Source of the DNA: Actinomycetota bacterium
GTDB lineage: Bacteria; Actinomycetota; Geothermincolia; Geothermincolales; RBG-13-55-18
Assembly: GCA_040757835.1 (NCBI GenBank)
Contig: JBFLWJ010000003.1
Location: forward strand, 146,960 to 210,959
Reading direction: 5' to 3'
DNA length: 64,000 bases
In this document: positions 1 to 64,000 of the stretch, piece after piece
How the letters are laid out: every line of letters starts with the position of its first letter
Position numbering within the stretch: position 1 is the stretch's first letter
Notes under the pieces: model-generated
The model's database searches: none
Seen by the model: only the letters and a program-made list of their open reading frames with translations
Told to the model about the DNA's origin: nothing
Position numbers and translations under genes: made by a program

Positions 1-728
1 GATGCCCTTCTGGGAATCGCGCTCGACGTAGATGGCTGCGTCGATGTCCGCGAGGTCGCCCCCCTCCCTCATCTCGATACCCTCCACGACCACGGCGACG
101 CTGTGGGGGACCTCCTCCCGGGTGAGTTGCAGCACCTTCTCGCGGATGAGTTCGGCGACGATGAAGGTAGCGGGCTGGTCCGTGAGGGTATCCTCGGGGT
201 AATATCTCGGACCTTCCGGCAGGGTCTCCACGATGCGCTCGATGACCGCATGCACGTTTTCCCCCGTCTTGGCGGAGATGGGGATGATACCCGCGAAATC
301 ACCCAGCTTCTCCGCCACCGCCACCTGCGCTTCCACCTGGTCGGGGGTGAGGCGGTCCATCTTGTTCAGCACCACCACCACGGGGGTGTCCAGCTCAGCC
401 AGCTCCGAGGCGATGAAGATATCCCCACTGCCGATAGACTTGGTGCCGTCCAGGATGAAGACGATGGTATCCACTTCCGAGAAGGTCTCGCGCACCGCCC
501 GGTTGAGGCGCTCGCCCAGCGCACCCTTGGGCTTGTGAAACCCCGGGGTATCCACGAAGACCACCTGGGCGTCATCCCGCGTCAATATGCAGCGGATCTT
601 GTTCCTGGTGGTCTGGGGTTTTTCGGAGATGATGGCCAGCTTGCGGTGCATGAGGTTGTTCAGCAGTGTGGATTTTCCGACGTTCGGGCGGCCAACGATA
701 CCAACGAACCCGGACCTGTGCTTCGCTT
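1..728 (-). CDS. era: GTPase Era (3' part of gene continues beyond window start)
   Basis: Minus-strand translation reads ...KHRSGFVGIVGRPNVGKSTLLN (P-loop) ... DTPG ... NKxD ... VEGIEMREGGDLADIDAAIYVERDSQKGI. An in-frame TGA lies just upstream, so the start is the TTG near 726-728. Absent from ORF track because the ORF is open at the window edge. Confidence 0.8.
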
Positions 729-894
729 CGGGCTCCAAACTGTCCCCCTTACGCTGTCCTCAACACCCACTCCCGGTGCTCTCCCGGCCCCCGGCCGCCG
801 CGGCGGGAGCCGATAAAAACCCTGTTAAGATTCTAACATCAATGCGGTGCACGGTTCTCCACGGGATTAATTGCTATAATTAACCATTATATGA

Positions 895-2070
895 CTATAT
901 CTGGGAGAAGCGGCGCATGTGTATGTTGGTGAGCAGGCCGATGGCCGCCAGGCTGACGATGAGGCTGTTGCCCCCGAAGCTGATGAACGGCAAGGGGATG
1001 CCGGTTATGGGCATGATCCCCATGGTCATGCCCACGTTCACGACCACCTGGAAGCCGAACATGATCACGATCCCGTAGGCGATCATGGTGCCGTAAAAAT
1101 CCCGCGCGTTGTTGGCTATGCGCACGCCCCGCCACAGCAGCAGGCAGAAGGCCCCGATGAGGATGAGAGCGCCGATGAGGCCCAGTTCCTCGCCGATGAC
1201 CGCGAAGATGAAGTCGGTGTGGTGAGCGGGCAGGAAGTTCAGGTTGGTCTGGGTTCCCTGCATGAGGCCCTTGCCCACCAGCTGCCCGGAACCGATAGCG
1301 ATCTTCGACTGCAGCAGGTGGTATCCGGCCTCCTGGATGTTGGACCCCTGTTTGAGGAAGGCCGTGAAACGCTCGAGCTGGTAGGGCTTGAAGATATGGA
1401 AGACGAACCCCAGGGTGAAGGCGATGGCCCCCGCGGCCACGAAACCGATCCAGTAGCGCATACGGCAACCCACCAGGAATAGCATACCCAGGAGGATGGC
1501 GACGAGCACCAGGGTCGTGCCCAGGTCGGGCTGCAGGAAGATGAGGAGCATGAAGGGCAGAGCCCACAACAGTGGGATCATGAAACTGCGCAGCGAGTCC
1601 GGCTCGGCCTTGTTGTCGGAGAAGAAGTTCGCCAGCACCAGGACGAGCACCAGCTTGCAGTACTCCGACGGCTGGAAATCGATGGGTCCCAACGAGATCC
1701 AGCGCGCGGAGCCCATGACCCGCTCGAAGAAGAGGACGACGATGAGGAAGAAGAGAAAGGCCCCGTAGACGAAGGGCGTGGCCACTTTCAGCCGCCGGTA
1801 GTCGAAACTGAGCATCACCCCCATGAAGATGAGTCCTATTAGCAGGCTGATGGAGGTCCGGAGCACGTAATAAGTGGGGTTGCCGGGGGTATCGTCCCGG
1901 GTGGCGCTGTACTGCATGAGCATGCCGAAGGCGATGAGGAAGAAGGTGATGGCCAGCAGAGTCCAGTCGATGTGCCGCATGGGCAGCCCGCTGAGGCGCC
2001 GGGCGACCTCATCGGTCTGCCTCCTCTCCGTGACCTTGGGTGCCAGCACCCTGCCCAGACGTTCCGGCAT
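895..2070 (-). CDS. rodA: SEDS-family peptidoglycan glycosyltransferase RodA
   Basis: 391-aa polytopic membrane protein with FtsW/RodA-type motifs. Sits immediately downstream of PBP2 in an mreBCD-mrdA operon, hence RodA rather than FtsW. True start may be the internal Met (MRHIDW..., ~1980). Confidence 0.85.
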   Translation of the reverse strand: MPERLGRVLAPKVTERRQTDEVARRLSGLPMRHIDWTLLAITFFLIAFGMLMQYSATRDDTPGNPTYYVLRTSISLLIGLIFMGVMLSFDYRRLKVATPFVYGAFLFFLIVVLFFERVMGSARWISLGPIDFQPSEYCKLVLVLVLANFFSDNKAEPDSLRSFMIPLLWALPFMLLIFLQPDLGTTLVLVAILLGMLFLVGCRMRYWIGFVAAGAIAFTLGFVFHIFKPYQLERFTAFLKQGSNIQEAGYHLLQSKIAIGSGQLVGKGLMQGTQTNLNFLPAHHTDFIFAVIGEELGLIGALILIGAFCLLLWRGVRIANNARDFYGTMIAYGIVIMFGFQVVVNVGMTMGIMPITGIPLPFISFGGNSLIVSLAAIGLLTNIHMRRFSQI

Positions 2071-2079
2071 GTATGCTCC

Positions 2080-4032
2080 TTAGTCTCCGGCGATACCGCT
2101 CTGAACCTGGCCCGGCGGGATGCCGAAGACGTGCTCGAGGATGCGCCGGGCTACCGGAGCGGCCATGGCGCCCCCGAAACCGCCCTCCTCGATCATCACC
2201 ACCACCACGTACTGAGGGTTATTGGCGGGCGCGTAACAGGCGAACCACGCGCAGGGCTGCTTGCCCTGCACCTCCGCCGTCCCCGTCTTGCCCGCCACGG
2301 GGATCTGCGCCAGGGGAAACCCTGAAAAGGCCCCCGCCGCGGTACCGCCGCCCCAGGTGACCCCGGTAAGGGCGGAACGCACGACGTTCAGGTTGGCGGG
2401 GTCCACGGCGATGCCCAAGGGGTTGTCCCTGTTGGTGATGTCGCCGATCTGCTGCGGCTGGATGACCTCAAACGTCTCGCCCTGCCATGTCAGGACCTCC
2501 TTGCCCACGTGGGGGCGGAAGAAGGGGCCGCCGTTGGCGATGGCGGCGTAGGCGTTGGCGAGTTGCAGGGGGGTGACCAGGATGTCGCCCTGCCCCACCG
2601 CCATGTTGACCGTGTCCCCGGGATACCAGCGCTGGTAGTCGGGATTACCCTGGTTGAACTCCCACTTCCACTGCGGCGTCGGCACTCTGCCCTCGAACTC
2701 GTTCGGCAGGTCCACCCCGGTCTGCGACCCCAGACCGGCCAGCACCGAGTAATCCTGCAGGCGGGTCACCCAGCCGTCGCGCTCGCGGTTCTCGTAGAAA
2801 GAGTAGCCTAGATCGTAGAAGGTGACGTCGCACGACTCGATGATCGCGTTGGTAAAATCGATGCTTCCGTGGGTGCCCCAGCAGGTCTTGGGGAAGTCCT
2901 TGAACTCGCCGCGGTTGAAGACGTGGTTGCAGTAGAAGGGGGTGTAGGCGGTCACGCCCAGGTCTTGCAGGGCGGCCATGGCGGTGATCAACTTAAAAGT
3001 GGACCCCGGGGGGTACTGGCCCACGATGGCCCGGTTGTTCAGGGGGGCGTTGTTGGCGGGGTCGTTCAACTGTTCCCACTCCTGCTCGTCGATGCCCCCC
3101 ACGAAGCTCTCCAGATTGAAGGTGGGCTCGCTGGCCATGGCCAGGATCTCCCCGTTGCGCGGGTCGAGCACCACCGCCGCGCCGGCCGGCGCATTGTAGT
3201 TCTTGCCCCTCTCTTTGTCGTAGAAGGTGCGTGCGCGGGCCATCCCGTCCCGCAGCGCCTGCTCCGTCACCTTCTGCAGTTCCTTGTCCAGGGTAAGCAC
3301 CACCGACTTGCCGGGGTTACACTCCTCCTCCCCCAGCATCTGCAGGGGCATCCCCGCCGCGTCCACCTCCCATATCTTCTTGCCGTCCACGCCGCGCAGG
3401 ATGTCCTCGTAGAAGGCCTCCACGCCGGAGGTCCCCACGATGTCCCCCGCCTTGTAGCCCTTCTCCTGCAGGGTTTCCAGCTGTTCTTCCGTGATCTCTC
3501 CCAGGTAACCAAGGACGTGCGCCGCCAGGGTCTCCTCGCCCTCCTTATACTCGCGCACCGGCATCTCGTCCGCCTGCACCCAGGGGAAATGGACTTGCCT
3601 CTCCGAGATGTAGAAATAGACCTGAGGGTCGACGTCTTTCTTGATCAGCACCGGCTCGTGGGGCTGGACGTCCTCTCCCTGCACCTTGTCCATGATCTCC
3701 TGCGGTTCCATGCCCAGCATCTCCGCGAGGCGGGCCACCTCACCCTCCTTGTCCTCCAGTCTCTCGAACTCGGTGGGGAGCACGAAGACAGAGAGCGCCT
3801 GGCGGTTGATGACCATCTCCTGGTTGTTGCGGTCGAGGATGTTGCCGCGGCTCGCCTCGAGGGCCACCTCGCGGATGCGGTTGCCCTCGGCCATGGCGCT
3901 GTAGTTGTCGCCCTGTACCACCTGCAGGAACCACAACCGCACCACCAGCACGGCCACCAGCGCGCCCACGAACAGCACGAAGAGCGTGAAGCGGTGGACC
4001 ATGGCCCCTTTCTGCTGCGGGTTTATGGCCAT
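2080..4032 (-). CDS. mrdA: penicillin-binding protein 2 (class B transpeptidase)
   Basis: 650 aa with N-terminal TM, PBP dimerisation region and transpeptidase motifs (STFK, SxN, KTGT). Operon context mreBCD-pbp2-rodA. Confidence 0.9.
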   Translation of the reverse strand: MAINPQQKGAMVHRFTLFVLFVGALVAVLVVRLWFLQVVQGDNYSAMAEGNRIREVALEASRGNILDRNNQEMVINRQALSVFVLPTEFERLEDKEGEVARLAEMLGMEPQEIMDKVQGEDVQPHEPVLIKKDVDPQVYFYISERQVHFPWVQADEMPVREYKEGEETLAAHVLGYLGEITEEQLETLQEKGYKAGDIVGTSGVEAFYEDILRGVDGKKIWEVDAAGMPLQMLGEEECNPGKSVVLTLDKELQKVTEQALRDGMARARTFYDKERGKNYNAPAGAAVVLDPRNGEILAMASEPTFNLESFVGGIDEQEWEQLNDPANNAPLNNRAIVGQYPPGSTFKLITAMAALQDLGVTAYTPFYCNHVFNRGEFKDFPKTCWGTHGSIDFTNAIIESCDVTFYDLGYSFYENRERDGWVTRLQDYSVLAGLGSQTGVDLPNEFEGRVPTPQWKWEFNQGNPDYQRWYPGDTVNMAVGQGDILVTPLQLANAYAAIANGGPFFRPHVGKEVLTWQGETFEVIQPQQIGDITNRDNPLGIAVDPANLNVVRSALTGVTWGGGTAAGAFSGFPLAQIPVAGKTGTAEVQGKQPCAWFACYAPANNPQYVVVVMIEEGGFGGAMAAPVARRILEHVFGIPPGQVQSGIAGD

Positions 4033-4053
4033 GTCCTTATCACCTCACCGAGA

Positions 4054-4557
4054 TCATGGGAACATCAACGCCCTGTCCTCCTGGCCCGTGAAGTGCCTTA
4101 TCACCGGGTAGATGACCAGGGTGATCAGGGCGTTGTAAAGGGCCAGGCCGGCGATGACGCCGAAACTGAACGGGGGCCGCGGCTCCAGGCCCACCAGGGC
4201 CCAGGTGGCGAACTTCATTAACTCCTGCAGGATGGAGCCGAAGAAGACGATGATCATCGGCCAGATCACCGATTTGGAGATGACCCTCTGGCGCAGTTCC
4301 CCGCTGAAATAGCCGACGATGATCTTGGCGAAGGCCGAGACACCCACCACCGCGGTGGAGAAGATATCCTCCAGCAGGCCCGCACAGAAACCGAAGAGCG
4401 CCCCCTGTCCCGGGCCCTCGAAGAGCGCCCAGCAGATGGTGGCCACCAGCAGGATGTCCGGTTTCACCGCGCCTATGCCTATCTCCGGGGATACCGTGAG
4501 CTGGATGAGCAGGGCCACTACCAGCACCACGAAGAAGGTCAGCCTGCGGTGGACCAT
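4054..4557 (-). CDS. mreD: rod shape-determining protein MreD
   Basis: 167-aa small polytopic membrane protein directly after mreC. Confidence 0.8.
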   Translation of the reverse strand: MVHRRLTFFVVLVVALLIQLTVSPEIGIGAVKPDILLVATICWALFEGPGQGALFGFCAGLLEDIFSTAVVGVSAFAKIIVGYFSGELRQRVISKSVIWPMIIVFFGSILQELMKFATWALVGLEPRPPFSFGVIAGLALYNALITLVIYPVIRHFTGQEDRALMFP

Positions 4558-4558
4558 G

Positions 4559-5422
4559 CTATCCTCCCCCCTCGGCCGCCAGTGGCGTCGTGCTCGGTGG
4601 CGGCGAGACCACCACCATCACCCGGTCAAGGCGGGTCAGGCTCGCCCTGGGATCGATGACGATGCCCACGGAGAGGTCGGCGCGGCGTTCGCTGATCTCG
4701 GTGATGGTCCCGATGGGTATGCCGGAGGGGCAGGTCCCCCCGAGGCCTGATGTGACCACCACGTCCCCCGTCTTTACGTCCGCATCCTGGTTGAGGAGCT
4801 CGAGCCGCACGCCTCCCCTCCCCTCGCCTTTCACCACGCCCATCTCCGCGTTGGCCTGGAGCATGGCGCCCACCGAGCTCTTGTCGTCGGTGATCAGTTG
4901 CACCACCGACGCCTCGGAAGTACAGAGGATTATGCGCCCCACCAGGCTGCCGTCCTCGCTCAGGACCGCCATGTATTCCTGCAGGCCGTCGGAGTAACCG
5001 GCGCCTATCTGGATGGTCTGCTCCCATATGTCCGGGTTGGCCCCGATGACGTCCACCACCAGGAACCCCAGGTCGGACCGGCTCTCCTTCACGGCGATCA
5101 TACTCTTGAGAGTCTCGTTCTCCAGCTTCAGTTCCTCGCCCTCGTCCACTTCCTTCTGCAGCTTCTCGACCTCTTCGGCCAGGCGGTTCCGCTCGCTGTT
5201 TGCGTCTCCCAGGTCGGCCAGGTAGCCAAAGCCGTCTTTGACCGGACTCAGGACCTTGCTCATGCCCTTCTGCAGGGGGGAGACGATGTCCAGGGAGAAA
5301 CGCTGCAGGCGGTGGAAGAGCCCGTCCTTGCTCTCCCGCGAATACACGGTGACCAGGAGCACGCAGATGATTATCAGGGTGATTATCAATACGCGCTGTC
5401 TGCGGTTCTGTCTTTCGACCAT
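4559..5422 (-). CDS. mreC: rod shape-determining protein MreC
   Basis: 287 aa with N-terminal TM, coiled coil (EKLQKEVDEGEELKLENETLK) and C-terminal beta domain; immediately downstream of mreB. Confidence 0.85.
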   Translation of the reverse strand: MVERQNRRQRVLIITLIIICVLLVTVYSRESKDGLFHRLQRFSLDIVSPLQKGMSKVLSPVKDGFGYLADLGDANSERNRLAEEVEKLQKEVDEGEELKLENETLKSMIAVKESRSDLGFLVVDVIGANPDIWEQTIQIGAGYSDGLQEYMAVLSEDGSLVGRIILCTSEASVVQLITDDKSSVGAMLQANAEMGVVKGEGRGGVRLELLNQDADVKTGDVVVTSGLGGTCPSGIPIGTITEISERRADLSVGIVIDPRASLTRLDRVMVVVSPPPSTTPLAAEGGG

Positions 5423-5439
5423 GATATCTCAGCCCCGGT

Positions 5440-6480
5440 TTAATGCCGGGACGAGGAGATCAACACCTTCTTCATGATCTCGAACTCCTCGAGGCACTTC
5501 CCGGACCCGATGGCCACGTCCGAGAGCGGTGAACCGGTGACCTCCACCGGCATGGCCGTCTCATGGCGGAGCCTCTCGTCAAGCCCGGTCAGCAGGGCCC
5601 CTCCTCCCGTCAGCATTATCCCCCGGTCCATGATGTCCGATGCCAGCTCCGGGGGAGTCTTGTCCAGCGTGGTCTTGACCGCGTCGACGATGGCCGAGAT
5701 GGGTTCCTCTATGGCCTCCCGTATCTCCTCTGCCAGGACCACGATGGTCTTGGGGAGGCCGGTTACCAGGTCCCTCCCCCTTATCTCGGCGTTTATCTCG
5801 TCGCCCATGGGGAAGGCCGAACCGATCTGGATCTTGAGCTCCTCTGACGTCCTCTCCCCGATCATCAGGTTGTATTCCCTCTTGATGTAGTTGATGACCG
5901 ATTCGTCCAGTTCATCTCCGCCTATGCGGATGGACTCGCTAGTCACTATGCCTCCCAGAGAGATGACCGCCACTTCGGTGGTGCCTCCCCCGATGTCCAC
6001 GACCATGTTCCCGGTGGGCTCGTGGATGGGAAGGCCCGCTCCGATGGCCGCCGCCATGGGCTCCTCGATGATATAGGCGGCCCTTGCCCCGGCCTGGATG
6101 CAGGCCTCCTCCACCGCCCTCTGCTCCACTCCGGTGGTGCCGGAGGGCACGCAGACTACCACGCGCGGCCGGGCAAAAAGCCTCCTCTTGTGTACCTTCT
6201 GGATGAAATACCGCAACATCTTCTCGGTGACGTCGAAGTCCGCGATGACCCCGTCCCTCAGGGGACGTACGGCCACGATGTGTCCGGGCGTGCGGCCGAT
6301 CATCCTCTTGGCCTCCGCGCCCACCGCCAGGATGGCCCCATTGGAGGTGTTGATGGCCACCACTGAGGGCTCGTTGAGGACAATGCCCTTCCCGCGTACG
6401 TAAACCAGGGTATTGGCTGTCCCCAGGTCTATGGCCATGTCCCTTCCGAGCATCTCCCACGAAGAGAACACGTGGTTCAC
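5440..6480 (-). CDS. mreB: rod shape-determining actin homolog MreB
   Basis: Actin-fold motifs [40 protein letters not shown]. Start may be one of the downstream Mets (MLGRD.../MAIDLGT). Confidence 0.95.
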
Positions 6481-6673
6481 CTTTCCATCATATATTTGAC
6501 GGCCCGAAGGCCGCCTCTGTGCTTCAAATTATTCTATCATACACGGCTGATTACCCTCGTGACCTGCAATGATATTCGACGGCCCGCTCTACTTATCCTT
6601 GTTAGAGTGGCGAACCGCCCGGCCGGCCACAAGGGGATAGACGGGGCCCGCCAGATCGTTGTTCCCCCGGAGA

Positions 6674-7084
6674 TTACAGTTCCGGGAAGAACAGCGCCAC
6701 CTCCCGGGCGGCGCTCTCCGGCCCGTCGGACCCATGTACGATGTTCTCGGTTATCTCGAGCCCGTAGTCTCCTCTTATGGTCCCCGGTGGGGCATCGGCG
6801 GGATCGGTGGGGCCCATGAGTTTCCTGACCACGGCGATGGCCGTTTCGCCCTCCAGCACCATGGCCACCACCTCACCCGAGGTGATGAAGGAGACCAGTT
6901 CGGGATAGAATGGCTTGTCTATATGCTCGGCATAGTGGCGGGAGGCCAGCTCCTCGTCCACCTGCAGCAGCCGCATGGCTACGATCTTCAGGCCGAGGCG
7001 TTCGAAGCGCGAGATCACCTCCCCAGCCAGTCCCCTCCTCACGCCGTCCGGCTTTACCAGCACCAGGGTCCTCTCGCTCGGCAT
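6674..7084 (-). CDS. ndk: nucleoside diphosphate kinase
   Basis: 136 aa; [10 protein letters not shown]...[19 protein letters not shown]...NIVHGSD (active-site His region). Confidence 0.95.
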
Positions 7085-7127
7085 ATAAACCTCCGTTGTC
7101 TATAGCTTCCAGCAATAACTGTTCCGT

Positions 7128-7235
7128 GCGTACCCGTGCCAGGCCCGGCCGATCGGAATCGGCCGGGCGACTGGCACCGCCGCGTCGCCCTCCGGGCGCC
7201 GCTGTCGCCTACGCGCTTACGCGATGCAATCTATC
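7128..7235. repeat. copy D of an unrecognised structured intergenic element family ('S element'), inverted relative to copies A-C
   Basis: GTGCCAGGCC-CGGCCGATCGGAATCGGCCGGG-...GGCACCGCCGCG...CGCCCTCCGGGCG...CTTACGCGATGCAATC. Aligns at >80% (by eye) with the reverse complement of copy C (45592-45684). Lies in the folC-ndk spacer. Confidence 0.7.
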
Positions 7236-7262
7236 GTAACCTATTTTAGTAGTAGTTAGCGT

Positions 7263-8582
7263 TTATTCTGGGCGTAGCCCGAGGGCGCCGCGCGCCTCCC
7301 CCACCGTGTACAGCGAGCCGGTCACGCAGACCATGTCCGACACCGTCGCCATAGTGCGCGCGAACTTCACCGCCTCCGCCACGTCTTCCACCACCACGCA
7401 GTCATGCCCCATCTCCTTCACCAGGGCCGCCAGAGCGTGCGCCGGCATGGCGCGCTCGTCCGCGCTCTGAGTGACCACCGCCGTGGAGGCCAGGGGGAGG
7501 AGAAGCTCCAGCATGTTCCGCGCGTCCTTGTCCTCGAGTATTCCCACCACCAGGATGAGGTCGTCGTAGTCGAGGTCGTTGCTGATAACGTGCGCCAGCC
7601 TGCTCGCGCCGTCAGGGTTATGGGCCCCGTCGAGGAGTACCAGGGGATCGAGGGAGACCACCTCGAGGCGCCCCGGCGACTTCACCCTCTTCATCCCGGC
7701 CTCCACCTCCGTGGAGGACAGGGCCGAGAGCGAGCCCGCGTACGTCTCGCATGCCGCCACGGCACAGGCGGCGTTCATCGCCTGGTGCTCCCCCAGCAGG
7801 GGCACGAATAGTTCAGGATATTCCCGCAACAGGCCCTGGATGCCCACGGCCTGGCCTATTCTGCCCGTCTCCAGGCCGTAGGTCAGGTTATAGAGGAGCT
7901 GGAAGTCCCGGCCGAAGAGCCGGAGGGTGCTCCCCTTTTCATCGCAGGTTCGGGAGATCACCTCCAGGGCTGCCGGGTCGCTAACCGCGGAGATGACGTA
8001 ACTGTCCTCCTTGATGATGCCCGCCTTCTCGCAGGCGATCTTCTCCAGGGTCCCGCCCAGTTCGGCCACGTGGTCAAGGGCCACGCCAGTGATCACCTGC
8101 AGGTGCGAATCGACCAGGGTGGTGGCGTCCCACCTGCCCCCCAGCCCCACCTCGATCACGCCGACATCCACTTTGAGCGCCGCGAAGTGCACGAAGGCCA
8201 TGGCCGTGGTGACCTCGAAATAGCTCAGTGGGTCGCCGGTCTCCGCGTCCGTCTCCTCCACCTGCGGGATGATCCTCTCCAGCAGCGCCGCGAAATCGCG
8301 CTCCGGCACCGGCCTGCCGTTTATGCAGATGCGCTCGGTCACGGACTGCATGTGCGGCGACGTATAGCGAGCCACCTTCTTCCCGCTCACCTCGAGGATG
8401 GAGGAGATCATGCGCGCGGTGGAGGTCTTGCCGTTGGTGCCGGTTATATGGATGGAGGGGAACTCCAGCTGCGGCTCCCCCAGCTTGGAGCAGAGCAGCC
8501 GAATACGGTCCAGGCTGGGCTTGATGCCGTGCCGGGCCGCCTGCCCCAGATACCGCTCCGCCGCCTTGAAATCCACCATCAA
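7263..8582 (-). CDS. folC: bifunctional folylpolyglutamate synthase / dihydrofolate synthase
   Basis: 439 aa; Mur-ligase-family P-loop ITGTNGKTST, ...LLDGAHNPDG. Classic valS-folC adjacency. Confidence 0.9.
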   Translation of the reverse strand: MMVDFKAAERYLGQAARHGIKPSLDRIRLLCSKLGEPQLEFPSIHITGTNGKTSTARMISSILEVSGKKVARYTSPHMQSVTERICINGRPVPERDFAALLERIIPQVEETDAETGDPLSYFEVTTAMAFVHFAALKVDVGVIEVGLGGRWDATTLVDSHLQVITGVALDHVAELGGTLEKIACEKAGIIKEDSYVISAVSDPAALEVISRTCDEKGSTLRLFGRDFQLLYNLTYGLETGRIGQAVGIQGLLREYPELFVPLLGEHQAMNAACAVAACETYAGSLSALSSTEVEAGMKRVKSPGRLEVVSLDPLVLLDGAHNPDGASRLAHVISNDLDYDDLILVVGILEDKDARNMLELLLPLASTAVVTQSADERAMPAHALAALVKEMGHDCVVVEDVAEAVKFARTMATVSDMVCVTGSLYTVGEARGALGLRPE

Positions 8583-8601
8583 CCTCTCTTATGGCGTTTA
8601 T

Positions 8602-8726
8602 GGGGTCGGTTCTTGGATTTTGGATACTCCGGTATGTTTGCGATCAGCACAGAAAAACACCGCTTCCATACAGGCACTTTGCTTTAGATACCATATTATG
8701 GAATCCAAGATCCAAGACCTGACCCC
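8602..8726. repeat. MITE/ERIC-like element R1 with ~30-bp terminal inverted repeats (GGGGTCRGKTCTTGG...CCAAGACCTGACCCC)
   Basis: Left end GGGGTCGGTTCTTGGATTTTGGATACTCCGGTATG; right end ATGGAATCCAAGATCCAAGACCTGACCCC. Fills the valS-folC spacer. Two further copies at 35073-35197 and 39190-39313. Confidence 0.75.
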
Positions 8727-8727
8727 T

Positions 8728-11406
<2,679 letters not shown>

Positions 11407-11530
11407 TTCTCCTCTTCCACCTGCCGATTGGCACGAAACGCGTGTTCCCATGCATGGTATGAAGCAGCCGCCCCTTTGTCAAACCTCACTGCAGTAATTA
11501 TAGTCGGCTGCGAGAGATCGTGGGGGAGAT

Positions 11531-11559
11531 GGGGTCAGACGGGGTCAGCCCCTGACCCC
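11531..11559. repeat. tandem GGGGTCAG motifs forming a perfect hairpin (GGGGTCAG-CCC-CTGACCCC), related to the MITE termini
   Basis: GGGGTCAGAC GGGGTCAGCCCCTGACCCC in the divergent valS / methyltransferase spacer. Confidence 0.6.
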
Positions 11560-11656
11560 ACTCCCTTTGTCACATGTCGGGGGCCGACCCCGTCGTGGTA
11601 GAATAACCTCCAACAGCGAGCGTTATGGAACGAGGCGAGAAGAAGGGTGTGCTGAT

Positions 11657-12493
11657 ATGCCGGCGAATGCCAGGGAGCATTACAACCACGTGACCGACTC
11701 ATGGAAAGAGTTCATGGGGGACAACCTCCACTTCGGTTATTTCGAGACCGAGGACATGGAGCTGGCACGGGCGACGGACCTGCTCATTGAGAAGCTGCTG
11801 GAGTTGAGCGACATCAACGCGGACAGCCACGTCCTGGATGTGGGGTGTGGTATCGGCAACCCGGCCTTTTACATCTACGATAAGTTAGGCTGCAGCATCG
11901 ACGGCATATCCACCAGCGAGCGCGGCGTCCAGCTTGCCAGCACCACAGCCCGCGAGAGGGGCTACGACGGCGTGAATTTCAGGGTAGCCGACGGGGTGGC
12001 CAACGGGTTCCCGGACGGCAGCTTCGACGTGGTATGGATCATGGAGGCCTCGCACCTCTTCAGGGATAAACGGGCGCTCTTCCGGGAATGCCATCGCGTG
12101 CTAAAAGCCGGCGGCACCTTCGCCCTCTGCGACGTCACCCAGGCAAAGCTCCTGCCCATGCATAAGGGGGTCTGGCACTTCCTCAAGCACCTCCCGGAGT
12201 ATTACCAGCTGATGAAGGCCTTCGGGCCGGCGCAGGTGATTACCCTTGGGGACTATTGCAACCTGCTCATCGAGGCTGGTTTCAACGATGTCACCACCGT
12301 CGATATCTCGCGACAGGCCCTTCCCACCATGACCAGGTGGAAGGAGAACGCCATGCGTTACGCGCGCAGCGGCGGCGATGCTTTCGCGAAGAAGGACGTG
12401 GATATCTTCATCCGCGGCTGCGAGATCGACGAGGCCTTCATGCAGCAGGGCATCTACGGCTACGGCATGGTCCGAGCGGTGAAGAGGGGCTGA
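11657..12493 (+). CDS. class I SAM-dependent methyltransferase (Methyltransf_11-like)
   Basis: VLDVGCGIGNP (motif I), DGSFDVVW, ...LKAGGTFAL. Start assigned to Met (MPANAREHYNH), internal to the longer ORF from 11567. Confidence 0.8.
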   Translation: MPANAREHYNHVTDSWKEFMGDNLHFGYFETEDMELARATDLLIEKLLELSDINADSHVLDVGCGIGNPAFYIYDKLGCSIDGISTSERGVQLASTTARERGYDGVNFRVADGVANGFPDGSFDVVWIMEASHLFRDKRALFRECHRVLKAGGTFALCDVTQAKLLPMHKGVWHFLKHLPEYYQLMKAFGPAQVITLGDYCNLLIEAGFNDVTTVDISRQALPTMTRWKENAMRYARSGGDAFAKKDVDIFIRGCEIDEAFMQQGIYGYGMVRAVKRG

Positions 12494-12513
12494 GGGGGCG
12501 GACCTTGGGAACG

Positions 12514-12824
12514 GTGGCGCTTATCGTCTTCCTCGGCTCCCTGGCCATGGGGTTCATCTGCCTGGTGGTGCTGGTCTATTCGGCCCTGCGCATCTACCGC
12601 ACAGCCCGCTATGCCTACAAGGACACGCAGCCATGGGTGAAGCTCTTCCGGGAATACCTCGAGGAGTTGCAGGCCGCGGCCAGGATCATGGAGGGGCGGG
12701 TCCAGGGCATCAACGGGACCAGCCAGGAGATAAGGGAGAACGTGGAAGATATCCGGGATGCCCTTGAAGAATTGAACTCACACCCGCTGCTGCGCACGGC
12801 CCGCTTCGCCGGCCGCTTCCGCCG

Positions 12825-12828
<4 letters not shown>
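12514..12828 (+). CDS. small membrane protein with TM helix followed by coiled-coil (DUF948-like architecture)
   Basis: [25 protein letters not shown] then [37 protein letters not shown]. Start (GTG 12514 or ATG 12547) uncertain. 3' end overlaps clpX convergently. Confidence 0.45.
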
Positions 12829-14087
<1,259 letters not shown>

Positions 14088-14215
14088 TGAGGTCTACCTC
14101 CGTGTTTTGCCTGTCTCTAACAACGTCCCCGCCGGCACACTATTACTTATCGGCCGCCGCGTCCGCTTCATTACATCCTTTTCGCCACCGGTCCCGCCAT
14201 ACCCGTATGAGACGC

Positions 14216-14827
14216 CTACTTGAGCTTCGCCTCTTCCTCCACCTTCTTCTCGATCAGGGCATCGATGACCCCGTATTCCATGGCCTCTTGCGCGGTCATG
14301 ATGAAGTCGCGGTCGGTGTCCGCCCTGATGCGGTCCAGGGGCTGTCCGGTGTGGTCGGAGAGTATCTTGTCCAGGAGGTCGCGCAAGCGCAGTATCTCGC
14401 GGGCATGGATATCGATGTCCACCGCCTGGCCGCTGGTTCCCCCCGCCGGTTGGTGCAGCAGCACCCGCGAGTGGGGGAGCGCGAAACGCTTGCCCGCCGC
14501 CCCGGCGCAGAGCAGCAACGCCGCGCCCGACGCCGCCTGCCCGATGCAGATGGTCGAGACGTCCGAGTTCACGTACTGCATGGTGTCGTAGATGGCAAGG
14601 GTGGAGGTGACCACCCCTCCCGGACTGTTGATATAGATATGTATGTCCTTGCCCGGGTCCTCGGAATCGAGGTGGAGGAGTTGGGCCATGACCACGTTGG
14701 CCACGTGGTCGTCAATCTCCGTACCCAGGAAGATGATGCGGTCCTTGAGCAGGCGAGAATAGATGTCGAAAGACCGCTCGCCGCGGTTCGTCTGTTCGAT
14801 CACGATAGGTATGAGGCTGGTATCCAT
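14216..14827 (-). CDS. clpP: ATP-dependent Clp protease proteolytic subunit ClpP
   Basis: 203 aa; catalytic region [11 protein letters not shown] (Ser), HQP (His); order tig-clpP-clpX. Confidence 0.95.
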
Positions 14828-14907
14828 ATCTCATCACCCTTTTCTTCCGCGAAAACGTCTATTTAAGAAAGATTATACCCGCGCACCGACAACAGCCGCC
14901 TCGATAT

Positions 14908-16350
14908 CTATCCTTCCTGCTCCGGTGCCTGGTCATCCCGTGGCGGGACCGCTTCGGTGGGGTTCTCTTCGTCTGCTTCCGCCTTATTCCCAACGGTTTC
15001 TGACTTCGCCTCGGCGGTTTCGGTTCCGGAGGCCGCTTTGCCTCCTTCACCGGCAAAAACGGCATTGTCCCCTAAAAACTTGAGGGCTTTTCTGCGCCGC
15101 AGGTCCTCGCGCATCTCCTCCAGCGCGCCCCGCTCTTCCAGAACCTTGCGGAAGCTCTCTGCCGGCACCCCGAACATCTCCGCCCGCGCCGCTACCTCTT
15201 CCTCCAATTCCTCGTCACCGACCTCCAGGCTTTCCGCGCGGATCACCGCGTCCAGGATCAGCTCATTGCGGATGAGCTTCCTGGCCTCGGTCTCGAACTC
15301 CTCCTCCATGCGCTCCGGTGTGTAATCGACCGCCTCGAGGTAATTGTCCAGGGTCAAGCCGCTCGAAGAGAGGCGGGCCTCCAGCTCGTGCTGGCGGTGG
15401 TGGGCGTAGTCCTCCACCATCTTCTCGGGTATGTCCACCTCCAGGCCTTCCTCCAGCTTCTTGAGCACCTGCATGCGTACTGACTCCTCGGCCTGTGCCT
15501 TCTTGGCCTCGGCCAGCTTGCCGCGGATGTCCTCCTCCAACTCGGCTATGGTGTCGAATTTGCTGGCCTCCTTCGCGAAATCGTCGTTGGCTTCGGGTAG
15601 CTTCTTTACCTTGACCTCCTTCACTATCACCTTGAACGAGGCGACCTTCCCGGCCAGCTCCTCGTCGGGGAACTGCTCCGGCATCTTCACCTTGATGTCC
15701 AGGATATCCCCCTTGCGCTTTCCCCGCAGCTCCTCGTTGAACTCGGGCCAGATGTTCTCCGTGCCGATCTCCAGCATGAAGTCCTTGGCCGATCCGCCCT
15801 CGAAAGCCACGTCGTTAACCGTGCCGTCGAAGTCGATGAGGGCGAAGTCGCCGTCGGCGAGTACCTTGCCAGAGACCACGTCCAGCTGCGCGAACTTCTC
15901 GCGCATGCTGCCCAAGACCCTCTCCACCTCCTCAGCGGTGACCTCTTCGTCCGGGCGCTCCACCTCAACGCCCACGTAGCCAGCCAGTTCCACCCGGGGT
16001 TTTATCTCCACCGTGGCCTCGAAAGCCAGGGGCTTCCCCTCCGCGATCTCGATCTCGTCGACATCGATATCGGGCTCGTCGATGGGCTCGATGCCCAACT
16101 TGTCCAGGGCTTCCGCGTAGTAGTCCGGCAGGTTGGCTTGCTTGACCTCCTGGTAGATAGCGTCCATACCCAGTCTGGCCTGCAGCACGCGGCGCGGCAC
16201 CTTTCCCTTGCGGAAACCGGGGATGGTCACCTCCCGGGCGATATCGCGAAACGCGCGGTCCACCGCCTTGCCGATGTCCTCCGCGGGGACCTCGACCCTT
16301 ATACGCACCTTGTTCTTGTCTACTTCCTCCATCTCAGCTTTCACGGCCAC
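14908..16350 (-). CDS. tig: trigger factor
   Basis: 480 aa; N-terminal ribosome-binding region and FKBP-type PPIase region (GFRKGKVP), acidic C-terminal domain; upstream of clpP-clpX. Confidence 0.9.
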   Translation of the reverse strand: MAVKAEMEEVDKNKVRIRVEVPAEDIGKAVDRAFRDIAREVTIPGFRKGKVPRRVLQARLGMDAIYQEVKQANLPDYYAEALDKLGIEPIDEPDIDVDEIEIAEGKPLAFEATVEIKPRVELAGYVGVEVERPDEEVTAEEVERVLGSMREKFAQLDVVSGKVLADGDFALIDFDGTVNDVAFEGGSAKDFMLEIGTENIWPEFNEELRGKRKGDILDIKVKMPEQFPDEELAGKVASFKVIVKEVKVKKLPEANDDFAKEASKFDTIAELEEDIRGKLAEAKKAQAEESVRMQVLKKLEEGLEVDIPEKMVEDYAHHRQHELEARLSSSGLTLDNYLEAVDYTPERMEEEFETEARKLIRNELILDAVIRAESLEVGDEELEEEVAARAEMFGVPAESFRKVLEERGALEEMREDLRRRKALKFLGDNAVFAGEGGKAASGTETAEAKSETVGNKAEADEENPTEAVPPRDDQAPEQEG

Positions 16351-16395
16351 CTCACGTGCTCCTTCCAGTCATATCTTCACTCGCTCGGACCGGCG

Positions 16396-16428
16396 TAAAA
16401 AATCCCACCCCCGTGCGGGTGCGGGAGC
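16396..16428 (-). terminator. hairpin + U-tract downstream of tRNA-Leu (minus strand)
   Basis: Minus-strand reading: CCCGCACCCGCACGGGGGTGGG followed by ATTTTTTAC; lies between the tRNA-Leu 3' end and the tig start. Confidence 0.5.
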
Positions 16429-16431
16429 TCC

Positions 16432-16519
16432 TGGTGCGAGAGGGGGGACTCGAACCCCCACGGTCATAAAACCACTGGGTCCTAAGCCCAGCGCGTCTAC
16501 CATTCCGCCACTCTCGCCC
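16432..16519 (-). tRNA. tRNA-Leu (anticodon TAG), long variable arm, encoded CCA
   Basis: rc = GGGCGAGAGTGGCGGAATGGTAGACGCGCTGGGCTTAGGACCCAGTGGTTTTATGACCGTGGGGGTTCGAGTCCCCCCTCTCGCACCA; cloverleaf with anticodon loop CU-UAG-GA. Confidence 0.9.
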
Positions 16520-16613
16520 GATTATCCGGGGTTCAAGAACGATAAATATACTACTACTTGCATAAAGACGAGGCAAACAGCCGCATCAGCGCCGCATCGG
16601 GTCACGACGGCCA

Positions 16614-16790
16614 GCATCGCGTAAGTAAGGTTTTCGCCTAGCGAAAGCCTCATTGCGGGAAGTGGAGCGACGTGGCAACCTCGATTGGGTCTTGCGCTGA
16701 AAAAATGGGGGGCTGGAGCGCGACGGCGCCAGTCGCCTGGACGATTCCGATCGTCCAGGCCTGGCACATATGCTCCGGGATGCAACGACC
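16614..16790. repeat. copy A of unrecognised structured intergenic element family ('S element'), long form
   Basis: ATCGCGTAAG...GGAGCGACGTGGCAACCTCGAT...GGAGCGCGACGGCGCC...CGCCTGGACGATTCCGATCGTCCAGGCCTGGCACATATGCTCCGGG. Between divergent tRNA-Leu and tRNA-Arg. Homologous to 36344-36500, 45592-45684 and inverted 7128-7235. Confidence 0.7.
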
Positions 16791-16808
16791 CATGCAACTG
16801 TTTTCAAG

Positions 16809-16817
16809 TGCTATAAT
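16809..16817 (+). promoter_or_regulatory. extended -10 promoter (TGcTATAAT) for tRNA-Arg/tRNA-His
   Basis: GTGCTATAATCTCCTTGCGGAACGTG; hexamer ends 15 nt before the tRNA-Arg mature 5' end. The same TGCTATAAT motif occurs upstream of tRNA-Pro. Confidence 0.55.
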
Positions 16818-16832
16818 CTCCTTGCGGAACGT

Positions 16833-16908
16833 GCGCCTGTAGCTCAAAGGATAGAGCAGCGGACTTCTAATCCGCAGGTTGGAGGTTCGAGTCCTCCCAG
16901 GCGTGCCA
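16833..16908 (+). tRNA. tRNA-Arg (anticodon TCT), encoded CCA
   Basis: GCGCCTGTAGCTCAAAGGATAGAGCAGCGGACTTCTAATCCGCAGGTTGGAGGTTCGAGTCCTCCCAGGCGTGCCA; anticodon loop CU-TCT-AA. Confidence 0.9.
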
Positions 16909-16918
16909 GAAAGAACGT

Positions 16919-16994
16919 GGTGGGCGTAGCTCAGCCGGAAGAGCACTGGGTTGTGGCCCCAGAGGTCGCGGGTTCAAGTCCCGTCGCTCACCCC
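16919..16994 (+). tRNA. tRNA-His (anticodon GTG) with encoded G-1 and CCA
   Basis: G-GTGGGCGTAGCTCAGCCGGAAGAGCACTGGGTTGTGGCCCCAGAGGTCGCGGGTTCAAGTCCCGTCGCTCACCCCA; the extra 5' G pairs with discriminator C73 (His identity element). Confidence 0.9.
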
Positions 16995-17004
16995 AGCATA
17001 AGGA

Positions 17005-17034
17005 GCAAGGGCTAAAGCCCTTGCTTTCGCTTTC
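17005..17034 (+). terminator. rho-independent terminator after tRNA-His
   Basis: GCAAGGGC-TAAA-GCCCTTGC followed by TTTCGCTTTC. Confidence 0.7.
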
Positions 17035-17187
17035 AGCATACAGACCGGGCGCGTCCAGCCGGTTCCGCCGTCGCAGGCCCGCCGGAGATAATCCGCGTGT
17101 ATGGCGCCACCGGCCTCGCGGGCCGTGCAGGCAGCTTCCCGTCCTCGCGTCCGCCCCCCCGGATCATGGCGGTAGCTCGACCGGCAC

Positions 17188-17988
17188 TTGCATCCGCGGC
17201 GTTCCGGGGTGAGAATTGAGTATGCTCTATACGGCTTTATCCGAGAGGTTCTATTGAAGGCAAATCTGCCCAGGAAGATATGGCTCATGCTGGTGGTCCT
17301 CTACGCCACCTTGCGGATATCCATCCAGAACATCTACAAGGTCTACCTCGGGGGCGGGTATGACCGCGCTTTCGGCGACAGGATATTCCGCTGGTATGCC
17401 AACACCCTGTGCGACTCGGTAAGGATGCGCCGAACCGTCAACGATCCCTATGGCCTGGAGCTGGAGCCGGGCAGGCCATACATGGTGATGTGCAACCACC
17501 GCAGCCTTTACGACATCCCCCTGTCGGTGGCCAGCCTCCCCGGCAGCCTGCGTATGCTCACCAAGCAGGAACTCCGCCGCGTGCCCATCTGGGGAAAGGC
17601 GCTGGATTGTGGGGAGTTCGTCTTCATCGACCGCTCCGACCTGGAGAAGGCCAAGCTCTCGCTGGCCGAGGCCCGCAAGGTGATGCAGAGCGGCGTACTC
17701 TTGTGGGTGGCCGCCGAGGGCACCCGCTCCAGGGACGGTACGCTCGGGGCCTTCAAGAAGGGGGGGTTCATCACCGCCATCGAGGCGGGAGCCACCATCA
17801 TCCCGGTGGGGATACAGGGCACGGAGAAGGTGATGCCCCCGCGGAAATGGGATTTCTACCTCGACCAGGAGGTCACCTTCAGCATCGGCGCGCCCATCGA
17901 CGCTTCCGCCTACACCCTCGAGCAGAGGGACGAGCTCATCGCGGCGGTGAGGGCTTCCATCGCCGAGCTCATCGGCGAGAGCGCTTGA
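17188..17988 (+). CDS. 1-acyl-sn-glycerol-3-phosphate acyltransferase family protein (PlsC-like)
   Basis: NHRSLYDIP (HX4D-type motif) and AAEGTRS motif; start may be a downstream in-frame codon. Confidence 0.8.
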   Translation: MHPRRSGVRIEYALYGFIREVLLKANLPRKIWLMLVVLYATLRISIQNIYKVYLGGGYDRAFGDRIFRWYANTLCDSVRMRRTVNDPYGLELEPGRPYMVMCNHRSLYDIPLSVASLPGSLRMLTKQELRRVPIWGKALDCGEFVFIDRSDLEKAKLSLAEARKVMQSGVLLWVAAEGTRSRDGTLGAFKKGGFITAIEAGATIIPVGIQGTEKVMPPRKWDFYLDQEVTFSIGAPIDASAYTLEQRDELIAAVRASIAELIGESA

Positions 17989-18010
17989 TGGCCAGCAAGG
18001 CGAAGGGCAC

Positions 18011-18856
18011 TCACAGATGGCGGTCTATCAGCCGCAGCGAGGTCCTGAGGCCCGCCACTGCCAGGCGGCGGTTGACGCGCCAGAACAGGTCGAGGAGTTT
18101 GGTCTCGATCCCCGCGTTTACGATGCCCCGGTCGCGCTCCACCGCGCGGACCACCTGCTCGGCGACCCTGGCGGGTGTGCCTATCGATCCACGCAGGAAC
18201 CGGACCGTCCTTGAGCCCTCCATGGCTTTAGGATCCAGGGACATACGCCCGGCCGGCGAGATGAGCCGCATCGAATCGGCGATGTTGGTGTTCATCGCGC
18301 CCGGGCAGACCACGGAGACCCCGATGCCGTAGGCCGCGCCTTCACCGCGCAGGCTCTGAGAGAAAGCGAGGACCGCGGCCTTGAGCGTGCCGTACGCGGA
18401 CATCAGCGGCAGGGGGGCGTGCGCCGCCGCGGAGGATATGTTTACTATATGCCCGCGGCCCCTCTCCTTCATGCGCGGGTAGAAGAAGTGGCAACCGTAG
18501 ATGACGCCCCAGAAGTCAATGCCGGCTATCCACTCCCAGTCGTCTAGGGTCAGCGCCTCGAAGCGGCCGGCGCAGGTCACGCCGGCGTTGTTGACGAGCA
18601 CGTCTACCGCCCCCGAGCGCTCGAGCACGTGCTCGCTCCACGCTCCCACCTGCTCCGCCCGGGACACGTCCACCACCTCCATAGAGACCTCTGCGCCCGC
18701 GCGCTCGAGCTCCCGGCAGATGCCGCACAGCCTGTCCGAATCCACGTCGCACAGCTCGAGGCGCGCTCCCCTCCGCGCGAACGCACGTGCGATCTCGGCG
18801 CCGAGGCCGCTCGCCGCCCCCGTGACCGCCACCACCTTGCCGCGAAAATCATCCAT
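18011..18856 (-). CDS. short-chain dehydrogenase/reductase (SDR) family oxidoreductase
   Basis: TGAASGLGAEIA (Rossmann TGxxxGxG), NNAG, and active-site Tyr-x3-Lys region; start at Met10 (MDDFRGKVVAV). Confidence 0.85.
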   Translation of the reverse strand: MDDFRGKVVAVTGAASGLGAEIARAFARRGARLELCDVDSDRLCGICRELERAGAEVSMEVVDVSRAEQVGAWSEHVLERSGAVDVLVNNAGVTCAGRFEALTLDDWEWIAGIDFWGVIYGCHFFYPRMKERGRGHIVNISSAAAHAPLPLMSAYGTLKAAVLAFSQSLRGEGAAYGIGVSVVCPGAMNTNIADSMRLISPAGRMSLDPKAMEGSRTVRFLRGSIGTPARVAEQVVRAVERDRGIVNAGIETKLLDLFWRVNRRLAVAGLRTSLRLIDRHL

Positions 18857-18923
18857 CCCTCTCCCCTTCTTGTCGCTTCCCACCGCTTTCGCGTCTTTAT
18901 GCGCTCCCGTGCAGAAGGCTCTT

Positions 18924-19151
18924 TCAGGCGGGTGCGCCGCCCTTCTCTCTCTCCGCCATGCGTTCTCTGACCAGGTCCTTCAGGGGGATGCCCATCTCCT
19001 TGAACTTCCTGTATTCGTGTTTCTGGTGCCAGCCCCAGATGATAAGGAAGGAGATTATGGCGCCCCGCCGGAACCAGGCCTTTCTGTCCTTGCCCCAGGA
19101 CTCCGCGATGGAACCACAGCAATGGCCGATGATCAATGCGATGAACAGCAT
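18924..19151 (-). CDS. small hydrophobic protein (possible PLDc_N-like membrane protein)
   Basis: 75 aa; hydrophobic stretches MLFIALIIGHCC... and AIISFLIIWGW then a basic tail. No confident family assignment. Confidence 0.35.
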   Translation of the reverse strand: MLFIALIIGHCCGSIAESWGKDRKAWFRRGAIISFLIIWGWHQKHEYRKFKEMGIPLKDLVRERMAEREKGGAPA

Positions 19152-19253
19152 CGGGCGACCTCCAATCTCCTCCTTTTGTACCGATATTGGTATCGGAAGC
19201 CGCGCAGGTCTCGATAATACCTCGAGCGGGGGCCGGCAGGCTCGGGCGGGGCC

Positions 19254-19880
19254 CTACTCCACGATGTAGTGGAGATAGCTGATGGCCGGTTTGGATACGG
19301 GCCGGTAGTCCCCCAGGTCGTGCTGGTAGCGGCAGTCGGTCAGGGGGCCGCAGTCGGACCCGCCCCAGGTGCAGCGCCCACCGCTGATGAGGAAGACCTT
19401 CTCCATGCGGAAATGGCTCTTGCGCCCCAGCTCGGTGTAGCCGGCCATCTTGGTGTTGGGGTCGGTGCCCATGATGGGCGCGGCCAGCCGGGGGACAAGC
19501 CTGCAGTAGAGGGGATTGCGCGCGACCACGTCGGGGACGAGGCGCAGCATGGGGTTCATCAGCTTGAGCAGGAGGGTCGCCTTGTAGTCCACCTCGATGC
19601 GGAGCCGGCCTCTCTCCCCCGTGTCCAGTTCGATGGTCCAGCGGCCGTCCTGACGGCGCGAGGTGATGTCGGTCACCACCTGCTCGTCGGAGCGGTGGAT
19701 GGTCGAGAGGAGGTCCCTGCCCGCCTCGTTGGAGGCGTAGAGGGTGCGGAAGTCGTCGGGGGTGAAGTGCATGAGGGCGCTGTAGGGCCCCACCGGCGTC
19801 TCGTCCCAGTCCTCGAAGAAGAATACGTCGTCCGGGCCGAACTGCATGGTGATGATGAACCAACCCTTCTCAACGATCAT
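19254..19880 (-). CDS. hypothetical protein (208 aa)
   Basis: Long ORF with G+C like its flanks and a start near the tRNA-Pro terminator-like hairpin. No recognisable motifs. Confidence 0.5.
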   Translation of the reverse strand: MIVEKGWFIITMQFGPDDVFFFEDWDETPVGPYSALMHFTPDDFRTLYASNEAGRDLLSTIHRSDEQVVTDITSRRQDGRWTIELDTGERGRLRIEVDYKATLLLKLMNPMLRLVPDVVARNPLYCRLVPRLAAPIMGTDPNTKMAGYTELGRKSHFRMEKVFLISGGRCTWGGSDCGPLTDCRYQHDLGDYRPVSKPAISYLHYIVE

Positions 19881-19955
19881 CTCTTCCCTCCCGCTCCTCT
19901 CAGGCCGCCGGGCATTGATTTATTGAAGGCCGGGCCCATCCCGGCCTTTGTCCCT

Positions 19956-20032
19956 GGTCGGGGTGGGCGGATTTGAACCGCCGACCTCATGCTCCCAAAG
20001 CATGCGCGCTAACCAAGCTGCGCTACACCCCG
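19956..20032 (-). tRNA. tRNA-Pro (anticodon TGG), encoded CCA
   Basis: rc = CGGGGTGTAGCGCAGCTTGGTTAGCGCGCATGCTTTGGGAGCATGAGGTCGGCGGTTCAAATCCGCCCACCCCGACCA; anticodon loop UU-TGG-GA. Confidence 0.9.
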
Positions 20033-20040
20033 TCGCCATG

Positions 20041-20049
20041 ATTATAGCA
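20041..20049 (-). promoter_or_regulatory. extended -10 promoter (TGcTATAAT) for tRNA-Pro
   Basis: Minus strand reads GATGCTATAATCATGGCGACGG then the tRNA 5' end; hexamer ends 8 nt before the mature 5' end. Identical 9-mer to the tRNA-Arg promoter. Confidence 0.55.
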
Positions 20050-20094
20050 TCGCCTTTGCCGGTGGCGTTCTATGCTAATATATCCTCGTGGCGA

Positions 20095-20170
20095 GCGGGA
20101 GTAGCTCAGATGGAAGAGCGAGAGCCTTCCAAGCTCTAGGTCGCGGGTTCGAGGCCCGTCTCCCGCTCCA
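20095..20170 (+). tRNA. tRNA-Gly (anticodon TCC), encoded CCA; insertion target of a genomic islet
   Basis: GCGGGAGTAGCTCAGATGGAAGAGCGAGAGCCTTCCAAGCTCTAGGTCGCGGGTTCGAGGCCCGTCTCCCGCTCCA; anticodon loop CU-TCC-AA. Confidence 0.9.
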
Positions 20171-20176
20171 TTTTTA

Positions 20177-20590
20177 CTATTTTCTTGTGCTAAAGGAGAC
20201 GTGGGCCTCAGGGCTTCCGTCTATTCTTATTTCCCAACGGTACCTCTTTCCAGGCTCCAGCTTGAGATTGGTGAAATTGAGGGCCTGTTTTACGCTGATT
20301 GGGGAGCCAGGTGGTACATTTGGGGGACGCCCAGCATTGAAATTTCCCTCTACTATTACTGGTGATGAAGGCTCCCCGACCATAACTTTTTCACCATCTT
20401 CAGTTTGCAGCTCGAGTTCAAATCGATGGTCTTGATTCGTCTCTGTCCATCCTACCTTTATATCAACGGCAAGCCCCATATGGTTGATGAGTGCATTACA
20501 TATGTCCCATCCTCCACCAAGGATAAAGAATTTACCTTCCACAACTTCAGCGGCATCACAAAGCATCACCATTATCTCCAATTCAATCAC
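20177..20590 (-). CDS. hypothetical protein, third gene of the islet operon (translationally coupled to antitoxin via ATGA)
   Basis: 137 aa; start overlaps the upstream stop (ATGA at 20587-20590). Beta-rich sequence with no recognisable motif. Confidence 0.5.
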   Translation of the reverse strand: MIELEIMVMLCDAAEVVEGKFFILGGGWDICNALINHMGLAVDIKVGWTETNQDHRFELELQTEDGEKVMVGEPSSPVIVEGNFNAGRPPNVPPGSPISVKQALNFTNLKLEPGKRYRWEIRIDGSPEAHVSFSTRK

Positions 20591-21056
20591 CTCCCCTCCG
20601 TCATGTTGGAGTTGATGCTTATATCCCTAAGCTCTCCTTCGGTACTATCGAAGTTGACTATGGGATCATATTCTGCAGCATTTCCGGAAAAAGCTATGCT
20701 TCTGGTCACAAAGAATCTATACGGCTGGCCATATAGATTCTTGCTAACCAAGTTCTTAAGATCATAGATGCTGCTTTCCTGCTCTTCTATTCTCCTGCAT
20801 AGAATCTCGGCTAGCTTGAACGTTGGTACCTTTTCACTTTTCTTCAATAGCCCCTCTCTTATCATTTCTCTTGCCAAGGTTGACGTTGGCATGTTCATTT
20901 CTCTCGCTTGGTCCACAAGCATCCTCAGCAATTCGGCATCTATTTTCATACTAAACACGGTGGATTTCTCCCTGGCTGGTGCAACCTCCAGCTCGATTCC
21001 TCCAACTTCATCCCAACCTTCTTCAAACATTGTCTCTTCGTCGTCTGCAAACTTCA
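20587..21056 (-). CDS. BrnA-like ribbon-helix-helix antitoxin with ~80-aa C-terminal extension
   Basis: MKFADDEETMFEEGWDEV... then RHH region STVFSMKIDAELLRMLVDQAREMNMPTSTLAREMIREGL. Its ATG overlaps the toxin stop (ATGA 21053-21056). ORF-track start at 21084 is an upstream in-frame TTG. Confidence 0.65.
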
Positions 21057-21319
21057 TTTCTTTACCTCCATTGCGGTGATACAAAACCAGGTACCCTCTT
21101 CCCTGCTATCTGGATTAATGAATATCTTTAGCCTTCTCCCTCCACGAGTCTTCCCAATCACTTTGAAGCGATATCCGTGCTTGTGGCTGAATTCTGGAAT
21201 TATCGTTCTTTCTTCATCCTCAAAAATGACCTGCTCAATCTCTTCGTAATCAATATGGTGTTTCCTCTATAACTTGTCGATAGTGTCAAAAGTCCAGCTC
21301 AACCGTTCTATTCTATAGT
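21053..21319 (-). pseudogene. BrnT-like (DUF497) ribonuclease toxin interrupted by an in-frame amber codon
   Basis: Minus strand: ATG(21319) MVLHYRIERLSWTFDTIDKL-TAG(21257-21259)-RKHHIDYEEIEQVIFEDEERTIIPEFSHKHGYRFKVIGKTRGGRRLKIFINPDSREEGTWFCITAMEVKK-TGA. Matches the BrnT pattern WD..K...N..KHG..FEE...VF.D......R....G......L.V......IRIIS. No start codon downstream of the TAG. Confidence 0.6.
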
Positions 21320-21581
21320 GTAGAACCATCGATTCTCCTATAGTAATACCATAAGTATTACTATTATAGACATGTCTCGGCGCTTCTGCAACTGCTCCAA
21401 GAAAGGAGAAGGAAGTGGGTGAGGCGAGGAAGTCCAATGATGATAGTGAGGTGAACGGGGTGGCTTAGAGATGTGCTATAGACCAGAAGATGTGGTACTC
21501 TCCGGCAAGCTCATGATTATTTACACATCAAATATTAGTGCTACGAAGATGGCCTCCCGCTCCATTTTCTTCTCTCGCTGC

Positions 21582-22049
21582 TTAGTGCGATTCCAGGAGT
21601 TCCTTGAGCTGCCTTACAGCCTTGCGCGAATTCCGCGTGAGCGCCCTGTTGATGAACAGCTTGTCCAGATATTTGAACCAGCCCGGCAGGTAGAAGACCA
21701 TCTCCCGTTCCCAGTGCGTACCGCCGGCCTCCGGCCGCAGGTCGTAGGTGATCTTCACCTTCTGCCCGTGGCGCTCGCTTTTCGCGCGGATGACCCAGCG
21801 GTGCGGCGCCTCGCGCTCCTCCACCTTCCAGGCGAACCTGTCCCGCGCCATGCCGAACCTCACGACCTCGACGATGGTCTCTCCCTCGAGGGCGGGATGA
21901 TCCACGTCACCGGAGACCGAGACCGTCGCCGGGTGCCATTTCACCCAGTTCGCGGCCGTGGTGATGAAGTCGAAAACCTCCTCGATGGAGCGGCCGATGT
22001 GGGTGGATACGGTCGCCGTTGACTTGATCGTGCTCATGTCCTCTCCCAT
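21582..22049 (-). CDS. SRPBCC-family protein (polyketide cyclase/dehydrase-like, Bet v1 fold)
   Basis: 155 aa; typical SRPBCC length with ...WVKWHP... tryptophan motif; high GC (native), starts just outside the islet's right repeat. Confidence 0.6.
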   Translation of the reverse strand: MGEDMSTIKSTATVSTHIGRSIEEVFDFITTAANWVKWHPATVSVSGDVDHPALEGETIVEVVRFGMARDRFAWKVEEREAPHRWVIRAKSERHGQKVKITYDLRPEAGGTHWEREMVFYLPGWFKYLDKLFINRALTRNSRKAVRQLKELLESH

Positions 22050-22100
22050 CTGCTCATCATGGCACGTGGATGGTCGCGGCGGTTTTCATGTCCCTGGCCT

Positions 22101-22727
22101 TTATCCGACAAGGTCGAAGAACCAGGCGGGTTCGCCCCGCTCCAGCAGGGAGCGCAGGCGCCGCAGGGCCTTGCCGCGGTGGCTGACGGCGTTCTTCTCC
22201 TCCATGGACAACTCCGCCATGGTCCTCTCGAGGCCTTCCGCGATGAAAACGGGGTCATACCCGAACCCCCGCTCTCCCCGGGGAACGGTGGTGATATGCC
22301 CCTCGCAGGTGTCCCTGACCTCCACGACCTCGCCCCCGGGCGAGGCCAGGACGAGGACGCAGACGAAGCGCGCACCCCGCGACCCGGTCTGTATTCCCTC
22401 CATCTCCCGCAGCACGCGGGCGATGTTGGCGGCGTCGTCCCCCTGCCTGCCGGCGTAGCGGGCGCTCAACACCCCCGGCCGGCCTCCCAGGGCCTCCACC
22501 TCCAGGCCGGAATCGTCCGCCAGGGCGGGGATGGCCGCCCAGCGCGCCAGGGTCAGGGCCTTGGAGGCGGCGTTCTCCTCGAAGGTATCCCCTTTCTCCT
22601 CCAGGTCGGGCCAGCCCGCGAGGTCGCCCGAGGTCACGACCCCGATGTCCAGCCCGGAGAGGACGGCCCGTATCTCCCCGATCTTGCCGCGGTTGCCCGT
22701 AGCCAGGACCAGGCGCCTCGCGCTCAA
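22101..22727 (-). CDS. rdgB: non-canonical purine NTP pyrophosphatase (RdgB/HAM1 family)
   Basis: [13 protein letters not shown]... FGYDPVF ... SHRG motifs; overlaps rph by 4 nt (conserved rph-rdgB pair). Confidence 0.9.
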
Positions 22728-23476
22728 GCGTCCTCCCCGAGGGACGCGGTGCCGTCCGGGGCGAAAAGGGCCTTGTTCTGCAGCCAGGTCACCTGCTCGA
22801 TGCCGGCGCGGGCCAGCTCGAGCATGGCGTCCAGCTCGTCGCGGCTGAAGGCCCTCCTCTCGCCCGTCCCCTGCACTTCGATGATTTCGCCGCTGCCGGT
22901 CATGACCACGTTCATGTCGACCTCCGCCCCCGAGTCCTCATCGAAGTCCAGGTCCAGGAGGGGAGCGCCGGCCACGATACCCACGCTCATGGCCGCCACG
23001 GACCCGGTGAGCGGCACCTCCGGCAGCCTCTTCTCCTCCACCATGCGGCGGAAGGCGTCGTATAGGGCCACGTATGCGCCGTTGATGGCGGCGGTGCGGG
23101 TGCCCCCGTCGGCCTCAATGACATCGCAGTCCATCCACAGGGTGTATTCCTTGAGCGCCTCCAGGTCGGTCACCGCCCGCAGAGACCTGCCTATGAGCCG
23201 CTGTATCTCCAGTGTCCTGCCCCCCTGCCTGCCGGATACCGACTCGCGGTTCATCCTCTCCCGGGTGGAGCGCGGCAGCATGCCGTATTCGGCGGTCACC
23301 CATCCCCTGCCCGACCCCCGCAGGAACTGCGGCACTTTGAACTCCAGGGTGGCGGTGCAGATCACCCTGGTCCTGCCCATCTCCACGCAGGCCGAACCCT
23401 CGGCATGCAAGATATAATTGCGGGTTATCTTCATGCGGCGCAGCTCGTCCGCTTTCCTGCCGTCACGCCTGGACAT
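22724..23476 (-). CDS. rph: ribonuclease PH
   Basis: 250 aa; [10 protein letters not shown]..., [30 protein letters not shown] (RNase PH signature). Confidence 0.9.
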
Positions 23477-23496
23477 CCGTCACACCTCCCTGCTGT

Positions 23497-24360
23497 TTAC
23501 CCCGCCGCTACCCGCAGGGGCAGCCGCACCCTCTCGACCTTCTCCACCTCGGGCCCCAGGAATATACGGCCCAGGCCGATGGCCTGCTCGATATCGCCGG
23601 AGCACATGAAGCGGTAAGAGGGTGGCACGGGGGAACCGCGCAGGTACCCCCTGCGCACCAGGTTCTCCTCCACTTCCCTGGCCACCTCCTCGTCCGAGCT
23701 GATCAGGCTCACGCCGCCCCCGGCCTCCTCGCCGATCACCCCGCTGATGAGCGGGTAGTGGGTACACCCCAGGATGAGGGTATCCACGCCGCGCCTCAAG
23801 AGGGGGGCGAGGTAGCGGCGCACCTCCTCCCGCACCCCCGGGCCCTCGACCTCGCCCCTCTCCACGAAGTCCACCAGCGAGGGGCAGGCACGCGAGTGCA
23901 CCTTGGCCCCGGCGTCCAGGGCGTGGATTGCCTTGAGGTAGGCGCGGCTGGATATGGTGGCCTGGGTGCCGATGACCCCGATGCGGCGGTTGTGGGTGGC
24001 CTGCACCGCCCCCCGCGCCCCCGGCTCCAGCACCCCCAGCACCGGCACACGGCACCTGCGCTGCACCTCCAGCAGCCCGGCGGAGGTGGCGGAATTGCAG
24101 GCGATGACGATGAGCTTAACCCCCAGGTCCTCCAGGAAGACGGCTATCTCCAGGGCGAATTCGCGGATCTCCCTGAGGTCTCGGGGGCCGTAGGGCCCAC
24201 GAGCGTTGTCCCCGAAATAGCAGATGGACTCGTACGGAAGCCTCCGCATCACGGCCTTCATCACCGTTAGGCCGCCCACGCCGGAGTCGAATATACCGAT
24301 GGGAGCGTCGTTCAAGCCTTCCTTCCTCCTCTTCTCCGCCCGCTCCACGGGGGCGGACAT
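23497..24360 (-). CDS. murI: glutamate racemase
   Basis: IGIFDSGVGGLTV, VIACNSATS, LILGCTHYPL (two catalytic Cys motifs). Confidence 0.9.
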   Translation of the reverse strand: MSAPVERAEKRRKEGLNDAPIGIFDSGVGGLTVMKAVMRRLPYESICYFGDNARGPYGPRDLREIREFALEIAVFLEDLGVKLIVIACNSATSAGLLEVQRRCRVPVLGVLEPGARGAVQATHNRRIGVIGTQATISSRAYLKAIHALDAGAKVHSRACPSLVDFVERGEVEGPGVREEVRRYLAPLLRRGVDTLILGCTHYPLISGVIGEEAGGGVSLISSDEEVAREVEENLVRRGYLRGSPVPPSYRFMCSGDIEQAIGLGRIFLGPEVEKVERVRLPLRVAAG

Positions 24361-24531
24361 ATTGACTTACTCCTCACGACCGAAACATCATTAGATTCTA
24401 GCACACCCCCGCCGGTCTGCTGGCGCGCCCGGTCCGGGGAGAGTGCCGGCATTGACCTTCATACAATATGGGCATAAGATGTTCAATAGCGGTGGACCAC
24501 AAGGGACCGGGGAGAGAAAACGAGGGAGGAC

Positions 24532-24942
24532 GTGATGAGGGACTACCTTATGAACAGGCTGCGGCGCCTCGCGCCCATATTGATCGAGCCGGTGGACGGG
24601 CTTCCCCCCGCCGACCCGGACGACGTGATAGAGTTCAGCCGGGAGTTCCTGCAGGCGGGCACCCCCGCCTTCCGCGCCATCTTCTACACCTTGATGTTCG
24701 TACTGCAGGCCCTCTGTTTCGTAACGCGCCGCAAGTCGATCTACGCGCTACCTCCCGATGAGGCCGACGAGTTCATACAATCCCTCTACTCCCACCGTGT
24801 ATCCGCGCTCAGCGCCATACCCACCGTCCTCGGCACCCCCGTTTACATGGCCCACTACAACCGTGACGATATGCAGGCGCCGCTGGGATTCGACGTCCTT
24901 GCCTTGCGCGAGGAAGCAGCGAAGCGGGGGGTGCAGCGATGA
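24532..24942 (+). CDS. hypothetical protein, translationally coupled (ATGA) to downstream GMC oxidoreductase
   Basis: 136 aa; stop overlaps the start of the next gene at 24939-24942; possible small accessory subunit. Confidence 0.5.
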   Translation: MMRDYLMNRLRRLAPILIEPVDGLPPADPDDVIEFSREFLQAGTPAFRAIFYTLMFVLQALCFVTRRKSIYALPPDEADEFIQSLYSHRVSALSAIPTVLGTPVYMAHYNRDDMQAPLGFDVLALREEAAKRGVQR

Positions 24943-26567
24943 TCATCACACCGGAGGAGCTGACGGGCAACATCAGGCGCGGGGCCGACGTGGTCATCAT
25001 CGGCTCCGGTGCCGGCGGAGGCCCCATCGCCAAGGAGATGGCGGAGGCTGGATACAGCGTCGTGGTGCTGGAGGAAGGCGGCTACTTCACGCGTGAAGAC
25101 TTCGATTTCAGGCCCGGGCAGGCGTTCACGCGCCTTTACCGGGACGCCAGCCAGACCGTCACCCTGGGCCTTCCCGTCATCGTCGTGCCCCAGGGCAAGA
25201 CGGTGGGCGGCACCACCACCATCAACTCCGGGACCTGCCTGCGCGTGCCCCGCCACGTGCTCAAGCGCTGGCACCTCGAATGCGGGCTCAGGGACCTCAC
25301 CGAGGATGAGATGAACCTCCTGTATAGCGCGGTCGAGGAGTACCTCTTCGTCAAGCGCGCCGATCCCGAGGTGGCAGGGAAGAACAACCTCACCTTCCTG
25401 CGCGCCGCCGAGAAGCTCGGCTACTCCGGCGGCTTTCTCCCGCGCAACGCCAAGGACTGCGAGGGCTACGGCGTGTGCGCGTACGGCTGCCCCTCCGGAG
25501 CGAAGCAGAGCGTCAACGTCTCCTACATCCCCGATGCGGTGAAGGCCGGCGCCGACGTGTACACGCGCTGCCGTGCCGAACACATCGTGGTCAGGAACGG
25601 TAAAGCCACCGGGGTACGCGGCCACTTCCTCGACCCGCGCAGCGGCCGCAAGACCTACCGCATGGAAGTGGAGGCACCGGTGGTTGTGCTCGCGGGCGGG
25701 GCCATCCAGACGCCCTCGCTGCTCATGCACAACCGCATCTGCCTTTCGTCTGGCAGGGTCGGCAGGAACCTCTCGATCCACCCCTGCGGCGCCGCCATGG
25801 CCCTCATGGACGAACCGATGGAGAACCCCAAGGGCATACCCCAGAGCACCTACGTGGACGAGTTCGCGGCGGACGGGATCATGCTCGAGGGGGTCAACCT
25901 CCCGCCCGCGGTGACGGCCATCACCCTGCCCTGGGGAGGAAGGCGCCATGCGGAGACCATGAGCAGGTATCCTTACCTGGGCTATTTCGGCTCCATGATC
26001 AGCGAGCACGATTCCGCGGGAAAGGTCGTCGCGGGGCCCTCGGCGCGCCAGCCCTTGATCTTCTACAACATGGGACGCGGGGACATGGAGAGGGTGAAGC
26101 GCTCGGTGCTGCTCATGGCGGAGATCTGGTTCGCGGCGGGGGCCAGGCGCGTCTACACCCCAATCGACGGTTTCAAGGAGCTGTCCGGCCCGCGCGACGT
26201 GAGCAGGCTCGCCCGCACCCACCTCAAGCGGGCCAGCGTCTACGGCCTCACCGCCTATCACCCCATGGGCACCTGCAGCATGGGCGCGGACCCCTATCAC
26301 TCCGTGGTCAGGAGTTCCGGCGAGACCTGGGAGGTCGAGAACCTCTTCATATGCGACGCCAGTGTGCTGCCGACGTCCCTGGGGGTCAATCCGCAACTGA
26401 CCATCATGTCCCTGGCCCTGCGCACCGCCGGCTTCATCGACGACCGCCTGAACGAGGCGTCCGCCCCGAGGGAAAGCGCCGGCCGTCTCGACCGTCTGCG
26501 CAGCCGCCTGCGCCGGGAAAAAGAGACCCGGGCGCGCCACGCCGACCAAGAGGTTGGGTTATTATAA
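24939..26567 (+). CDS. GMC-family FAD-dependent oxidoreductase
   Basis: N-terminal ADVVIIGSGAGGGPIAKEMAEAGYSVVVLEEGG (FAD Rossmann) and C-terminal GMC region (...HPMGTCSMG...). Confidence 0.85.
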   Translation: MIITPEELTGNIRRGADVVIIGSGAGGGPIAKEMAEAGYSVVVLEEGGYFTREDFDFRPGQAFTRLYRDASQTVTLGLPVIVVPQGKTVGGTTTINSGTCLRVPRHVLKRWHLECGLRDLTEDEMNLLYSAVEEYLFVKRADPEVAGKNNLTFLRAAEKLGYSGGFLPRNAKDCEGYGVCAYGCPSGAKQSVNVSYIPDAVKAGADVYTRCRAEHIVVRNGKATGVRGHFLDPRSGRKTYRMEVEAPVVVLAGGAIQTPSLLMHNRICLSSGRVGRNLSIHPCGAAMALMDEPMENPKGIPQSTYVDEFAADGIMLEGVNLPPAVTAITLPWGGRRHAETMSRYPYLGYFGSMISEHDSAGKVVAGPSARQPLIFYNMGRGDMERVKRSVLLMAEIWFAAGARRVYTPIDGFKELSGPRDVSRLARTHLKRASVYGLTAYHPMGTCSMGADPYHSVVRSSGETWEVENLFICDASVLPTSLGVNPQLTIMSLALRTAGFIDDRLNEASAPRESAGRLDRLRSRLRREKETRARHADQEVGLL

Positions 26568-26600
26568 GTCCTACGCCGGTGGCCGGCGATGCGTAGCGCT

Positions 26601-26624
26601 GGGGCCAGCATTTATACTGGCCCC
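26601..26624. terminator. bidirectional hairpin between convergent genes
   Basis: GGGGCCAG-CATTTATA-CTGGCCCC between the GMC oxidoreductase (+) stop and the MBL hydrolase (-) stop. Confidence 0.5.
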
Positions 26625-26707
26625 AGTCGCCGTTACATGTGTATTGCGTTGGACCTATGGATCCCCAAACGGCATAGCAGATCCGAACTTCCAGGGCCGA
26701 GGTTGGA

Positions 26708-27433
26708 TCAAGAAGCGAGGGACGAGTTGAGCGGCCAGATCTTCCCTTCTTCGAGGAGCTTGCGGTAGCGGTCCCCTGCGCCCGATGGGATGACCCTGCC
26801 GTGGCCCGGCAGCAGCACCTCGAAGTCCAGCGAAGACAACCTCCGCAGTGAGCGGCAGGCCGCGGGCTCGTCGGGGGTGTAATGGGGAGGCGGGCCCTCG
26901 AGCACGCCCCGCTCGTTGCGCACCAGGTCGCCGCTGAACAGCAGGCCCTGAGCGGCGCCGTAAAGGCATACGCTGCCGGGGGAATGGCCCGGCGTATGCA
27001 GGACCTCAAGACCCCCCAGAAGATCTATGGTCTCCCCTTCCTCCAGGTAGCGGTCGGTCTGGAAGTGGCGGTAGCGGAAGAGGGGCCAGAGCGCGGTATA
27101 GAAGAGCAGCGTGGCGAAGGGCACCTCGGTGGTCTCCTGGGGTATCCGGCCGCCGGCGTAACCTCCGTCTTCGGGGTGCATGGCGGCTTTCGTCCCGTAC
27201 CTGCGGCGCATGCCCGCCACGGTGCCCGTGTGGTCGCCGTGATAGTGGGTGGCGATGACCAGGTCGATATCCTTCGGCGTTGCCTTCAGCGCCTTCAGGC
27301 CCAGGTGGATGACCGGCAGGTCCATGGGGAAACCGCCGTCCACAAGGACCATCCCGCCGTCGGTTATCACGTAAATATTGGAACCGAAGGACCCCCTGAT
27401 GCGGTAGAGGTCCCGCTTTATCTTCGCCAGCAT
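26708..27433 (-). CDS. MBL-fold metallo-hydrolase
   Basis: ATHYHGDHTG (HxHxDH motif); additional His/Asp ligands; 241 aa. Confidence 0.85.
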   Translation of the reverse strand: MLAKIKRDLYRIRGSFGSNIYVITDGGMVLVDGGFPMDLPVIHLGLKALKATPKDIDLVIATHYHGDHTGTVAGMRRRYGTKAAMHPEDGGYAGGRIPQETTEVPFATLLFYTALWPLFRYRHFQTDRYLEEGETIDLLGGLEVLHTPGHSPGSVCLYGAAQGLLFSGDLVRNERGVLEGPPPHYTPDEPAACRSLRRLSSLDFEVLLPGHGRVIPSGAGDRYRKLLEEGKIWPLNSSLAS

Positions 27434-27495
27434 ATGGATTCTCCCGTGTCGCGGATCCGCCTGTTCCTACGGCGTATAGCATAGCACTCCGGGCA

Positions 27496-27527
27496 AGAAA
27501 AAAGGGGGCGCGGCGATCCGCGCCCCC
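27496..27527 (-). terminator. rho-independent terminator of the HAMP-domain membrane protein gene
   Basis: Minus strand: GGGGGCGCGGATCGCCGCGCCCCC followed by TTTTTTCTTG. Confidence 0.7.
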
Positions 27528-27542
27528 GTGAGAAGAGCGGTG

Positions 27543-28397
27543 TTAGTCGTCGCCCTGGGCTTCCTCCATCTTCTCCATTAATACCTTGCCGCTCTGCAGC
27601 AGCCTCTGGATGTCCGCGTAGTCGCTCTCCTCCACCACTTCCACCTGGCCTCGGAATGTCCCTTCCATGATGGAATGGGCGTCGGTGGAGAGCTTCTCGA
27701 TGGGGGCGGTGATATAGCGGCGGGTGAGGAAATAGACCCCCAGGGTCGTAAGGAGCGCCGCGACCGCCACGGCCACTATCCCTATGATGATCTGGCGCGT
27801 TATAAGGTCGGACTTTTCGTCGGCGTAGAAGTCCCGCATGGCCTCGAACTGCTTTGTGCGGTCCACGGCGAGGCTGACGAACTCGTCCTCCGCGAGGGGG
27901 CTGAGATCGGTTGGCTGGAAGACCACGACGAAAGTCCCCTGCCTGCCGCCAAGTTCCTCGAGCACTTCGAATTCATCCGCGGGCATCTCGGTAGGGAATT
28001 CCGTGATCTCAACTCCTTCTTTCGTGCTGGAGGAGAGGACCATCCCACCAGATACATAAGCGAGATAGTCCGCGGCGAACTGGGCCCGCTGTACCTCGGT
28101 CAGGAACTGCAATAGCTTGAGTTGATCGCTTATATCCCTGCTGTAGAGAAGCTCCGGGTTGAGTATGCCCTCCATCAGCTCAGGATTGGAGCCCGTCGCC
28201 GCGGTTTCGCTGAGCGACTCTTTCATGTAGTCGACCAGCTGAAGTGTGACCCTTTCCTCCTCTTTCTCCATCTCCCTGTTTATGCGCGAGATGGAATCCA
28301 GGGAAGTGAATACGATCACTATGACGATGAGCAAGACCACCAGGGCCGAGATGGCTATGAGGAATTTCCGCATCTCGTGACCACGCTGCGCTGACAT
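27543..28397 (-). CDS. two-TM membrane protein with extracytoplasmic domain and C-terminal HAMP-like domain, no output domain
   Basis: TM1 KFLIAISALVVLLIVIVIVF; ~170-aa acidic loop; TM2 IIIGIVAVAVAALLTTLGVYFL followed by RRYITAPIEKLSTDAHSIMEGTFRGQVEVVEESDYADIQRLLQSGKVLMEKM (HAMP-like). Start may be Met9. Confidence 0.6.
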   Translation of the reverse strand: MSAQRGHEMRKFLIAISALVVLLIVIVIVFTSLDSISRINREMEKEEERVTLQLVDYMKESLSETAATGSNPELMEGILNPELLYSRDISDQLKLLQFLTEVQRAQFAADYLAYVSGGMVLSSSTKEGVEITEFPTEMPADEFEVLEELGGRQGTFVVVFQPTDLSPLAEDEFVSLAVDRTKQFEAMRDFYADEKSDLITRQIIIGIVAVAVAALLTTLGVYFLTRRYITAPIEKLSTDAHSIMEGTFRGQVEVVEESDYADIQRLLQSGKVLMEKMEEAQGDD

Positions 28398-28688
28398 CGC
28401 CCCACCTCCAGGCGTTTATCCGATCTCTGTTACTGGCTTCTGCCTGACATCAGCGGGCGGACCCAACCGTCGGTGCAGGTTGCGTCAGCTCGCTAACTTT
28501 ATTATCGGTGCATGTTTCAAAGTGCACCAGACAATCCGCGCGGTTTCTGTTTTTCCCGGTCCGCAGGCGCCATGGCATGGCACACAGCCTGCATGGACAC
28601 GTTTGGGGAGACGTCTCCCGGGGCTACCGGGCGCGTTTTATGCGCTGTTGCGGCTTGAGGTATGATAATGCTGCCGGAGGAGGAGATC

Positions 28689-29162
28689 ATGGGCAGAGTG
28701 AAGACCCTGGCTGAGAACCGCAAGGCCAGGCACGACTACCACATAGAAGAGAAGTTCGAGGCGGGCCTGGCCCTTCTGGGTTCCGAGGTCAAGTCCATCC
28801 GCGAGGGCAGGGCCAACCTTCGCGACAGCTTCGCCCGGCTGCGGGGAGGCGAGCTGTTCATCGAGAACATGCACATCGCCCCCTACAGCCACGGCGGCGC
28901 CTTCAACCACGAACCCCTGCGCGAGAAGAAGGTCCTCCTGCACAGACAGGAGATACAACGGCTTACCGGAAAGGTCGCCGAGAAGGGCTATACCCTGGTC
29001 CCGCTCAGCCTCTACCTGAACGAGAGGGGCAAGATAAAGGTCGAGCTGGGCCTGGCCCGCGGCAAGGCCCAGGCCGACCGGCGCCGCGACATCATGGAGA
29101 GGGAGGCCCGCCGCGACATGGAGAGGATGATGAAATCCAGCGGCAGAAGGCGCGAAGAGTGA
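28689..29162 (+). CDS. smpB: SsrA-binding protein SmpB
   Basis: MGRVKTLAENRKARHDYHIEEKFEAGLALLGSEVKSIR...; GGAGGAGG SD before this ATG (ORF-track start 28662 is upstream in-frame). Confidence 0.9.
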   Translation: MGRVKTLAENRKARHDYHIEEKFEAGLALLGSEVKSIREGRANLRDSFARLRGGELFIENMHIAPYSHGGAFNHEPLREKKVLLHRQEIQRLTGKVAEKGYTLVPLSLYLNERGKIKVELGLARGKAQADRRRDIMEREARRDMERMMKSSGRRREE

Positions 29163-29205
29163 TAGAATCTAGTTGGGACTTCATTCCCACGCACTTTGAA
29201 AATCT

Positions 29206-29550
29206 GGGGGCGAAACGGCTTCGACAGGGATCGGCGGACAGCGCGGGAGCGAGCCGGGGGCCCGAGCCTCGTCAGCAATCGGGAAAACAAAATAAACGCT
29301 GACAGCGAGTTAGCACTGGCTGCGTAAGCGGCCCGTCCCTCTCCGGGGGGCCCGCGACCGGGGAAGGGGCGTCATGCAGCGGGATCACCGAGGCCCCACT
29401 CCCGTTAAGGCCGAGGGACAGCTTTCCGGGATAGCCGACGGCAGGCCTTTCGCCGGGCGCGCCGGCGGTGAAAAATAAGCGGCGAATACGCTCGTAGAGC
29501 CCACCTGGCCGGGTTTCTGGACGGGGGTTCGACTCCCCCCGCCTCCACCA
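29206..29550 (+). ncRNA. ssrA: tmRNA (ssrA)
   Basis: 5' GGGGGCGAAACGGCTTCGACAGGG pairs with 3' ...GGACGGGGGTTCGACTCCCCCCGCCTCCACCA (tRNA-like domain, T-arm GGTTCGACTCC). Internal tag ORF ...GCT GAC AGC GAG TTA GCA CTG GCT GCG TAA (...ADSELALAA*). Confidence 0.9.
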
Positions 29551-29586
29551 TTTTGATAAGACCGACAGATCCGTTCACCGTAGGTT

Positions 29587-29610
29587 GGGGTCAGGATTTT
29601 TCCTGACCCC
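29587..29610 (+). terminator. hairpin downstream of tmRNA built from the GGGGTCAGG motif
   Basis: GGGGTCAGG-ATTTTT-CCTGACCCC; weak downstream U-tract. Confidence 0.5.
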
Positions 29611-29691
29611 ACTTGCCATTACCAAAGGCCAGCGTAAGCACGCAGCTGTCGTTTCGTTATCCGTTCAGCATTGATGACGTCAGGAGGCCCT

Positions 29692-29880
29692 ATGCTGAAG
29701 TTCATCGAGGTCGTCGGGAGTTCGCCACTGGGCTATTCGGAGGCGGTCAGGGAAGCCGTGGAAGCCCTCATCGCCAGGGGCGAGGTAGTGCATTTCTTTC
29801 AGGTCGTGGAGGAGAGGGGCTCGGTCAGAGACGGCGAGATCAAGGAGTTCCAGGTCGTCCTCAAAGTGGCCGTCGAGTAG
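29692..29880 (+). CDS. dodecin family flavin-binding protein
   Basis: ~62 aa from Met (MLKFIEVVGSSPLGYSEAVREAVE...HFFQVVEERGSV...EFQVVLKVAVE), typical dodecin length and pattern. Confidence 0.7.
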   Translation: MLKFIEVVGSSPLGYSEAVREAVEALIARGEVVHFFQVVEERGSVRDGEIKEFQVVLKVAVE

Positions 29881-30129
29881 CGAGCCGACCGCGCATCGCA
29901 ATGCCGAAACCTCACAGCCGCCCGTCCGGGTGCCGTCTATATAAAACCATCCGACCCTGGAGCTCGCGCGTTCAGGCAACTCCTTCAGTAAAATCCCTGG
30001 CCCGAGATCCGGGGGTCGGTCTGAAGCGATTTTCGCGAGCAGTATATACGGACGAGGGCTCAGATCAGGATATGTGGACTGCGAGTGTTTCGCGAAGACC
30101 GTTACCCCCGGGCTTAGGCCGGTAAAGAA

Positions 30130-31434
30130 CTAAAGGCCGGCCTGGGCGAGCTCCAGGGCCTTCTCCAACTGCAGGTCCTCATCGCCCATGACCGGGTTCT
30201 TCACCAGCTCGTCAGGGGTTATGCCCTCGTCGTCGATGCTGGCACCGCTGGGCGTGTAGTAGCGGGCGATGGTCAGCCTGAGGCCGCTGCCGTCGGGCTG
30301 CCGGAATATCTTCTGGATGGACCCCTTGCCGAAGGTGGTCTCCCCCACCAGGATGCAGCGCCCGTTCTCACGCAACGCCGCGGCGAATATCTCCGACGAG
30401 CTGGCGCTGCCGCGGTCCACCAGGATGATCACCGGCAGGTCCCACTCCACCTCGCCGTCGGCCGTGTACTCTTTGGTGGCGCCGGCGATGCGCCCCCGGG
30501 ACGATACGATTATCCCGTCGCGCAGGAACATGTCGGCGGCCTTGATGGCGGGCTCCATGTACCCTCCGGGATTGGACCTTAGGTCGATGATGAGGGAATC
30601 GGCGCCCTGGCTTTTCAGCTGCGCCAGGGCCTCGGATATCCGGACGTCCACGTCCTCCGTCCAGTCGGTCAGCTGAAGGTATCCCACTCCCCCCTCCTTC
30701 ATCTCCATCTCGACCACGGGTATCTCTATCTCCCGCCGCACGATGTCGTAGTAGATGAGGTCCGAGGAGGGCGGCCTGACCAGTCCCAGCCTCACCGTGG
30801 TGCCCTCCGGGCCCCTGATCATCGAGACCACCTCATCGAGCTGCATGCCGGTTATGTCCTGGCCGTCCACCTCTTTGACGATGTCCCCCTCCTGCAGCCC
30901 TACCTCCTGGGCCGGCGTGCCCTCCAGCACCCTCACCACCCGGACCTCGTTCTTCACCATATCCATCGCCACCCCGATGCCGGAAAGGCGGCCGGAGAGC
31001 TGGGTATCGAGTATGGTCAGCTCCTCCTCGCTCATGAAGGAGGAGTGGGGATCGTCCAGGAAGTCGATCATCGCAGTTATGCCCCGGTCCACCAGGACAT
31101 CATCGTCCTCCCCCTCGTCAGCCATGCGCTCGATGCCGCGTGCACCGGCGTACAGCAGGTCGTTTCCGTCCACCTCGTCGACGTAGTTCGTCTCCACGAT
31201 GTCCTGCGCATCGCTGAAGGAGGAGTTGTTCTCGAGGAACTCCTCGAGTTCCCGCGTTTCTCCGTCCGGCTGCGCGGAAGGCGCTGACCCGTTATCGTCC
31301 GAGGAGGAGGAATCGTTCGTAAGGAGGTAGGGGACGGCGAAACAGGCGCCTACCAGGAGCAGGGAGAGCACGACCGCAACGATGATGATGGTGCGGTCCC
31401 GCCGGGCCCTGGGGTCTTGCGTTGGGTATGCCAT
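30130..31434 (-). CDS. ctpA: S41-family C-terminal processing peptidase with PDZ domain
   Basis: 434 aa; N-terminal TM, PDZ (GLQEGDIVKEVDGQDI), S41 core (GGVGYLQL... / ...SASSSEIFAAAL). Downstream of ftsEX. Confidence 0.85.
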   Translation of the reverse strand: MAYPTQDPRARRDRTIIIVAVVLSLLLVGACFAVPYLLTNDSSSSDDNGSAPSAQPDGETRELEEFLENNSSFSDAQDIVETNYVDEVDGNDLLYAGARGIERMADEGEDDDVLVDRGITAMIDFLDDPHSSFMSEEELTILDTQLSGRLSGIGVAMDMVKNEVRVVRVLEGTPAQEVGLQEGDIVKEVDGQDITGMQLDEVVSMIRGPEGTTVRLGLVRPPSSDLIYYDIVRREIEIPVVEMEMKEGGVGYLQLTDWTEDVDVRISEALAQLKSQGADSLIIDLRSNPGGYMEPAIKAADMFLRDGIIVSSRGRIAGATKEYTADGEVEWDLPVIILVDRGSASSSEIFAAALRENGRCILVGETTFGKGSIQKIFRQPDGSGLRLTIARYYTPSGASIDDEGITPDELVKNPVMGDEDLQLEKALELAQAGL

Positions 31435-31467
31435 TTCCTGACCGCCCCGGCGCGCGCGCCCCGCGGG

Positions 31468-32367
31468 CTACACCTCCAGGAAGCGCCCGAGGGCATAGGC
31501 GCTGCCCAGGGCGCCGATGATCACGCCCATGACGATCATGACTGGGATGAGCACCCACAGCAGTCCGGGGGAAAGCGAGAGACGCAGGAACTCCAGGTTC
31601 TCGATGAGCTTGTCCAGTATCCAGACCTTGACGGACAGCACCACCAGGATGGCGACCAGCGCGCCCACCAGGCCCTCGAACACGCCCTCCATGATGAAAG
31701 GCCAGCGGATGAACCAGTTGGTGGCCCCCACCAGCTTCATGATTCCTATCTCCCTGCGCCGCGCGAAGATGGCGACCTGGATGGTCACCGAGACCAACAA
31801 CACGGCGATGATGGCCATGGCGATGACCCCGATGATGCCGATCTGGCGGAACTTGTCGAAGATGTTCTCCAGCTTCTCAATGGCCGAGCTGGCCGACTTG
31901 ATGTCCTCGATACGTTCGGGGTAAGGGGCGTTGTTCTGTATCTCCCCCACCACCTTGCCCACGTCCTTGGGGTCCTTGGTCATGACCTCAAACGAGTTTG
32001 GCAGCGGGTTCTCGGTGATGTATTCCCACAGCTCCGGCTGGTCCTTGAACCTCTCCTTGAACTCCTGCAGGGCCGTCTCCTTGTCCTTGAAGACCACCCT
32101 GTTCGGGTCCACCTCCGGGATGCTCACCAGGAACGCATATATGGCGTCGATCTCCTCCTGCAAGGCGAGGTCGGAGAGGTAGACGTCGACCTCCCCCACC
32201 TTGCGCTCGGCGTTCTTGATCATGTTGCTGAACATGTCCCAGCCCATGACCACCAGCCCCAGGATGCCCAGGGATACCGCCACCACGGCTATAGCCGCCA
32301 CGGCCAGGATGAGGTTCTTGCGCAGGGACCCCCAGGTCTCGGAGGCGAAGTAGGTTATCTTATTCAT
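31468..32367 (-). CDS. ftsX: cell division ABC transporter permease FtsX
   Basis: 299 aa; N-terminal TM, large extracytoplasmic loop, three C-terminal TMs; follows ftsE with 8-nt overlap. Confidence 0.85.
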   Translation of the reverse strand: MNKITYFASETWGSLRKNLILAVAAIAVVAVSLGILGLVVMGWDMFSNMIKNAERKVGEVDVYLSDLALQEEIDAIYAFLVSIPEVDPNRVVFKDKETALQEFKERFKDQPELWEYITENPLPNSFEVMTKDPKDVGKVVGEIQNNAPYPERIEDIKSASSAIEKLENIFDKFRQIGIIGVIAMAIIAVLLVSVTIQVAIFARRREIGIMKLVGATNWFIRWPFIMEGVFEGLVGALVAILVVLSVKVWILDKLIENLEFLRLSLSPGLLWVLIPVMIVMGVIIGALGSAYALGRFLEV

Positions 32368-33043
32368 ACCCGTACACGCCTCTGTCCTGGTCGCGGATGA
32401 TGCGCCCGTTCTCCATGGCGATGACCCGCTTACGGAAGGTGTCCACTATCCCTTTGTCGTGGGTGGCCATTATCACCGTGGTCCCGCTGTCGTTGATCTT
32501 TTCGAGCAGGCGCACGATGCCATCAGCCAGCGAGGGGTCCACGTTTCCCGTCGGCTCGTCGGCGAGGAGGATGGGGGGGCGGTTGATGAAGGCCCGCGCG
32601 ATGGCTACGCGCTGCTGCTCGCCGCCGGAGAGCTCGTCGGGGAAGGAGTCGAGCTTGTGGCCCAGGCCTACCAGCTTGAGCACTTCCGGCACCTGCTGCT
32701 CCGCCAAGCGGTGGGACTTGCCGGTAACCTCCATGGCGTAGGCGACGTTCTGGTATACGGTCTTATGGGGCAGGAGCTTGAAGTCCTGGAACACGCACCC
32801 GATCTTGCGGCGCAGGTAGGGCACCTTCCACTTGCGCAGCTGGTTGATGTTGGTGTCGGCGATGTAGATCTGCCCCCCGGTGGGCTCCTCTTCCTTGATC
32901 AACAGCTTGATGAAGGTGCTCTTCCCGGAGCCCGACGGCCCCACCAGGAAGGCGAACTCACCGCGCTCGATATCCACGGTGACGTCCTCGAGGGCGTAGA
33001 CGTTGCCCTTATATACCTTGGTGACCCTCCTCATCCGGATCAA
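32360..33043 (-). CDS. ftsE: cell division ATP-binding protein FtsE
   Basis: Walker A GPSGSGKST, ABC signature LSGGEQQRVAIARA, Walker B ILLADEPTGNVD. Confidence 0.9.
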   Translation of the reverse strand: MIRMRRVTKVYKGNVYALEDVTVDIERGEFAFLVGPSGSGKSTFIKLLIKEEEPTGGQIYIADTNINQLRKWKVPYLRRKIGCVFQDFKLLPHKTVYQNVAYAMEVTGKSHRLAEQQVPEVLKLVGLGHKLDSFPDELSGGEQQRVAIARAFINRPPILLADEPTGNVDPSLADGIVRLLEKINDSGTTVIMATHDKGIVDTFRKRVIAMENGRIIRDQDRGVYGYE

Positions 33044-33094
33044 ACCGTATCATCTCCTCCGCCGCGCTTCCCGGACGCCAACCGCATCATTTTA

Positions 33095-34036
33095 CTACCC
33101 GCAGAGGGCGCGTACCACTTCGGCGATGTGACGGGACCCTAGCTTGAAATGTTCCACAAGCTCGTCCGCCGTGCCCGAAGTACCGAAGGTGTCCCTGATG
33201 CCCACCCTGCGCATGGGCAGGGGCATCTCCTCTCCCAAGAGTTCGGCGACCGCGCCTCCCATCCCTCCCATGACCGAATGTTCCTCGCAGGTCACCACGC
33301 GCCCCGTGCGCGCGGCCGAAGCCAGGATACCCTCCGCGTCCAGGGGTTTTATGGTGTGCACGTCGATGACCTCGGCCTCTGTGCCCTCCGCCGCCAGCTC
33401 TTCCGCCGCCTCCAGCGCCTTGTGCACCATGAAACCACAGGCGAGTACGGTGACGTCCCGTCCCGGGCGCAGCACCAGGGCCTTGCCGAACTCGAAGCGG
33501 TAATCCTCGCCGAAGATCACCGGCACTTTGGGGCGGCCGATGCGCACGTAGACCGGTCCCTCGATGGCGGCCGCCGCCTTCACGGCCTCGCGGGTCTCGT
33601 AAAAGTCGGCGGGGACGATGACTTTCATGCGCGGCACCGCCCGCATCAACGCGATGTCCTCGAGCGCCTGGTGGGACGAGCCGTCCTCGCCTACGGTGAT
33701 GCCGCCGTGGCTGGCGCAGATCTTCACGTTCAGGTCGGAGTAGGCGATGGTATTGCGCACCTGGTCGTAGGCGCGCCCGGTGGCGAAGATGGCGAAGGTG
33801 GAGGCGAAGGCGATCTTGCCCACGGCGGCCAGGCCGGCCGCGGTGGCCATGAGGTTCTGCTCCGCAACGCCGCAGTCCACGAAACGGTCCGGGAAGCTCT
33901 TCTTGAACTTCTCCGTCTGGGTGGACTTGGCCAGGTCGGCGTCGAGCACCACGACGCGCTGGTCCCTCTCCCCCAGTTCCAGCAGGGCGGCGGCATAGCC
34001 GTCCCGCGTGTTCTTCATCTCCGTCGACGCCTTCAT
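33095..34036 (-). CDS. transketolase, C-terminal (pyrimidine-binding) subunit
   Basis: Starts at Met107 of the longer ORF ([22 protein letters not shown]...); ATGA overlap with the N-terminal subunit stop at 34033-34036. Confidence 0.85.
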
Positions 34037-34935
34037 GAGCCCTCGATCTCCCTCAGCGCCTCCTCCATCTCCTCGGGCGTGGGCGCCTTGCCGTGGAAGT
34101 CCACCTTGTTCTCCATGAAAGAGACCCCCTTGCCCTTGATGGTGTGGGCCACGATCATCGCCGGACGGTCCACGGCCGTGGCGCGGTCCAGTGCCCCGCA
34201 GACCTCCATGATGTCGTGGCCGTCCACCTCCTCCACCTCCCAGCCGAAGGAACGCCACCTGGCCGCGATATCCCCGAGGTCGATTATCTCGCAGCAGTCG
34301 CCATCTATCTGCAGGCCGTTGTTGTCCAGCACGGCGACGAGGTTGTCGAGGCACTGGTGATTCGCCAGCATGGCGGCCTCCCAGATGCTCCCCTCCTGGC
34401 TCTCACCGTCGCCCACCAGCGCGTAGACCCGCGCAGGGTTGCCGTCCATGCGCAGGCCCAGGGCCATGCCGCACGCCGCCGCCAGCCCCTGTCCCAGTGA
34501 ACCGGTGGAGATCTCCACCCCCGGGGTCTTGAGGCGGTCGGGGTGTCCCTGCAGGATGGAGCCCAGGCGGCGGAGGTGCCACAGCTCCTCGCGGTCGAAG
34601 TAGCCGCACCTCGCCAGCACCGCGTAGAGGGCGGGGGCGGCATGTCCCTTGGAGAGCACGAAGCGGTCGCGGTCGGCCCAGTCCGGGTTCAGCGGGTCGT
34701 GGTTCATGGCATGGAAATACAGGCAGACCAGTATGTCCGCGCAGGAGAGAGAACCCCCCGGGTGGCCGCTCTGGGCCAGCCCGATCATGCGCACGATGTC
34801 CCAGCGTACGTCCCTGGCAATACCTTCCAGACGTTCCCGGAGCTTGTCGTCCGCCTTCTGCAAAACGACCCCTTTCGATCCTTGCGCGGGGCGTCCACGC
34901 TCCCGTCCCGGCCTCTCCGGCGGCCTGTCCCTCAA
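34033..34935 (-). CDS. transketolase, N-terminal (TPP-binding) subunit
   Basis: ...SGHPGGSLS... GDGE..EGS..EA (TPP-binding motif [13 protein letters not shown]). Exact start uncertain (GTG ~34870 possible). Confidence 0.85.
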
Positions 34936-35072
34936 CCGTTGCCCAGACCTTTGTCCCGTGACGCGAGTAAACCCTCCAGGCTCTCGAGGGAGTAGTTTAT
35001 CACGCTCAGAGGAGCCACGTCAGTTCCCGTGATATTTCGACCGCGCGAAAAGATTCTCCTGCAAAATCCAAG

Positions 35073-35197
35073 GGGTCAGGTCTTGTCTCTTGGATACTCC
35101 GGTATGTATTCCATTAAATACCATATTTCACCTCGTTAACCAGCGCTTTTGTAAGCAGCATTCCGATGTGCGCATCATAAAAACAAGACCTTACCCC
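35073..35197. repeat. MITE/ERIC-like element R2
   Basis: GGGGTCAGGTCTTGTCTCTTGGATACTCCGGTATG...CATAAAAACAAGACCTTACCCC; fills the tkt-prfB spacer, abutting the prfB stop. Confidence 0.7.
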
Positions 35198-36299
35198 TTA
35201 ACGCGCGGCTTTCCAGCGCAGGTAGGCGTCTATGAGTTCGTCGAGGTCGCCGTCGAGCACCGCGTCCACGTTGCCTATCTCCAGGTCGGTGCGGTGGTCC
35301 TTGGCCATGCGGTAGGGGTGCAGCACGTAGGAGCGTATCTGGCTCCCGAAACCGATGCCCATCTTCTCCCCCCGCAGCTTCTCGATCTCCTTCTCGCGCT
35401 CGCGGCGGGCGAGGTCGGCGAGGCGGGCCTCGAGGATACGCATGGCCGTGGCGCGGTTGGATATCTGCGAGCGCTCGTTCTGGCACGACACCACCACTCC
35501 CGTGGGCAGGTGGGTGATGCGCACGGCGGAGTCGGTGACGTTGACGTGCTGCCCTCCAGCACCGCTCGAACGGTAGGTCTCGACCCGCAAGTCCTTGGGG
35601 TCGATCTCGATGCTCTCCTCCTTGTCCAGCATGGGGATCACGTCCAGGGACGCGAAGGAGGTGTGACGGCGGCTCGAGGCGTCGTAGGGGGATATGCGCA
35701 CCAGGCGGTGCACGCCTTTCTCGGAGAGGAAGAGCCCGTAAGCGAAGCGGCCGTGTACGGTGAAGGTGGCGCTCTTGATGCCGCCGCCCTCGCCCGGCTG
35801 CAGGTCGTTGAGATCGGCCTTGAAGCCGCGCGCGTCGGCCCAGCGCAAGTACATTCGCAGCAGCATCTCCGCCCAGTCCTGCGACTCCAGACCCCCGGCC
35901 CCGGGGTGGATGCTGACGATGGCGTCGTGGGAGTCGAACTCGCCCGAGAGCAGGCTCTCCTCCTCGAGGCGGTCCACCTCCCGCTGCAGCCTGGCTACAC
36001 CCTTCCCGATATCGGTGGTCAGGCTGGCATCGTTCTCGTCTTGCGCCAGTTGAGCGAGCTCCTCGAGTTCCCTCCGCTCCGACGCCAGCCTCTCCCAGGT
36101 CTCCACGGTGTCCTTTAAAGCCGAGAGCCGCCCCAGGACGCGGCGTGCGTTGTCCTGGTCGTCCCAGAGGTCCGGGCGGGCGGACTCTTTCTCCAACTCC
36201 TCCGCCTCCGCCCGCTTTCCCTCTATGTCAAAGATACTCCTTTATCTTGACCAGCCTTCCCGCGATCTCCTCCAGCTCGCTGCGGTAATCACTCAGCAC
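35198..36299 (-). CDS. prfB: peptide chain release factor 2, requires programmed +1 ribosomal frameshift
   Basis: Frame 0: GTG(36299) LSDYRSELEEIAGRLVKIKEYL then CTT-TGA-C. +1 frame continues DIEGKRAEAEELEKESARPDLWDD... through SPYD and GGQHVNVTDSAVRITHLPTGV (GGQ motif). ORF-track lists only the 332-aa downstream frame. Confidence 0.9.
36224..36245 (-). promoter_or_regulatory. RF2 autoregulatory +1 frameshift site: internal SD (AGGAG) + CUU UGA C
   Basis: Minus strand: AAAGGAGTATCTTTGACATAG; SD-like AGGAG 3 nt upstream of CUU, in-frame UGA followed by C. This is the canonical RF2 frameshift signature. Confidence 0.85.
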
Positions 36300-36343
36300 A
36301 TCTCTCTCCTTATCCCTATGTCTTTGCGCCTACTTGTCGCTTG

Positions 36344-36500
36344 TATCGCGTAAGCCAGCCCTTTCGCGAAGCGGAAGGCATATTGCGAGGAGGCGAAGCC
36401 GTCGTGGCAAGCTCGATAGACCGGCACGCCTCAACATGATGCCTCCTCGCGGCGGTGTCCAGCGCCAGTCCCGGCGCTTCCAGGCCTGACCTGGCACGTG
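36344..36500. repeat. copy B of 'S element' (long form), in the secA-prfB spacer
   Basis: TATCGCGTAAGCCAGCCCTTTCGCG...GCGAGGAGGC...GCCTCCTCGC...GGCGGTGTCCAGCGCCAGTCCCGGCGCTTCCAGGCCTGACCTGGCACGTGTACG. 3' end runs into the secA stop codon; 5' end is ~45 nt from the prfB GTG. Confidence 0.7.
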
Positions 36501-36507
36501 TACGTCC

Positions 36508-39123
36508 TCAGGATCCGCAACAATTCTTGTACTTCTTCCCGCTCCCGCAGGGGCAGGGGGCGTTTCGGCCCACCTTCTGGGAACGGGCGGCGGCCTTCTT
36601 CCCGCCGCCTTCCCTGCCCCCCTCCTCGACCACGCGCAGGGCTGGCCTCTCGTCGGCCCTCACCACCTTGACGTGGAACATGTAGCGCAGAAACTCCTCC
36701 TGGATGCCGGCGATGAGCTCCTGGAAGGTCGCGAAGGCCTCGTTCTGGTATTCCACCAGGGGATCGCGGCCCGCGAAGGAACGCAATCCCACGCTGTCGC
36801 GCAGGTGGTCCATGTCGTAAAGGTGGTCGCGCCATCGATTGTCGATGACCCGCAGCATGACCAGGCGTTCCAGCTCTCGCATATCGCGCCCCGACTCCGC
36901 GAACTCCGCCTCCCTCGCACCGTAGGCCTCGAGGGCATCCTCCACCAGGGCGGCCTCCAGTGCCCCGTAGGACACCGCCTCGAGGTCGATACTCCCGGGG
37001 TCGAAGCTCACCGGGTACAGAGCCTGCAGGCTGTGGAAGAGGCTCTCCATGTCCCAATCCGTAGGGTGATCACTGGGGTCGATGTGCCTCTCCAGGATGG
37101 CCGCGACGGCCTCGGGGATCATCTCCTCGGCGCGCGCATGCAGGTCCTCTCCCTGGAGCAGGCGCTCGCGCTCGGCATAGATAACCTCCCTCTGGGTGTT
37201 CATCACGTCGTCGTACTTGAGGAGGTTCTTGCGCACCTCGAAGTTGTTGGCCTCCACGTTCTTCTGGGCCGTCTCGATGGCCTTGGTGACCATCTTGTTG
37301 TCGATGGGCATGTCGTCCGGCAAACGCAGCCTGTCCATGAGCGAGGCTACCGTCGAGGAAGCGAAGATGCGCATGAGGTCGTCCTCCAGGGAGAGGTAGA
37401 AACGGGACAGTCCGGGGTCGCCCTGGCGCCCGGAGCGCCCGCGCAACTGGTTGTCAATGCGCCGCGCCTCGTGGCGTTCCGTCCCCAGCACATAGAGGCC
37501 TCCCGCCTCGACGACCTTCTTCTTCTCCTCCTCACACTCACGCCGCGTCTCCTCGAGGACCTCCGCGTATTCCTCCTCACTCACTTCCTCCCTCCCCGCC
37601 AGCTTCTGCCGGGCGAGCATTTCCGGGTTCCCACCCAGCATGATGTCGGTGCCGCGGCCGGCCATGTTGGTAGCTATGGTCACCGCCCCCAGGCGCCCCG
37701 CCTGGGCCACGATCTCCGCCTCGCGCGCGTGGTGCTTGGCGTTGAGGACCTGGTGGGGTATGCCCCTCTTCTTGAGCATTCCCGAGAGGCGCTCGGACTT
37801 CTCGATGGAGATGGTGCCCACCAGGACCGGCTGTCCTTTCTCATAGCAAGCGGCTATGTCCTCGACCACGGCTCTGAACTTGGCCTCCTCCCCCTTGTAG
37901 ATGAGGTCGTTCACGTCGTCGCGGACCATGGGCAGGTTGGTGGGTATCTCCACCACCTCCAGCCCGTATATCTCCTCGAACTCGCCGGCCTCGGTGGCCG
38001 CGGTCCCGGTCATGCCCGCCAGCTTGTCGTACATGCGGAAAAAGTTCTGAAGGGTGATGGTGGCCAGGGTCTGGTTCTCCTGCCGCACCTTGAGACCTTC
38101 CTTGGCCTCCACAGCCTGGTGCAGGCCGTCGCTCCAGCGGCGCCCGGGCATGAGGCGGCCGGTGAACTCGTCCACGATGACCACCTGCCCCTCCGTGACC
38201 ACGTAGTCCACGTCGCGGCGGTAATGTTCCTTTGCCTTGAGGGCGTTCTGCATGTGGTGGACCAGGGGGGTGTTGAGGTGGTCGTAGAGGTTCTCCAGCC
38301 CCAGTATCGTCTCCACCTTGTGGATGCCCTCCTCGGTGATGGAGACGGTGCGCGTCTTCTCCTCGATCTCGTAGTCCTCCCCCAGCTTCAGCCGCGGCGC
38401 CACCTGCGCGAACTGGCGGTAGAGGCGCGCCGACTCCTCGGCCGCCCCGGAGATGATCAGGGGGGTGCGCGCCTCGTCGATGAGGATGGAGTCGACCTCG
38501 TCCACTATGGCGTAATTGTGGCCCCGCTGCACCATGCGGTCCGGCCTTATCTCCAGGTTGTCCCGCAGGTAATCGAAGCCGAACTCGTTGTTGGTGCCAT
38601 AGGTGAGGTCCGCGCCGTAGGCCACCATGCGCTCTTCCTTGGGCATCTGGGCCTGGATGAGCCCCACGTCGAGGCCCAGGAACGAGTAGATGGCGCCCAT
38701 CCACTCGCTGTCGCGGCGGGCCAGGTAGTCGTTGACCGTAACCACGTGGACCCCCTTGCCCTCCAGGGCGTTGAGGTAGACGGCCAGGGTGGCCACCAGG
38801 GTCTTGCCCTCGCCCGTCTTCATCTCGGCGATCTTGCCCTGGTGGAGGACGATGCCCCCCATGATCTGCACGTCGAAATGGCGCTGTCCAAGGGTGCGCA
38901 CCGCCGCCTCCCTCACCGCGGCAAAGGCCTCCGGGAGCAGCTCGTCCAGGGTGGCCCCGTCCCGGATCCTCTCGCGGAACCGCTCCGTGCCGGCGCGCAG
39001 TTCGGCGTCGCTCATCCGCTGCACCTCGGGCTCCAGCGCGTTCACCGCCTGCACGACCTCGGCGAGCTGTTCCAGGCGCTTGCGCTCTCCCATGCGCAGT
39101 ACTTTTCCGAAGGCCTTGAGCAA
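36508..39123 (-). CDS. secA: preprotein translocase ATPase SecA
   Basis: 871 aa; DEAD-like motor motifs ([36 protein letters not shown]), C-terminal zinc-binding tail [15 protein letters not shown]. Confidence 0.95.
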
Positions 39124-39189
39124 GAGACGTCACTCCTCTTCAGCTATGAATGTAATTGTATTCATGTCTCCAAATATAGCGGACTCCCA

Positions 39190-39313
39190 GGGGTCAGGTC
39201 CTGTCTTTTACCTATTACGCCGTGAAGGCGTACACATAAGTGCTGGTCACAAGCGGGCATATGCCCAAAGCCCCTTGAGATACCCGAGTATCCAAGAAAC
39301 AAGACCTGACCCC
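39190..39313. repeat. MITE/ERIC-like element R3
   Basis: GGGGTCAGGTCCTGTCTTTTACC...GAGATACCCGAGTATCCAAGAAACAAGACCTGACCCC; in the spacer between the HD-protein gene and secA. Confidence 0.7.
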
Positions 39314-39324
39314 TTAGACGGGGG

Positions 39325-40710
39325 TTAGTCCTCGTCCCTGAATATCTCCTCGAAACTCTCCTTCAGCTCTTCCTCCTCCAGCACCCTGGCCCTCTGCGTG
39401 ATCTCCCTCTCCGGCCGCCGGCGTGCCTTCGTCTGGGACTCCACCACCTGCGAGAGGGTACGCAGCACGATGGAATCGTAGAGCTTGCCCCGCTCCATGC
39501 TCATCTCCTCCAGGGCCTCCTGGGGAGCGAGCGCCTTCTTCGGCTGGCTGGTCAGCACGTCGTAATCGCTGACCACACCGATTATCTTCGACCCCGTGGG
39601 GATGTGTGCGGTTCCCGCCTCCAGGTCGGAGGCCGGGTGGCAATGCCGGACGATGTGAGCGATGGGCCGCAGGCGCGCCACCTGCTCCAGCACCTCGGCC
39701 CCCTTCTCGGCATGGCCGGGGGCTTCCACGTCACCCTCGTACTCTATGCGCCCGATATCGTGCAGGGCGGCCGCATACCGGATGTTGCGCGTCTCCTCCG
39801 CCGACACGCCCATCTCCCGCGCCACCTCCGCCGCAAGGTTGCTCACGCGGCCGGAATGCCCCGGCAGGCCACGGGAGATGTCGAAGGCATCGCCGACCAC
39901 GCGCATGGTCTGGAAATACCTCTCGTCGAGCTCCTTGTCCCGGTTCGATTCCAGGCGCACCAGCAGCAGGGGGATGAAGAAGATGAGGAAGTTCAACCAG
40001 GGCACGCGCGGAAAGTACAGGGCCATGAGGGCCCCCGCGCCGGTGATGGCCAGGTAGATGGGAAGGGTCTGCCGCATGTGCTGGGGCAGCACGATACGCC
40101 AGTTGCCGCCCAGCTGCATAGAGGTCTCGATGGACGAGGTGAGCATCTCACCCAGGTAGAAGACGAGGGCCATGACCAGAAAGGCGATGGGGAACACCAG
40201 GGCCCTCTGCAGTACAACCGGATTGTAATAGGTGTGGAACTCCAGGACCCCGTTGGTCACCGTGGCGGGACCGGGGCCGTAGAGGGTGGCGGGGTAAGGA
40301 TTCCATATCGCCTCCCATCCGAGGTTGGCGATGAACTGATAGATGACCCCGGCCAGAGCCACTATGTAGGTGCGCTGCACGATGTGGAAAAAATCGCCTT
40401 CGCCCGAGCGTTGGATACGCGCGAAAGCCCGGCCCAGCAGGCTTCCCACCAGGAAGATGAAGACCACTTCCGGCACCGGCCGGATGGCGATGATGCACAG
40501 GACGGCGGCCATGCCCAGGCGCAGGGGCCTCCCCCAGGGGAACTGCACCCTCCATGCCTCGCAGAAGGCGAGTACCGCCACCAAGCCGAAGGTGCGCGCG
40601 GGGTCCATGTCCCCCAGCTTTGAGAAGAAGAAGGGGGCACACACCCCCAGGGTCACCAGGAAGATGGCGACGGAGACGTACTGCAGCGCCTTCATGCGCT
40701 TGTCGTTCAT
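39325..40710 (-). CDS. membrane-anchored HD-domain protein (7TM-receptor-with-HD-hydrolase architecture; HD-GYP signature degenerate)
   Basis: ~250-aa polytopic N-terminal domain, then HD domain (...ALHDIGRI...). The HHExxDGxGYP motif is not conserved (RHCHPASDLEAGTAH). Confidence 0.7.
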   Translation of the reverse strand: MNDKRMKALQYVSVAIFLVTLGVCAPFFFSKLGDMDPARTFGLVAVLAFCEAWRVQFPWGRPLRLGMAAVLCIIAIRPVPEVVFIFLVGSLLGRAFARIQRSGEGDFFHIVQRTYIVALAGVIYQFIANLGWEAIWNPYPATLYGPGPATVTNGVLEFHTYYNPVVLQRALVFPIAFLVMALVFYLGEMLTSSIETSMQLGGNWRIVLPQHMRQTLPIYLAITGAGALMALYFPRVPWLNFLIFFIPLLLVRLESNRDKELDERYFQTMRVVGDAFDISRGLPGHSGRVSNLAAEVAREMGVSAEETRNIRYAAALHDIGRIEYEGDVEAPGHAEKGAEVLEQVARLRPIAHIVRHCHPASDLEAGTAHIPTGSKIIGVVSDYDVLTSQPKKALAPQEALEEMSMERGKLYDSIVLRTLSQVVESQTKARRRPEREITQRARVLEEEELKESFEEIFRDED

Positions 40711-42323
40711 GGCGCCTCACCTCCTCCGCCCTCGTTCCCGGCCACGGGACCGGACTCTTCCGCCGGTCCGGCTGCCGGCGTTCCTCCGGGGAAGGGAAGC
40801 TCGGAACCTCCCGCTCCCTCCATCTCTCTCAGGGCCTCTCTCTCCAGCCGTTCCCGCGCCTCGCGCCGCTCTCGCAACAGCTCCTCTCGCCTGCCCTTCC
40901 TGCGGCCGGCTCTCCGCGCTTTCTCCCCACGCGGCTCCGGCGCAGCGGCCTCGGCCGTCTCCGCCACCGTGGCGGAGGCCGCCTCCGTCTGCCTGCCCGC
41001 CTCCAGAGCGGCGATGAAGCTCTCCACCACCTCGGGGTCGAACTGCCTGCCGCTGTTCTCCCGTAGTTCGGCCAGGGCGCGTTCGTGCCCCTTCGCATCC
41101 CTCCAGGGCCTGCGGTGGCACATGGAATCATAGGCGTCGGCCACGGCGATGATGCGGGCGGTCAGGGGGATGGTATCGCCGGAGAGATGGTCTATGTATC
41201 CCCCGCCGTCGTAGTATTCATGATGGTGGCGCACGGCCTCGGCCATGTCCGCGAGGTACTCGACCTCCTCCAGGCGCGAGGCGCCCTCCAGCGGGTGCAG
41301 TTTTATCTTCTCGAACTCTTCCTCGCTCAGGGCCGCTGGCTGCAGCAGCACATCACGGGGGATGGCGGGACTGCCCAGGTCGTGCAGGAGGGCGGCATGG
41401 CGCAGGCGGTTGGTCTCGTAGAGCGGGAACCGCATCTGCCTGGCGATGAGGGCGGCGTTCTGCGCCACCCGCACCGCGTGCCCGTCGAGGTAGGGCTCGC
41501 GCTTCTCCAGGAAGGTAACCAGGACCTCCAGGCTGCGGTCGTATGCCTCCAGCAGTTCGATGTTCTTGCCGCTGAAGTACCAGGCCACGCCGAGCACCGC
41601 GGTGAGCGAGAGCACGGCGAATATCCCGCGCAACGACTCCGCCACCGAGCCCACGACGATGGGGTTGCCGAGGGCGTCCACGGCCCCGTGGAACGCGTTC
41701 TGGGCATAGATCACGCCCATGAACAGGCCCACGAACGAGTAGATCACCTGGTTCGGAAGGAGCCTCAGGGCGTCGCCCTTGAAGAAGGCGGCGGGATCGA
41801 CACCCCGGGCCCAGCGCAGGGCCGCCGCCACCAGGCCGGCGTTCAAAGCCCAAAACACGGCCGCCGCCGCCAGCGTGGGCGCCAGCGAACCCGCGAAGTC
41901 CGAGGCGGTGAAGGCCCGCGTGGCTCCGCCCAGGACGTGATAGACGGCTGCCGCCGCCCAGGTGCACATGGCGTAGATGGCAGCGCTCACGGCCAGCTCC
42001 CAGGGGTTGTCACGGCGCCTTGCCAGCCTCAGGTGGAAGGCGGCGGCCAGGGCCACGATCATGGCCGAAGGGGTGTTGAGGGCGGTAATGGCCGCGAAGA
42101 GGATGATGATGCCGTAGGTGGACCTGCCTCCGGATGCCATCTTCTCGCCCAGGGTCTCGCAGATGACCGCCATGGCCCCCAGCAGCAGCACCGAGAACCA
42201 GAAGACCGGCTGATCGCCGGCCAGGGTCAGAAAGAGTATGACCCCCAACGATCCAACCAGTCCCGCACAGGCCAGGGCCTTGACCTTTATATCCATGACC
42301 ATCCTTCCTCGCGGGCGCCCCAT
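40707..42323 (-). CDS. membrane-anchored HD-GYP domain protein (c-di-GMP phosphodiesterase-like) with Arg/Glu-rich C-terminal tail
   Basis: Polytopic N-terminal domain; HD domain LLHDLG... and HHHEYYDGGGYIDHL (HHExxDGxGY-type). 4-nt overlap with the downstream paralog. Confidence 0.75.
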   Translation of the reverse strand: MGRPRGRMVMDIKVKALACAGLVGSLGVILFLTLAGDQPVFWFSVLLLGAMAVICETLGEKMASGGRSTYGIIILFAAITALNTPSAMIVALAAAFHLRLARRRDNPWELAVSAAIYAMCTWAAAAVYHVLGGATRAFTASDFAGSLAPTLAAAAVFWALNAGLVAAALRWARGVDPAAFFKGDALRLLPNQVIYSFVGLFMGVIYAQNAFHGAVDALGNPIVVGSVAESLRGIFAVLSLTAVLGVAWYFSGKNIELLEAYDRSLEVLVTFLEKREPYLDGHAVRVAQNAALIARQMRFPLYETNRLRHAALLHDLGSPAIPRDVLLQPAALSEEEFEKIKLHPLEGASRLEEVEYLADMAEAVRHHHEYYDGGGYIDHLSGDTIPLTARIIAVADAYDSMCHRRPWRDAKGHERALAELRENSGRQFDPEVVESFIAALEAGRQTEAASATVAETAEAAAPEPRGEKARRAGRRKGRREELLRERREARERLEREALREMEGAGGSELPFPGGTPAAGPAEESGPVAGNEGGGGEAP

Positions 42324-42398
42324 CAGAGGCGCATGGAAGCCCCCCGCCTCACGACGTAATCCAGGACCTGGCGTATCATATCCATGAACTTGCGCATC

Positions 42399-42941
42399 TC
42401 ATCCTCCCGGTTCTATCAAACCGAAGTTCCCATCTCTTCTTCTATATACCACGTTGGTCTCCTCCGTCTCGGCGTTTATAAACACGTAGAAATCGTGGCC
42501 GAGGAGTTCCATCTGCAGGCAGGCCTCCTCGGGGATCATGGGCTTCAGCGGGAAACTCTTGGTCTTGACGATGGCCGCCTCGGTTTCCTCCTCTGACGCC
42601 GCGGCCGCCGATTCCTTGAAGGGGTTTTTAGCGTGGTGCGAACGGTCGATCATCTTCTGTTTTACCTTGCGCGCCTGGCGCTCCAGCTTGTTCGACACCA
42701 GGTCGATGGCCTGGTACATATCCACCGCCGACTCCCTGGCCCGGATGATGGGGCCGCTGGAGAAGACGGTCACCTCGACCACCTGGTTGTCCTGTATCTT
42801 GGGGTTCCTTTCGACGCTCATCTCGATCTCCGTCTTCAGGATGCGGTCGAGGTACTTCTCGACCCTGCTCACTTTCTCCAGGGCATATCCTCGCAACGCC
42901 TCGGTCACCTCTATGTTCTTGCCCTTGACGATGATCTGCAT
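42399..42941 (-). CDS. hpf: ribosome hibernation promoting factor (long HPF)
   Basis: Starts at Met13 of the ORF (MQIIVKGKNIEVTEALRGYALEKV...), S30AE/YfiA domain plus C-terminal dimerisation domain (...ACLQMELLGHDFYVFIN...). Confidence 0.9.
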   Translation of the reverse strand: MQIIVKGKNIEVTEALRGYALEKVSRVEKYLDRILKTEIEMSVERNPKIQDNQVVEVTVFSSGPIIRARESAVDMYQAIDLVSNKLERQARKVKQKMIDRSHHAKNPFKESAAAASEEETEAAIVKTKSFPLKPMIPEEACLQMELLGHDFYVFINAETEETNVVYRRRDGNFGLIEPGG

Positions 42942-43428
42942 CCCCCGCACTCCCTTCTCCTCCGATAAAAAACCCATACCAGGTTCAAGGGCGGTATGGG
43001 CCTTCTTCAGGACCTATTCGAAAAGCAAATCCCGGCCCCGGGCCTTAACCCGGCGCTTACGTATTCGACTCGCATAAGCCTAGCATACGTCCAACCCTCT
43101 GCCAACAAATGGCCCGAAAAGTGAAGGCCTCGAAACCCGGCTGACCTGGTCTTTGACCCCACACTCGCCTGCCGAGCGTCTCGCAGCGGAAGGGATCCCG
43201 CGCGGGCTTTGCCCGACCGCCACTAATGCGCTTCTCCGGTTTGTTCCGGGCAGGTCTTACCCCTAAGCCGCACCATGCTCACCAACCAAGAGTTGGCTTA
43301 CGTGGGTCGTTTCGCCTGCGGCTGGCATCGACTTTCAACCACAGACCCGGGCCGAAGCCTTCCCATACATTATAAGGTGAGCGCCTGTGATATGCACATG
43401 AACCGGCCTGTGCGTCCGAGTCACGGAG

Positions 43429-45510
43429 CTATGGCATGGAGGCCGGCAGCGGCGGGTACGAGGGGTTCTCGGCCTGCCACCGCTTGTATGCGGACCAGGA
43501 GGCGTGGGGAGTGCCGTCGTAGCTGAAGAGGCCGAAATAACTCTTGTCCCAAGACCTGCCCGGTTTCTCGTCCATGTCCTTGTAGACCCAGATCTTGCGG
43601 CATCCCGCCCGCCTCAGGAGGCCGATGCCCCAGTCCCCGATGGCGTCGGCCTGCCCCTGCCCGCTGAACATATCCGGCTGGTCGTCCTTGTGGTGGAGCC
43701 AGCCTATCTCCGTGGCGGCGACCTCCTTCTCCACCCCGATGGAGCGCATCGCCTGGACCAGGTTGGCATAGAAGGGCCCCCAGTTGCCGGGGCTGCGGTA
43801 GGGGTGGACCCCTACCATATCGCAGTGCTCGTTGAAGCCCAGCATGTCCCCGGCCGCCACCTCGACCCCGGCGAGTGCTTGCAGGAGCACTTCCTTGTGC
43901 AGCGCCTCTCCCCTGCCCATGGCGAAATCGAGGCCGGCCCGCACCGGCCGCTCTCCCCCGTTCCACAGGCTGATGACGTCGCGCATGGAGAACTGGTTGT
44001 AGCCAGCCGGGAAATCCCACCGGGTGCGGGGCTCGCCCGCGCCCCGCGAAGTATACTCACCGCTGCATGAATCGCCGCAGTAGAAACGGGGCGATAACTC
44101 CGCCACCAGGGGTGCGCTGCCGCGGACTTCGATGGACGCTCCGCCCGCGCAGGATGCCCCGGTGACTCCCGGAGCCACGGACACCCTCCCGCACGACTGC
44201 GCCGCCACCTCCACGTGCCTGTTCTCGCTTGAGCCGTCCGGGAAGCGGTATACGATCTCCGCCTCGACCGCCTGCGACCCGGTGTTCAGAAGGCTCAGGA
44301 ACTCCTTTACGGTGTAGTCCCCGGAGCCGTCCTCGCAGGCCCACTCCCGGCGCGGCGAATAGGCGTCTGGCTCGCCGTTCCGCTCCTTCACGGTGCCCCC
44401 CTGGCGGTAGTAGAGCGAGCGCTCCGCTATGATGGGCCGGTCCGACGAGACCGCGATGGACACCTCGCCCAGCTTGGAGTCGTGCCTACCCACACCCAGC
44501 CCCTCGTCGAAGACGGGAAAGACCAGGCTCGACCTCGCCGGCACCCTGATATTCCGGCTCTCACTGGTGCCGTTACCGCGGAAGTATGTGATGGCCACCG
44601 CGGCTTCCTGCCGCTCCCGGTTATCAAGGGAGAGCCACATGTCGCAGCCGGACCTGGTGCAGCCCTCCGCGAAGAACCACCGGGTCCTCCCCGGGTCGAT
44701 GCCCATGAGGCCGTCCGCAAGCAGTCCGTCCCGGGAACAGACGAGGCGGAGCGTGCGTGCGGCCACGATGTCGCCGTCCGCCCTCACCGTGAGCGCGGCC
44801 TCCTGGCGGGGGCGCGAGGCATCGTCGAAGAGGCGGGTGTAGAGGCCGGTGCCCGTGTCCGGGTCGTCCGCCAGCGTGTCGAGCAGGGAGCCGCAGATGA
44901 CGATTCCCGAGGGGTCCTTTTCCTTGATGGCGGTATACGCCAGTTGCAGGAGGGGCAGGTAGTCCGTCTCCACCTGGCCCCCGAAATGATAGGTCCCGAG
45001 CAGACGGTAGGCTTCTCCATCGCTGTCCCAGCCCGGCTCGTTCCATACCTCGTAGAAGTCCACTACCGGACCGTAGCGTTCGGCGGCCGCCGCGCAGAAG
45101 TCGCGCCAGCGCCCCAGGTCCGCGGGCGGGGCCTTGTCTGCGAACTCTCCATAAGCCGCGTCCCTGGCCCATGCGGGGATGGGCCCGCCCAGGACCAGCA
45201 TTATGGACTGGCTTCCGTCCGCGAGGACCGCGCCTATCAGCTCGTCGTAGCGGCTCCAGTCAAAGGGCCCCGCCTGGGGCTGCACGTTCCTCCACCTCAC
45301 CTCGATCTTGTGGTGGCGGATCCAGCGCCTCTCCTCGAGGGGTACCTTGGCAAGGGTCCTGCTGTTGTACCCCGGCACGTCCAGGCCGAGGATGGTCCAG
45401 TCGGCTACGTCTTTCCTGCCGCCCGCACCATCGCCACCGTAGATGGGTGTTCCAGGAACGAGCAGGGCGGCGAAAAAGATGAGCACGAGCACGATGAACC
45501 GGACTCTCAT
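43429..45510 (-). CDS. secreted glycoside hydrolase, clan GH-A (GH5/GH39-like) catalytic residues with three internal ~100-aa repeats
   Basis: Signal peptide MRVRFIVLVLIFFAALLVPG; acid/base motif FYEVWNEPGW; nucleophile motif VAATEIGW ~440 residues later. The intervening region has three similar modules (RWFFAEG...LSLDN..., EWACEDG...LSLLN..., RWDFPAG...ISLWN...). Start at Met56 of ORF with GGGAGGAG SD. Confidence 0.7.
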   Translation of the reverse strand: MRVRFIVLVLIFFAALLVPGTPIYGGDGAGGRKDVADWTILGLDVPGYNSRTLAKVPLEERRWIRHHKIEVRWRNVQPQAGPFDWSRYDELIGAVLADGSQSIMLVLGGPIPAWARDAAYGEFADKAPPADLGRWRDFCAAAAERYGPVVDFYEVWNEPGWDSDGEAYRLLGTYHFGGQVETDYLPLLQLAYTAIKEKDPSGIVICGSLLDTLADDPDTGTGLYTRLFDDASRPRQEAALTVRADGDIVAARTLRLVCSRDGLLADGLMGIDPGRTRWFFAEGCTRSGCDMWLSLDNRERQEAAVAITYFRGNGTSESRNIRVPARSSLVFPVFDEGLGVGRHDSKLGEVSIAVSSDRPIIAERSLYYRQGGTVKERNGEPDAYSPRREWACEDGSGDYTVKEFLSLLNTGSQAVEAEIVYRFPDGSSENRHVEVAAQSCGRVSVAPGVTGASCAGGASIEVRGSAPLVAELSPRFYCGDSCSGEYTSRGAGEPRTRWDFPAGYNQFSMRDVISLWNGGERPVRAGLDFAMGRGEALHKEVLLQALAGVEVAAGDMLGFNEHCDMVGVHPYRSPGNWGPFYANLVQAMRSIGVEKEVAATEIGWLHHKDDQPDMFSGQGQADAIGDWGIGLLRRAGCRKIWVYKDMDEKPGRSWDKSYFGLFSYDGTPHASWSAYKRWQAENPSYPPLPASMP

Positions 45511-45591
45511 CGCAAACGCCCCACGCCCTTTTCTCCTCCCGGTTTTTGTCCTGCCGTGATTATAAGGTATATCGTCTGCCTCCGCTGATTG

Positions 45592-45684
45592 CATCGCGTA
45601 AGCGACAGCGACGCCCTGAGGGCGGCGCGGCGGTGTCCCAGCGCCTGGACATTTCCGAATGTCCAGGCCTGGCACGTGTACGTA
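45592..45684. repeat. copy C of 'S element' (short form), in the long 5' leader of the GH gene
   Basis: CATCGCGTAAGCGACAGCGACGCCCTGAGGGCGGCGCGGCGGTGTCCCAGCGCCTGGACATTTCCGAATGTCCAGGCCTGGCACGTGTACG. Confidence 0.7.
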
Positions 45685-45970
45685 CGGTGATAGTGGCCCG
45701 GGAAACTACCAGGTCGGCCGAAACTGTGCATAGAGATGGTTCATGGATAGCGATCCCGCCCGGGTGTCGCCCATACAAACCCCCCGGCAAGCACGGCTGC
45801 TTGCGGGAAAGGTCGGCAAGCCCGGTTCGTCAAGGCGTTCGGGCGACCTCGTCTGTGCTGCCCCTTGCCCGGCGAGCAAGGTGCTCGGAGGAGCCTGCGA
45901 CGACGACCAGCCTTGTCGCCGGGCCGCTAAAACGGTATTGGAGTGAGCCCGAACGCCTCTCCGTCCCGGA

Positions 45971-46507
45971 TTACCCCGTCCCGTCGAGGTAGCCGTGCGC
46001 ACCCAACCAATCCATGAGCTTGCCCACGCTCTCGGAGGTCTCCTCGGCGCACGTGTCCAGGACCAGTTCCGGGTCTTCGGGGTCCTCGTAGGGGTCATCG
46101 ACTCCCGTGAAGTCCTTGATCTCGCCGGCCAGTGCCTTGGCCCAGAGTCCCTTGGGGTCGCGCTTCGCGCACTCTTCGGCCGGGCAGCGCACGAAGACCT
46201 CGATGAAGTCCTCGATGTCCTCCCTGATCGCCTGGCGGAAGGAGCGGTAGGGAGATATCAGTGCCACGATCACCGCCACGCCGTTGCGCGAGAGCAACTT
46301 GCTCACGTAGGCGACGCGCATGGCGTGGATCTCGCGGTCCTCCTTGCTGAAACCGAGGTCACGGCTGAGGCCTTTCCTGACCTCGTCGCCGTCCATCACC
46401 TCGACCCGCTTCCCCATGTCGCGGAGCTTTCGCTCCAGGTCGACGGCCACGGTGGTCTTGCCCGAGCCAGGAAGACCGGTCAGCCATACCACAAATCCCT
46501 TGTCCAT
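45971..46507 (-). CDS. cysC: adenylyl-sulfate kinase
   Basis: VVWLTGLPGSGKTT (P-loop), ...VIVALISPYR... typical APS kinase; 178 aa. Confidence 0.9.
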   Translation of the reverse strand: MDKGFVVWLTGLPGSGKTTVAVDLERKLRDMGKRVEVMDGDEVRKGLSRDLGFSKEDREIHAMRVAYVSKLLSRNGVAVIVALISPYRSFRQAIREDIEDFIEVFVRCPAEECAKRDPKGLWAKALAGEIKDFTGVDDPYEDPEDPELVLDTCAEETSESVGKLMDWLGAHGYLDGTG

Positions 46508-46525
46508 ACTTTTGAACCTCCCGTA

Positions 46526-47881
46526 TCAATCGCCTATCCCCAGCAGCTCCACGAAGATACCGTAGAGGTCCTGTATGGGGATGAAATCCCTGTCTATTCT
46601 CTTTCCCATATCCACCTCGGGGTGGTAGATGATGCCCACTCCCCTCCAGTCGTGCACCGCGTCGTCCGGGCCGGTGTCGTTCTCCTCCAGGTACATGGAG
46701 GGATGCCCCATGGTCCCCGCGGCCCGCCAGGAGAGGTCGTCGAAGAAGACCATGAGGTCGGGCACGTCGCCCTCGGTATGCGAGTAGACCTCGCGGGGGG
46801 TCACCGCGCGCGTGTCCCAGACCTCGCCCTGAGGCCCCCTGATCTTCCTGATCTCCTCGGCCAGCGCCTCCACCTCCGCCTCGAAGCGCTCGGGGCGGAT
46901 CACCCCCTCGGGCTCCCTGCCCTCGACGTTGAGGAAGACGCGCGCGTAATAGCCGCCCCAGCCCCAGGCCTTCGTGCGCGGCCAGTCCACCGGGGCGTCC
47001 TCGAGGCGGGTGCCCGGCTTCACCTCGCCCTGCAGGGCGAGGTAGCCCTTCTCCGCCAGCCACTGGTTGACGCAGAAGGCCCCCTTCATCCCCTTGGCCC
47101 CGTGGTCGGAGACCACCGCAACGGCGGTATCGGGCCCGGCGGCCTCAAGCAGCTCCCCGATGCCCTGGTCGAGCAGGCGGTAGTAGTCCCTGAGGGCGTC
47201 GTCGAAGGGCGTACCGGACTCGTAGAGGTGATGGGCCGGGTCCTGGTACCTCCAGAAGGCGTGCTGCACCCGGTCCAGCCCGATCTCCACCATGACGAAG
47301 AGGTCCCAGGGGTGCTCCTCAGCCAGGTAGCACGCGATCTCGAAATGCCCGGCGGTCATCTCCCGCAGGCTGGCCAGGATCTCCGCCTTGTTCTCCTTGC
47401 GGAAGGCGACGTCGGGCACGTAGGCCAGCTCCTGCTCCTCCAGCTCCACCGCCAGACCGCGGGGGTAAGTGTAGGGGCGGTCGGTGCCGGGGGTGAGGAA
47501 ACAGGAGATCATGTCGCCGTTGACCTCGTAGGGCGGGTAGGATGGCGGCACGCCGATGAGACAGCTGCGCAGGCCGGCGCCGGCTGCCCGCGCCCACAGC
47601 GGGGGCACTTGCAGGGAAGTCGAGTCGGCCACCCTGGTGTCGTTGTAGGTGCCCGGTATGCGGTTGCGGAAACCGTACATGCCCAGCTCGCCCGGTTCCT
47701 TCCCGGTGAACATGACCATCCATGCGGGGACGGTTATGGGGGGCACGCACGATTCGACCTCCCCCCACCAGCCCCCGGCGCGCAACCTCTCCAGGTTGGG
47801 GAGGAGCCCTGAATACTCGTGGAAGAGCAGGCGCGGCGAAGCGCAGTCCAGCCCGATGACCAGCAGCCGGTTCCTGGCCAT
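46526..47881 (-). CDS. alkaline-phosphatase-superfamily enzyme, NPP-type phosphodiesterase/nucleotide pyrophosphatase family (paralog 1), embedded between sat and cysC
   Basis: LLVIGLDCASPRLL (metal-site Asp), PPITVPAWMVMFTGKEPGELG (Thr-nucleophile T-x-x-P...TG motif of NPP/PF01663-like enzymes), VVSDHG (DHG metal ligand). Paralogs at 56772-58271 and 62196-63809. Confidence 0.7.
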   Translation of the reverse strand: MARNRLLVIGLDCASPRLLFHEYSGLLPNLERLRAGGWWGEVESCVPPITVPAWMVMFTGKEPGELGMYGFRNRIPGTYNDTRVADSTSLQVPPLWARAAGAGLRSCLIGVPPSYPPYEVNGDMISCFLTPGTDRPYTYPRGLAVELEEQELAYVPDVAFRKENKAEILASLREMTAGHFEIACYLAEEHPWDLFVMVEIGLDRVQHAFWRYQDPAHHLYESGTPFDDALRDYYRLLDQGIGELLEAAGPDTAVAVVSDHGAKGMKGAFCVNQWLAEKGYLALQGEVKPGTRLEDAPVDWPRTKAWGWGGYYARVFLNVEGREPEGVIRPERFEAEVEALAEEIRKIRGPQGEVWDTRAVTPREVYSHTEGDVPDLMVFFDDLSWRAAGTMGHPSMYLEENDTGPDDAVHDWRGVGIIYHPEVDMGKRIDRDFIPIQDLYGIFVELLGIGD

Positions 47882-47885
47882 GCCC

Positions 47886-49028
47886 TCACTCCACGAAGGG
47901 GTCGCCGATTTCCAGGAGCACCTCGGCCACCTCGGGGCGGAGCATCTCCGGCGGGGGCACTTTGCCCTCCACGATGAGTTCGCGCATGCGGGTACCCGAG
48001 AAGCCCACCTGGTCCTCCTTGCCGTGGGGGCAGGTCTTCTCGTTCACCACCCCGCCGCAGCGCAGGCAGTAGGAGAAGGTGTTGAAGAACACCGGCACGA
48101 TGCCCAGGTCCGGGAAGTCCTGGAAGATCTCCTGGGCGGCGAAGGGGTCGTAGAAATCGCCGACCCCGGCATGGTCCCTGCCCACGATGAAATGGGTGCA
48201 GCCGAAGTTCTTGCGCATGATCGCATGGTGGATCGCCTCGCGCGGCCCCGCGTAACGCATCTCGTACTGCAGGATGGCCATGACCGAGCGCTCCTTGAGA
48301 TAGTAGTTGTCGATTAGGGTCTGGTAGGTGGCCAGGATGGCCTCGTCGGTGAAGTCTCCTTTCTTCTTCTTGCCGATGACCGGGTTGATGAAGAGCCCGT
48401 CGGCAAAGGTGAGGGCCGTCTTCTGCACGTACTCGTGGCCGAGATGGGGAACGTTGCGCGTCTGGAACCCCACCACCTGCCTCCAGCCGAGTTCGCTGAA
48501 GAGTACCCGGGTCTCGCGCGGGCTGAGGCGGTAGCGCTCGAAAGGGCTGGACGAGAGACGGAGCAGGGTCACCGGCCCCCCAGCCAGGAGATCGCCCATG
48601 CCGCCCGTCTTGGCCACACCGGGGTGGGAAGCGTCCCGCGTGCCGTAGATGAGCTGGTCGTGGCGGTCGCGGTCCAGGGGATAGATCTCCTCCACCTCCA
48701 TCACCGCGAGCGGCCCTTCGTCCGTCTCCCACAGGGCTACCCGGTCTCCTTCCTCTATCCCGCTGTCGGGGGGAAGGTCCAGGACTATGGGCAGCGCCCA
48801 TGGGGTGTCCCCGGGCAGGCGGGCATGCTCCAGCACGCTCGCGTATTCCTCCGCGCGCAGGAAACCCTCGATGGGGCTGTATATCCCCTGGGCTATGTTC
48901 TCAACCTCGCGGGCCTGCTCCGTGTCCAGCCGCAGGCTCTTGAGGCCTCGCGCCTCCGCGCCGGCTTCACCGGCGGCATCGTCGGGAATCGTGCGGTCGA
49001 TCAAGCGACCGCCGTGGGGCAACGGCAT
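47886..49028 (-). CDS. sat: sulfate adenylyltransferase (ATP sulfurylase)
   Basis: 380 aa; FQTRNVPHLGHEY (QTRN / HxGH motifs), ...GRDHAGVG... ; PUA-like N-terminal domain. Confidence 0.9.
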   Translation of the reverse strand: MPLPHGGRLIDRTIPDDAAGEAGAEARGLKSLRLDTEQAREVENIAQGIYSPIEGFLRAEEYASVLEHARLPGDTPWALPIVLDLPPDSGIEEGDRVALWETDEGPLAVMEVEEIYPLDRDRHDQLIYGTRDASHPGVAKTGGMGDLLAGGPVTLLRLSSSPFERYRLSPRETRVLFSELGWRQVVGFQTRNVPHLGHEYVQKTALTFADGLFINPVIGKKKKGDFTDEAILATYQTLIDNYYLKERSVMAILQYEMRYAGPREAIHHAIMRKNFGCTHFIVGRDHAGVGDFYDPFAAQEIFQDFPDLGIVPVFFNTFSYCLRCGGVVNEKTCPHGKEDQVGFSGTRMRELIVEGKVPPPEMLRPEVAEVLLEIGDPFVE

Positions 49029-49038
49029 GGTCTCCTCC

Positions 49039-49272
49039 TCAATCCAGGTAGCCCAGGGAACGCAGGCGTTCCTTCACCCTCTCCTCGTCCTCGCGGGAAA
49101 AGGCCTCTTTCTCGTCTACCGCGTCCTCCGCCAGCACTTCCCTCAGCACGTACACGACGTAGCTGGATACGGAGGTGAACCCTGTCCCCTCTATGCGCTT
49201 CTTGATCTTCTCGAAGAGCGGGGTGGGGATGGAGACCGAGGTGAACTTGCTCTCCTGTTCCTTTTTCTTCAT
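49039..49272 (-). CDS. ribbon-helix-helix (CopG-like) DNA-binding protein, first gene of the sat operon
   Basis: 77 aa; KFTSVSIPTPLFEKIKKRIEGTGFTSVSSYVVYVLREVL (beta-strand/helix-helix pattern). Preceded by an AT-rich divergent promoter region. Confidence 0.6.
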   Translation of the reverse strand: MKKKEQESKFTSVSIPTPLFEKIKKRIEGTGFTSVSSYVVYVLREVLAEDAVDEKEAFSREDEERVKERLRSLGYLD

Positions 49273-49473
49273 CTTTCTCTTACACCCGACCTTTCCTTTC
49301 GCGATGTTTAACTATATATTATTATATCTAATTATTTTCAATAGCCTGTTCAGCCTGCAGCTCCTTACAAGATACGGGGGCTGCCTTTCGATTTCAACAA
49401 TTATAAGGCAAGGCCGGAGAGGAAGCTTACAGCCTCCTCGCGGCGCCGGCGAGCTGGGAGGAGTTGGGGACGG

Positions 49474-50430
49474 GTGCAGACGGCTCTCTTGATAATCCTG
49501 GTCTCCTTCTTCGCCATGAACATGGGGGCCAGCGGGTTTGCCCCCTCCATGGCCGCGGCCTATGGCGCCGGCTTCCTGGACCGCCTGTGGACGGTGCTCT
49601 TCTTCTCCCTCTTCGTGCTGCTGGGAGCGGTGGTCGCCGGGGGCAGGGTGGCGGAGACCATCTCCCACGACATCGTCCCCTCGGGTTACATGGACACCAC
49701 GGTAGCCCTCATCGTCATCACCGCGGCGACCATCTCCCTCTTCCTGGCCAACCTGCTCAAGGTGCCCCAGTCCACCAGCCAGGTGACGGTGGGGTCCCTG
49801 GTGGGCGTGGGCATCCACCTCGGGCACCTCAACGGCGCGCCCTTCAAACTCATGATCCCCCTCTGGTTCATCCTGCCCTTCGCCGCATACTCCATAACCC
49901 TTATCCTCGGCAAGTGGGCCTATCCGCGCCTGCGCAAATACGTGCTGGCTCAGAACCTCATGCGCCGCTACCGGCTGCTTCAGGCCTTCGTCATCGCCTC
50001 CTCATGTTACGCGGCCTTTTCCATCGGCTCCAACAACGTGGCCAACGCCGCCGGTCCCCTGGTTGGCGCCAATATCATAAGCGCCATGGCGGCCACGCTC
50101 TTCGTGGCCCCGTTCTTCGGCATGGGGGGTGCCGCCCTCGGGTTCGGCAACCTGGAGACGGCGGGGAAAGAGCTGACCCCCCTGGGCGTCCTCAGCGCGA
50201 CCCTGGTGAGTTTCGTGGGAGCCTCCCTGCTGCTGGTGGCCAGCGGGCTGGGCATGCCCGCCTCGGAAGTCCAGATAAAACTGGGGGCCATCTTCGCCAT
50301 TGGCGTGGTCAAGAACGGGCACGTCTTCATGTTCCGCAATCCGGCCGCACGCAGATCGGCCGTGGTCTGGGTGGTCGCGCCGGTCCTGTCGGTCGCCATC
50401 GCCTGGGGCCTGGCGCGCGTGTTCATCTGA
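49474..50430 (+). CDS. cysP: PiT-family (PHO4) anion permease, probable sulfate permease CysP
   Basis: 318-aa polytopic protein with duplicated PiT signature (NMGASGFAPSMA... and GSNNVANAAGP). Divergent from the RHH-sat operon, as in Bacillus cysP-sat-cysC. Confidence 0.7.
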   Translation: MQTALLIILVSFFAMNMGASGFAPSMAAAYGAGFLDRLWTVLFFSLFVLLGAVVAGGRVAETISHDIVPSGYMDTTVALIVITAATISLFLANLLKVPQSTSQVTVGSLVGVGIHLGHLNGAPFKLMIPLWFILPFAAYSITLILGKWAYPRLRKYVLAQNLMRRYRLLQAFVIASSCYAAFSIGSNNVANAAGPLVGANIISAMAATLFVAPFFGMGGAALGFGNLETAGKELTPLGVLSATLVSFVGASLLLVASGLGMPASEVQIKLGAIFAIGVVKNGHVFMFRNPAARRSAVVWVVAPVLSVAIAWGLARVFI

Positions 50431-50469
50431 CCAGGACGGCGGGCGGCCGGTTTAACCGGCCTGGAAGAG

Positions 50470-51360
50470 GTGATAAGATTCTCGCATCTGGCCGGGTATG
50501 CGACGCGTGAGGTGGGCTTGAACGGAACGGGAGATGATCTGCACGGCATCGCCTTGAGCATGGACGTCGAGCCGTGGTGGGCCGGTGACCTCGTGCGCGA
50601 GGGCCGCGGCGGCGGTCAGGACATCGTGGCGCCGGCCGTCGACGCCCTCCTCGGCCTCCTGGAGGGAAAGGGGGTGCGCGCCACCTTCTTCGTCCTCGGT
50701 ACGGTGGCGGAGGAAGACCCCGGCCTGGTGGAGAGGATCGCCGCCGGGGGACACGAGATAGGCTCCCACGCTTACGAACACATCAACCTCACGGAGACCA
50801 CGCGCTCCGCGTTCCTGGCGAGCGAGAAGAGGACCGTGGATATCCTGACCTCGATCTGCGGGGAGAGGCCCCTCGGGTTCCGGGCCCCCAGTTGTTCGGT
50901 GGGTCCCGGCACGCCCTGGTTCCACGAGACCCTGGAGAAAGACCTCGGCTACCGCTACAGCTCCAGCGTCTTCCCCATGCGCACTCCGCTCTACGGATAT
51001 CCCGGCACCCCCCTCGGCCCATATATCCCCGCCGGAGAGCCCGGCGGTGGACACCTGCTGGAGTTCCCCCCCACCGTCTACCGCGGGCCTCTGCTGCGCA
51101 TGCCCGTATGTGGGGGCGTGTACCTAAGGTTCCAGCCACTGTGGCTGGTCGTCCGCCTGCTGAGAAAAGTACTGCAGGAGAGACCGGCGGTGCTCTACAT
51201 CCATCCCCGCGATATCTACCCGCTGCGGGAGAAACCGCCCGGTATCGGCCTGCTCTCGCGCCTCGCGCTCTTCCACGGGGCCGGCAAGACCCTGGAAAAG
51301 ATCGCGGGGCTCCTGGACACCTTCGATTTCAAGCCCGTGAGGGAAGTGCTGTCCCTGTAG
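50470..51360 (+). CDS. polysaccharide deacetylase family protein (CE4 NodB-homology, DUF3473-type C-terminus)
   Basis: ...ATFFVLGTVAEEDPGLVERIAAGGHEIGSHAYEH (NodB His motif)...LYIHPRD...; 296 aa. Confidence 0.75.
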   Translation: MIRFSHLAGYATREVGLNGTGDDLHGIALSMDVEPWWAGDLVREGRGGGQDIVAPAVDALLGLLEGKGVRATFFVLGTVAEEDPGLVERIAAGGHEIGSHAYEHINLTETTRSAFLASEKRTVDILTSICGERPLGFRAPSCSVGPGTPWFHETLEKDLGYRYSSSVFPMRTPLYGYPGTPLGPYIPAGEPGGGHLLEFPPTVYRGPLLRMPVCGGVYLRFQPLWLVVRLLRKVLQERPAVLYIHPRDIYPLREKPPGIGLLSRLALFHGAGKTLEKIAGLLDTFDFKPVREVLSL

Positions 51361-51398
51361 CGGGGAGCACTGCCGATTTGCGCAAGGATGGTCGCCGG

Positions 51399-52370
51399 AT
51401 GAGGACGGAAGTGGCAGGACCCGCGGACATACCCGCCATCGTCGACCTCTTTAACCTGGTCTTCGGCCAGGGACGCGACGTCGACGACTGGAGGAGACTT
51501 TACTCCGGCACCCCGGCCGGCCCTCCCGTCTCCTGCGTGATCCGGGAAAGCGGGGACATCGTGGGCCACCTGGGGGCGATACCCGCATGGTATGGCAGGG
51601 GTGCTGACCGTCTGAGGGGGGCGCTCCTCGTGGACATCATGGTCCACCCGGACCGGACCCGCCGCGGCCTGGCGACACGTCTCTCCCTGGCCATGCACGA
51701 GGTCCTGGGCGAGAGCTTCGACCTGTCCTTCGGTTTCGCCAACCGGCAGGCTGTCCCCACCCATTTGAAGACGGGCATGAGCAACCTGGGAAGGGCGCCG
51801 GTATACGTCAGGTATCCGAGGCTCTCGGCGCGGCGGGAGCCGCGCGGCGGCGGGGACCTGCGCCTCAGGCCGGTCTCGCTGCACGGCCCGGAACTGGAGC
51901 TGCGGCTGGGGGAAGAGGCCTTGCCCCTGTGGCACCGCTCCCGTGACCTCGCCACCCTGAGGTGGAGATATTCCGACAGGCCGCAGGGGCGGTACGACTT
52001 TTACCTCTATGATGGTGCCGTTGCCGGCTCCGGATACATGGTCCTCGCCCGCAGAAAGATCAGGGGCCTCGATGCCGGCCTCATCATGGATATCTGGGCC
52101 GGGGAGAACGACTGGGAGGCCTGCCGCTTCATGCTCTCGCGGGCCGTGGACCTGTTGAGCGGGCAGGGCGTGCGGGTCATCGCCGCTCTTGACGTTGGCA
52201 ACCGGGCGGTGCTGTCCGCCCTGCGCAGGCTGGGCTTCTTGCGCCTGCCCCAGAGCGTCTTTCCCTCCCAGTTGAACTTCGTCTTCAAGGCCTATGGCGG
52301 CGCCGGTGTGGACATGCCCCTGCGGCGCAAGGACTGGTACCTGACCTGGGGCGATACCGACCTGGTGTAG
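51399..52370 (+). CDS. GNAT-family acetyltransferase-like protein
   Basis: Start at internal Met (MRTEVAGPADIPAIVDLFNLVFGQ...) of the longer ORF; ...HPDRTRRGLATRL... acyl-CoA-binding-like segment; ~323 aa. Confidence 0.55.
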   Translation: MRTEVAGPADIPAIVDLFNLVFGQGRDVDDWRRLYSGTPAGPPVSCVIRESGDIVGHLGAIPAWYGRGADRLRGALLVDIMVHPDRTRRGLATRLSLAMHEVLGESFDLSFGFANRQAVPTHLKTGMSNLGRAPVYVRYPRLSARREPRGGGDLRLRPVSLHGPELELRLGEEALPLWHRSRDLATLRWRYSDRPQGRYDFYLYDGAVAGSGYMVLARRKIRGLDAGLIMDIWAGENDWEACRFMLSRAVDLLSGQGVRVIAALDVGNRAVLSALRRLGFLRLPQSVFPSQLNFVFKAYGGAGVDMPLRRKDWYLTWGDTDLV

Positions 52371-52378
52371 CTACGGCC

Positions 52379-54502
52379 TCACGGCTTCTCGGATATGTCC
52401 AGCCTGCCCACCTCCACCTGCCCGGCGGACCTGTAACAGGGCAGTACGCCTATCTTCACGTACCTCGTATGCTCGCTGAGGACGATGTCGGTCTTCTCCT
52501 CGCCCCCGTGCCAGACGATGAAGTTCCTGCGTGTCCACTCGCCCGTATCCCGGTGTATCTTCATCTCCACCCTGGAGATGAGCGCCTGCGGAGAGGGCGC
52601 CGCGTACTGGTAGAAGACCAGGTATACCTGGGGCTCGCCTTCGGCGACGCGGGTGTTCATGGCTATGCGGTACCGCCGGGCAGGGTCGACCTCGATGTAG
52701 CCGCGGTTGATGAAGACCAGCGCCCCCGCGTCGTCCCGCGCCGTCACCCTCAACCTGGTGCTCGTGATATCGTCCCCATCATCCACGTGCACCGACTCGA
52801 CCTCCATGGGTTCACGGCCCTCCCACTGGAACCAGGCCCAGCCGCCGAACCGGGTGAAGCCGTTCACCACCTCGCTGTCCTCGAGCTTGGGGTCGGGGGT
52901 GGATGCGAGTACCGCGGTGTCCAGTCCTTCCGGGTCCACCGCGTAAAGGTCGAAGGCCGCGTTCCTCTCCTCCAGCACCCCGTTCAGCAACAGCGCGGCG
53001 TCGAGCGAGGACTTGTCGCGGGCCACCAGGGTGTCGGTTATGCGGAACTCCCCGAGTAGTTCCCCCCACCCGTCGGGCGCGGGGGAGGCGTAGGCCTGCT
53101 CCAGCCGTTCGTTTCTGGCGGTGATGATCTCGGGAGACGCATGCCCCTGCGTGATCGAGTAGATGTTGTAGCCGGAGATGCCCATGAGCATGTATCCCTG
53201 CACGGGATGGGCGAGCAGGTTGCGGCCCTCGCCTCCCGTCTCCATGAAGGCCTCGACCGGCGCGTAGCCGTCCTTGCCCATGATGTCCTGATAGCGCCGT
53301 GCCGTGACCACCAGCGAGGCGACGAAGAACACCCCGACCACGGCCAGGATCACCGGAATGGCCACCGCCCTCCACCTCTGCAGCCTCCATATGTCCACCC
53401 CCAGCCCCAGGGCCAGTCCGATGACCAGGGGGATACGCATCACGTACGCGAACCTCCAGTAGAACGCGATGCTCACCGGGAGCAGGAAGGAGAGGGCGAT
53501 GACCGTGAAGGCCAGGGCCCACGCCAGCAGGAAGACCCTCTCGCGTTCCTTCCGGAGCAGGAAGGGCAGGCCGATGAAGAAGAACACGGTTGCCTGGAAG
53601 AAATACCCGAATGATGAGTACCTCTCCACGGGCTCCCCGAGGGCCGAGTTCGCTCCCTGGATCGAGCCCCCGAATATGTCCCACCAGTGATAGAGCGGCC
53701 ACAGGGAGAGCAGGGCCAGGGCGGCGGGGATGAGCGAGAGCAGCAGCAGGTGCCGGCGCGTGAGCCGCTTCTCCCATGCGGCGTACACCACCACCAGGAG
53801 GACCAGGACGAGCAGGTATCCTATGCCCGTGAGCAGGTGGATGTTGAGCACCAGTACCGCCAGCAGCAACTGCAGCAGGTAGCTCTTCCAGTCCCCCTCC
53901 TTCAGGTACCTGATGTTGCGGGCCAGAGCCAGCATCATCAGGCCCATGGCCACGACCGACGCGTAGTGGGCGCAGGCGAGCAGCTCTACGAAGGAGAAGG
54001 AGTTTCCCCTGACCACCACCTCGGCGCTGCAGAGGACCAGCGAGAACATCGCCGCCAGGAAAGCGGCGCGGGAAGACCCGGAGAGGGCGCGGGTGAGGAA
54101 ATAGATGCCCGACAGAAAAAGGGATATCCCGAGGAGCCCGAATACGTAGAGGGCGGTGAAGTCGGAAGCACCGGGAACGGAGGCGATGAGCGCCATGGCC
54201 ACGTAGTTGATGCCGCTGCGTTCGTTGCCGCTGTACAGCCCCGGGAACAGGTCGGCGTCGAGGTCGTCGCCCAGACCTATACGGTCCTCGACGGTGCGCA
54301 GCATGCCCAGGTGGCCGTAGGTATCGGCCCCCGATTCACGGAAGGGCAGCCTCTCCTGGTAGAAGTAGAAGGTGTACAGGGCGGCCATGGCCAGGATGAG
54401 CGCCAGCAGCGCCAGGATATAGGGGTCGCGGCCCGCGCCGCGTCCGGCCACCACGCTCTCGTCCGCCGGCGGACCTTCCCCGTTCTCAGCCGTCCCGCGC
54501 AT
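52379..54502 (-). CDS. large polytopic membrane protein with C-terminal extracytoplasmic domain (GT-C-like glycosyltransferase / polymerase candidate)
   Basis: ~12 predicted TM segments over the first ~430 aa, then a ~280-aa soluble domain. Start uncertain (Met28 at 54502, or GTG ~54454 which avoids overlap with DUF2304 gene). Confidence 0.55.
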   Translation of the reverse strand: MRGTAENGEGPPADESVVAGRGAGRDPYILALLALILAMAALYTFYFYQERLPFRESGADTYGHLGMLRTVEDRIGLGDDLDADLFPGLYSGNERSGINYVAMALIASVPGASDFTALYVFGLLGISLFLSGIYFLTRALSGSSRAAFLAAMFSLVLCSAEVVVRGNSFSFVELLACAHYASVVAMGLMMLALARNIRYLKEGDWKSYLLQLLLAVLVLNIHLLTGIGYLLVLVLLVVVYAAWEKRLTRRHLLLLSLIPAALALLSLWPLYHWWDIFGGSIQGANSALGEPVERYSSFGYFFQATVFFFIGLPFLLRKERERVFLLAWALAFTVIALSFLLPVSIAFYWRFAYVMRIPLVIGLALGLGVDIWRLQRWRAVAIPVILAVVGVFFVASLVVTARRYQDIMGKDGYAPVEAFMETGGEGRNLLAHPVQGYMLMGISGYNIYSITQGHASPEIITARNERLEQAYASPAPDGWGELLGEFRITDTLVARDKSSLDAALLLNGVLEERNAAFDLYAVDPEGLDTAVLASTPDPKLEDSEVVNGFTRFGGWAWFQWEGREPMEVESVHVDDGDDITSTRLRVTARDDAGALVFINRGYIEVDPARRYRIAMNTRVAEGEPQVYLVFYQYAAPSPQALISRVEMKIHRDTGEWTRRNFIVWHGGEEKTDIVLSEHTRYVKIGVLPCYRSAGQVEVGRLDISEKP

Positions 54503-54890
54503 CCGCGTCGTCCCCCTCCCCGCCGTCTTCCCCCTCCGCTTCCTCCCCCACGAGGCGAAGCAGCTTCTCCTCCAGCACCGCAAGCCTCTGGACCATCCTG
54601 TTGTACCCCTTGCTCTGCCTGCTGAGCACCGCCGAGAAATGGATCATGATCCCGAAGATGAAGAGGAAGGCGAGGCCGAAGATGATGGAGGGCGGATAGT
54701 AGATCCTCAACACATCGGCCAGCTTCTGCAGGAGCGCCGGCCAGGCGCTGAGGACGATGATGGATATGCCGAGGAGGATCCAGAGTATCGCATAGCGCTC
54801 GCCCAGTGACCCCCTCCGCACCAGCTCGACGATGAGGGCGATCATCAGCAGACCGGCGACGATGCCCGTGACCGCGATATTCCAGTTCAA
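54486..54890 (-). CDS. DUF2304-family small membrane protein (GT2-associated)
   Basis: 134 aa; two-to-three TM helices, LVRRGSLGERYAILWILLGISIIVLSAWP... pattern and C-terminal coiled/acidic tail; immediately downstream of a GT2 gene. Confidence 0.7.
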   Translation of the reverse strand: MNWNIAVTGIVAGLLMIALIVELVRRGSLGERYAILWILLGISIIVLSAWPALLQKLADVLRIYYPPSIIFGLAFLFIFGIMIHFSAVLSRQSKGYNRMVQRLAVLEEKLLRLVGEEAEGEDGGEGDDADARDG

Positions 54891-54903
54891 GATGGTATAT
54901 CCT

Positions 54904-55614
54904 TCACCCGATCTTCCCCCTGCCTCTTCTCCCCCGCAACGCGCAGATCGCGACGGCGAGGGTCACCTTGCTCATATAATACACGGCGACGCCCGTGTTT
55001 ATCACCGATTTGCCGCTCTCCCTCCGCAGGGAGTCTATGGGGACCTCCTCCACCGTGAACCCCTCGAGGTTCGACATCATCAGCGCCTCTACCTCGGGGA
55101 AGTCGTCCGGATAGTCGCGGGCGAAGGCCTCCAAGGCCCGGCGGCCGTATCCCCGGAAGCCGCAGGTGGCGTCCGTGATGTGGTAGGAGGTAAGCCGGTT
55201 GACCAGCCAGGACAGGAACCTGTTGCCGACGAGCCTCGCGCTCCAACCCCCGCCATTGCGGCCGTTAAAGTAACGGCTCCCGATGACCAGGTCCGCCTGC
55301 TTCTCCCGCAGGGACTCGAGGAGCAGGGGGATGTCGGCGGGATCGTGCTGGCCGTCTCCATCCATCCTGATGACGAAGTCGTATCCCTCCTCGGCGGCCA
55401 CCTGGAGACCGGCCTGCTCCGCCACCCCTATGCCCGCGTTGAAGGCTAGGGACAGGCACCTCGCCCCGGCCCGCACCGCCCTTTCCCGCGTGCCGTCCTC
55501 GCTGCCGTCATCCACGACCAGCACTTCGGCGTCCAGCTCGCGCCGGACCTCGGAGACGACCCTCTCGATGCTGTCCTCCTCGTTATGGGCGAGGATCACG
55601 ACCAGCGTGTTCAA
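54904..55614 (-). CDS. GT2-family glycosyltransferase (polyprenyl-phosphate sugar synthase-like)
   Basis: LVVILAHNEEDSIE...VLVVDDGSEDGT...DGDGQHDP (DxD/DGD motifs). Start assigned to TTG after GGAGGCGGAAGGG SD. Confidence 0.8.
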   Translation of the reverse strand: MNTLVVILAHNEEDSIERVVSEVRRELDAEVLVVDDGSEDGTRERAVRAGARCLSLAFNAGIGVAEQAGLQVAAEEGYDFVIRMDGDGQHDPADIPLLLESLREKQADLVIGSRYFNGRNGGGWSARLVGNRFLSWLVNRLTSYHITDATCGFRGYGRRALEAFARDYPDDFPEVEALMMSNLEGFTVEEVPIDSLRRESGKSVINTGVAVYYMSKVTLAVAICALRGRRGRGKIG

Positions 55615-56609
55615 CCCTTCCGCCTCTCCTTCATACCCTGACCCGGTGCGCCCCGCCTTGCGAGCAGGCTTATGAAGGATGCCCGGGCTACCCTCGCGGC
55701 GTAGGCGCACCTGGCGCCGGTGGCGTCGTCCCCGCGCCTCGAGATGAACAGGGCCCCCAGCACCGCGGCAGCCGCCGCCGAGCCGGCGCAGATGAGGGCG
55801 CGGATGATATACGAATGCACCGGGCTGAAGTACTTCCTCTGAAAGTAGTCGATCCCGTCCACGTAAATCCTGGCCCGGGTATAGCCTTTCTGCTCGCCGA
55901 AGACCTGGATGCCGGACCGGTTCCCGTAGTGCGTTATCTCCACCCCGGGCAGATACACCGTCTTCCAGCCCGCCCTCTTGACGCGGTAGCACAGGTCCAT
56001 ATCCTCCCCGTACAGGAAGAGGCCTTCGTCAAGGAGGCCCACCTCCTCCAGCGCTCTGGCGCGCACCAGGGCGCAGGCGGTATAGACCCAGTCCACCTCG
56101 ATGGGACAACGGCCGTCGCCGGCCGGGTCGGTGGACATCCCGAACATGCTGGATCCCAGGCCGCCCAGGAGGACCAGCAGGTAGAGCAGGGCGTGCCTTG
56201 CGTCCAGCAGGGTGAAATGGAAGCAGCTCTGCTGATAATCCCCGTCCTCGCCCACCATCCTGGGACCGACGATGGCGGCATCTGCATGTGACTCCATGTA
56301 CTCGTACATGCCGCGCAGGGCCCCGGCCCCGACCACCGTATCCGGGTTGAGCAGCAATATGTAAGGGGCGGAGGACATCCTGATCCCGCGGTTGGTGCCG
56401 CGGGAATACCCCACGTTCTCCTCGTTTACGGCCAGCGCCACCTGCGGGAACTTCTCCCTGACCATCTCCGCCGATCCGTCCCCGGAGGCGTTGTCCACCA
56501 CGATGACCTCCAGGTCAAGGCCGTCCGCATGGGCGAGCAGGGAGCGCAGGCAGTCATGCAGCAGATCCCTGGTCTTGTAGTTGAGCGCCACTACGCTGAT
56601 GTCGGGCAT
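55611..56609 (-). CDS. GT2-family glycosyltransferase with C-terminal TM segment
   Basis: Start at Met39 (MPDISVVALNYKTRDLL...), VIVVDNASGDGS, ...LYGEDMDLCYR... (GT2 motifs). Confidence 0.8.
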   Translation of the reverse strand: MPDISVVALNYKTRDLLHDCLRSLLAHADGLDLEVIVVDNASGDGSAEMVREKFPQVALAVNEENVGYSRGTNRGIRMSSAPYILLLNPDTVVGAGALRGMYEYMESHADAAIVGPRMVGEDGDYQQSCFHFTLLDARHALLYLLVLLGGLGSSMFGMSTDPAGDGRCPIEVDWVYTACALVRARALEEVGLLDEGLFLYGEDMDLCYRVKRAGWKTVYLPGVEITHYGNRSGIQVFGEQKGYTRARIYVDGIDYFQRKYFSPVHSYIIRALICAGSAAAAAVLGALFISRRGDDATGARCAYAARVARASFISLLARRGAPGQGMKERRKG

Positions 56610-56771
56610 CGTCCCCCTGCTCTCTCCGCCATAGGGTCCGTCCGGCTGCTGCGGATGGTTATACGCGGTTCGACGGTCCTCTGAGCACATACCAATTCTA
56701 CGCACGCGCGGTGCATCGGGCAATCGCGCCGCCGCCGGCCGCGGCTCGCGCCCGCACGGTCAACCGGGCCA

Positions 56772-58271
56772 TCAGAGAAGGGACTTCCCGTCCATCGCCG
56801 GTGGTCCCTCAACCCCCATGAAATCGAGGACGGTGGGAGCGATGTCCTCGATGCTGCCGTCCCCCGCGCCCGCATCGATGCCGGGGCCCCGCAATACGAT
56901 CATCCCCTCCCGGCGGTGGTCTGCACGGGTGAGCGGGAGCACGAGCCGTCCCTCGTCACCTATCACCCCCTGGGTGGTCCACCCCTCCACCATCTCCACC
57001 ATGAGGTCGGGGGCCCAGTCCACTTTGGGTCCCGAGTAGATCTCCTCCCTGCTCCGGACCGCGCTCACCGGCCTCTCTCCCGACGCAACGTCCACATAGC
57101 CCTCGAGACCCCGTCGCAGTTCCTTGATGAGGGATTCCCTCTCCCCGCCCACGCCCACGCTCCCCCGGGGGCGGTCGGAGGTGTTCAGGTAGATGCCATG
57201 GTTGGGCAGGGCGATGGCCCGGGTCGCGGCCCAATCGACCCGGTCCGCCTGGATGTAATCGACCACCGAGGCGTGTGAGCCCGAGCCCCTGCCCTCCGGC
57301 ACCATCCTCCTCAGGGAGCGGGGGGCGTAACGGGAGGCGGCCGCGAGCAGCCCGACCCGATCCAGGGCGGCGGCTATCCTCTTCTGGTTGATACCCATGC
57401 CGGAGAGCCCGCCCAGGGATCTTACCTTGAGGTAACCCTCCCCGATGAGCCAGTTATTGAGGAGGAAGCCCGACTTGCACGGCGCGAAACCGTGGTCCGA
57501 GAGGACCATGAGCAGGTCGCTCGCTCCCACGTACCGCTCCACCAGCGCACCGATATGGCCGTCCAGCTTCTCGAAGAAGGCGGCGGTCAAGGCGTGCAGG
57601 CCGCCCCTCTCCGGTTCCAGGGGCAGGCCGGTGTGGTTGAGGAGGTTGTGGCTCACGCGGTCCGCGAGGTGGAAGACGCCGAGGAAGAAATCACAGGGGT
57701 GCCCGGAGAGCAGGGCCTCGAAGACGCGGTGGCGCTTGTCCATCGCCGCCTCGCATTCCCTGATGGTCTTCTCGGGCCCCATGACCGAAAACCCCTTCGG
57801 CTCGATGACGTAGCCCCCGGCGGCGGCGTCTATGGCGGCGCGCATGGATGCGGGCCAGGTGTGGAGGTCGCGCTCGTCGGCGAGGAAACCCGGGATCATG
57901 TAGCCGTTGATCCGCCTGGGCTCGCGCACCACGGGGATGTTGAAAGCCCCGCAGGAGAGCCCGCGCTCGCCGAGGATGTCCCATATCTCCGGCAAGGCGG
58001 GGTCGCGGTGATAGTCGTAGTAGCTCAGGGCGTACGAGGCCGGCGCGAGGTTGAGGAAGCCGAAGGCCCCGATCCAGCCCGGGTTCCTCCCACTGGCCAG
58101 GGTGTTCCAGGCGGGACAGGTGATATAAGGGATAGTGCTCGCCAGGACGCCGTGGCGCCCCTCGGAGGCCAATGCCCTCAAGGCCGGCATACGCCCGGCC
58201 TCCATGAGCGGGGACATCACTTTCCAGGTCCCGCCGTCGATCCCGATGATGAATACCCTTCCCTTGGCCAT
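56772..58271 (-). CDS. alkaline-phosphatase-superfamily NPP-type enzyme (paralog 2)
   Basis: VFIIGIDGGTW, IPYITCPAWNTLASGRNPG (Thr-nucleophile motif), VLSDHGF. Confidence 0.7.
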   Translation of the reverse strand: MAKGRVFIIGIDGGTWKVMSPLMEAGRMPALRALASEGRHGVLASTIPYITCPAWNTLASGRNPGWIGAFGFLNLAPASYALSYYDYHRDPALPEIWDILGERGLSCGAFNIPVVREPRRINGYMIPGFLADERDLHTWPASMRAAIDAAAGGYVIEPKGFSVMGPEKTIRECEAAMDKRHRVFEALLSGHPCDFFLGVFHLADRVSHNLLNHTGLPLEPERGGLHALTAAFFEKLDGHIGALVERYVGASDLLMVLSDHGFAPCKSGFLLNNWLIGEGYLKVRSLGGLSGMGINQKRIAAALDRVGLLAAASRYAPRSLRRMVPEGRGSGSHASVVDYIQADRVDWAATRAIALPNHGIYLNTSDRPRGSVGVGGERESLIKELRRGLEGYVDVASGERPVSAVRSREEIYSGPKVDWAPDLMVEMVEGWTTQGVIGDEGRLVLPLTRADHRREGMIVLRGPGIDAGAGDGSIEDIAPTVLDFMGVEGPPAMDGKSLL

Positions 58272-58428
58272 GTGTTTTCTCATCTCCCGCGCTCCCGCGC
58301 CGCCGGCGGAGGTTGTTAGTGATTATACGCCACTCCCCGGCCGTGGACCTCCAGGCCGGATGATACCATGGATACGCGGGACCCGTTATAACGCCGTGTC
58401 TTTTGGGTTATAGTATCGACACGGGTCC

Positions 58429-59496
58429 ATGACCGCGCGGCCGGCCACCCGTAGCCGGCCGGCAGGAAAGAGACGCTCGATAGGACGGTACCTGTTGGAG
58501 AACCGCTGCCCCCTTTGCGCATCGACGCGGACCGCACCGTTCTCGCCCCTCGGGGAAGGGGACGGCCGCTCCGGCGAGGGCTACCGTGTATACGGGTGCG
58601 GCGACTGCGGCGTCGCCTTCACCTGGCCCAGGCTCGACACGGCCGAGACCTCGGACCTCTACGGGGACGACTATTACTCCTTCCGCTCCACCAGCCTGGA
58701 GAGCCTGCCGTTGTGGGGATCCGCGGCCACGGCGCTGGACCGGGCCCTGCGCCTCCTGCGCGGGAGGAGATCGCGTCTCGCGGACCTCCTGGAGAGGCTG
58801 CTGTTCTGGCCGGCGAGGAACGTCCCCCAGGCGGTCCCGCTCTTCTATCCCGGGAGGGATGTGCTGGACCTGGGCTGCGGCGCCGGGGACCAGATGGCCT
58901 TGTGGCGGCGGGTCGGGCGCAACGTGCGGGGGGTCGATATATCGCCCCGCGCCGCGGCGGAGGGGGGCAAGCGGGGCCTGGATATATTCACGGGGGAGAT
59001 ATGGGAGGCGGGCTTCGCGGCCGGTTCCTTCGATATCGTCTACGCGAACCAGGTCATAGAGCACACCGGCGACACCCACGCCACCCTGCGGGAGATATGG
59101 CGGGTGTTGCGGCCGGGGGGGGTGCTCATCGTGGGGGTCCCCAATACCGCCAACCGCTTCCTGGCCGTCTTCAAGTCCGGCTGGGCCTTTCTCCAGATAC
59201 CCTTTCACTTCCTTCACTTCGATCCCGCCAGTCTCTGCGCGGCCCTCGCCCGGGACGGTTTCTTTATCCGTAAGGTCTACACCATCACCCCCGCGGCCGG
59301 GCTCCTCGAGAGCCTGGCCAGGATGTTCCCGGGCTTCGGGCGCGTCTATGCCGACTGCCACCTGAAGGCCCCGTGTATCGCCGCGTATGTCCTGCTGTCA
59401 CTGCTCCTGTTGCCCTGCAACCTGGGGCTCCGGGGCGACCTGCTGTACGTCATCGCCGTGAAGGGAGGCCAGTCGCCATGTCCGGGCCCGCGGTAG
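58429..59496 (+). CDS. class I SAM-dependent methyltransferase with N-terminal Cys4 zinc-ribbon
   Basis: CPLC...CGDCG zinc ribbon; VLDLGCGAGDQ (motif I), FDIVYANQVIEH, LRPGGVLIV. Confidence 0.75.
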   Translation: MTARPATRSRPAGKRRSIGRYLLENRCPLCASTRTAPFSPLGEGDGRSGEGYRVYGCGDCGVAFTWPRLDTAETSDLYGDDYYSFRSTSLESLPLWGSAATALDRALRLLRGRRSRLADLLERLLFWPARNVPQAVPLFYPGRDVLDLGCGAGDQMALWRRVGRNVRGVDISPRAAAEGGKRGLDIFTGEIWEAGFAAGSFDIVYANQVIEHTGDTHATLREIWRVLRPGGVLIVGVPNTANRFLAVFKSGWAFLQIPFHFLHFDPASLCAALARDGFFIRKVYTITPAAGLLESLARMFPGFGRVYADCHLKAPCIAAYVLLSLLLLPCNLGLRGDLLYVIAVKGGQSPCPGPR

Positions 59497-60587
59497 CTTT
59501 CATCGACTGCCTGCACGGCAGCGGCAAGGAGGGCGGCGCGGACATCGCCGCCCGGGACCTGGCGGAACGCCTGCGCGGGGCCGGCGCCAGGACCCGCATC
59601 CTGTCCTTCCGTGATGGCATACCCCTGGCGCTTCCGGACCTCCTGAAGACCAAGCCGCTGCTACGGGAACTCACGGCCTTTCCCCTGGGCGGCCGCAAGG
59701 GGATGCGGGAGGCTGAGGGTGGGTACGACGTCATCCACCTCAACTCCCTGGCCCTGGCCCCCCTCTACAGGCCCCGCCTCCCCGTCGTCATCACCCTGCA
59801 CAACATCCAGTGCCAGAAGTTCACCAGGTACATGGGGGCCGGACGCCTTCCCCTGCTCTTCAACCGCCTCACCCGCTTCCCTTTCCGGCTGTCCGAGAGG
59901 CGGGCGGCCGGGAACATCGACCGCTTCATCTGCGTGCACCGGGGCATCGCCGACTTCCTGCGGGACGGGATGGGGATAGCGGAGGACCGTATCGCGGTGA
60001 TCCCCAACGGCGTGGACACCGAGCTGTTCAGGCCCGGAGGAGACAAGGTCAGGCGCGTCGTCTTCGTGGGGAGGGCCACCACCACCAAGGGGTTCGACGT
60101 GCTGGCGGAGGCGGCGCCCATGATCGACGCCCCGATCATGGCCGTGACCAACAAGATGCGGCCGGCCATGGCGGCGAGGGCCGCGGCGGCGGGCATGGAG
60201 GTCAGGTGGGACCTGAGCCACCGGGAACTGGCCCCTCTGATATCATCGTCGAGCCTCCTGGTCCTGCCCTCCTGGGACGAGGAGCAGCCGCTGGTGGTCA
60301 TCGAGGCCATGTCCTGCGGCCTGCCCGTGGTGACCACCCCCGCGGGGGCGTCCGACCTCATCCGCGACGGCCAGGGCGGCCTGGTGGTCCCGCCCCACGA
60401 CCCGCGGGCCCTGGCACGGGCCGTCAACCACATCCTGGGCGACGAGCGCATGATAGAGTCCATGGGCGCGGCCAACCGGCATATCGCCGAGGCCAGCCAT
60501 GCCTGGCCCGTGGTGGTCGCGCGGGTGATGGATGTCTACGGCGATGTCCTCGACAGCGCCCGCCGGGGCGGGGGGCCGCCCTATTGA
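59478..60587 (+). CDS. GT4-family glycosyltransferase
   Basis: Start at Met (MSGPAVAFID...); C-terminal EEQPLVVIEAMSCGLPVVTT (GT4 E-x7-E region). Confidence 0.8.
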   Translation: MSGPAVAFIDCLHGSGKEGGADIAARDLAERLRGAGARTRILSFRDGIPLALPDLLKTKPLLRELTAFPLGGRKGMREAEGGYDVIHLNSLALAPLYRPRLPVVITLHNIQCQKFTRYMGAGRLPLLFNRLTRFPFRLSERRAAGNIDRFICVHRGIADFLRDGMGIAEDRIAVIPNGVDTELFRPGGDKVRRVVFVGRATTTKGFDVLAEAAPMIDAPIMAVTNKMRPAMAARAAAAGMEVRWDLSHRELAPLISSSSLLVLPSWDEEQPLVVIEAMSCGLPVVTTPAGASDLIRDGQGGLVVPPHDPRALARAVNHILGDERMIESMGAANRHIAEASHAWPVVVARVMDVYGDVLDSARRGGGPPY

Positions 60588-62143
60588 GCTCCGGCCACGA
60601 AACGGTTGAGGAAGTCCCTCACGCGGTCGGGCCTGATCTTCATGCGCATGAGCACGAAGCAGATGATGGTAACGTCCTCCGCCTCCAGGCACCTCGAGAG
60701 CAGGAGCATCAGCATGCCCATGGCCAGGTAGGCGAAGTAGAGGGGCACCAGGCACCAGTCGCGCCCGGCGAGCGCCCAGGAGAAGAGGGGGTAGGTGACC
60801 ACGGCCCCCAGCACCGACAGCAGCAGTGGCTTGAGGTACTGGGGGGTAAAGGGGTGGATCCGCTCCAGGTAGTATATCTGCGCCGACTTGAGCACGTTGA
60901 TGACCACGTATGATGATAGGGTGGCGATAGCCGCTCCGGTCATCCCGTAACGAGGTATGAGGATCCAGCAGAGGGCGACGTTGGTGATCACGCCCGCCGT
61001 GCCGTCCGCGAGGACCAGGCGGGGCTTCCCCAGGGCCACCAGGGTCATCCCATTGGGCCCCGCGAATACGTTGAAGGACATCCCGAGGGACAGGATGACG
61101 AGGGCCGTGGACGCTTCGGCGTACCGGGCGCCCGCGAAGAAAGTGATCACCTGTTCGGAGAAGAGGACGTAGATGAAGAGCAGGGGCATGGTCAGGGTCA
61201 TGGCCCACTTGGTGGAGCTGCGGTAGATGCCGTTGATCTGCTCCTTCTTGCCTTCGGAGAGCAGCTTCGTCGTCACTGGGAGGAAGATATAGATGAGGGA
61301 GAGCATGAACATGAACAGCAGGTTCACGAAGGGGACCGCGGTGTTGTAGGCCCCGACCGTCTCCGTGGTCTTGAAGATGCCCAGCATGAAGGTGTCCGCC
61401 CAGGTCATCACCATGTTGAGCACCCCCTCCACGGCGAGGGGTATGGAGAAAAGGATAAGCGCCTTGCCCATCTTCACCGGCTTCACCGGCGCGAGCAGGC
61501 GCGGCAGATTGCGCACGGCATACACCACCGTCAGGGAACAGGTGATCACGGCGGCGGAGGCGAGGGCCGCGGCCGCCCAGGTGAGCCCGGAGTCCGTCAC
61601 CAGCGCCACGAACATCAGGGCCGCGATGAGCCCCCACATCATGGTGTCCTCGAACACCGCCTTCACGCCCACGCGGTCGAACCCCCTGAAGATGCTGCTG
61701 AGGAGGATGATGAAGACCATGAAGGGCAGGCCGATGGCGAAGATGCGGGTGATGGAGGTCAGCTGCGGTGCGTCGAATATCCCGGCCAGCGGGCCGGAGG
61801 CCGCGAAGAAAGCGACGGCAAAGGCACAGGAGGATATCAATCCTATCTTCAGGGTCGCGTAGACCGCTCCCTTGATCCTCTCCTCGTCTTTTTTGCCACG
61901 GTAATAGGAGATGAAGCGGGGCGAGCCGGAGCGCATGCCGAGTTCCGCCATGATCACCGTGAACTCCAGGATGGCGGCGCCCAGCATGATCACGCCGTAA
62001 TCGCTCTTGGAGAGGCCGCGGAAGAGGACCATCCGCTCCAGGAAGTGGAAGACGGAGGAGGCGACGAACCCCAGGAAGACGACGAACATCCCTCCCGCTA
62101 TCTTGCCCAGCGATTCCTGGAACTCCTGCTGAAGATCGGACAT
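60581..62143 (-). CDS. wzx: MOP-superfamily polysaccharide flippase (Wzx-like)
   Basis: 520 aa, ~14 TM helices, typical Wzx/polysaccharide-biosynthesis-protein hydropathy. Confidence 0.7.
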   Translation of the reverse strand: MSDLQQEFQESLGKIAGGMFVVFLGFVASSVFHFLERMVLFRGLSKSDYGVIMLGAAILEFTVIMAELGMRSGSPRFISYYRGKKDEERIKGAVYATLKIGLISSCAFAVAFFAASGPLAGIFDAPQLTSITRIFAIGLPFMVFIILLSSIFRGFDRVGVKAVFEDTMMWGLIAALMFVALVTDSGLTWAAAALASAAVITCSLTVVYAVRNLPRLLAPVKPVKMGKALILFSIPLAVEGVLNMVMTWADTFMLGIFKTTETVGAYNTAVPFVNLLFMFMLSLIYIFLPVTTKLLSEGKKEQINGIYRSSTKWAMTLTMPLLFIYVLFSEQVITFFAGARYAEASTALVILSLGMSFNVFAGPNGMTLVALGKPRLVLADGTAGVITNVALCWILIPRYGMTGAAIATLSSYVVINVLKSAQIYYLERIHPFTPQYLKPLLLSVLGAVVTYPLFSWALAGRDWCLVPLYFAYLAMGMLMLLLSRCLEAEDVTIICFVLMRMKIRPDRVRDFLNRFVAGAQ

Positions 62144-62195
62144 GCTTCCTCGATCCGTGAGATAGAGAACCGTGGCTATGGTGCCGTCAGGGGTC

Positions 62196-63809
62196 TCAGA
62201 CGGTGTCGCTTTGCCGCAGCGCCGCGATCCTGCGCCTTATCCTCTCCTTCTCCGCCCCCGTGGCATCCGGCCCGGCGGGAACGCCTCCCTCCCGCGGGGG
62301 GGTATCGGGACCGAAGATGTCCGGCCTTACACGGCCGTCCATCTCCACCGGGACCGGCAGGCCGTAGAGGCGGAGGATGAGCGGCGCCAGGTCCTCGATG
62401 CCCAGGGGATCGGCGATCTCTCCGGCCTTCGCCCATGGGTGGTGCAGCAGGAAGATGCCCTCCATGGAATGGCCCGCGCGCTCGTTGCGGGTGAAGACCT
62501 CTCCGCTTCTGGTCAGGCTGGACCTCAGTTGCCAGCCCCCGCTCTCCCTCATCATCTGGTCGGGCGGATCGACGGGCACCTCGGTCCCGTATGCCGTGCC
62601 GGTATCGAGCAGCTCGATCCCTCCGCGCTCCCCTCCGGGGTCGGTCAGCGCCCTAAGGCCCTCCTCTATCTGCCGCTTGACCTCCTCCGCATCGCGGCCG
62701 GAGAGGATGCCCCGCGGGCGGTCCTGCGTGTTCAGGTAACAGCTGTACCCCATGGCCAGGGCCCGGGTGCCGCTCCAGTCCACCCTTCCCCGCTCCAGCA
62801 GGTTGTGGATGAAATACTCGCCCTGGTTGGTCTCGCCGGCGGGCACCATCTCCCTCAGTCTGCCGGGAGCCATGCGGTAGGCCAGGTCCATAAGGCCCAC
62901 CTTCTTCAGGAGCCTGCCGATGCCGCGCTGGGTCAGCCCTATCTTCTCCAGGCCGCCGACCACCTTGACCTTGAGCAGGCCCTCGTCCACCAGCCACTGG
63001 TTGACATGGACGTTCCAGGGCCTGGCCTCGAAGCCGTGGTCGGACATGACGATAATGCAATCGTCCCCGGAAGCCATCTCCACGATCCTGCCTACCCCCT
63101 CGTCCACCAGGCTGAAGACCCGCTCCAGGGCCTCCCAGCCCCTCTCACTCTCCTCGCCGCTGCGCAGGAAAGCCTGGTTCATGAAGCAGTGGCAGATGCG
63201 GTCGGTGGCGGTGAAGACCCCCAGGAAAAAGTCGCTGGGGTGTTCGCGCAGCAGGTAGGTAATGGCCTTGATGCGTTTGTCCAGGACCCTCATACAGTCC
63301 CTGAGCAGGGTCTCGTCGTCGACGATGGTCATGGCCTGCTGGTCCACCTCGTATCCCCCGGCCACGCGGTCGAGCTCGGCCATGAGCCCCGCCGGGAAGC
63401 TGCCGAACTCCTCCTGGGGGGTGATGAATCCCGGGACGATGTATCCACGGTGCGGCTTGCGGGGATAGACCAGGGGGTCGTTGATGATGCCGCAGGTGTA
63501 CCCCTCCTCCATGAGCAGGTCCCAGAACTCGGGCTGCCTTATCTCCTTGTAGGTATGCATGCGGATGCGGTCCGATCCCCGGCTTATGCCCCGGAAATCG
63601 TAGATCCCCAGCCGCGAAGGCCGCTGGCCGGTGGAGAAGGTGAACCAGGCCGGACAGGTCACCGGGGGAAGGGTGCTCATGAGTCTGCCCCACGCCCCCT
63701 CCTCCCGCAGCCTTCCCAGGTTGGGCATCTTGCCCCTCGCGATGAGGGGGTCGATGACGTTCCAGGACCCACCGTCCAGGCCGATCACGAAAACGCGGCT
63801 CTTAGCCAT
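62196..63809 (-). CDS. alkaline-phosphatase-superfamily NPP-type enzyme (paralog 3)
   Basis: VFVIGLDGGSW, PPVTCPAWFTFSTGQRPSRLG (Thr-nucleophile motif), VMSDHGF. Confidence 0.7.
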   Translation of the reverse strand: MAKSRVFVIGLDGGSWNVIDPLIARGKMPNLGRLREEGAWGRLMSTLPPVTCPAWFTFSTGQRPSRLGIYDFRGISRGSDRIRMHTYKEIRQPEFWDLLMEEGYTCGIINDPLVYPRKPHRGYIVPGFITPQEEFGSFPAGLMAELDRVAGGYEVDQQAMTIVDDETLLRDCMRVLDKRIKAITYLLREHPSDFFLGVFTATDRICHCFMNQAFLRSGEESERGWEALERVFSLVDEGVGRIVEMASGDDCIIVMSDHGFEARPWNVHVNQWLVDEGLLKVKVVGGLEKIGLTQRGIGRLLKKVGLMDLAYRMAPGRLREMVPAGETNQGEYFIHNLLERGRVDWSGTRALAMGYSCYLNTQDRPRGILSGRDAEEVKRQIEEGLRALTDPGGERGGIELLDTGTAYGTEVPVDPPDQMMRESGGWQLRSSLTRSGEVFTRNERAGHSMEGIFLLHHPWAKAGEIADPLGIEDLAPLILRLYGLPVPVEMDGRVRPDIFGPDTPPREGGVPAGPDATGAEKERIRRRIAALRQSDTV

Positions 63810-64000
63810 ATGCCGGTGCCTCCGTCCATAGCGCGGTTCAATTCGGGATGAATGATATCACAAGGGGTTCTCAGCCTGGAAGTGCGGGGAGATGACACGG
63901 CGGGGCGTATATGGGAACATAGTCTGTGATCCGACCAGGCCCGGGGTCCGAGGGGGATACGTTGAACAGACTGGCCCGAGAAGCCACCTATCTCTACGCC

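Follow-up and report, generated by a model that had tools for sequence, protein, structure and literature searches.

The S-element, an apparently undescribed family of intergenic repeats with a one-strand fold in Geothermincolia-like Actinomycetota

Four copies in the window and their gene context

In the window, by which we mean the whole 64-kb stretch of DNA that was analysed, copy D of the intergenic repeat treated here, the S-element, lies between two minus-strand genes identified from the ORF listing and Pfam, encoding a FolC-type Mur ligase (7263-8582) and Ndk (6674-7084), and is in sense orientation to both. It starts 24 nt past the folC stop and ends 44 nt ahead of the ndk ATG. The conserved unit of D occupies 7236-7128 of the minus strand, with a motif-to-motif span of 7136-7225 (minus), and it is the minus strand (7128-7236) that here reads ATCGCGTAAG...CCTGGCAC; in the three other copies this reading is carried by the plus strand, with motif pairs placed by motif searches and direct reading at 16616-16767 (copy A), 36345-36497 (copy B) and 45593-45675 (copy C). 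Motif searches and sequence reading thereby confirm the initial annotation, which had described D as inverted relative to A, B and C. According to the motif searches, both terminal motifs co-occur four times in the window, and a covariance model derived from 40 relatives recovers precisely this set, with E-values of 1e-32 (C), 1e-25 (D), 5e-10 (A) and 6e-5 (B), together with one doubtful match.

Copy D is a short form (7128..7236, minus strand; 90 bits, E=1.3e-25). By direct reading and the model, its parts on the minus strand are a leader, CGATAGATTGCA, followed by a first hairpin, P1 (7224-7221 with 7208-7205), whose loop is enlarged by an 8-nt partial duplication, then P2 (7202-7182), P3 (7179-7135, with a UCCG loop at 7157-7154) and the tail GGTACGC. 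Copy C (45580..45686, plus strand; 112.9 bits, E=1.2e-32) represents the canonical short form, with UCGC-GUAA-GCGA as P1, a long P2 and a UCCG loop on P3. The other two, identified by motif searches and the covariance model, are long forms: in copy A (16603..16778, plus strand) a ~90-nt 5' module (AUCGCGUAAG, a hairpin and AUUGCG...GUGGCAAcCUCGAU) takes the place of P1 and P2 and is followed by the common P3, and copy B (36332..36506, plus strand) is a P3 apex variant. A 16-nt relic of the element, AGCGTAAGCACGCAGC, with P2 and P3 deleted, remains on the plus strand at 29631..29646, downstream of tmRNA, in the gap between it and a dodecin gene. The doubtful match, a very weak one (10.5 bits, E=0.25), lies upstream of valS (11476..11576, plus strand).

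Copies B and C are antisense to their neighbours, B being bounded by the stop of secA (36508) and the start of prfB (36301), two minus-strand genes, and C by a 693-aa gene starting at 45510 (minus) and an APS kinase gene (45971-46507, minus). Copy A is flanked by divergent tRNA genes, tRNA-Leu (minus) and tRNA-Arg/His (plus), so that the earlier statement that all flanking genes share a strand holds for B, C and D, whose neighbours are all minus-strand genes, and fails for A. Beside copy B, prfB (36196-36301, minus) appears to hold the usual programmed +1 frameshift, with a short N-terminal ORF that runs from 36301 and ends ...EYL at CTT TGA, and a main ORF at 35198-36196.

The window contains further intergenic repeats. 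A ~40-nt hairpin, GGGGTCAGG...CCTGACCCC (ATACCCGAGTATCCAAGAAACAAGACCTGACCCC...), is found at 8595-8635, 8718-8726, 11551-11559, 29587-29610, 35067-35105, 39190-39198 and 39280-39320, with seven occurrences of CCTGACCCC in the window against 1.75 expected, and this module also lies near S-element copies in many metagenome loci. A third module, GGGGTCGGTCTGAAGCGA, is present at 30012-30029 and in loci L026, L077 and L116, and flanks S-element copies in a composite repeat at contig ends of the metagenome-assembled genome (MAG) CAZGWK01. Elsewhere, GC content falls to 0.575-0.59 between 18000 and 24000, around tRNA-Pro and tRNA-Gly (19955-20170), a region that includes four small ORFs without a Pfam match (18924-19151, 19254-19880, 20405-20767 and 20908-21249) and possibly represents a small island.

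In the relatives L245 and L246 (95% Ndk identity; ENA and JGI assemblies), and likewise in L250 and L251 (89% Ndk identity), a sense-oriented copy also occupies the spacer between folC and ndk. Since these independent assemblies hold a copy in the same orientation between the same two genes, a misassembly at D is excluded, and a copy has been present there for some time. The subtypes at this site differ, with a short form in the window, a long form in L245 and a different P3 apex in L250; at the secA-prfB site, the window has a long form and L168 a short one. A further lineage whose Ndk is 89% identical has other repeat modules at this site in place of the S-element, and in more distant relatives (85-71% Ndk identity) the folC-ndk spacers are unrelated, purine-rich and unalignable with D, which leaves insertion ends undefinable there. 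One lineage, seen in L247 (8928-10000) and L248 (6707-7642), has a spacer of ~1 kb ahead of ndk that lacks the S-element and is taken up by several different repeat modules, among them GGGACAGGATTTATCCTGGCCCC and CCGTCTGCGCAC.

When aligned with the reverse complements of the other copies, D is 88% identical to A over 49 nt and matches C in two ungapped blocks, 90% over 41 nt and 78% over 46 nt. An identity to C above 80%, as estimated by eye in the initial annotation, is thus borne out for the ungapped blocks; the global identity, which counts the 8-nt insertion in D, is 75%. The family median is 0.758, and other metagenomes hold closer relatives of both copies (C is 89% identical to L137, D 82% to L140). 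Because D and C are related at the level of the family median, and both are closer to copies from other metagenomes, there is no sign of a recent duplication from one to the other; the proposal of recent mobility or duplication between two sites 38 kb apart is further opposed by the occupation of the site in relatives.

Family range and unit architecture

The family was collected with two pattern scans and an nhmmer profile search, followed by a covariance model, R1. Most matches listed in the pattern scan of GTDB genomes were chance ones from GC-rich genomes; at least 15 true copies are among them, in the uncultured Actinomycetota MAGs CAYHAT01, CAYPZH01, CAZGWK01, QZKE01 (SURF_21) and CAYWXM01, to which the profile search added JAFGDU01 and JABLXL01. 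A second pattern applied to metagenome contigs yielded 55 further loci, nhmmer across all loci gave 111 matches, and R1 aligned 100 copies on 79 contigs of Geothermincolia-like Actinomycetota. The S-element is thus present in at least seven GTDB species-level MAGs labelled Actinomycetota. The Ndk of the window is 100% identical to a protein of a MAG named 'Actinomycetota bacterium', and its relatives at 70-78% identity are named Geothermincolales or Geothermincolia.

An Rfam scan of the window at gathering thresholds returned raiA, tmRNA and tRNAs and no match to the S-element, and E-value scans of D, A and B returned chance matches only. As expected for raiA, this RNA motif (43132-43355, minus; 167 bits) precedes a gene for a ribosome hibernation factor (42399-42977, Ribosomal_S30AE). 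No true match was found in collections of plasmids, phages and viral contigs, where none of the four viral pattern matches is a family member, and a phage, plasmid or viral origin was rejected on these grounds. A literature search brought up nothing relevant to the sequence or to repeats in Geothermincolia. The family is therefore apparently undescribed and is specific to a clade of uncultured Geothermincolia-like Actinomycetota, in which four copies per 64 kb probably scale to 100 or more copies per genome. Its definition at covariance-model quality allows the many intergenic regions filled by this repeat in an uncultured class of actinobacteria to be annotated, explains contig breaks, and guards against miscalling such loci as riboswitches or small RNAs.

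An alignment of 40 full copies defines a unit of ~110 nt with three hairpins, in the order leader (CGAnAGnnUGCA), P1, P2, P3 and tail. The consensus of P1 is (U/G)CGC-GNAA-GCG(A/C), followed by the linker CA; P2 has a GCG...CGC base and a variable top and is followed by the linker GACG; P3 reads GUG[bulge]CCAG[bulge]GCC, a variable stem and apex, and GGC-CUGG-CAC, and the tail is GnGUAC(RUCYG). The arms of P3a form an inverted repeat, GTGCCAGG...CCTGGCAC, and insertions of variable length extend the P3 apex to roughly 50-90 nt. In long forms the ~90-nt module that replaces P1 and P2 is itself repeated elsewhere (L030, L088, L112, where it is in tandem, L185, L193, L238 and L245). A helix P0 that would close the unit by pairing the UGCAU leader with the GUACRU tail was considered and rejected, as inspection of the 40-copy alignment revealed neither complementarity nor covariation, and a pseudoknot between the UCCG loop of P3 and CGGA in the tail is possible in a subset of copies only.

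In the 40-copy alignment 95.3% of cells are paired, 12 pairs have changed on both sides, and no shuffle or slid register approaches the observed pairing. The 100-copy alignment gives a similar picture, with 94.6% of cells paired, compensatory changes in 22 of the 30 pairs and a fold matched by none of 500 shuffles. The P1 loop is GNAA in 92/96 copies, all four bases being seen at N. Fold z-scores lie between -2.4 and -3.75 on both strands, and P3 is a stable hairpin either way, yet the tolerated mismatches point to one strand: G.U outnumbers A.C by 70 to 21, and pairs with more G.U than A.C number 16 against 4 with the opposite tendency (sign test p=0.012), where neutral decay of a duplex palindrome would give a ratio of 1:1. 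The fold is therefore constrained on one defined strand, as RNA or as single-stranded DNA (ssDNA). The hairpin signature of P1 is by itself no proof of RNA, since it contains GCGAAAGC or GCGTAAGC, which are exceptionally stable DNA mini-hairpins, GCGAAAGC being known as ultra-stable. A plain double-stranded DNA function, one of the options raised for D at the outset, is opposed by the covariation, by the near-invariant GNAA loop and by the G.U excess alike.

Orientation, position and turnover

Orientation relative to genes was surveyed at 89 sites, with arrays merged and with a GC3-based ORF caller that had been validated on the window. Between co-directional genes, 22 sites are in sense and 20 in antisense orientation; a further 16 sites lie between convergent genes and 13 between divergent ones. 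The gene downstream of a copy is on the opposite strand at about half of the sites, and these downstream genes are functionally unrelated. The orientation of the S-element with respect to its neighbours is random, so that D is no exception and a 5'-UTR regulator is excluded for the family. The orientation independence first noted from four copies thus extends family-wide, and the survey reveals no strict bias to which D would be the lone exception (22:20); the accompanying argument against a strand-specific cis-RNA holds as well, in that random orientation excludes a cis-regulator of the 5'-UTR type. Copy D is simply a member lying in sense orientation, and a single inverted copy is by itself ordinary for repeat families of this sort. 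GC skew is negative and constant along the whole window, with both orientations inside it; this rules out a replichore switch between D and A, and no replication-linked orientation bias was found from the skew in the window.

All surveyed copies are intergenic, at a median distance of 24.5 nt from facing gene 3' ends versus 108.5 nt from gene starts. The median distance to a stop codon is 11 nt for sense copies and 42 nt for antisense copies, and in co-directional pairs 29 of 42 copies are closer to the preceding stop. Copies thus land in the neutral zone just past stop codons, in either orientation.

The family has no conserved promoter. No upstream motif is conserved past -13, where information content falls to zero, and TANNNT stands at a fixed position in 17/62 copies (27%) without a -35. 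The TAGACT-like leader was accordingly rejected as an actinobacterial -10, also because a transcript starting from it would lack the first pair of P1, which covaries. No sigma-70 promoter or terminator consensus was detected at D. P3 is not followed by a U-tract on either strand, the opposite-strand tail reading CGUCGCGCC, which speaks against a canonical bidirectional terminator, another of the functions suggested for D.

A classical MITE had been suggested too, and this finds no support at the element's ends, which show neither terminal inverted repeats (TIRs) nor copy-specific target-site duplications (TSDs); there is no conservation or complementarity beyond the unit, and the two flanks of one copy are more similar to each other than are the flanks of different copies in tandem arrays only. 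The S-element contains no ORF. No transposase lies next to copies, and the 152 flanking proteins, when clustered, fall into diverse housekeeping families only; Pfam revealed no mobile genes among the neighbours in the window, and tblastn of the 8-20-kb fragments around copies with IS200 TnpA and RAYT queries gave no match near any copy. A mobile-gene neighbourhood was rejected on these results. A pentamer, RTCYG, is enriched at +5/+6 after P3 (...GGCACG) in 26/62 unique copies, for example in L164, L138, L077 and L097, and at -29/-28 before TCGCG in 10/62; on both sides of the copy it is often followed by CGCACC-like sequence, and it could be a cleavage or target motif or the remnant of a neighbouring unit.

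Copy number and integrity vary between close relatives. Direct head-to-tail arrays of two or three units are present at 15/89 sites; L134 and L196, in DNA that is otherwise ~98% identical, carry one and two copies, respectively, and L160 has a full copy at the position of the relic at 29631-29646 of the window. L082 carries three tandem copies ahead of valS (2008-2389), against no more than the doubtful match in the window. CAZGWK01 has an S-element embedded in a larger composite repeat with another module, and L077 has a truncated copy together with composite repeats. Between the near-identical L028 and L143 there are 3 differences in the 110-nt element versus ~8 in 1800 nt of flank. Copies have therefore been multiplied, homogenised, tandem-duplicated and lost over short evolutionary times. 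In the array of L082, each of the first two units is followed by a terminator-like hairpin, CCCGGAUnnAnAC(C)CCGGG-UUUU, and the third by a degenerate hairpin without the U-run, then by a TAGAAT -10 and an apparently leaderless ATG.

Candidate explanations and known repeat systems

We give a probability of roughly one half to the reading that the S-element is a new REP/BIME-like, modular family of non-autonomous intergenic repeats folded as a single strand. Its propagation or maintenance would require a trans-acting factor that recognises one strand in its folded, single-stranded state, whether in an RNA intermediate or in ssDNA of the kind that HUH/RAYT-type enzymes act on. When neighbouring mRNAs read through a copy, the ~20-bp GC-rich P3 hairpin would form in either orientation and would probably serve, as a side effect, as a 3'-end barrier or processing site. 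We infer the trans-acting factor, the reading of the strand as ssDNA or RNA and the action of P3 on mRNA 3' ends; the one-strand fold, the random orientation, the position after stop codons and the turnover are observed. Several observations count against the REP/BIME-like reading: no mobilising enzyme was found in the fragments around copies, nor were defined insertion ends, TSDs or TIRs, and arrays run head-to-tail and are not the inverted pairs typical of BIME or REPIN. A lack of any link between orientation and gene strand or GC skew would also be unusual for ssDNA insertion at replication forks, and the strong conservation of primary sequence across genomes whose Ndk proteins are 5-11% apart, with some sites kept, could reflect a host function.

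There is a small but appreciable chance that the S-element is something newer in kind, either a self-propagating structured element with an RNA or excised-ssDNA intermediate and a Geothermincolia enzyme, or a multicopy family of trans-acting, GNRA-docked three-helix RNAs; this reading draws on the combination of a one-strand fold, the lack of an own promoter and the absence of an orientation preference with respect to transcription or replication. If the copies were multicopy genes for independently transcribed trans-acting small RNAs (~105-150 nt), each copy being a gene of its own, the orientation of neighbours would be irrelevant. The one-strand fold, GNAA tetraloop and G.U tolerance are in line with such genes, as are the variable-length apical insertions of P3, which many real RNAs have, the same-orientation occupancy of some sites across relatives and, in L082, the CCCGG...CCGGG-UUUU terminator-like hairpins after tandem units and the divergent promoter region. 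We nevertheless regard them as unlikely, since there is no conserved promoter (TANNNT in 17/62 copies lacks a -35, and its start would cut the first P1 pair), D lacks promoter and terminator consensus, copies abut stop codons, relics, truncations and quick changes in copy number occur, and in near-identical strains the element has changed more quickly than the DNA around it. The proximity of stop codons in both orientations (medians of 11 and 42 nt) argues instead for a host-selected mRNA 3'-end element, acting as stabiliser, RNase processing site or factor-dependent terminator, whose near-palindromic P3 works both ways; P3 is indeed stable on both strands, and copies occupy regions classically associated with attenuation or processing, rplL-rpoB among them (L209, L164). 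A symmetric hairpin, however, has no need of a GNAA loop or a G.U excess, and conservation of P1, P2 and the unpaired linkers is confined to one strand. The missing U-tract, the 13 sites between divergent genes, which have no mRNA 3' end, and the relics and presence/absence differences among close relatives, which oppose necessity at each site, make this reading quite unlikely.

Mobilisation as ssDNA could also take the form of an IS200/IS605-type (HUH Y1) miniature, like a PATE or an orphan omega-RNA scaffold, cut at motifs near subterminal hairpins. Strand-specific hairpins without TSDs or TIRs are what is seen here, P1 holds the exceptionally stable DNA mini-hairpins GCGAAAGC or GCGTAAGC, and the RTCYG ends lie ~10 nt past the P3 foot (26/62) and ~23 nt before P1 (10/62), a spacing that resembles that of IS608 cleavage sites. 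This reading is improbable given that none of ~100 copies has a TnpA or TnpB gene beside it, that the left hairpin is unlike the right one, that orientation is unbiased with respect to gene strand and GC skew, and that the Rfam IS605-orfB and HEARO models have no match; moreover, the 5' RTCTG may be the tail of a decayed upstream unit. Very improbable, finally, is a cis-regulatory leader or riboswitch for the downstream gene, or a double-stranded DNA operator for a dimeric protein. D, the last copy of L061 and some others do stand in sense orientation 25-50 nt ahead of a start codon, but in roughly half the family the gene downstream runs on the other strand, and downstream genes have no common function; as a general explanation the leader is refuted by the orientation survey. 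The inverted repeat formed by the P3a arms would suit an operator, and against this stand the compensatory changes, the G.U tolerance and the insertions, up to ~90 nt long, that separate the arms at the apex.

The S-element is a clean case of a fold conserved on one strand in randomly oriented copies, and a factor that reads the folded strand could show how such repeats spread in Actinomycetota, for which, to our knowledge, no enzyme mobilising interspersed repeats of this kind has been described. Among known systems, it resembles IS200/IS605-related PATEs and omega-RNA scaffolds in its strand-specific hairpins, the lack of TIRs and TSDs, a motif outside the terminal hairpin and RNA-like covariation, and differs from IS200/IS605 derivatives in that tnpA and tnpB are missing beside the copies in some 100 contexts, that neither gene strand nor replication strand biases the orientation, and that it matches neither Rfam's IS605-orfB model nor HEARO. 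MIRUs are likewise actinobacterial and form intergenic direct tandem copies (of ~50-100 nt, within operons) whose number varies between strains; MIRUs are, however, oriented with the operon and contain small ORFs that couple translation, whereas the S-element is randomly oriented and has no ORF. BOX of Streptococcus pneumoniae and ERIC/IRU of enterobacteria are intergenic repeats of 100-200 nt with stable folds, and the modular structure of BOX (boxA-boxB(n)-boxC), with its tandem modules, is comparable to the short and long forms and arrays described here. BOX and ERIC are near-complete imperfect palindromes, in contrast to the asymmetric and strand-specific S-element with its GNAA loop and G.U bias, and there is no sequence relationship to BOX or ERIC/IRU.

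With the REP/BIME repeats of Enterobacteria and Pseudomonas, which are associated with RAYT/TnpA-REP, the S-element shares a high copy number, an extragenic position just past genes, both orientations, hairpins with compensatory changes, clustering with other repeat modules, the absence of an ORF and, probably, a presence as hairpins at mRNA 3' ends. A REP, however, is a single palindrome of 20-40 nt with a 5' GTAG, whereas the S-element has ~110 nt, three different hairpins and conserved linkers, and in place of a GTAG-type tetranucleotide, which is absent, has only GTAC in its 3' tail. REPs usually occur as inverted pairs (BIME, REPIN), whereas all 15 S-element arrays are head-to-tail direct, and REPs have a cognate RAYT, whereas none is linked to the S-element in the fragments around copies. 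The family is thus not a full fit to REP-RAYT, a MITE, an IS200/IS605 derivative, an Rfam family, an intrinsic terminator or a riboswitch; it behaves like REP/BIME and yet is apparently a separate family.

Follow-up and report, generated by a model that had tools for sequence, protein, structure and literature searches.

Introduction

To our knowledge, work on REP-type repeats and their domesticated tyrosine transposases has been confined almost entirely to Proteobacteria. Abundant flanking repeats are found only with RAYT groups 2 and 3, whose reference genera are Escherichia and Pseudomonas (Bertels, 2017; PMC5581495), and TnpAREP has been shown to cleave single-stranded REPs at CT beside the hairpin (PMC8266576). 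Di Nocera, De Gregorio and Rocco (2013; PMC3733652) described RAYT-like genes with flanking terminal inverted repeats, and named the genes TIRYTs and the loci TIRtrons. Many TIRYT repeats have the consensus GGGGWSAS, the repeat families were termed "moderately abundant" and occur as singles, dimers or groups, and TIRYTs were judged "less productive" than RAYTs (PMC3733652). In the classification of Quentin et al. (2018; PMC6006769), most TIRYTs fall into TnpAY1 subclass 2.1, whose members have HTH-type domains at the C-terminus, and no REP-like sequences were reported near subclass 2.1 genes. The C-terminal extensions of TIRYTs are of the Bac_DnaA_C, HTH_23 or HTH_28 type. A text search of the RAYT/TIRYT classification papers found no mention of Actinobacteria.

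Here we analyse three hairpin elements, R1–R3, in a 64-kb stretch of Actinomycetota DNA (the window) and in related genomes. We conclude that they probably belong to a TIRYT-mobilised, REPIN-like doublet family of terminal inverted repeats, in a TIRtron system.

Results

Three elements between co-directional genes

The elements and the features that bound them are as follows, in window coordinates.

8602..8726, + strand: element R1, 125 nt, A-end at 8602, between the valS stop and the start of a folC-type gene
8602..8637, + strand: R1 A-arm (the "left-end" module), comprising the 14-nt terminus, TTTTGGAT and the small hairpin ATACTCCGGTAT; conserved
8702..8726, + strand: R1 B-arm, ATCCAAGATCCAAGACCTGACCCC, which pairs with the A-arm
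8599..8601, + strand: TAT, an instance of the preferred TA(A/T) flank, immediately 5' of the R1 A-end
8728-8730, − strand: valS stop, 1 nt from the R1 B-end
8582: start of the folC-type gene, bounding the R1 spacer
35072..35197, + strand: element R2, 126 nt, A-end at 35072, B-end directly against the prfB stop
35198-35200, − strand: prfB stop, 0 nt from the R2 B-end
34950..35051, − strand: PHP-domain gene remnant (last ~35 codons), located by tblastn with the PHP protein of a relative (L057)
39190..39313, − strand: element R3, 124 nt, A-end at 39313, between the stop of an HD-domain gene and the secA start
39314..39316, − strand: TAA flank, immediately 5' of the R3 A-end
39325-39327: HD-domain gene stop, the upstream bound of the R3 spacer
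39123: secA start, the other bound of the R3 spacer

The termini of R1–R3 are near-identical (GGGGTCAGGTCTTG and CAAGACCTGACCCC, in elements of 124–126 nt), and each of the six ends has 0–2 mismatches to GGGGTCAGGTCTTG. R3 is in the opposite orientation to R1 and R2, and all three lie inside co-directional gene pairs. The TAA beside the R3 A-end is not the stop codon of the HD gene, which is 8 nt further upstream.

Pfam searches of the neighbouring genes identified ValRS, a Mur-ligase/FolC-type protein, a transketolase N subunit, a PCRF/RF-1 protein (prfB, RF-2) and an HD-domain protein, and the SecA identity of the remaining R3 neighbour was confirmed separately; the gene names given in the original prediction were thus right. 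Its coordinates for R1 (8602-8726) and R3 (39190-39313) also stood, while R2 starts one base earlier than it had placed it, and the length of 105–125 bp that it gave is replaced by 124–126 nt for all three copies. It had described R2 as lying in a tkt–prfB spacer against the prfB stop, and R1 as adjoining the valS stop. R2 does touch the prfB stop and the two genes are as named, but the 102-nt PHP-domain gene remnant comes first downstream of R2 and tkt only after it; the R1 B-end is separated from the valS stop by a single nucleotide.

We found 13 matches to GGGGTCAGGTCTTG in the window at up to 3 mismatches, against 9.3 expected, and the seven beyond R1–R3 are at chance level, so that only the three end pairs of R1–R3 are real. 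An nhmmer profile built from 41 copies recovered exactly R1, R2 and R3 (E-values 6e-27 to 9e-23) and revealed no further or degenerate copies elsewhere in the window. Two near-matches, at 29587 and 11541, were rejected as copies by both the end-match count and the profile search. At the Rfam gathering threshold the window gave seven matches, none of which overlaps R1–R3. The matches, which are unrelated to the elements, are a raiA RNA (167 bits), a tmRNA and five tRNAs (RNA sites at 43132-43355 (−), 29206-29550 (+), 16435-16992 and 19958-20167). A literature search for the two 14-mer ends found no paper containing either.

A large family in a related genome

The metagenome-assembled genome "uncultured Actinomycetota binchicken_co7_176" (CAYPZH01) has ~84% nucleotide identity to the window and a similar GC content (63% in CAYPZH01, 64% in the window). 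The nearest named relatives of the window genome are Candidatus Solincola (~80% SecA identity) and Geothermincolales (77%). When one genome per species was scanned with the 24-nt end pattern GGGGTCRGKTCYTGNNTNTTGGAT, 51 stretches were recovered, 47 of them from CAYPZH01. Pairing of the ends gave at least 58 complete elements in the CAYPZH01 stretches, and with the three window copies a total of 61; the count is a minimum, since it covers only the 8-kb surroundings of exact matches. The elements fall into three size classes of 84-88, 107 and 124-127 nt.

Conserved arms, a variable interior and a strong predicted fold

The elements are asymmetric, with distinct A- and B-ends. In the A-end, GGGGTCAGGTCTTG-NN-TTTTGGAT leads into a small hairpin, ATACYNNRGTAT, and then GT. 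The B-end reads ATCCAAAA-NN-CAAGACCTGACCCC, and a looser CCATAWTATGG hairpin often lies ahead of it. Conservation extends to a short motif, CAG...TTT, in the centre of the element. In a 41-copy alignment, mean pairwise identity was 90% in the A-arm (columns 1–36) and 86% in the B-arm, and 38% in the interior. Within the 125-nt class the median identity of an interior to its nearest neighbour was 56% and no pair exceeded 76%; with so little shared interior, recent copying is not visible in that class. Length is nevertheless steady at 124–127 nt despite the nearly random interior. The 85-nt class is more homogeneous, with an interior identity of 66%.

R1, R2 and R3 each fold as a long hairpin of −44 to −61 kcal/mol, and their z-scores relative to shuffled sequence range from −4.8 to −6.6. 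The terminal stem is paired in 94% of alignment cells yet is almost invariant, which points to recognition of its sequence and not of structure alone. We found no convincing structural covariation, as RNA or as single-stranded DNA, in the copy alignment: the consensus fold contains no pair with a compensatory change, and in a fuller structure both sides change only in the variable dinucleotide, in one further stem column and in the weak B-hairpin, which are paired in ~58–68% of cells. The variable dinucleotide (columns 15–16), paired in ~60–65% of copies, covaries only in part, and the B-side hairpin is paired in 58%. An intrinsic terminator was rejected for R1–R3, in which neither end has a T/U run directly after the GC-rich stem on the transcribed strand.

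Insertion without duplication, often next to TA(A/T) and near stop codons

No target-site duplication was detected, since the lengths of repeats shared by the element flanks were the same as in a re-paired control; the TTTAT found on both sides of R1 was considered as a duplication and is within chance. TAA or TAT precedes 31 of the 61 A-ends and 11 of the 61 B-ends; their background frequency in unannotated DNA is 2.3%. Single-strand transposition of the IS200/IS605 type gives rise to such a one-sided flank preference without duplication.

A stop codon lies within −3 to +11 nt of one end in 45 of the 61 copies (stop-codon statistics use GC3-filtered ORF calls made for this analysis, not gene-finder calls). 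The adjoining stops are TAA in 28 of 53 cases, compared with 53 of 272 elsewhere (p=1.4e-6), and they face the A-end in 35 cases and the B-end in 18. A preference for sites 3' of TA(A/T) would place many copies directly against TAA stop codons. Sixty of the 61 copies lie outside predicted genes, the sole exception probably being a miscalled ORF, and the gene contexts are convergent for 21 copies, tandem for 31 and divergent for 4. For eight convergent pairs the element makes up the whole intergenic gap. Tandem copies have the A-end first in 22 cases and the B-end first in 9, and the window copies are divided 1 to 2 in their orientation to transcription. Orientation showed no bias with respect to local GC skew (34 versus 27) or gene-strand excess (32 versus 29).

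The same ends bracket a Y1 HUH transposase gene

We found no TIRYT gene within the 64-kb window, and the link to a transposase therefore rests on relatives. On CAYPZH01 contig L045, a 277-aa ORF (605-1438) has one element on either side (330-456 and 1438-1562), the second of which overlaps the stop codon of the ORF. A Y1 HUH transposase gene flanked by the same termini is present in CAYPZH01 and in three further relatives. The L045 protein scored 81.9 bits (cut-off 80) against NCBIfam NF047646, "REP-associated tyrosine transposase", and 38.8 bits (cut-off 23) against Pfam Y1_Tnp, and the HUH motif (H60-Y-H62) and the catalytic Y119 are invariant in 20 homologues. A single-sequence search of the PDB gave no match; in a profile search the best match was 4ER8, E. 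coli TnpAREP. The same structure was the best fold match of an AlphaFold model of the protein (pLDDT 84.7; E=1e-6, TM 0.73), followed by the ISDra2 and IS608 TnpA proteins. Residues 230–276 form a confident helical C-terminal domain in the model (pLDDT 87–93). The L045 protein has no Pfam HTH match at E≤0.01, a homologue (L007) matches HTH_38/23/28 below the family cut-offs, and several other homologues carry precomputed HTH_23, HTH_38 or HTH_28 matches.

Homologues that are 76% and 60% identical have the same synteny, and the same ends beside the gene. The conserved order is molybdopterin oxidoreductase, transposase gene, phosphoglycerate-mutase-like gene and TrkA, with proteins 60–100% identical, and this shared synteny suggests that the transposase locus is fixed and vertically inherited. 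GGGGTCAG ends are present on both sides of the gene in L045, L052–L055, L056 and L061; L062–L064 have an intact left end and a right repeat truncated after CAAGACCTGA. Among the loci examined, which come from three phyla, all genes bracketed by these ends encode Y1 enzymes, and no DDE transposase has the same ends.

A GGTAT(G/A) motif occurs 30–37 nt inside the left end in three phyla (L056 2952-2992, L061 1454-1500 and the A-ends of all copies). In two tightly bracketed transposase loci it is at the position of a −10 box, 17 nt after TTGCCT or TTTACT. This placement suggests that the left end may carry a transposase promoter.

Related ends in other phyla and on phage-like DNA

In Syntrophales and Bipolaricaulota sp. 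J31, homologues with ~52% identity have the same 13-14-mer closely on both sides, in the form GGGGTCAGGTCTT(G/T) ... (C/A)AAGACCTGACCCC, with the TGA stop inside the right repeat. A C-terminus of the form K-T-stop, which is the ending expected from AAG ACC TGA of the right repeat, was found in 49 of the best 120 transposase homologues. In a Desulfomonilaceae genome, a truncated homologue is accompanied by degenerate copies of the same ends.

Unrelated bacteria also have short, isolated, perfect hairpins (51–57 nt) with the same arms. One, in a Rheinheimera genome (L017 2359-2409), lies between convergent clpB and chemotaxis-receptor genes, and another, in an unclassified genome (L036 2251-2307), lies upstream of a terminase-like ORF. 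Between the structural genes of the phage-like viral contig IMGVR_UViG_3300029286_003067 (L065; 1871-7249) lie five 55-nt hairpins that have the same 14-nt arms, four of the five followed by GGAG; the Mu-type major capsid ORF of this contig is at 6295-7266. The observation also covers L066 and L067. The copies on the viral contig suggest one possible route of spread between phyla.

Occupied and empty sites in relatives

CAYPZH01 contig L044 is syntenic with window positions 2082-10086 (83.6% identity) and carries an orthologue of R1 at 1360-1483, at the same valS–folC site and in the same orientation. The two copies are 92% identical in the arms and 66% in the interior, which argues that the arms are constrained in place. 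The R2 and R3 sites have no element in four relatives with 84–89% SecA identity (L057–L060), in which the same operons are kept. In the closest relative, with 92% SecA identity, the R2 site is a 17-nt gap, as judged from gene coordinates. At the R3 site, L059 and L060 have no element, and L057/L058 have only a degenerate hairpin. This hairpin (2878-2940, AGGGTCAGGGCTCAT...ATGAGCTCCGGCCCT) could be a decayed copy in which both arms changed together.

Four relatives have an intact 249-aa PHP-domain gene between prfB and tkt. The remnant beside R2 corresponds to residues 210–244 of the L057 PHP protein (63% identity, E=2.8e-6 by tblastn); with only the last 35 codons left, R2 marks a deletion of ~650 bp.

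Two further differences and repeats were seen in these comparisons. A 748-aa ORF of the window (43429-45675, − strand), which has no Pfam match and separates the raiA RNA from the conserved gene that comes next, is absent from the syntenic CAYPZH01 contig, which has ~290 bp with an 85-nt element in its place (L021 3931-4220). A second, unrelated hairpin repeat family with the core GTGCCAGGCC...GGCCTGGCAC occupies several spacers of the window (7124-7215, 16719-16767 and 45595-45687; also 26581-26706 and 36448-36505). It is present in a related genome (L038 7177-7288, L043 3404-3482, L014 1955-2202) and in the prfB–PHP spacer of relatives (L057 6800-6870; L059 ~7000-7250, twice in tandem), and may represent a further REP-like family served by an enzyme of its own.

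Discussion

The GGGGTCAG ends fit the GGGGWSAS consensus of TIRYT repeats (PMC3733652; PMC6006769) and have no 5' GTAG, and for these reasons we file the elements as REPIN-like doublets of terminal inverted repeats of a TIRtron and not as canonical REPs. As in described TIRtrons, the enzyme is a RAYT-like Y1 HUH protein, here with a helical, putatively HTH-type C-terminal extension; the gene lies between inverted repeats of the GGGGWSAS type, the right one overlapping the stop codon; and the same repeats are dispersed in the genome, here as dimers. There are also differences. The host is an uncultured, little-studied Actinomycetota lineage related to Geothermincolia, and the family is large (at least 58 doublets in CAYPZH01, besides the 3 in the window) and has three fixed size classes, whereas published families are "moderately abundant". 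Repeats are present next to the gene, unlike the subclass 2.1 genes of Quentin et al. (PMC6006769), and the stop-codon placement and TA(A/T) flank are not described in the available parts of PMC3733652 and PMC6006769.

REPIN–RAYT systems or REPtrons (Nunvar, 2010, PMC2817692; Bertels and Rainey, 2011, PMC3116915; Bertels, 2017, PMC5581495) likewise consist of inverted doublets that form hairpins, are extragenic and number tens to hundreds of copies. They too have a flanked Y1 transposase gene at one locus that is syntenic across species, and copies that persist at orthologous sites without target duplication. The present elements differ in that they begin with GGGG and have the conserved 5' GT[AG]G tetranucleotide (GTAG/GTGG) at neither end, a single arm is not itself a palindrome, the spacer of ~75 nt is almost unconserved with no master sequence visible, and the enzyme has an extra putative HTH domain. 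With IS200/IS605 elements (IS608, ISDra2) and their miniature derivatives they share the Y1 HUH fold, the absence of target duplication, small hairpins near the ends and a sequence preference at one flank, like the TTAC of IS608. However, the two ends of an IS200/IS605 element do not form an inverted repeat, such elements have a strict target motif where only about half of the A-ends here have TA(A/T), and the lack of orientation bias relative to GC skew is unlike insertion of the IS608 type.

In the TIRtron reading, R1–R3 would be non-autonomous doublets, and the enzyme gene would be chromosomal, at one conserved locus in each relative examined and with the same GGGGTCAGGTCTTG ends. Its product, a Y1 HUH tyrosine transposase with a putative C-terminal helix-turn-helix, would be a RAYT-like TIRYT and belong to TnpAY1 subclass 2.1. 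By analogy with IS200/IS605 and TnpAREP, this enzyme would recognise folded single-stranded ends, cut and rejoin them, and move the hairpins in trans; the literature consulted contained no biochemical work on any TIRYT (PMC3733652 only proposes assays), so the cutting mechanism rests on the analogy. Insertion would occur without target duplication and preferentially just 3' of TA(A/T), and inserted copies would be long-lived, the arms staying intact and the length being kept as the interior drifts. Given their co-directional setting, it is plausible that R1–R3 are co-transcribed into mRNA as strong stem-loops. Such stem-loops might affect mRNA 3' ends or translation termination, and a host-level role for hairpins next to stop codons is possible.

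A stronger form of this last idea is that the elements are structural hairpins selected by the host, as terminators, mRNA stabilisers or modulators of translation termination, with mobility irrelevant or lost and the transposase link historical. The position of 45 of the 61 copies at most 11 nt from a stop codon, the eight that fill convergent gaps and the finding of only four between divergent genes would all fit such a role, as would the strong predicted folds, the constraint on the arms of the valS–folC orthologues and the length held at 124–127 nt around a nearly random interior. Yet no T-run follows the stems, orientation to transcription is mixed (22 versus 9 in tandem contexts, 1 versus 2 in the window), the stem is invariant and does not covary, as expected of sequence recognition rather than structure alone, and close relatives with the same operons have no element at the R2 and R3 sites. 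We therefore regard host selection as an unlikely account of the family by itself, and it is compatible with the TIRYT explanation as a secondary, exapted role.

The original prediction had classed the elements as a MITE/ERIC-like family. ERIC, Correia (NEMIS) and RUP elements make target duplications, and the copies within one such family are similar over their whole length. The present elements resemble them in size (~100–150 nt), in their terminal inverted repeats (14–24 nt) and many copies, and in an intergenic location, in operon spacers where they would be co-transcribed as hairpins; the TTTAT on both sides of R1 might also be taken to favour an internally deleted derivative of a DDE-transposase insertion sequence, moved by cut-and-paste. 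But the flank repeats do not exceed the re-paired control, the flank preference is one-sided, the interiors are far more diverged than the ends, so that full-length similarity is lacking, and these ends have been seen, in loci from three phyla, around no gene other than that of a Y1 HUH enzyme. A classical MITE is thus very improbable, and the class assignment of the prediction gives way to the TIRtron type, with its GGGGWSAS ends. Its more general proposal of a multi-copy, non-coding, inverted-repeat mobile family is borne out by the copies in CAYPZH01, and the parent element with the same inverted repeats that it called for exists in relatives as the bracketed Y1 transposase gene. The case that it named against itself, convergent terminator hairpins, is ruled out by that gene and by the relative with at least 58 copies. 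A multi-copy structured non-coding RNA gene or cis-regulatory RNA family is least probable of all, since its possible marks (the conserved arms, ATACYNNRGTAT hairpin and central CAG...TTT, the fixed length and the strong predicted fold) are set against the absence of an Rfam match at R1–R3, consensus-fold pairs without compensatory change, both-side changes confined to poorly paired columns, both orientations relative to neighbouring genes, and a transposase gene with the same ends.

Returning to the TIRYT-mobilised doublets, we advance a broader reading only tentatively, as one that may well prove wrong: that a TIRYT of subclass 2.1 keeps a long-lived, vertically inherited REPIN-like population in Actinomycetota of the Geothermincolia type, in which the arms are under selection at each site, length stays constant around a nearly random interior, and the placement next to stop codons serves the host, for example at mRNA 3' ends or in translation termination. 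If this is true, subclass 2.1 enzymes would have their first demonstrated abundant repeat population, and it would lie outside Proteobacteria. The occurrence of the same 14-nt end across at least three phyla, with isolated copies elsewhere and on a phage-like contig, would also be notable.

TIRYTs have no known activity in the literature and had been regarded as poor at spreading repeats. The present lineage provides a clear case of a TIRYT-type gene coexisting with a large doublet population, which has a readable insertion signature (no duplication, a 5' TA(A/T) flank and proximity to stop codons) and includes one copy at an orthologous site, two sites that are empty in relatives, and one copy at a deletion junction. 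For annotation, the family explains recurrent 85–127-nt "gaps" directly after stop codons in these genomes, and for the enzymes, its elements provide defined DNA on which a TIRYT could be tested biochemically for the first time.

Follow-up and report, generated by a model that had tools for sequence, protein, structure and literature searches.

The window, by which we mean the whole 64,000-nt stretch of DNA that was analysed (64% G+C), contains four copies of a non-coding element, each in a spacer between genes. Pfam and ARAGORN identify the neighbours as a folC-type Mur ligase gene and ndk at copy D, tRNA-Leu (−) and tRNA-Arg (+) at copy A, secA and prfB at copy B, and cysC (APS kinase) at copy C. 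These assignments agree with those made in a sequence-only reading of the same DNA, except that the second neighbour of copy C, a 748-aa gene which that reading took for a GH gene, has no Pfam match. The four segments had been proposed to be homologous, and they are: an nhmmer profile built from them matched exactly these four in the 64-kb window, with E values from 2e-46 to 8e-23, and had no further match below E = 0.1. A covariance model run over the window with filters off also gave four significant matches, at 45581–45690 (−), 7121–7237 (+), 16697–16782 (−) and 36409–36512 (−) (E = 1e-37, 3e-31, 7e-15 and 1e-7). The model strand is the opposite of the one on which the segments had originally been described, and we call the latter the reading strand. 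All remaining covariance-model matches in the window had E ≥ 0.04, and those at 0.04–0.2 that overlap copies are palindromic sub-hits inside them. The sequence blocks said to be shared are present, with ATCGCGTAAG at one end, a GGYGYCC-AGCGCC block, and CCTGGCACRTRT at the other end. The end motifs occur 3–4 times in the window, compared with 0–0.4 occurrences expected from dinucleotide shuffles.

Copy C (45581–45690, +; 117.4 bits), in the spacer between cysC and the 748-aa gene, is a short form close to the family consensus. It folds into three hairpins, H3 (45593–45606, loop GUAA), H2 (45608–45628) and H1 (45633–45675, loop UCCG). Copy D is also short, and its full extent could be delimited by comparing an empty site in one relative (L090) with a filled site in two others (L088/L089). 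The whole inserted segment spans 7096–7262 (167 nt; the reading strand is the minus strand of the window) and is bounded by the folC stop codon (7263–7265) and the ndk ribosome-binding site (7090–7095); the core recognised by the covariance model lies at 7121–7237 and scores 98.3 bits. In hairpin H1 of this copy (7136–7177, −), the conserved base GTGCCAGGCC/GGC(ga)CTGGCAC surrounds the covarying arms CGGCCGAT/ATCGGCCG, with a UCCG loop on the reading strand. Its H2 (7180–7204, −) is of the long type with a pyrimidine–pyrimidine mismatch, and in its H3 region (7205–7225, −) 8 nt are duplicated internally (GCGTAAGC|GCGTAGGC on the reading strand), which shows up in the model alignment as a 9-nt insertion.

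Copies A and B both have the long form. Copy A (16604–16785, +; 53 bits over 16604–16782) lies between tRNA-Leu (16432–16517, −) and tRNA-Arg (16833–16908, +), and is made up of an H3-like start (16616–16629), an extra hairpin (~16629–16649), a conserved module (~16650–16722) and H1 (16726–16767). Copy B (36336–36512, +) fills the secA–prfB spacer. The reading strand is antisense to both secA and prfB at copy B, and to both cysC and the 748-aa gene at copy C. The hairpin with differing yet complementary arms around TTCCGA that had been noticed earlier is present in copies A, C and D; in copy B the main hairpin, H1 (36455–36497), is degenerate. Copies A and B do have the extra internal module of ~65 nt in common. 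A 10-bp pairing reported around it (GCGAGGAGGC/GCCTCCTCGC) exists in copy B (36385–36394 with 36441–36450) but is specific to that copy, being missing in the six other long-form copies that bear the module. By eye we also spotted a possible decayed fragment at 30023–30069 (+), an H3-like GCGATTTTCGCGAGC followed by GCTCAGATC, similar to the H3 and trailer found in array units, for example in L061; neither nhmmer nor the covariance model matched it.

Across the family, the reading strand has the order leader ACGnnnCGACAGnnUGC, H3, H2, H1 and a tail GYRUACGU. H3 is a 5-bp hairpin with a GNAA cap, and H1 is a long bulged hairpin whose 10-bp base is invariant and whose loop is UCCG. Between them, H2 is variable: it is either short, or long with a GNA triloop and a conserved pyrimidine–pyrimidine mismatch, or replaced by a conserved module of ~65–90 nt. 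This long-form module includes an extra covarying hairpin and the conserved sequence UUGCGAGGAGGCGAAGCCGACGYGGCAAGCUCGAU. Written on the opposite strand, the consensus starts with cGUAYRC, continues through H1 as GUGCCAGGCC-[arms]-UUCGGAAa-[arms]-GGC(g)CUGG(ga)CAC followed by CG, and then runs through YCGCG-[H2]-CGCUG and UCGC-UU(A/U)C-GCGA to U GCAnnCUGUCG.

The hairpins are maintained by compensatory change. In an alignment of 67 copies made with MAFFT, both sides of the pair have changed in 8 of 11 pairs of the H1 inner stem and in 8 of 11 pairs of H2, while H3 contains one compensating pair (UA 55, GC 5, CG 1). In this alignment, 90.6% of cells are paired, compared with 30–53% when the partners are slid, and no shuffle reached the observed values. 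An alignment of 117 copies, which leans towards the model, gave 90.5% of cells paired against 30–51% with slid partners. Counted over the whole fold, both-side changes affect 17 of 29 pairs with 67 copies and 23 of 29 with 117, which bears out the earlier claim of compensatory change with conserved loops on far more evidence than four copies provide. Length variation falls at the tips of H1 and H2 and at the two H1 bulges. Together, these data support a three-hairpin fold in which all pairing is local, strongly so for H1 and H2. Protein coding was rejected, as variants differ by indels of 1, 2 and 5 nt and have no consistent frame. Within the long-form module lies a short ORF that is not conserved either, measuring 11 codons in copy B and ~40 in L088. 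Nor does the element qualify as an intrinsic terminator: it lacks a U run, its tails being GYRUACGU on one strand and GCAnnCUGUCG on the other.

The loops suggest which strand folds. On the reading strand, the H3 loop is GNRA in 84 of 84 copies (GUAA 47, GAAA 35, GCAA 1, GGAA 1), the loop of long-type H2 is GNA in 25 of 28, with three exceptions (GGA 10, GAA 9, GCA 4, GUA 2), and the H1 loop is UCCG in 94 of 113. Loops that vary at the N position of GNRA and GNA alone point to folding of a single strand with this polarity, which could be RNA or DNA. Loops of the GNA and GNRA/GNAA types are also stable in single-stranded DNA. Wobble pairs were counted on the opposite strand, where A·C corresponds to G·U on the reading strand; the 67-copy seed alignment gave 46 A·C against 9 G·U. 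The 117-copy alignment, which is fitted to the model, gave 67 against 39, with 12 columns each way, so that the preference seen with 67 copies does not hold up with 117.

To place the element in a wider context, we scanned one genome per species for an exact pattern; the genome of the window itself is not part of this collection. The scan returned 87 stretches, 77 of which lie in nine bins labelled just Actinomycetota or Actinobacteria bacterium, with the other 10 scattered over unrelated taxa. Loci and contigs fetched from relatives carry L-numbers here (L009, L090 and so on). In ~700 kb comprising the pattern loci of the nine bins, the ndk loci and the window, the covariance model found 117 copies, and it found none in ten chance-match loci from other phyla. 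The best flanking matches to the window have ~85% DNA identity, and Ndk relatives at 70–78% identity are named Candidatus Geothermincolales or Geothermincolia. A metagenome scan with the H3–H2 junction pattern returned at least 120 loci; 70 of these contain at least 83 bona fide copies, and more distant variants are present in some. In total, more than 190 copies were found in contigs of relatives' genomes and of metagenomes, and the window holds 4 per 64 kb. As far as sampled, the family is restricted to uncultured Actinomycetota related to Candidatus Geothermincolia, a lineage for which we found no literature on repeats or mobile elements. Two scans of viral contigs yielded chance matches and no copies, and a phage origin was rejected on this basis. 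Several of the fetched contigs start or stop at or within ~100 nt of a copy (e.g. L021, L039, L055, L058), and the repeat may therefore contribute to assembly breaks in these genomes.

The element behaves as a multicopy dispersed repeat and not as a locus-specific RNA. Of 67 copies, 30 have their closest counterpart in the same genome, compared with ~11 expected. Direct tandem arrays with a period of ~97–130 nt occur in L084, L061, L016, L009 and L065, and arrays of truncated units in L032, L074 and L025. Many copies have a GCKCAGA(Y) direct repeat common to the 5′ leader and the 3′ trailer, and adjacent array units share it. Some subfamilies turned up in a single genome; one of them, with CCUACAC...GUGAAGG and an A·A mismatch in H1, was confined to the CAYHAT bin among the copies seen.

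Intercistronic spacers and the neighbourhood of gene 3′ ends are where copies accumulate, and few lie in divergent promoter regions. Spacer classes were defined from crude, GC3-guided gene calls. The first sample has 23 copies in convergent, 5 in divergent and 54 in co-directional spacers, and the independent metagenome sample has 21, 7 and 28 clusters, respectively. All spacers of the same loci comprise 148 convergent, 139 divergent and 545 co-directional ones. Convergent spacers thus make up ~32% of occupied sites against 18% of all spacers, a ~1.8-fold enrichment; divergent spacers make up ~9% against 17%, a reduction by half, although they are the longest. Copies occur in either orientation. 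Relative to co-directional genes, the reading strand is sense or antisense in a ratio of 23:13 in the first sample, with arrays collapsed manually, and of 16:12 clusters in the metagenome sample (39:25 when pooled), neither of the separate ratios being significant. The majority gene strand bears no relation to element orientation (29:26). We also found no bias with GC skew, in that the reading strand is G-rich in 44 of 85 clusters (44:41) and in 26 of 49 at |skew| ≥ 0.04, local skew being a noisy proxy. In 31 of 93 copies, a gene on the same strand has its stop codon 9–44 nt upstream from the AUCGCG anchor. Both flanks are enriched in A just beyond the conserved ends, with no sharp motif.

Comparison of shared sites shows that copies are gained, lost, truncated, tandemly amplified and swapped for other variants between related species. 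The folC–ndk spacer is one example. In L090, whose Ndk is 93% identical, the site is empty and the folC stop codon TAA is followed directly by T-GGAGG-ATG of ndk. The window has 167 nt (7096–7262) with a short form between GAATAA and CGGAGG, and L088/L089 (Ndk 95% identical) have ~244 nt with identical junctions, a long form and different H1 arms. The presence of different variants at one site implies gene conversion or replacement. Likewise, secA–prfB holds three variants in three species, with short forms in L028 and L076 against the long copy B. The ndk–mreB spacer has a copy in L058, only weak matches in L088, and none in the window; the spacer 3′ of tmRNA has two copies in L066, one truncated copy in L037 and, again, none in the window. 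In a convergent spacer of L054, L067 and L077, the element has a canonical U-tract terminator on each side; its orientation is reversed in L077, and L054 has it in duplicate. Same-site copies from different species are 73–94% identical, whereas four-fold degenerate sites of the adjacent genes are 50–71% identical; unrelated pairs of copies average 82%. With identity so far above that of neutral sites, the family must be kept together by selection, conversion or recent spread, not by slow decay. The sequence-only reading had argued for a structured RNA under selection. The covariation and the conserved loops agree with selection on structure, but the discrete, locus-specific role beside essential genes which it implied is not supported by a repeat that is dispersed, occurs in either orientation and turns over between species.

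The earlier reading had proposed looking for a partner transposase. ORFs near copies were clustered, first over ~600 kb and later over another 850 kb, which together make up ~1.5 Mb of flanks. The recurrent families examined, by Pfam, are housekeeping or metabolic genes or large paralogous families (SpoIIE-GAF-PAS, acyl-CoA synthetase, CoA transferase, L1/L10/RpoB, TetR/MarR regulators). No transposase, recombinase or reverse transcriptase was found among these families and several genes lying between copies, and no RAYT (Y1 HUH) gene among the genes checked in the same ~1.5 Mb of flanks. There are no terminal inverted repeats: the true ends, as defined by the empty site and the flank profiles, share at most ACGT, and the inverted repeat GTGCCAGGCC/GGCCTGGCAC is internal and forms the base of H1. 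Comparison of left with right flanks revealed no target duplication of ≥5 nt above the shuffled control, and the longest words shared by flanks are at control level, apart from array artefacts and a GCGCAGA repeat that belongs to the family itself. A shorter duplication of 2–3 nt may exist. The sequence GAATAA stands at the end of one empty site. As no partner gene, terminal inverted repeat or target duplication of ≥5 nt was found, and there is no clear match to a known IS or MITE end, the data do not reduce the element to a simple transposon remnant.

Rfam 15 also provided no match above threshold, either in a gathering-threshold scan of the window or in E-value scans of copies A and C, in agreement with the earlier reading, which did not recognise the element as tmRNA, RNase P, SRP, 6S, a T-box or a common riboswitch. 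One sub-threshold similarity was followed up. On the opposite strand, the twister-sister model RF02681 aligns end to end with copy C of the window (minus strand; 16.8 bits, gathering score 34) and with copies of L084 (25.6 and 23.4 bits; E = 0.002 and 0.008 in a 391-nt search). Helix order and the letters of the internal loop are alike, with conserved blocks falling at the catalytic L1 internal loop (GCCAG against GCAAG, GCUUAC against GCUCAU), so that the opposite strand might encode a twister-sister-like self-cleaving ribozyme and the repeat be a ribozyme-bearing element. Every score, however, stays below the gathering score. At the middle pair of P2, 58 of 63 copies are unpaired, and P1 shows no variation at all. 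Nucleotides that this fold assigns to P2 and L1 instead build the local hairpin H3, with compensatory changes, and columns 62–90 covary (UA 11, GC 6) in a way that is incompatible with P4. The loop equivalent to SL4, which is conserved in twister-sister, contains indels (CUGGGACAC, CUGGACAC, CUGGCAC) and is complementary to the 5′ block, and the stable tetraloop motifs are on the other strand. In the solved ribozyme, a C62U change is tolerated and A7 is not conserved, whereas A63, 3′ of the scissile bond, is required (PMC5660989); in the element, the position of this otherwise invariant A is U in 35 of 84 copies. The pair counts, the covariation and the variable cleavage-site A led us to reject twister-sister as the fold. 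Minimal twister-sister-like cores are active without SL4, and an A-to-U change leaves partial activity (PMC11620745). Because such cores tolerate part of the deviations, we keep a very small residual probability for a ribozyme predicted from sequence resemblance, and otherwise regard it as highly improbable.

The element is of the same general kind as REP, BOX and ERIC, being non-coding, multicopy, extragenic, structure-forming and variable between related genomes, yet it fails the defining tests of each sequence-defined repeat family as well as those of MITEs, IS200/IS605 derivatives, attC sites, terminators and twister-sister. With the REP/BIME–RAYT systems of Enterobacteria and Pseudomonas it shares a high copy number, an extragenic, non-coding nature, a place in intercistronic or 3′ spacers with no fixed orientation, stems that covary while certain bases are conserved, and occupation of the same spacers in related species with differing composition. 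REPs, however, are single imperfect palindromes of 20–40 nt after GTAG, typically in inverted pairs; the element is 100–180 nt long, has three unlike hairpins and no GTAG, forms direct tandem arrays, and has no RAYT-like gene in view. Like the element, the BOX elements of Streptococcus pneumoniae are modular non-coding repeats with a variable internal module and predicted stable structures. They number around a hundred copies per genome and are not known to have a mobilising enzyme, terminal inverted repeats or target-site duplications. They belong to another phylum and are unrelated in sequence, and they vary in the number of boxB modules, whereas the element exchanges short, long and module-bearing forms of H2. 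ERIC/IRU and Correia (CREE/NEMIS) elements are interspersed repeats of ~100–150 nt whose transcribed long hairpins can alter the stability or processing of neighbouring mRNAs. Unlike the element, they are essentially one long imperfect palindrome, and Correia elements have terminal inverted repeats of 26 bp as well as a TA duplication; we found neither here. PATEs derived from IS200/IS605 and the guide-RNA scaffolds of TnpB/IscB resemble the element in lacking terminal inverted repeats, in their strand-asymmetric subterminal hairpins and possibly in an A-rich preferred flank; they have no target-site duplication, and none of ≥5 nt was found at the element, but the element has no replication-strand bias and its end hairpins are dissimilar. 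No tnpA, tnpB or iscB gene was seen near copies, and Rfam omega-RNA families gave no match. As for integron attC sites, GTTRRRY is absent from the element ends and the neighbours are housekeeping genes.

These observations leave several explanations to be weighed. The element could be a multicopy cis-acting structured RNA, each copy being selected for the processing, stability or termination of its own transcript, in a compact three-helix fold whose GNRA loop might dock into the bulged H1. Strong covariation, GNRA, GNA and UNCG loops that vary at N positions alone, and length changes at hairpin tips and bulges speak for such an RNA; shared-site copies are much better conserved than four-fold degenerate sites, recur in housekeeping spacers such as secA–prfB and the rplJ/rpoB region, and are rare in divergent promoter spacers. 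Against it, the orientation to co-directional genes is nearly random (39:25), and only one of the window's four copies follows a gene that runs in the direction of the reading strand. The element of L067 lies beyond canonical terminators on both sides, close relatives have empty or differently filled sites, some arrays consist of truncated units, and GNA and GNRA loops are stable in single-stranded DNA as well. This is the main rival explanation, and we consider it unlikely. A related view holds that the element is an RNA-level entity rather than a DNA parasite, a compact three-helix RNA of the reading strand with GNRA, GNA and UNCG loops and a bulged helix that resembles a receptor, which selection would maintain where it stands at a hundred or more loci in each genome; this we judge to be unlikely.

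The element might instead be a DNA-level site, with the folded single strand or the invariant base of H1 being bound or recombined by a protein, such as an HUH/Y1 transposase (as for REP–RAYT or IS200/IS605 derivatives), a tyrosine recombinase (as for integron attC sites) or a nucleoid protein, and RNA uninvolved. The lack of an ORF and of terminal inverted repeats, the conserved bulged bases and invariant 10-bp stem base, the indifference to the direction of transcription, the A-rich flanks with an empty site ending in GAATAA, and loops favourable in single-stranded DNA are all consistent with such a site. Transposons that use the lagging-strand template, such as IS608 and ISDra2, show a replication-strand orientation bias, which the 44:41 split by GC skew does not reveal. 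Moreover, the left and right hairpins are unlike, GTAG palindromes, REP/BIME-type inverted pairs and an attC GTTRRRY core are absent, and no gene for such an enzyme was seen near copies. A purely DNA-level site therefore appears quite improbable.

We favour, with a probability of about 60%, the reading that the element represents a previously uncatalogued family of structured interspersed extragenic repeats, comparable to REP/BIME, BOX, ERIC and Correia elements, which is spread or homogenised in trans. An activity encoded elsewhere in the genome would recognise the folded single strand, whether DNA or RNA, together with the invariant base of H1, and would spread or homogenise the repeat, with a contribution from recombination between copies. 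Copies would survive only where promoters and coding sequence stay intact. Mobility is deduced from the distribution of copies and not from a mechanism. Two observations speak against the repeat interpretation: the occupation of the same spacer across species with high conservation could mean that individual copies have a host function, and an RNA fold under selection would account for loops that vary at the N of GNRA and GNA alone. REP, ERIC and BOX elements have been reported to act as barriers to 3′ exonucleases or as processing sites. By analogy, the very stable hairpins of the present repeat probably play such a part within neighbouring mRNAs.

The findings add a repeat family to the record of an Actinomycetota lineage of class rank for which metagenomes are the sole source. 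Its clean covariation, combined with GNRA, GNA and UNCG loops, makes it a good test case for telling whether selection on a repeat acts on RNA or on single-stranded DNA. Since the copies are conserved far above neutral sites and no transposase is visible, either a mobilising or homogenising activity is there to be found, or the element has a host function in intercistronic spacers. If the RNA-level reading were true, the family would represent multicopy cis-acting RNAs of a new class or a bacterial mobile element of retro type, spread by way of RNA, with catalysis by a twister-sister-like core on the opposite strand as a further possibility. Should one of the minority readings hold, be it a functional RNA selected in place or a ribozyme, the family would form a new RNA class for which hundreds of natural variants are already available.

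Across nearly the whole window the plus strand shows negative GC skew, reaching a cumulative value of -2.9 over 64 kb, and the majority of the genes are encoded on the minus strand. Taken together, these two observations indicate that the window probably lies within one replichore, with the minus strand as the leading strand. A local departure in composition was found at a tRNA-Gly gene (20095-20170), which directly precedes a low-GC islet at ~20100-21500 (48-52% GC vs 64%). Two ORFs with low GC3 are contained in this islet, one of which encodes a DUF6941 protein; the islet has the appearance of a small insert acquired at the tRNA gene.

Several features linked to translation were located in the window. 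A full-length raiA-motif RNA was detected on the minus strand at 43132-43355, scoring 167 bits against a gathering score of 101. It lies directly upstream of a gene (42399-42977, minus strand) for a ribosome hibernation factor with S30AE/HPF domains, and this position 5' of an S30AE/HPF gene is the usual context of the motif. The prfB gene (35198-36310, minus strand) is apparently split into a short upstream ORF, starting at ~36305, and a long ORF, a layout that appears to match the expectation for the predicted programmed +1 frameshift of RF2. On the plus strand, smpB (28662-29162) is immediately followed by the tmRNA (29206-29550), whose tag peptide is ADSELALAA. A small conserved ORF of unassigned function is situated downstream of the tmRNA, at ~29680-29890, and also occurs in two of the loci fetched from relatives (L066 and L037).

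A further housekeeping operon carrying the repeat is the ribosomal protein L1/L10 - rpoB region, where copies turn up repeatedly, in several genomes (L035, L047, L050, L055 and L166). At fetched locus L067, the repeat is bracketed on both sides by canonical intrinsic terminators (AAAAGGGCGCGG...CCGCGCCCTTTT; ~4260-4330 and 4100-4147), as it is in the corresponding spacer of L054 and L077, so U-tract terminators are indeed in use in this lineage. The two flanking terminators are near-identical palindromes, and such a pair could mediate inversion of the intervening segment.

The plus-strand sequence GAAGCGATTTTCGCGAGCAGTATATACGGACGAGGGCUCAGAUCAGG (30023-30069) resembles H3, the 5-bp hairpin of the repeat, and the trailer of its tandem array units, and may be a decayed fragment of the repeat; a homologous stretch is present in metagenome locus L118. 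Variants in eight further metagenome loci (L133, L134, L135, L146, L186, L193, L218 and L221) have the H3-H2 start (…CTGC ATCGCGWAAGCGACAGCG CCG…) in common with the element and continue into different downstream hairpins. This combination suggests a superfamily broader than the covariance model of the element captures.

Follow-up and report, generated by a model that had tools for sequence, protein, structure and literature searches.

A 1.4-kb islet of foreign DNA lies directly behind an intact tRNA-Gly(TCC) gene in an uncultured Actinomycetota lineage, framed by two exact copies of a 15-bp sequence taken from the end of that gene and the nucleotides that follow it. The islet is probably an island that an integrase inserted at the tRNA-Gly 3' end, now non-autonomous and most likely left over from a bigger element that had an integrase. 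Mobile islands of this kind are well known, and this is a small, stranded one. The DNA analysed, referred to here as the window, is a 64-kb stretch from a metagenome-assembled genome (MAG) of Actinomycetota, with the junctions known from the assembly. The islet is of interest as a single-nucleotide-resolved example of a minimal tRNA-associated island, consisting of one module and two 15-bp att cores, in a lineage for which mobile elements have hardly been described. Programs that identify islands by their integrase would overlook it. The features discussed below are as follows.

20095..20170, plus strand: intact tRNA-Gly(TCC), the presumed integration target (attB side of attL), called by ARAGORN and Rfam
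20160..20174, plus strand: left core copy (attL), exact repeat
20175..21553, no strand: foreign islet, 1,379 bp, 44.3% GC, from composition and its absence from six syntenic relatives
20177..20590, minus strand: DUF6941 gene, 137 aa, predicted immunoglobulin-like beta-sandwich
20587..21057, minus strand: antitoxin-like gene, 156 aa, from weak CopG/PHROG matches and homologues
21054..21329, minus strand: BrnT-like toxin pseudogene, 91 codons, from translation and a BrnT_toxin PF04365 match
21334..21391, minus strand: predicted operon expression signals, read from the sequence
21392..21553, no strand: islet right arm, 162 nt, non-coding, with no long open frame in six-frame translation
21554..21568, plus strand: right core copy (attR), the displaced native tRNA-Gly 3' end, from the exact repeat and a flank matching the empty sites of L004 and L001
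21582..22049, minus strand: native SRPBCC (Polyketide_cyc2) gene, Pfam E = 1.1e-20, GC3 0.87, with orthologues adjoining tRNA-Gly in relatives

A repeated tRNA-Gly end frames foreign DNA

What marks this interval as an insertion? Two exact copies of the 15-mer CTCCCGCTCCATTTT are present in the window, at 20160-20174 and 21554-21568, both on the plus strand and in direct orientation, and the window contains no further copy even when two mismatches are allowed. None of 100 dinucleotide-preserving shuffles contained two matches. The left copy comprises the last 11 nt of the tRNA gene (acceptor-stem 3' strand, discriminator and CCA) plus TTTT, and identity between the copies ends abruptly outside the core, with 4/9 bases matching upstream and 3/11 downstream. 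As a control, the 3' 45 nt of each tRNA or tmRNA gene in the window were compared with the following 10 kb for exact matches; the longest was 15 nt for tRNA-Gly versus 9–10 nt for the five other genes. Given this background and the uniqueness of the repeat in the window, a chance origin is not expected. The initial annotation had reported an exact 15-bp direct repeat of the tRNA-Gly end, with the left copy at 20160-20174, and the repeat is present as described; its placement of the right copy at 21556-21570 was 2 nt too far to the right. The tRNA gene itself gives a full-length Rfam match (64.9 bits), and the only Rfam matches obtained for the islet were the two flanking tRNAs. A longer tRNA fragment to the left of the right core was considered and rejected: 12 nt there resemble the T-arm (7/12), but the T-loop would be non-canonical.

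The interval between the repeats is foreign, horizontally acquired DNA. Its GC content of 44.3% compares with 64.4 ± 2.3% (minimum 58.4%) for windows of the same size elsewhere in the 64 kb, it is the only low-GC stretch there, and its genes have a GC3 of 0.43–0.51 versus 0.87–0.94 for the flanking genes, so that the AT-rich interval noted at the outset is confirmed by both windowed GC and codon usage. GC skew switches sign within the non-coding right arm, which is possibly an integrase-binding arm or a deletion scar. No terminal inverted repeats were found at the islet ends, and short repeats common to both ends, candidate arm-type sites, occur only at chance level.

The islet contains no recombinase, since beyond its three small genes it has just a 162-nt non-coding arm, and the initial description of an element that lacks an integrase holds. 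The other 30 open reading frames scanned in the window, of which 29 match Pfam families and one does not, are housekeeping genes and include no integrase or recombinase; nor was any integrase recognising the CTCCCGCTCCATTTT core identified within the 64 kb. With neither recombinase nor excisionase, the islet is unable to move alone.

Empty sites in related genomes

Six related Actinomycetota MAG loci with the same synteny (L001–L004, L092 and L093) were compared with the window. Over the aligned stretch of tRNA-Gly, the last ~73 nt, they differ from the window by at most one base, in the D-loop. Four of them (L002, L004, L092 and L093) have tRNA-Gly followed directly by the SRPBCC gene, 10–166 nt away, which is the arrangement that the initial annotation had predicted for relatives. 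Beside the tRNA gene, L001 retains only an SRPBCC remnant, and L003 carries a different insertion at the locus. None of the six has the three islet genes, whose presence in relatives the initial annotation had named as grounds for rejecting its reading, or a second copy of the tRNA-Gly 3' end.

The sequence to the right of the right repeat, TTTTcttctc, equals the post-tRNA sequence ttttcttctc of L004 and is close to tttcttctt in L001; the right core is therefore the displaced native tRNA-Gly end. Removing the islet and one core copy in silico leaves a spacer of 20 nt, versus 10–18 nt in L002 and L001, and the predicted empty-site junction in the source genome is GTCTCCCGCTCCATTTTcttctc. The SRPBCC gene was rightly described as a native high-GC neighbour, but it is its 3' end, not its start, that faces the repeat: the gene lies on the minus strand, with its stop-codon end 13 nt beyond the right copy. 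Flanking proteins in the nearest relatives are only ~79–92% identical, too distant for fine dating of the insertion. Repeat, empty sites and foreign composition all agree with the tRNA-targeting element proposed from the first inspection of the sequence.

A three-gene operon with a disabled toxin-like gene

The islet genes form one minus-strand operon, in which a BrnT-like toxin gene is followed by a ribbon-helix-helix antitoxin-like gene and a DUF6941 gene. The toxin gene comes first and its stop overlaps the antitoxin start (ATGA), and the GTG start of the DUF6941 gene likewise overlaps the stop of the gene upstream (GTGA). The toxin gene is a pseudogene, because codon 21 is an in-frame TAG (21267-21269) in place of Trp21; the corresponding codon in L083, a copy of the module from another metagenome, is TGG. 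Its best Pfam match, BrnT_toxin PF04365, scores 26.8 bits, under the 34.5-bit cut-off. Among five module toxins, four match BrnT_toxin at E <= 0.1, the best at 26.8 bits, with none shown at the cut-off. Searches of the toxin against PDB sequences, with the single sequence and with a profile, gave chance-level matches only, and none to solved BrnT.

The antitoxin-like protein combines a ribbon-helix-helix/CopG-like N-terminal part with a C-terminal extension of ~80 aa. Its CopG_antitoxin match is weak (E = 0.065), as are its PHROG matches to a DNA-binding family (2.8e-4) and a CopG-like repressor (0.017); homologues share 91% and 68% identity with it. NCBIfam and PADLOC searches with the islet proteins gave no meaningful matches. 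The pair would act as a toxin and antitoxin, judging from sub-threshold family matches together with gene layout. Of the three-gene toxin-antitoxin operon originally proposed, the number of genes and their layout stand, the family matches fall below threshold, and the toxin gene is no longer intact.

Signals upstream of the operon include a predicted promoter, with a -35 of TTGCAG (21391-21386), a 17-nt spacer and a -10 of TATAAT (21368-21363), and a Shine-Dalgarno sequence, GGAGA, at 21338-21334. A consensus promoter scan made no call at TTGCAG-17-TATAAT. A 10-bp inverted repeat, ATAGTAATAC/GTATTACTAT (21340-21349 and 21355-21364, with 5 nt between the arms), overlaps the -10, and the operon may autoregulate through this palindrome as an operator. 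A like signal layout, with GGTAATAC motifs, is seen at L081, a decayed toxin-antitoxin pair in a low-GC patch ~1 kb downstream of a tRNA-Ser gene; no att repeat was found around that remnant.

The stop codon of the third gene and the left core copy are 2 nt apart. AlphaFold models its product with a pLDDT of 40.6 from the single sequence and 97.2 with an alignment of 105 sequences. Fold searches return generic Ig-like beta-sandwich matches only, so no function can be assigned from them. PDB sequence searches gave chance-level matches only, a word-indexed homologue search returned only the window's own protein, and no mention of DUF6941 was found in the literature searched. The family comprises more than 1,200 representative clusters.

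Copies of the module elsewhere

A copy of the module that is 92% identical occurs in L083, an 892-nt contig from another metagenome (k141_2079649, sample ERZ27256988) that ends inside the element. Between the window copy and L083, dS is 0.19–0.36 and dN/dS is 0.11–0.19 (0.11 for the antitoxin-like gene), and the islet cargo is, on these substitution rates, a real module apparently under purifying selection. Polarised changes in the window lineage reveal no AT>GC bias (7 versus 6), and both copies have ~42–43% GC. Taken together, the dS values, the lack of bias and the shared GC content suggest that the module diversified in a pool outside this high-GC host and reached it recently.

Two unrelated contigs, L094 and L100, share the gene trio and its order with the islet, at 35–55% amino-acid identity. 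The L100 module has a tyrosine integrase (Phage_integrase, E = 1.7e-24) at a distance of 3.5 kb, and this integrase directly abuts a tRNA-Arg(ACG) 5' fragment. To judge from its gene layout, L100 is a putative parent-type architecture, in which the module is cargo in a larger, integrase-bearing, tRNA-linked element. The L100 element differs from the islet and is located at a different tRNA gene (tRNA-Arg).

DUF6941, which is also found alone outside the module, is a recurrent partner of the toxin/antitoxin-like pair and not a random passenger. It is conserved as the third gene of the toxin-antitoxin-like operon in three contexts, mobile or defence-island, that are unrelated to one another, which offers a testable functional handle. 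The DUF6941 module, the most novel by-product of this analysis, may be more useful than the islet.

A second islet copy with its ends was not found in JGI metagenome, IMG/VR, phage or plasmid searches. No match came from scanning JGI metagenome and IMG/VR contigs with an antitoxin profile. A degenerate DNA pattern for WFCITAME matched eight times in metagenomes, each time by chance and only in the motif itself, and had no match in viral contigs. Neither the islet DNA nor the DUF6941 protein matched phage and plasmid collections, and the reconstructed circular (attP) junction, GATGGC-CTCCCGCTCCATTTT-TACTATT, had no exact match in IMG/VR.

Origin of the islet

How did a single module come to lie between two att cores? 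Tyrosine integrases target tRNA genes, and a regenerated target together with a displaced fragment marks the ends of the resulting islands (PMC4383910); such islands have direct repeats of 15–221 bp, and an asymmetric 3'-end sublocation has been described (bioRxiv 10.1101/2020.11.02.365908). By this mechanism, an attP carried by the element would have undergone site-specific recombination of the tyrosine-integrase type with the last nucleotides at the 3' end of the tRNA-Gly(TCC) gene. Crossing over would take place inside the 15-bp identity, that is, the acceptor-stem 3' strand, discriminator, CCA and TTTT, and would thereby regenerate the tRNA gene at the left junction, while the right junction would keep the displaced tRNA-Gly 3' end beside native downstream DNA. 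Most likely, a larger island or prophage that targeted the tRNA gene then lost its integrase side through an internal deletion, and what survives would be the cargo module formerly adjacent to the far att site. The cargo would form an operon complete in itself, promoter and operator included, encoding a BrnT-like RNase toxin, a repressor-type antitoxin-like protein and DUF6941, and the toxin gene has since been knocked out by a TGG>TAG change. The islet agrees with the idea that an integrative element keeps its addiction-type modules longest, which are then disarmed by a nonsense mutation in the toxin gene. Against the deletion history, neither gene fragments nor other scars of a deletion are visible in the islet, and no related parent element was found for it. 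With a cargo stop codon 2 nt from the core, one att arm would moreover have to lie in coding sequence. The boundaries and the deletion history also have no independent insertion to corroborate them, L083 ending inside the element.

The remnant reading has one serious competitor, which we consider possible but doubtful: that the islet had its present size from the start, being a naturally minimal att cassette that cannot move by itself and is integrated and excised in trans by the integrase of another tRNA-Gly-targeting element. It would be an integrase-dependent analogue of a MITE or an integron cassette. The clean layout speaks for this, with one complete module under its own promoter, no truncated genes, a 162-nt non-coding arm and a cargo stop codon only 2 nt from the core, as do the divergence from L083 under purifying selection and the lack of AT>GC bias. 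However, the searches described above returned no second copy with ends, and in the only integrase-linked case, L100, the module is cargo in a larger element. Furthermore, lambda-type integrases normally need arms on both sides of the core, whereas the left arm here is all coding. A fuller version, in which the complete cassette is moved in trans with a three-component toxin-antitoxin or defence module as sole cargo and DUF6941 as an obligatory partner, seems rather less probable again.

Two further explanations dispense with an integrase. Insertion by illegitimate or microhomology recombination, or as a transposon-like event with a 15-bp duplication, would make the tRNA position a coincidence. 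The islet does lack a recombinase and arm-type repeats above chance, and the identity is only 15 bp. However, 15 bp is unusually long for a target duplication made by a transposase. No terminal inverted repeats were found, and a MITE or transposon-type insertion fits poorly on that count and because the duplication coincides with the tRNA end. In L100 and L081, moreover, homologous modules belong to tRNA-linked elements or lie close to them. The duplication starts exactly at the acceptor-stem 3' strand, is direct and regenerates the tRNA, as is the signature of tDNA islands (PMC4383910), and we regard this route as improbable. Least probable of all is an assembly artefact that joined low-GC DNA of another organism to the contig through a short stretch common to both. 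The source is a MAG, and the only other sighting of islet DNA is the 892-nt contig from another sample. Yet host sequence is collinear on both sides, inside a 327-kb contig, and a chimeric join would not produce an exact tRNA-end duplication together with the native right flank. In addition, a 15-bp overlap is shorter than assembler k-mers.

Comparison with known systems

The islet shares several properties with the islands and prophages that Islander finds in tDNAs, in which one end carries the intact tRNA gene and the other a displaced 3' fragment of it in direct orientation, with foreign composition and an empty site in relatives (PMC4383910). Unlike the islet, those islands have a tyrosine integrase inside, and Islander filters would reject the islet because it has no integrase gene. 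Its 15-bp repeat is at the low end of the reported range, and its 1.4 kb compares with 3.5 kb for the smallest integrase-bearing island in a Klebsiella survey (bioRxiv 10.1101/2020.11.02.365908). The repeat covers only the acceptor-stem/CCA end, corresponding to the asymmetric 3'-end sublocation, and not the T-loop or the anticodon loop.

As an att-flanked, non-autonomous unit, the islet resembles a cis-mobilizable element (CIME). Described CIMEs are much larger than 1.4 kb. Like the islet, the CIMEs of the ICESt1 family in Streptococcus thermophilus have attL and attR and no integration or transfer genes (Pavlovic et al. 2004, via PMC5704250). Such elements, the islet included, would be expected to be mobile only if a related element integrates alongside or supplies an integrase (PMC5704250). 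CIMEs derive from ICEs or IMEs, whereas no related ICE or IME is known in the host lineage of the islet and its derivation by decay is inferred; the host is also an uncultured Actinomycetota MAG, unlike that of the ICESt1 family.

The module has parallels of its own. As in BrnT/BrnA, the small toxin gene of the islet comes first and overlaps its partner, here a candidate ribbon-helix-helix antitoxin gene, and the palindrome over the -10 would fit autorepression by the complex as in BrnAT (PMC5086665). The islet differs from BrnT/BrnA in that its toxin scores 26.8 against a 34.5-bit cut-off and is a pseudogene, its antitoxin-like protein has a C-terminal extension of ~80 aa, and its module includes a third, translationally coupled gene, that for DUF6941. 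Toxin-antitoxin-chaperone (TAC) modules are three-component systems with a SecB-like chaperone. Like TAC modules, the islet module consists of three tightly coupled small genes that occur as one unit across unrelated mobile contexts, with a predicted Ig-like beta-sandwich protein, DUF6941, in place of the SecB-like chaperone.

Repeat, target and empty sites

The 15-bp core CTCCCGCTCCATTTT occurs as exactly two exact copies in the window, at 20160–20174 and 21554–21568 on the same strand, with no further copies in the window when up to two mismatches are allowed. Two matches were found in 0 of 100 shuffles. An exact 15-bp repeat had been reported in the initial annotation, and both copies stand, but its right-hand coordinates were 2 nt too high. 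The repeat begins within the following gene:

20095–20170: tRNA-Gly(TCC), placed by ARAGORN and also found as a full-length tRNA by Rfam

Given this placement, the left copy comprises the 3′ strand of the acceptor stem, the discriminator and CCA (11 nt), followed by TTTT. Identity stops sharply at either side of the repeat. For the 3′ ends of the five other tRNA/tmRNA genes in the window, the longest exact match within 10 kb downstream is 9–10 nt, compared with 15 nt for tRNA-Gly.

Related loci were located by scanning species-representative genomes with the neighboring Ham1 protein, and then by an SRPBCC protein search. The Ham1 scan yielded five uncultured Actinomycetota MAGs (71–75% identity) in which the synteny is kept (tmRNA ... 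Ham1, SRPBCC, tRNA-Gly, tRNA-Pro ... tRNA-His, -Arg, -Leu), and the SRPBCC search yielded two closer genomes, L092 (84%) and L093 (81%). Across the seven genomes, tRNA-Gly differs by at most one D-loop base in the aligned part, which covers about 73 nt at the gene’s 3′ end. Between the SRPBCC end and the 3′ end of the tRNA lie 10 nt in L002, 18 nt in L001 (where only the last ~60 codons of a truncated SRPBCC gene are left), 50 nt in L093, 84 nt in L004 and 166 nt in L092. The window gap is 1,414 nt, or 20 nt after subtracting the islet and one core copy. The tRNA 3′ end is not duplicated in any relative, and the islet genes are not present at this locus in the relatives, as the initial annotation had expected. 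The cttctc 3′ of the right-hand core matches the bases 3′ of the tRNA in L004, and nearly so in L001. Because the relatives’ sequence after the tRNA matches the right-hand flank, the right copy is the displaced native tRNA end, with the left copy completing a regenerated tRNA. A regenerated tRNA with a displaced end is the exact signature used for mapping tDNA islands (PMC4383910).

The site downstream of this tRNA-Gly is a variable hotspot within the lineage. In L003, another of the MAGs, the tRNA-Gly/SRPBCC gap is 774 nt and holds an unrelated 235-aa SAM-methyltransferase-like gene (11152–11859; GC3 0.69 vs 0.80 for its neighbor), without a tRNA-end repeat. The adjacent tRNA-Pro(TGG) (window 19955–20032) and tRNA-Gly diverge in the window, L001 and L093 but share a strand in L002, L003, L004 and L092, as if a small inversion had taken the tRNA-Pro gene together with its upstream TATAAT-like box. 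Adjoining tRNA-Pro, a 208-aa protein without a Pfam match (19254–19880, minus strand) is conserved in all seven related genomes at 61–92% identity.

Gene content and composition

The islet was described initially as AT-richer than its flanks, and windowed GC agrees: the 1,379 bp between the core copies are 44.3% GC, compared with 64.4 ± 2.3% (minimum 58.4%) for same-size windows elsewhere. At 1-kb resolution this is the sole low-GC stretch in the 64 kb. Third-codon-position GC is 0.43–0.51 in the three islet genes vs 0.87–0.94 in flanking genes. Only the minus strand is coding:

21329 to 21054, minus strand: toxin ORF, 91 codons, best Pfam match BrnT_toxin
21057–20587, minus strand: second ORF, 156 aa, weak CopG/ribbon-helix-helix (RHH) matches
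20590–20177, minus strand: third ORF, 137 aa, clear DUF6941 member (E = 9.7e-18)

The toxin scores 26.8 bits against BrnT_toxin, under the gathering score of 34.5 bits, and its ORF is broken by a TAG at 21267–21269. The second ORF overlaps the toxin stop (ATGA) and is itself overlapped by the third (GTGA). Upstream of the operon, TTGCAG-17 nt-TATAAT is followed by GGAGA, and a 10-bp inverted repeat overlaps the −10 box; the region looks like an autoregulated promoter, and a consensus scanner made no call there. The 162 nt between this region and the right core contain no ORF. The islet has no trace of a recombinase and insufficient space for one. Nor is there an integrase among the 30 other window ORFs, which are housekeeping genes (e.g., MreBCD, RodA, ClpXP, RF2, FtsEX, SmpB), 29 with a Pfam match and one with none. 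The repeat, the empty sites and the absence of a recombinase together support the initial proposal of a tRNA-targeting integrative element without an integrase.

Relatives of the cargo genes

Window 20460–21350 has a 91.7%-identical counterpart in L083, a metagenome contig of 892 nt. Since L083 retains TGG at the window’s TAG codon, the window toxin is a recent nonsense pseudogene. dN/dS between the two is 0.19 for the toxin, 0.11 for the antitoxin and 0.13 for part of DUF6941, with dS of 0.19–0.36. Polarized changes give no sign that the window lineage has drifted AT>GC, and the divergence from L083 is therefore mostly older than residence in the GC-rich genome. Some 1 kb downstream of tRNA-Ser(GGA) in another GC-rich genome, a patch of low GC carries a more distant toxin-antitoxin pair (72% and 68% amino-acid identity; contig L081, 8676–10342, and also L082). 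Where the window toxin has TAG in place of a Trp codon, this toxin has TGA, and it contains another stop as well; the antitoxin is cut short at 113 aa, DUF6941 is missing, and the locus has no att repeat. The pair is a remnant that has decayed further. The two toxin knock-outs are independent events at the same codon.

An exhaustive search returned 1,211 DUF6941 representatives, the closest merely 45–51% identical. The same three-gene order occurs on contig L094 (933–2095), beside GmrSD, Ea47 and DUF6338 genes, and on the IMG/VR contig L100 (5843–6913), beside a methyltransferase-endonuclease fusion. Across three unrelated contexts, counting window 20177–21329 (minus strand), the BrnT-like, RHH and DUF6941 genes keep one order and stay tightly coupled, with 42–55% identity among their DUF6941 proteins. 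L100 has a tyrosine integrase gene 3.5 kb from the module, with a tRNA-Arg(ACG) 5′ fragment a few bases after it (10397–11560 spans both); fragment identity stops past the anticodon loop. The junction belongs to a less common class of att site, the 5′-fragment type, and the L100 module is cargo within an integrase-bearing, tRNA-linked element. DUF6941, with a predicted Ig-like beta-sandwich fold (pLDDT 97), is also found without the toxin-antitoxin pair. DUF6941 has no mention in the searched literature, and PADLOC and NCBIfam gave no meaningful match to the islet genes, so the conserved module appears undescribed so far. It may be a three-component toxin-antitoxin or defense module, and is a more novel lead than the islet itself.

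Origin of the islet

How did the islet arise? Integrase-mediated attP × attB recombination would explain it most economically. The site would be the asymmetric 3′-end sublocation of tRNA-Gly, one of three that tDNA-targeting integrases are described as using, and among reported repeats the 15-bp core is one of the shorter (bioRxiv 10.1101/2020.11.02.365908). An integrase would have recombined attP with attB at the 3′ end of tRNA-Gly, and a single internal deletion would have shrunk a larger element whose cargo end adjoined the tRNA, leaving an islet that has no recombinase and is now non-autonomous. The deletion is favored because a homologous module is cargo in L100, because decayed relatives sit near tRNAs (L081), and because addiction-type modules resist loss. 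The rival origin, a cassette that was always minimal and is moved in trans, would account for how strikingly clean the unit is, with an islet stop codon 2 nt from the core, but no second copy with ends was found, and this origin is less probable. Transposon-type insertion is unlikely, there being no terminal inverted repeats; insertion by illegitimate recombination and an origin in assembly chimerism are also unlikely.

Comparison with known systems

The islet operon is similar in layout to BrnTA, but its toxin falls under the family threshold and the module has a third conserved gene. As a genomic island, the islet has everything that Islander uses to define tDNA islands bar the integrase. 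In structure it also fits the published definition of a CIME, in which integration and transfer genes are lost while attL and attR are kept (PMC5704250). On both grounds, the islet is an unusually small example of an already known island type.

Follow-up and report, generated by a model that had tools for sequence, protein, structure and literature searches.

Toxin-antitoxin (TA) operons of the BrnT/BrnA type (PF04365 and PF12441), described from Brucella abortus and represented by the solved toxins 3U97 and 7VD7, are organized with the toxin gene first, overlapping the gene for an RHH antitoxin. The toxins are about 90 aa in length, with a W...(K)KH(G/H) motif near the N-terminus, a palindromic operator is present at the promoter, and the RHH domain of BrnA is located at the C-terminus (PMC11980606). 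In TAC systems, such as HigB1-HigA1-SecB(TA) of M. tuberculosis (PMC5105189, PMC6377645), the toxin and antitoxin genes are followed by a third gene, encoding SecB, and the antitoxin possesses a C-terminal extension, the ChAD, which is ~45 aa in HigA1. Segments bound by SecB are aromatic/basic and acid-free in composition (PMC5105189). TA modules are also found among the cargo of tRNA-targeted genomic islands and TA-stabilised integrative elements, which insert at tRNA 3' ends, are bordered by a repeat that includes the tRNA end, and have a foreign composition. Finally, orphan antitoxins and anti-addiction modules consist of an intact antitoxin gene with its promoter and operator, situated beside an inactivated toxin gene. 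TA systems commonly end up with the toxin lost and the antitoxin kept.

Here, we describe a locus within a 64,000-nucleotide stretch (the window) of an Actinomycetota chromosome, known from a metagenome-assembled genome. We consider it likely that the locus is the remnant, or a miniature form, of an integrative element carrying a rare BrnT-like/RHH operon with a dead toxin, together with a passenger gene of the DUF6941 family. As such, the window contains an ordinary decay state of a TA module and not a new three-part system.

The three genes reside in a low-GC islet (20175-21553, no strand; composition profile and ORF list) with a length of 1,394 bp, directly at the 3' end of a tRNA-Gly(TCC) gene (20095-20170, plus strand; ARAGORN, Rfam tRNA 64.9 bits). 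Within the islet (20171-21570) the composition profile gives a GC content of 0.38-0.52, versus 0.61-0.75 in the flanks. A repeat search of the window revealed the 15-mer CTCCCGCTCCATTTT as a perfect direct repeat at both borders, with an attL-like copy on the left (20160-20174, plus strand) that comprises the final 11 nt of tRNA-Gly and 4 nt beyond it, and an attR-like copy on the right (21554-21568, plus strand). Exactly two copies of this 15-mer are present in the 64 kb, with none expected from shuffles. The stop codon of the host SRPBCC gene is 14 nt from the right copy, and the flanking genes (SRPBCC, Ham1, RNase PH, and MurI) are housekeeping genes. From the repeat, the tRNA gene, and the composition we infer that the islet is foreign DNA inserted at the end of tRNA-Gly. 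A preliminary description of this DNA had correctly identified three minus-strand ORFs; it had overlooked the low-GC islet beside the tRNA and its direct repeats.

Unlike integrative elements, the islet is only 1.4 kb long and lacks an integrase of its own: the ORF list contains three small ORFs, with no integrase or other mobility gene among them. It may be a deletion remnant, or it may have been mobilised in trans. In a search for an empty site, exact-protein look-ups of the flanking SRPBCC and RNase PH proteins and of P0006 returned no record. Other loci of the same TA family also lie beside tRNA 3' ends, at tRNA-Arg (L004/L005) and tRNA-Lys (L008), and a tRNA-Ser is found ~1 kb from the L001 locus. 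Repeat searches detected no direct repeats around the L004 islet, and around the L001 islet just two families of short GC-rich repeats, both on the same side; a targeted k-mer search found a shared 9-mer, CCTGGAAGG, at the L004 islet, a marginal result.

The first gene of the islet (21054-21329, minus strand) is a pseudogene of a DUF497/BrnT-like toxin spanning 91 codons, as judged from its translation, Pfam, and an alignment of the toxin family (A1). Its ATG is at 21329-21327, 10 nt away from the start assigned in the preliminary description (21319), and the frame, otherwise intact, closes at a TGA at 21056-21054. The proposed likeness to DUF497/BrnT is real, but it remains under the Pfam cut-off: the window toxin matches BrnT_toxin with E=1.4e-5 to 6.8e-6 and 25.7-26.8 bits against a gathering cut-off of 34.5, and all family toxins (6/6) match PF04365 at sub-threshold scores, the best with E=6.8e-6. 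JGI annotation calls one of these toxins a DUF497 protein. Alignment of A1 with 7vd7_A by hhalign placed W12 on the Trp of FEWD and KHH on KHG (P=0.004, with a probability of only 9%), and alignment with 3u97_A gave P=0.06; a profile search of PDB sequences with the toxin family retrieved no BrnT, including neither 3U97 nor 7VD7. The family resembles BrnT in its toxin size of ~90 aa and apparently in the N-terminal motif, with KHH in place of KHG. The clade is very rare, with six loci recognized among 5.8 billion proteins.

The arrangement of the operon also resembles that of BrnT/BrnA. The toxin gene comes first and overlaps the gene for an RHH antitoxin through an ATGA at 21057-21054, as had been recognized previously, and the same layout is present in L003, L004, and L007. 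A promoter/operator region (21335-21368, minus strand), recognized by its conservation among relatives and by a perfect 10-nt palindrome, comprises a TATAAT at 21368-21363, the operator GTAATAC-N5-GTATTAC at 21361-21343, and the Shine-Dalgarno sequence AGGAG at 21339-21335. The toxin genes of L001, L004/L006, and L008 are preceded by the same TATAAT-operator-Shine-Dalgarno arrangement. Both this arrangement and the ATGA overlap are conserved across four lineages, with a family operator consensus of GTAATAC-N5-GTAWTAC. The best Pfam matches of the two proteins are to BrnT_toxin and CopG_antitoxin, and assignment of the module to the type II TA operons of the BrnT/BrnA type is supported, with the differences that its Pfam scores are sub-threshold and that the toxin of the window is a nonsense pseudogene. 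By analogy with BrnTA and with RHH antitoxins in general, a single TATAAT promoter in the intact module would drive the toxin gene and then the antitoxin gene, and an antitoxin dimer would bind the operator, which overlaps the transcription start, and repress the operon. The antitoxin would also neutralise the toxin, by the same analogy a small RNase.

The toxin frame is interrupted by an amber codon at codon 21 (TAG, 21267-21269, minus strand), established from A1 and the codons of the relatives. The preliminary description had placed this TAG at 21257-21259, incorrectly, and had rightly stated that it follows 20 codons. Trp21 is invariant among all intact toxin homologues in A1: codon 21 is TGG in L003, L004, L007, and L008, and TGA in L001/L002. 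Because L003, the nearest relative, whose antitoxin is 91% identical to that of the window, has TGG at this codon, the TAG represents a one-step nonsense mutation of Trp21. The earlier proposal that the toxin was inactivated at a conserved position beside an intact antitoxin, as a decay or anti-addiction state, is borne out by the TGG of L003 in so far as decay is concerned. This single G-to-A transition would leave only a 20-residue peptide and a dead toxin. The remaining frame is clean, and comparison with L003 gives a dN/dS of 0.19 with a deficit of nonsynonymous changes relative to neutrality (binomial P=0.002), an indication of past purifying selection; together these sequence comparisons suggest that the knockout is recent. 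Inactivation arose independently in a second lineage, in which L001 and the separately assembled L002 are interrupted at the same two positions, codon 21 (TGA) and codon 32 (TAG).

A clean, selected frame a single base away from the TGG of L003 could also be the product of a sequencing or assembly error, or of a minority allele, in the metagenome-assembled genome from which the window derives, and the TA pair would then be intact and functional. We consider this unlikely. Consensus assemblies seldom carry substitution errors, the nonsense inactivation seen independently in L001 is reproduced in the separate assembly L002, and the loss of a toxin beside a retained antitoxin is commonplace among TA systems.

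The second gene (20587-21057, minus strand) encodes an intact RHH antitoxin of 156 aa, identified from its sequence, Pfam CopG_antitoxin, and an alignment of the antitoxin family (A2). Its ATG is at 21057 and its stop at 20589-20587, and since it has its own ribosome-binding site, a GGAGG located 7 nt upstream of the ATG, it is still translatable. The match of the window antitoxin to CopG_antitoxin (PF12441) has E=0.068, under the 28-bit cut-off, and four of the five antitoxin family members yield E=0.0046-0.068, all sub-threshold. The protein comprises an acidic N-terminus and a putative RHH domain at approximately aa 33-70 (20848-20961). A long helix is predicted for aa 79-108, and aa 109-156 (20590-20733) form a tail. 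The secondary structure is taken from a low-confidence AF2 model, which shows a strand-helix-helix at residues 35-67; with a pLDDT of 42.7 from a 3-sequence alignment it was unusable for a fold search. The dN/dS of the antitoxin is 0.06-0.08. A tblastn search of plasmids with the antitoxin gave no match, and protein alignment together with a degenerate DNA pattern for MPTSTLARE.IREGLL detected no additional relatives in metagenome and viral contigs.

Unlike BrnA, a protein of ~90-100 aa, the window antitoxin has a central RHH domain, followed by a helix of ~40 aa and then by a 48-aa tail restricted to its own lineage. The preliminary description had noted an unusual C-terminal extension of ~80 aa; about 85 aa do follow the RHH domain, but in A2 the relatives of 109-113 aa also have ~40 aa at this position, a helical stretch common to all antitoxins of the family, and what sets the window and L003 apart is confined to the final ~48 aa. 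This tail (aa 109-156) is present in the window and in L003, and is absent from P0002, L007, and L004. No relatives of the tail were found anywhere. The window antitoxin departs from the family consensus, as does that of L003, exactly at a hairpin, an imperfect 23-nt inverted repeat within the antitoxin ORF (20703-20750, minus strand), which was identified by repeat search and RNA folding and has a predicted stability of -27.2 kcal/mol (z=-6.2; 0/200 shuffles equally stable). The left arm of the hairpin falls within the homologous portion of the gene, and the right arm within the first codons of the tail. This anatomy suggests that the tail probably originated when the 3' end of the ancestral antitoxin gene underwent an inverted duplication and its stop codon was lost. 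Descent of the tail from a former 3' UTR or from a fragment of a DUF6941 neighbour was rejected, as none of the retrieved loci showed similarity at the nucleotide or protein level. In the tail, six nonsynonymous and seven synonymous changes separate the window from L003 (P=0.009 against neutrality), which suggests that it is translated and constrained, an outcome not predicted by a pure rearrangement accident.

The third gene (20177-20590, minus strand; Pfam) encodes 137 aa when read from a GTG at 20590. The coupling to the antitoxin gene had been described as an ATGA; the overlap is in fact a GTGA. Initiation at the TTG at 20581 or the ATG at 20566 is more likely, and the codon for Met7 (20572) is ACG in L003. 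The gene closes with a tandem TAG-TAA stop that abuts the repeat. Its product matches DUF6941 (PF22091) over profile positions 2-122 of 125 with E=1e-17 and a score of 65.2 bits, well above the gathering cut-off of 27. DUF6941 is an Ig-like beta-sandwich without resemblance to SecB, in agreement with the earlier impression that the protein is not SecB-like. PHROGs, PADLOC, and NCBIfam yielded nothing informative, and we found no papers mentioning DUF6941.

The gene order toxin-antitoxin-third gene is that of TAC, and the preliminary description had read the locus as a TAC-like tripartite layout. In such a module the 48-aa tail would be chaperone-addiction-like and the DUF6941 protein a dedicated stabilising or regulating partner in place of SecB. 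The tail, missing from two-gene relatives, is close in size to the ChAD of M. tuberculosis HigA1, it starts with an aromatic/basic, acid-free segment, YGQPYRFFVTRSIAF, with the kind of composition reported for segments bound by SecB (PMC5105189), it is apparently constrained, and like DUF6941 it occurs in both the window and L003 and in none of the four other lineages. However, the 91% identity between the window and L003 reduces this co-occurrence to a single evolutionary event, in one lineage only. Even between these two loci an indel alters the last residues of the tail and the stop/start overlap, with L003 having a 34-nt gap between the antitoxin and third genes. The four other lineages of the family (L001, L004-6, and L007 among the bicistronic loci) have two genes, with antitoxins of 109-113 aa and no third gene. 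Conversely, HMM searches for the toxin, the antitoxin, and the tail within 4 kb of 80 sampled DUF6941 loci were negative (0/80 each), in a family with 1,166 cluster representatives; the neighbours at these loci are unrelated housekeeping genes, and the gene neighbouring P0007 is likewise unrelated. The tail is without relatives and the third protein is not SecB, and we regard a TAC-like module with a non-SecB partner as quite improbable. That the tail and DUF6941 were acquired together as a chaperone-addiction-like pair, representing a new class of tripartite control, has in our estimation a very small chance of being correct. Given the two-gene relatives, the 0/80 linkage, the lack of SecB likeness, and the overlap lost in L003, the third gene is most likely a passenger that stands outside the TA mechanism, with a small residual doubt arising from the finding of the tail only together with DUF6941.

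Programmed low-frequency readthrough of codon 21, keeping the toxin at a very low dosage, would account for the interruption of one and the same Trp codon, by TAG in the window and by TGA in L001/L002, and for the conserved downstream frame (dN/dS 0.11-0.19 across the interrupted genes, with nonsynonymous changes roughly balanced on the L001 and L007 branches by manual polarisation against A1), but it is extremely improbable, as the L001 toxin is interrupted again at codon 32, the toxins of four relatives are intact and need no stop, the window contains no suppressor tRNA and no recoding signal known to Rfam, and it is mainly through TGG codons that transitions create stops. We estimate the chance that one of the two stops of L001 falls on the codon affected in the window at 0.09-0.27, and because of this coincidence probability the shared codon was rejected as evidence of recoding.

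Returning to the element remnant with a decayed TA operon, the following history may be proposed. The 3' end of tRNA-Gly(TCC) would have been the point at which the 1.4-kb remnant, or miniature form, entered the Actinomycetota chromosome, with 15 bp of the target duplicated upon integration. The cargo of the element would have been the divergent DUF497/BrnT-like and RHH (BrnA/CopG-like) operon, to which the DUF6941 gene became attached downstream. With the toxin dead, the locus resembles orphan antitoxins and anti-addiction modules in retaining an intact antitoxin gene, promoter, and operator beside an inactivated toxin gene; the antitoxin would now be an orphan repressor, potentially able to neutralise homologous toxins that enter the cell.

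The best reading of the locus is a routine one, a horizontally acquired type II TA cassette whose toxin was knocked out shortly before. It provides a small, clean example of the arrival of TA modules at tRNA genes, of toxin death by the easiest route, from TGG to a stop, and of the gain of an antitoxin tail through local inverted duplication, and it places on record a very rare BrnT-like lineage with a conserved operator. The locus would carry broader weight only if the tail and the DUF6941 protein interact; if so, the pair would be a counterpart of chaperone addiction that does without SecB, and DUF6941 would have its first function.

A low-GC block (GC 0.38-0.52 between ~20171 and 21570 in the composition profile, against 0.61-0.75 outside) begins directly at the 3' end of a plus-strand tRNA-Gly(TCC) gene (20095-20170) and is bracketed by a 15-bp perfect direct repeat, CTCCCGCTCCATTTT, at 20160-20174 and 21554-21568. 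This 15-mer occurs twice in the 64-kb window, where shuffles predict zero occurrences, and the islet is flanked by housekeeping genes (SRPBCC, Ham1/RdgB, RNase PH, MurI and an SDR). Read from sequence, the combination of low-GC block, tRNA 3' end and direct repeat is the signature of a site-specific integration into a tRNA gene. No integrase was found in the 1,394-bp unit, which would therefore be a remnant left by deletion or a miniature element mobilised in trans. A tRNA-Pro(TGG) gene (19955-20032, minus strand) is oriented divergently from tRNA-Gly, with 62 nt between the two 5' ends, and is followed by a GC-rich hairpin (19921-19949) that is probably a terminator, its weak Rfam match (cHP, E=0.27) being meaningless. 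A tRNA cluster (Leu, Arg, His; 16432-16995) and a tmRNA gene ~8 kb from the islet (29206-29550; tag peptide ADSELALAA) are ordinary host features.

As the preliminary description had it, three consecutive minus-strand ORFs (20177-21329) are present in the sequence and the ORF list. ORF 1, the toxin gene, extends from an ATG at 21329 to a TGA at 21056-21054, and its frame is open except for a TAG at codon 21 (21269-21267); the stop had been correctly counted as following 20 codons, with the ATG (21319) and TAG (21257-21259) each misplaced by 10 nt. ORF 2 (21057-20587) encodes a 156-aa antitoxin whose ATG, at 21057, does overlap the toxin stop as ATGA. The same coupling had been claimed for ORF 3, the DUF6941 gene, which is readable from a GTG at 20590 with a GTGA overlap; its start is uncertain. 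In L003, the closest relative, Met7 is replaced by Thr and 34 nt separate genes 2 and 3. ORF 3 terminates in a tandem stop, TAG TAA (20174-20179), and TAA overlaps the 15-bp repeat at the repeat's final base; the gene thus reaches the element border. Its product is identical to an NCBI entry of an Actinomycetota MAG. ORF 3 exceeds the Pfam cut-off for DUF6941 (E=1e-17), ORF 2 matches CopG_antitoxin at E=0.068, and ORF 1 matches BrnT_toxin below threshold (E=1.4e-5; 25.7 bits against a cut-off of 34.5). Apart from the 10-nt shift and the over-reading of overlaps, the preliminary description of these genes holds.

The toxin-antitoxin family to which the window locus belongs is very rare: among 5.8 billion proteins the antitoxin search matched only 2 clusters, and a search with the repaired toxin matched 3. 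Its six loci fall into five lineages (the window, L003, L001/L002, L007, L004-6 and L008), the window and L003 forming one lineage with antitoxins that are 91% identical. All intact toxins are 90-91 aa and share 48 invariant positions, including Trp21. Pfam BrnT_toxin matched all six toxins, every one below threshold (best E=6.8e-6), and one is named a DUF497 protein by JGI. In an hhalign comparison with the solved BrnT-type toxin 7VD7, W12 aligned with the FEWD Trp and KHH with KHG, at only P=0.004; the family profile search found no BrnT among PDB sequences. These results limit the label to BrnT-like: the proposed DUF497/BrnT resemblance stands for layout and motif, whereas the predicted toxin is not a demonstrated Pfam member. 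By analogy, the module would work like BrnT/BrnA, although the RHH domain is central in the window antitoxin and C-terminal in BrnA (PMC11980606).

Every toxin gene with enough upstream sequence is preceded by TATAAT, GTAATAC-N5-GTA(A/T)TAC and AGGAG (window 21368-21335), with TATGAT in place of TATAAT in L008. These elements resemble a promoter combined with an RHH operator (window 21343-21368; L001 ~5683-5731; L004 ~6955-7000; L008 ~790-834). The two half-sites form an inverted repeat in the window and L004 and a direct one in L001 and L008. Most family members adjoin tRNA 3' ends: tRNA-Arg in L004 (7713-7788) and L005 (4280-4355), tRNA-Lys in L008 (580-656), and tRNA-Ser ~1 kb away in L001 (4676-4769). 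A clear flanking repeat occurs only in the window. The recurrent tRNA neighbours suggest a cassette that repeatedly travels on tRNA-targeting elements.

Codon 21 is TAG in the window and TGG in L003, so that the stop corresponds to a single G-to-A transition at the invariant Trp. Between these loci the toxin, with the stop left out, has a dN/dS of 0.19 (dS 0.20) and a significant deficit of nonsynonymous changes (P=0.002); the antitoxin has a dN/dS of 0.08. The low toxin value suggests that the frame was selected during most of the time since the two loci split and that the knockout is recent. It is unlikely that the TAG is an assembly artefact arising from a consensus error. In L001 the toxin gene (5732-6004) carries TGA at codon 21 and TAG at codon 32 beside an intact 113-aa antitoxin, and both stops are reproduced in an independent assembly, L002 (963-1235), which argues that toxin inactivation is real and recurrent in the family. 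The suggested pairing of an inactivated toxin with an intact antitoxin is borne out in the window. A separate GGAGG lies 7 nt upstream of the antitoxin ATG, so that the antitoxin could still be translated independently of the toxin gene.

An alignment of five antitoxins revealed a common acidic N-terminus, an RHH core in which MPTSTLARE-IREGLL is invariant, and a helical stretch that extends to roughly residue 108. The antitoxins of two-gene relatives end at 109-113 aa, and only those of the window and L003 run on for a further ~48 residues (YGQPYRFFVTRSIAF...). Of the ~80-aa extension first described as unusual, only this tail is lineage-specific; the helical stretch is common to the family. 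The AF2 model of the antitoxin is poor (pLDDT 42.7) and hints at no more than secondary structure, with the RHH at 35-67, a helix at 79-108 and three short tail strands. A very stable hairpin within the ORF (20703-20750, minus strand; -27.2 kcal/mol, z=-6.2) coincides exactly with the junction of conserved part and tail, its left arm encoding LVSKNLYG, still homologous to the family, and its right arm PYRFFVT, the first tail residues. The L003 hairpin is weaker (-14.7 kcal/mol). The ancestral stop codon was probably lost through a local inverted duplication; the hairpin may be the scar of that event, or an RNA/DNA element with its own function. No relatives of the tail were found in any fetched locus or in the protein search. 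With 6 nonsynonymous and 7 synonymous changes between window and L003 (P=0.009), the tail is probably translated and somewhat constrained.

The tail and DUF6941 exclusively co-occur, and the tail resembles ChAD, the corresponding segment of Mtb HigA1, in size and composition (PMC5105189). Together with the TAC gene order and antitoxin extension, this would fit the proposed TAC-like module, here with a non-SecB partner, a reading we regard as quite unlikely given that there is neither the SecB chaperone that defines TAC nor a recurrent association. The AF2 model of the 137-aa protein (75-sequence alignment) is a beta-sandwich of nine strands, predicted with very high confidence (pLDDT 97); as had been judged by eye, it does not resemble SecB in Foldseek searches of PDB and BFVD. 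Nothing in PDB scored below E=1e-3, and four BFVD matches below that value were uncharacterised phage proteins of similar size (query-normalised TM 0.57-0.71; for example Anoxybacillus phage A403 A0A2P1JU14, TM 0.66/0.64). Such phage proteins may have this fold too. The DUF6941 family is large, with 1,166 representative clusters at E<=1e-3, and the literature searched does not mention it. In 80 DUF6941 loci taken from reference genomes, the majority of them of Acidimicrobiales or other Actinomycetota, HMMs of toxin, antitoxin core and tail had no match up to 4 kb away; none of these loci had the three-gene arrangement, and the other family relatives are two-gene. Recurring neighbours, by eye in example sequences, were methyltransferase-, acyl-CoA dehydrogenase-, MaoC-type dehydratase- and MutY-like, the neighbour of the next-closest homologue (P0007) was unrelated, and a tRNA lay nearby at only 1 of 19 loci checked. 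Judging by these neighbourhoods, DUF6941 is not a habitual toxin-antitoxin partner.

Programmed readthrough of the toxin stop is highly improbable, since the coincidence of codon between window and L001 is explained by chance: across the transition biases assumed, one of L001's two stops would fall on the window's codon with a probability of 0.09-0.27. TGG codons are the source of most transition routes to stop codons, and the shared position is not remarkable. We consider it likely that a tRNA-integrated islet carries a divergent BrnTA-like operon in which a Trp-to-amber mutation recently killed the toxin, leaving an autoregulated orphan RHH antitoxin with DUF6941 as a passenger. With one loose end, the pairing of tail and DUF6941, the window locus would be a tidy example of toxin-antitoxin decay in a tRNA islet.
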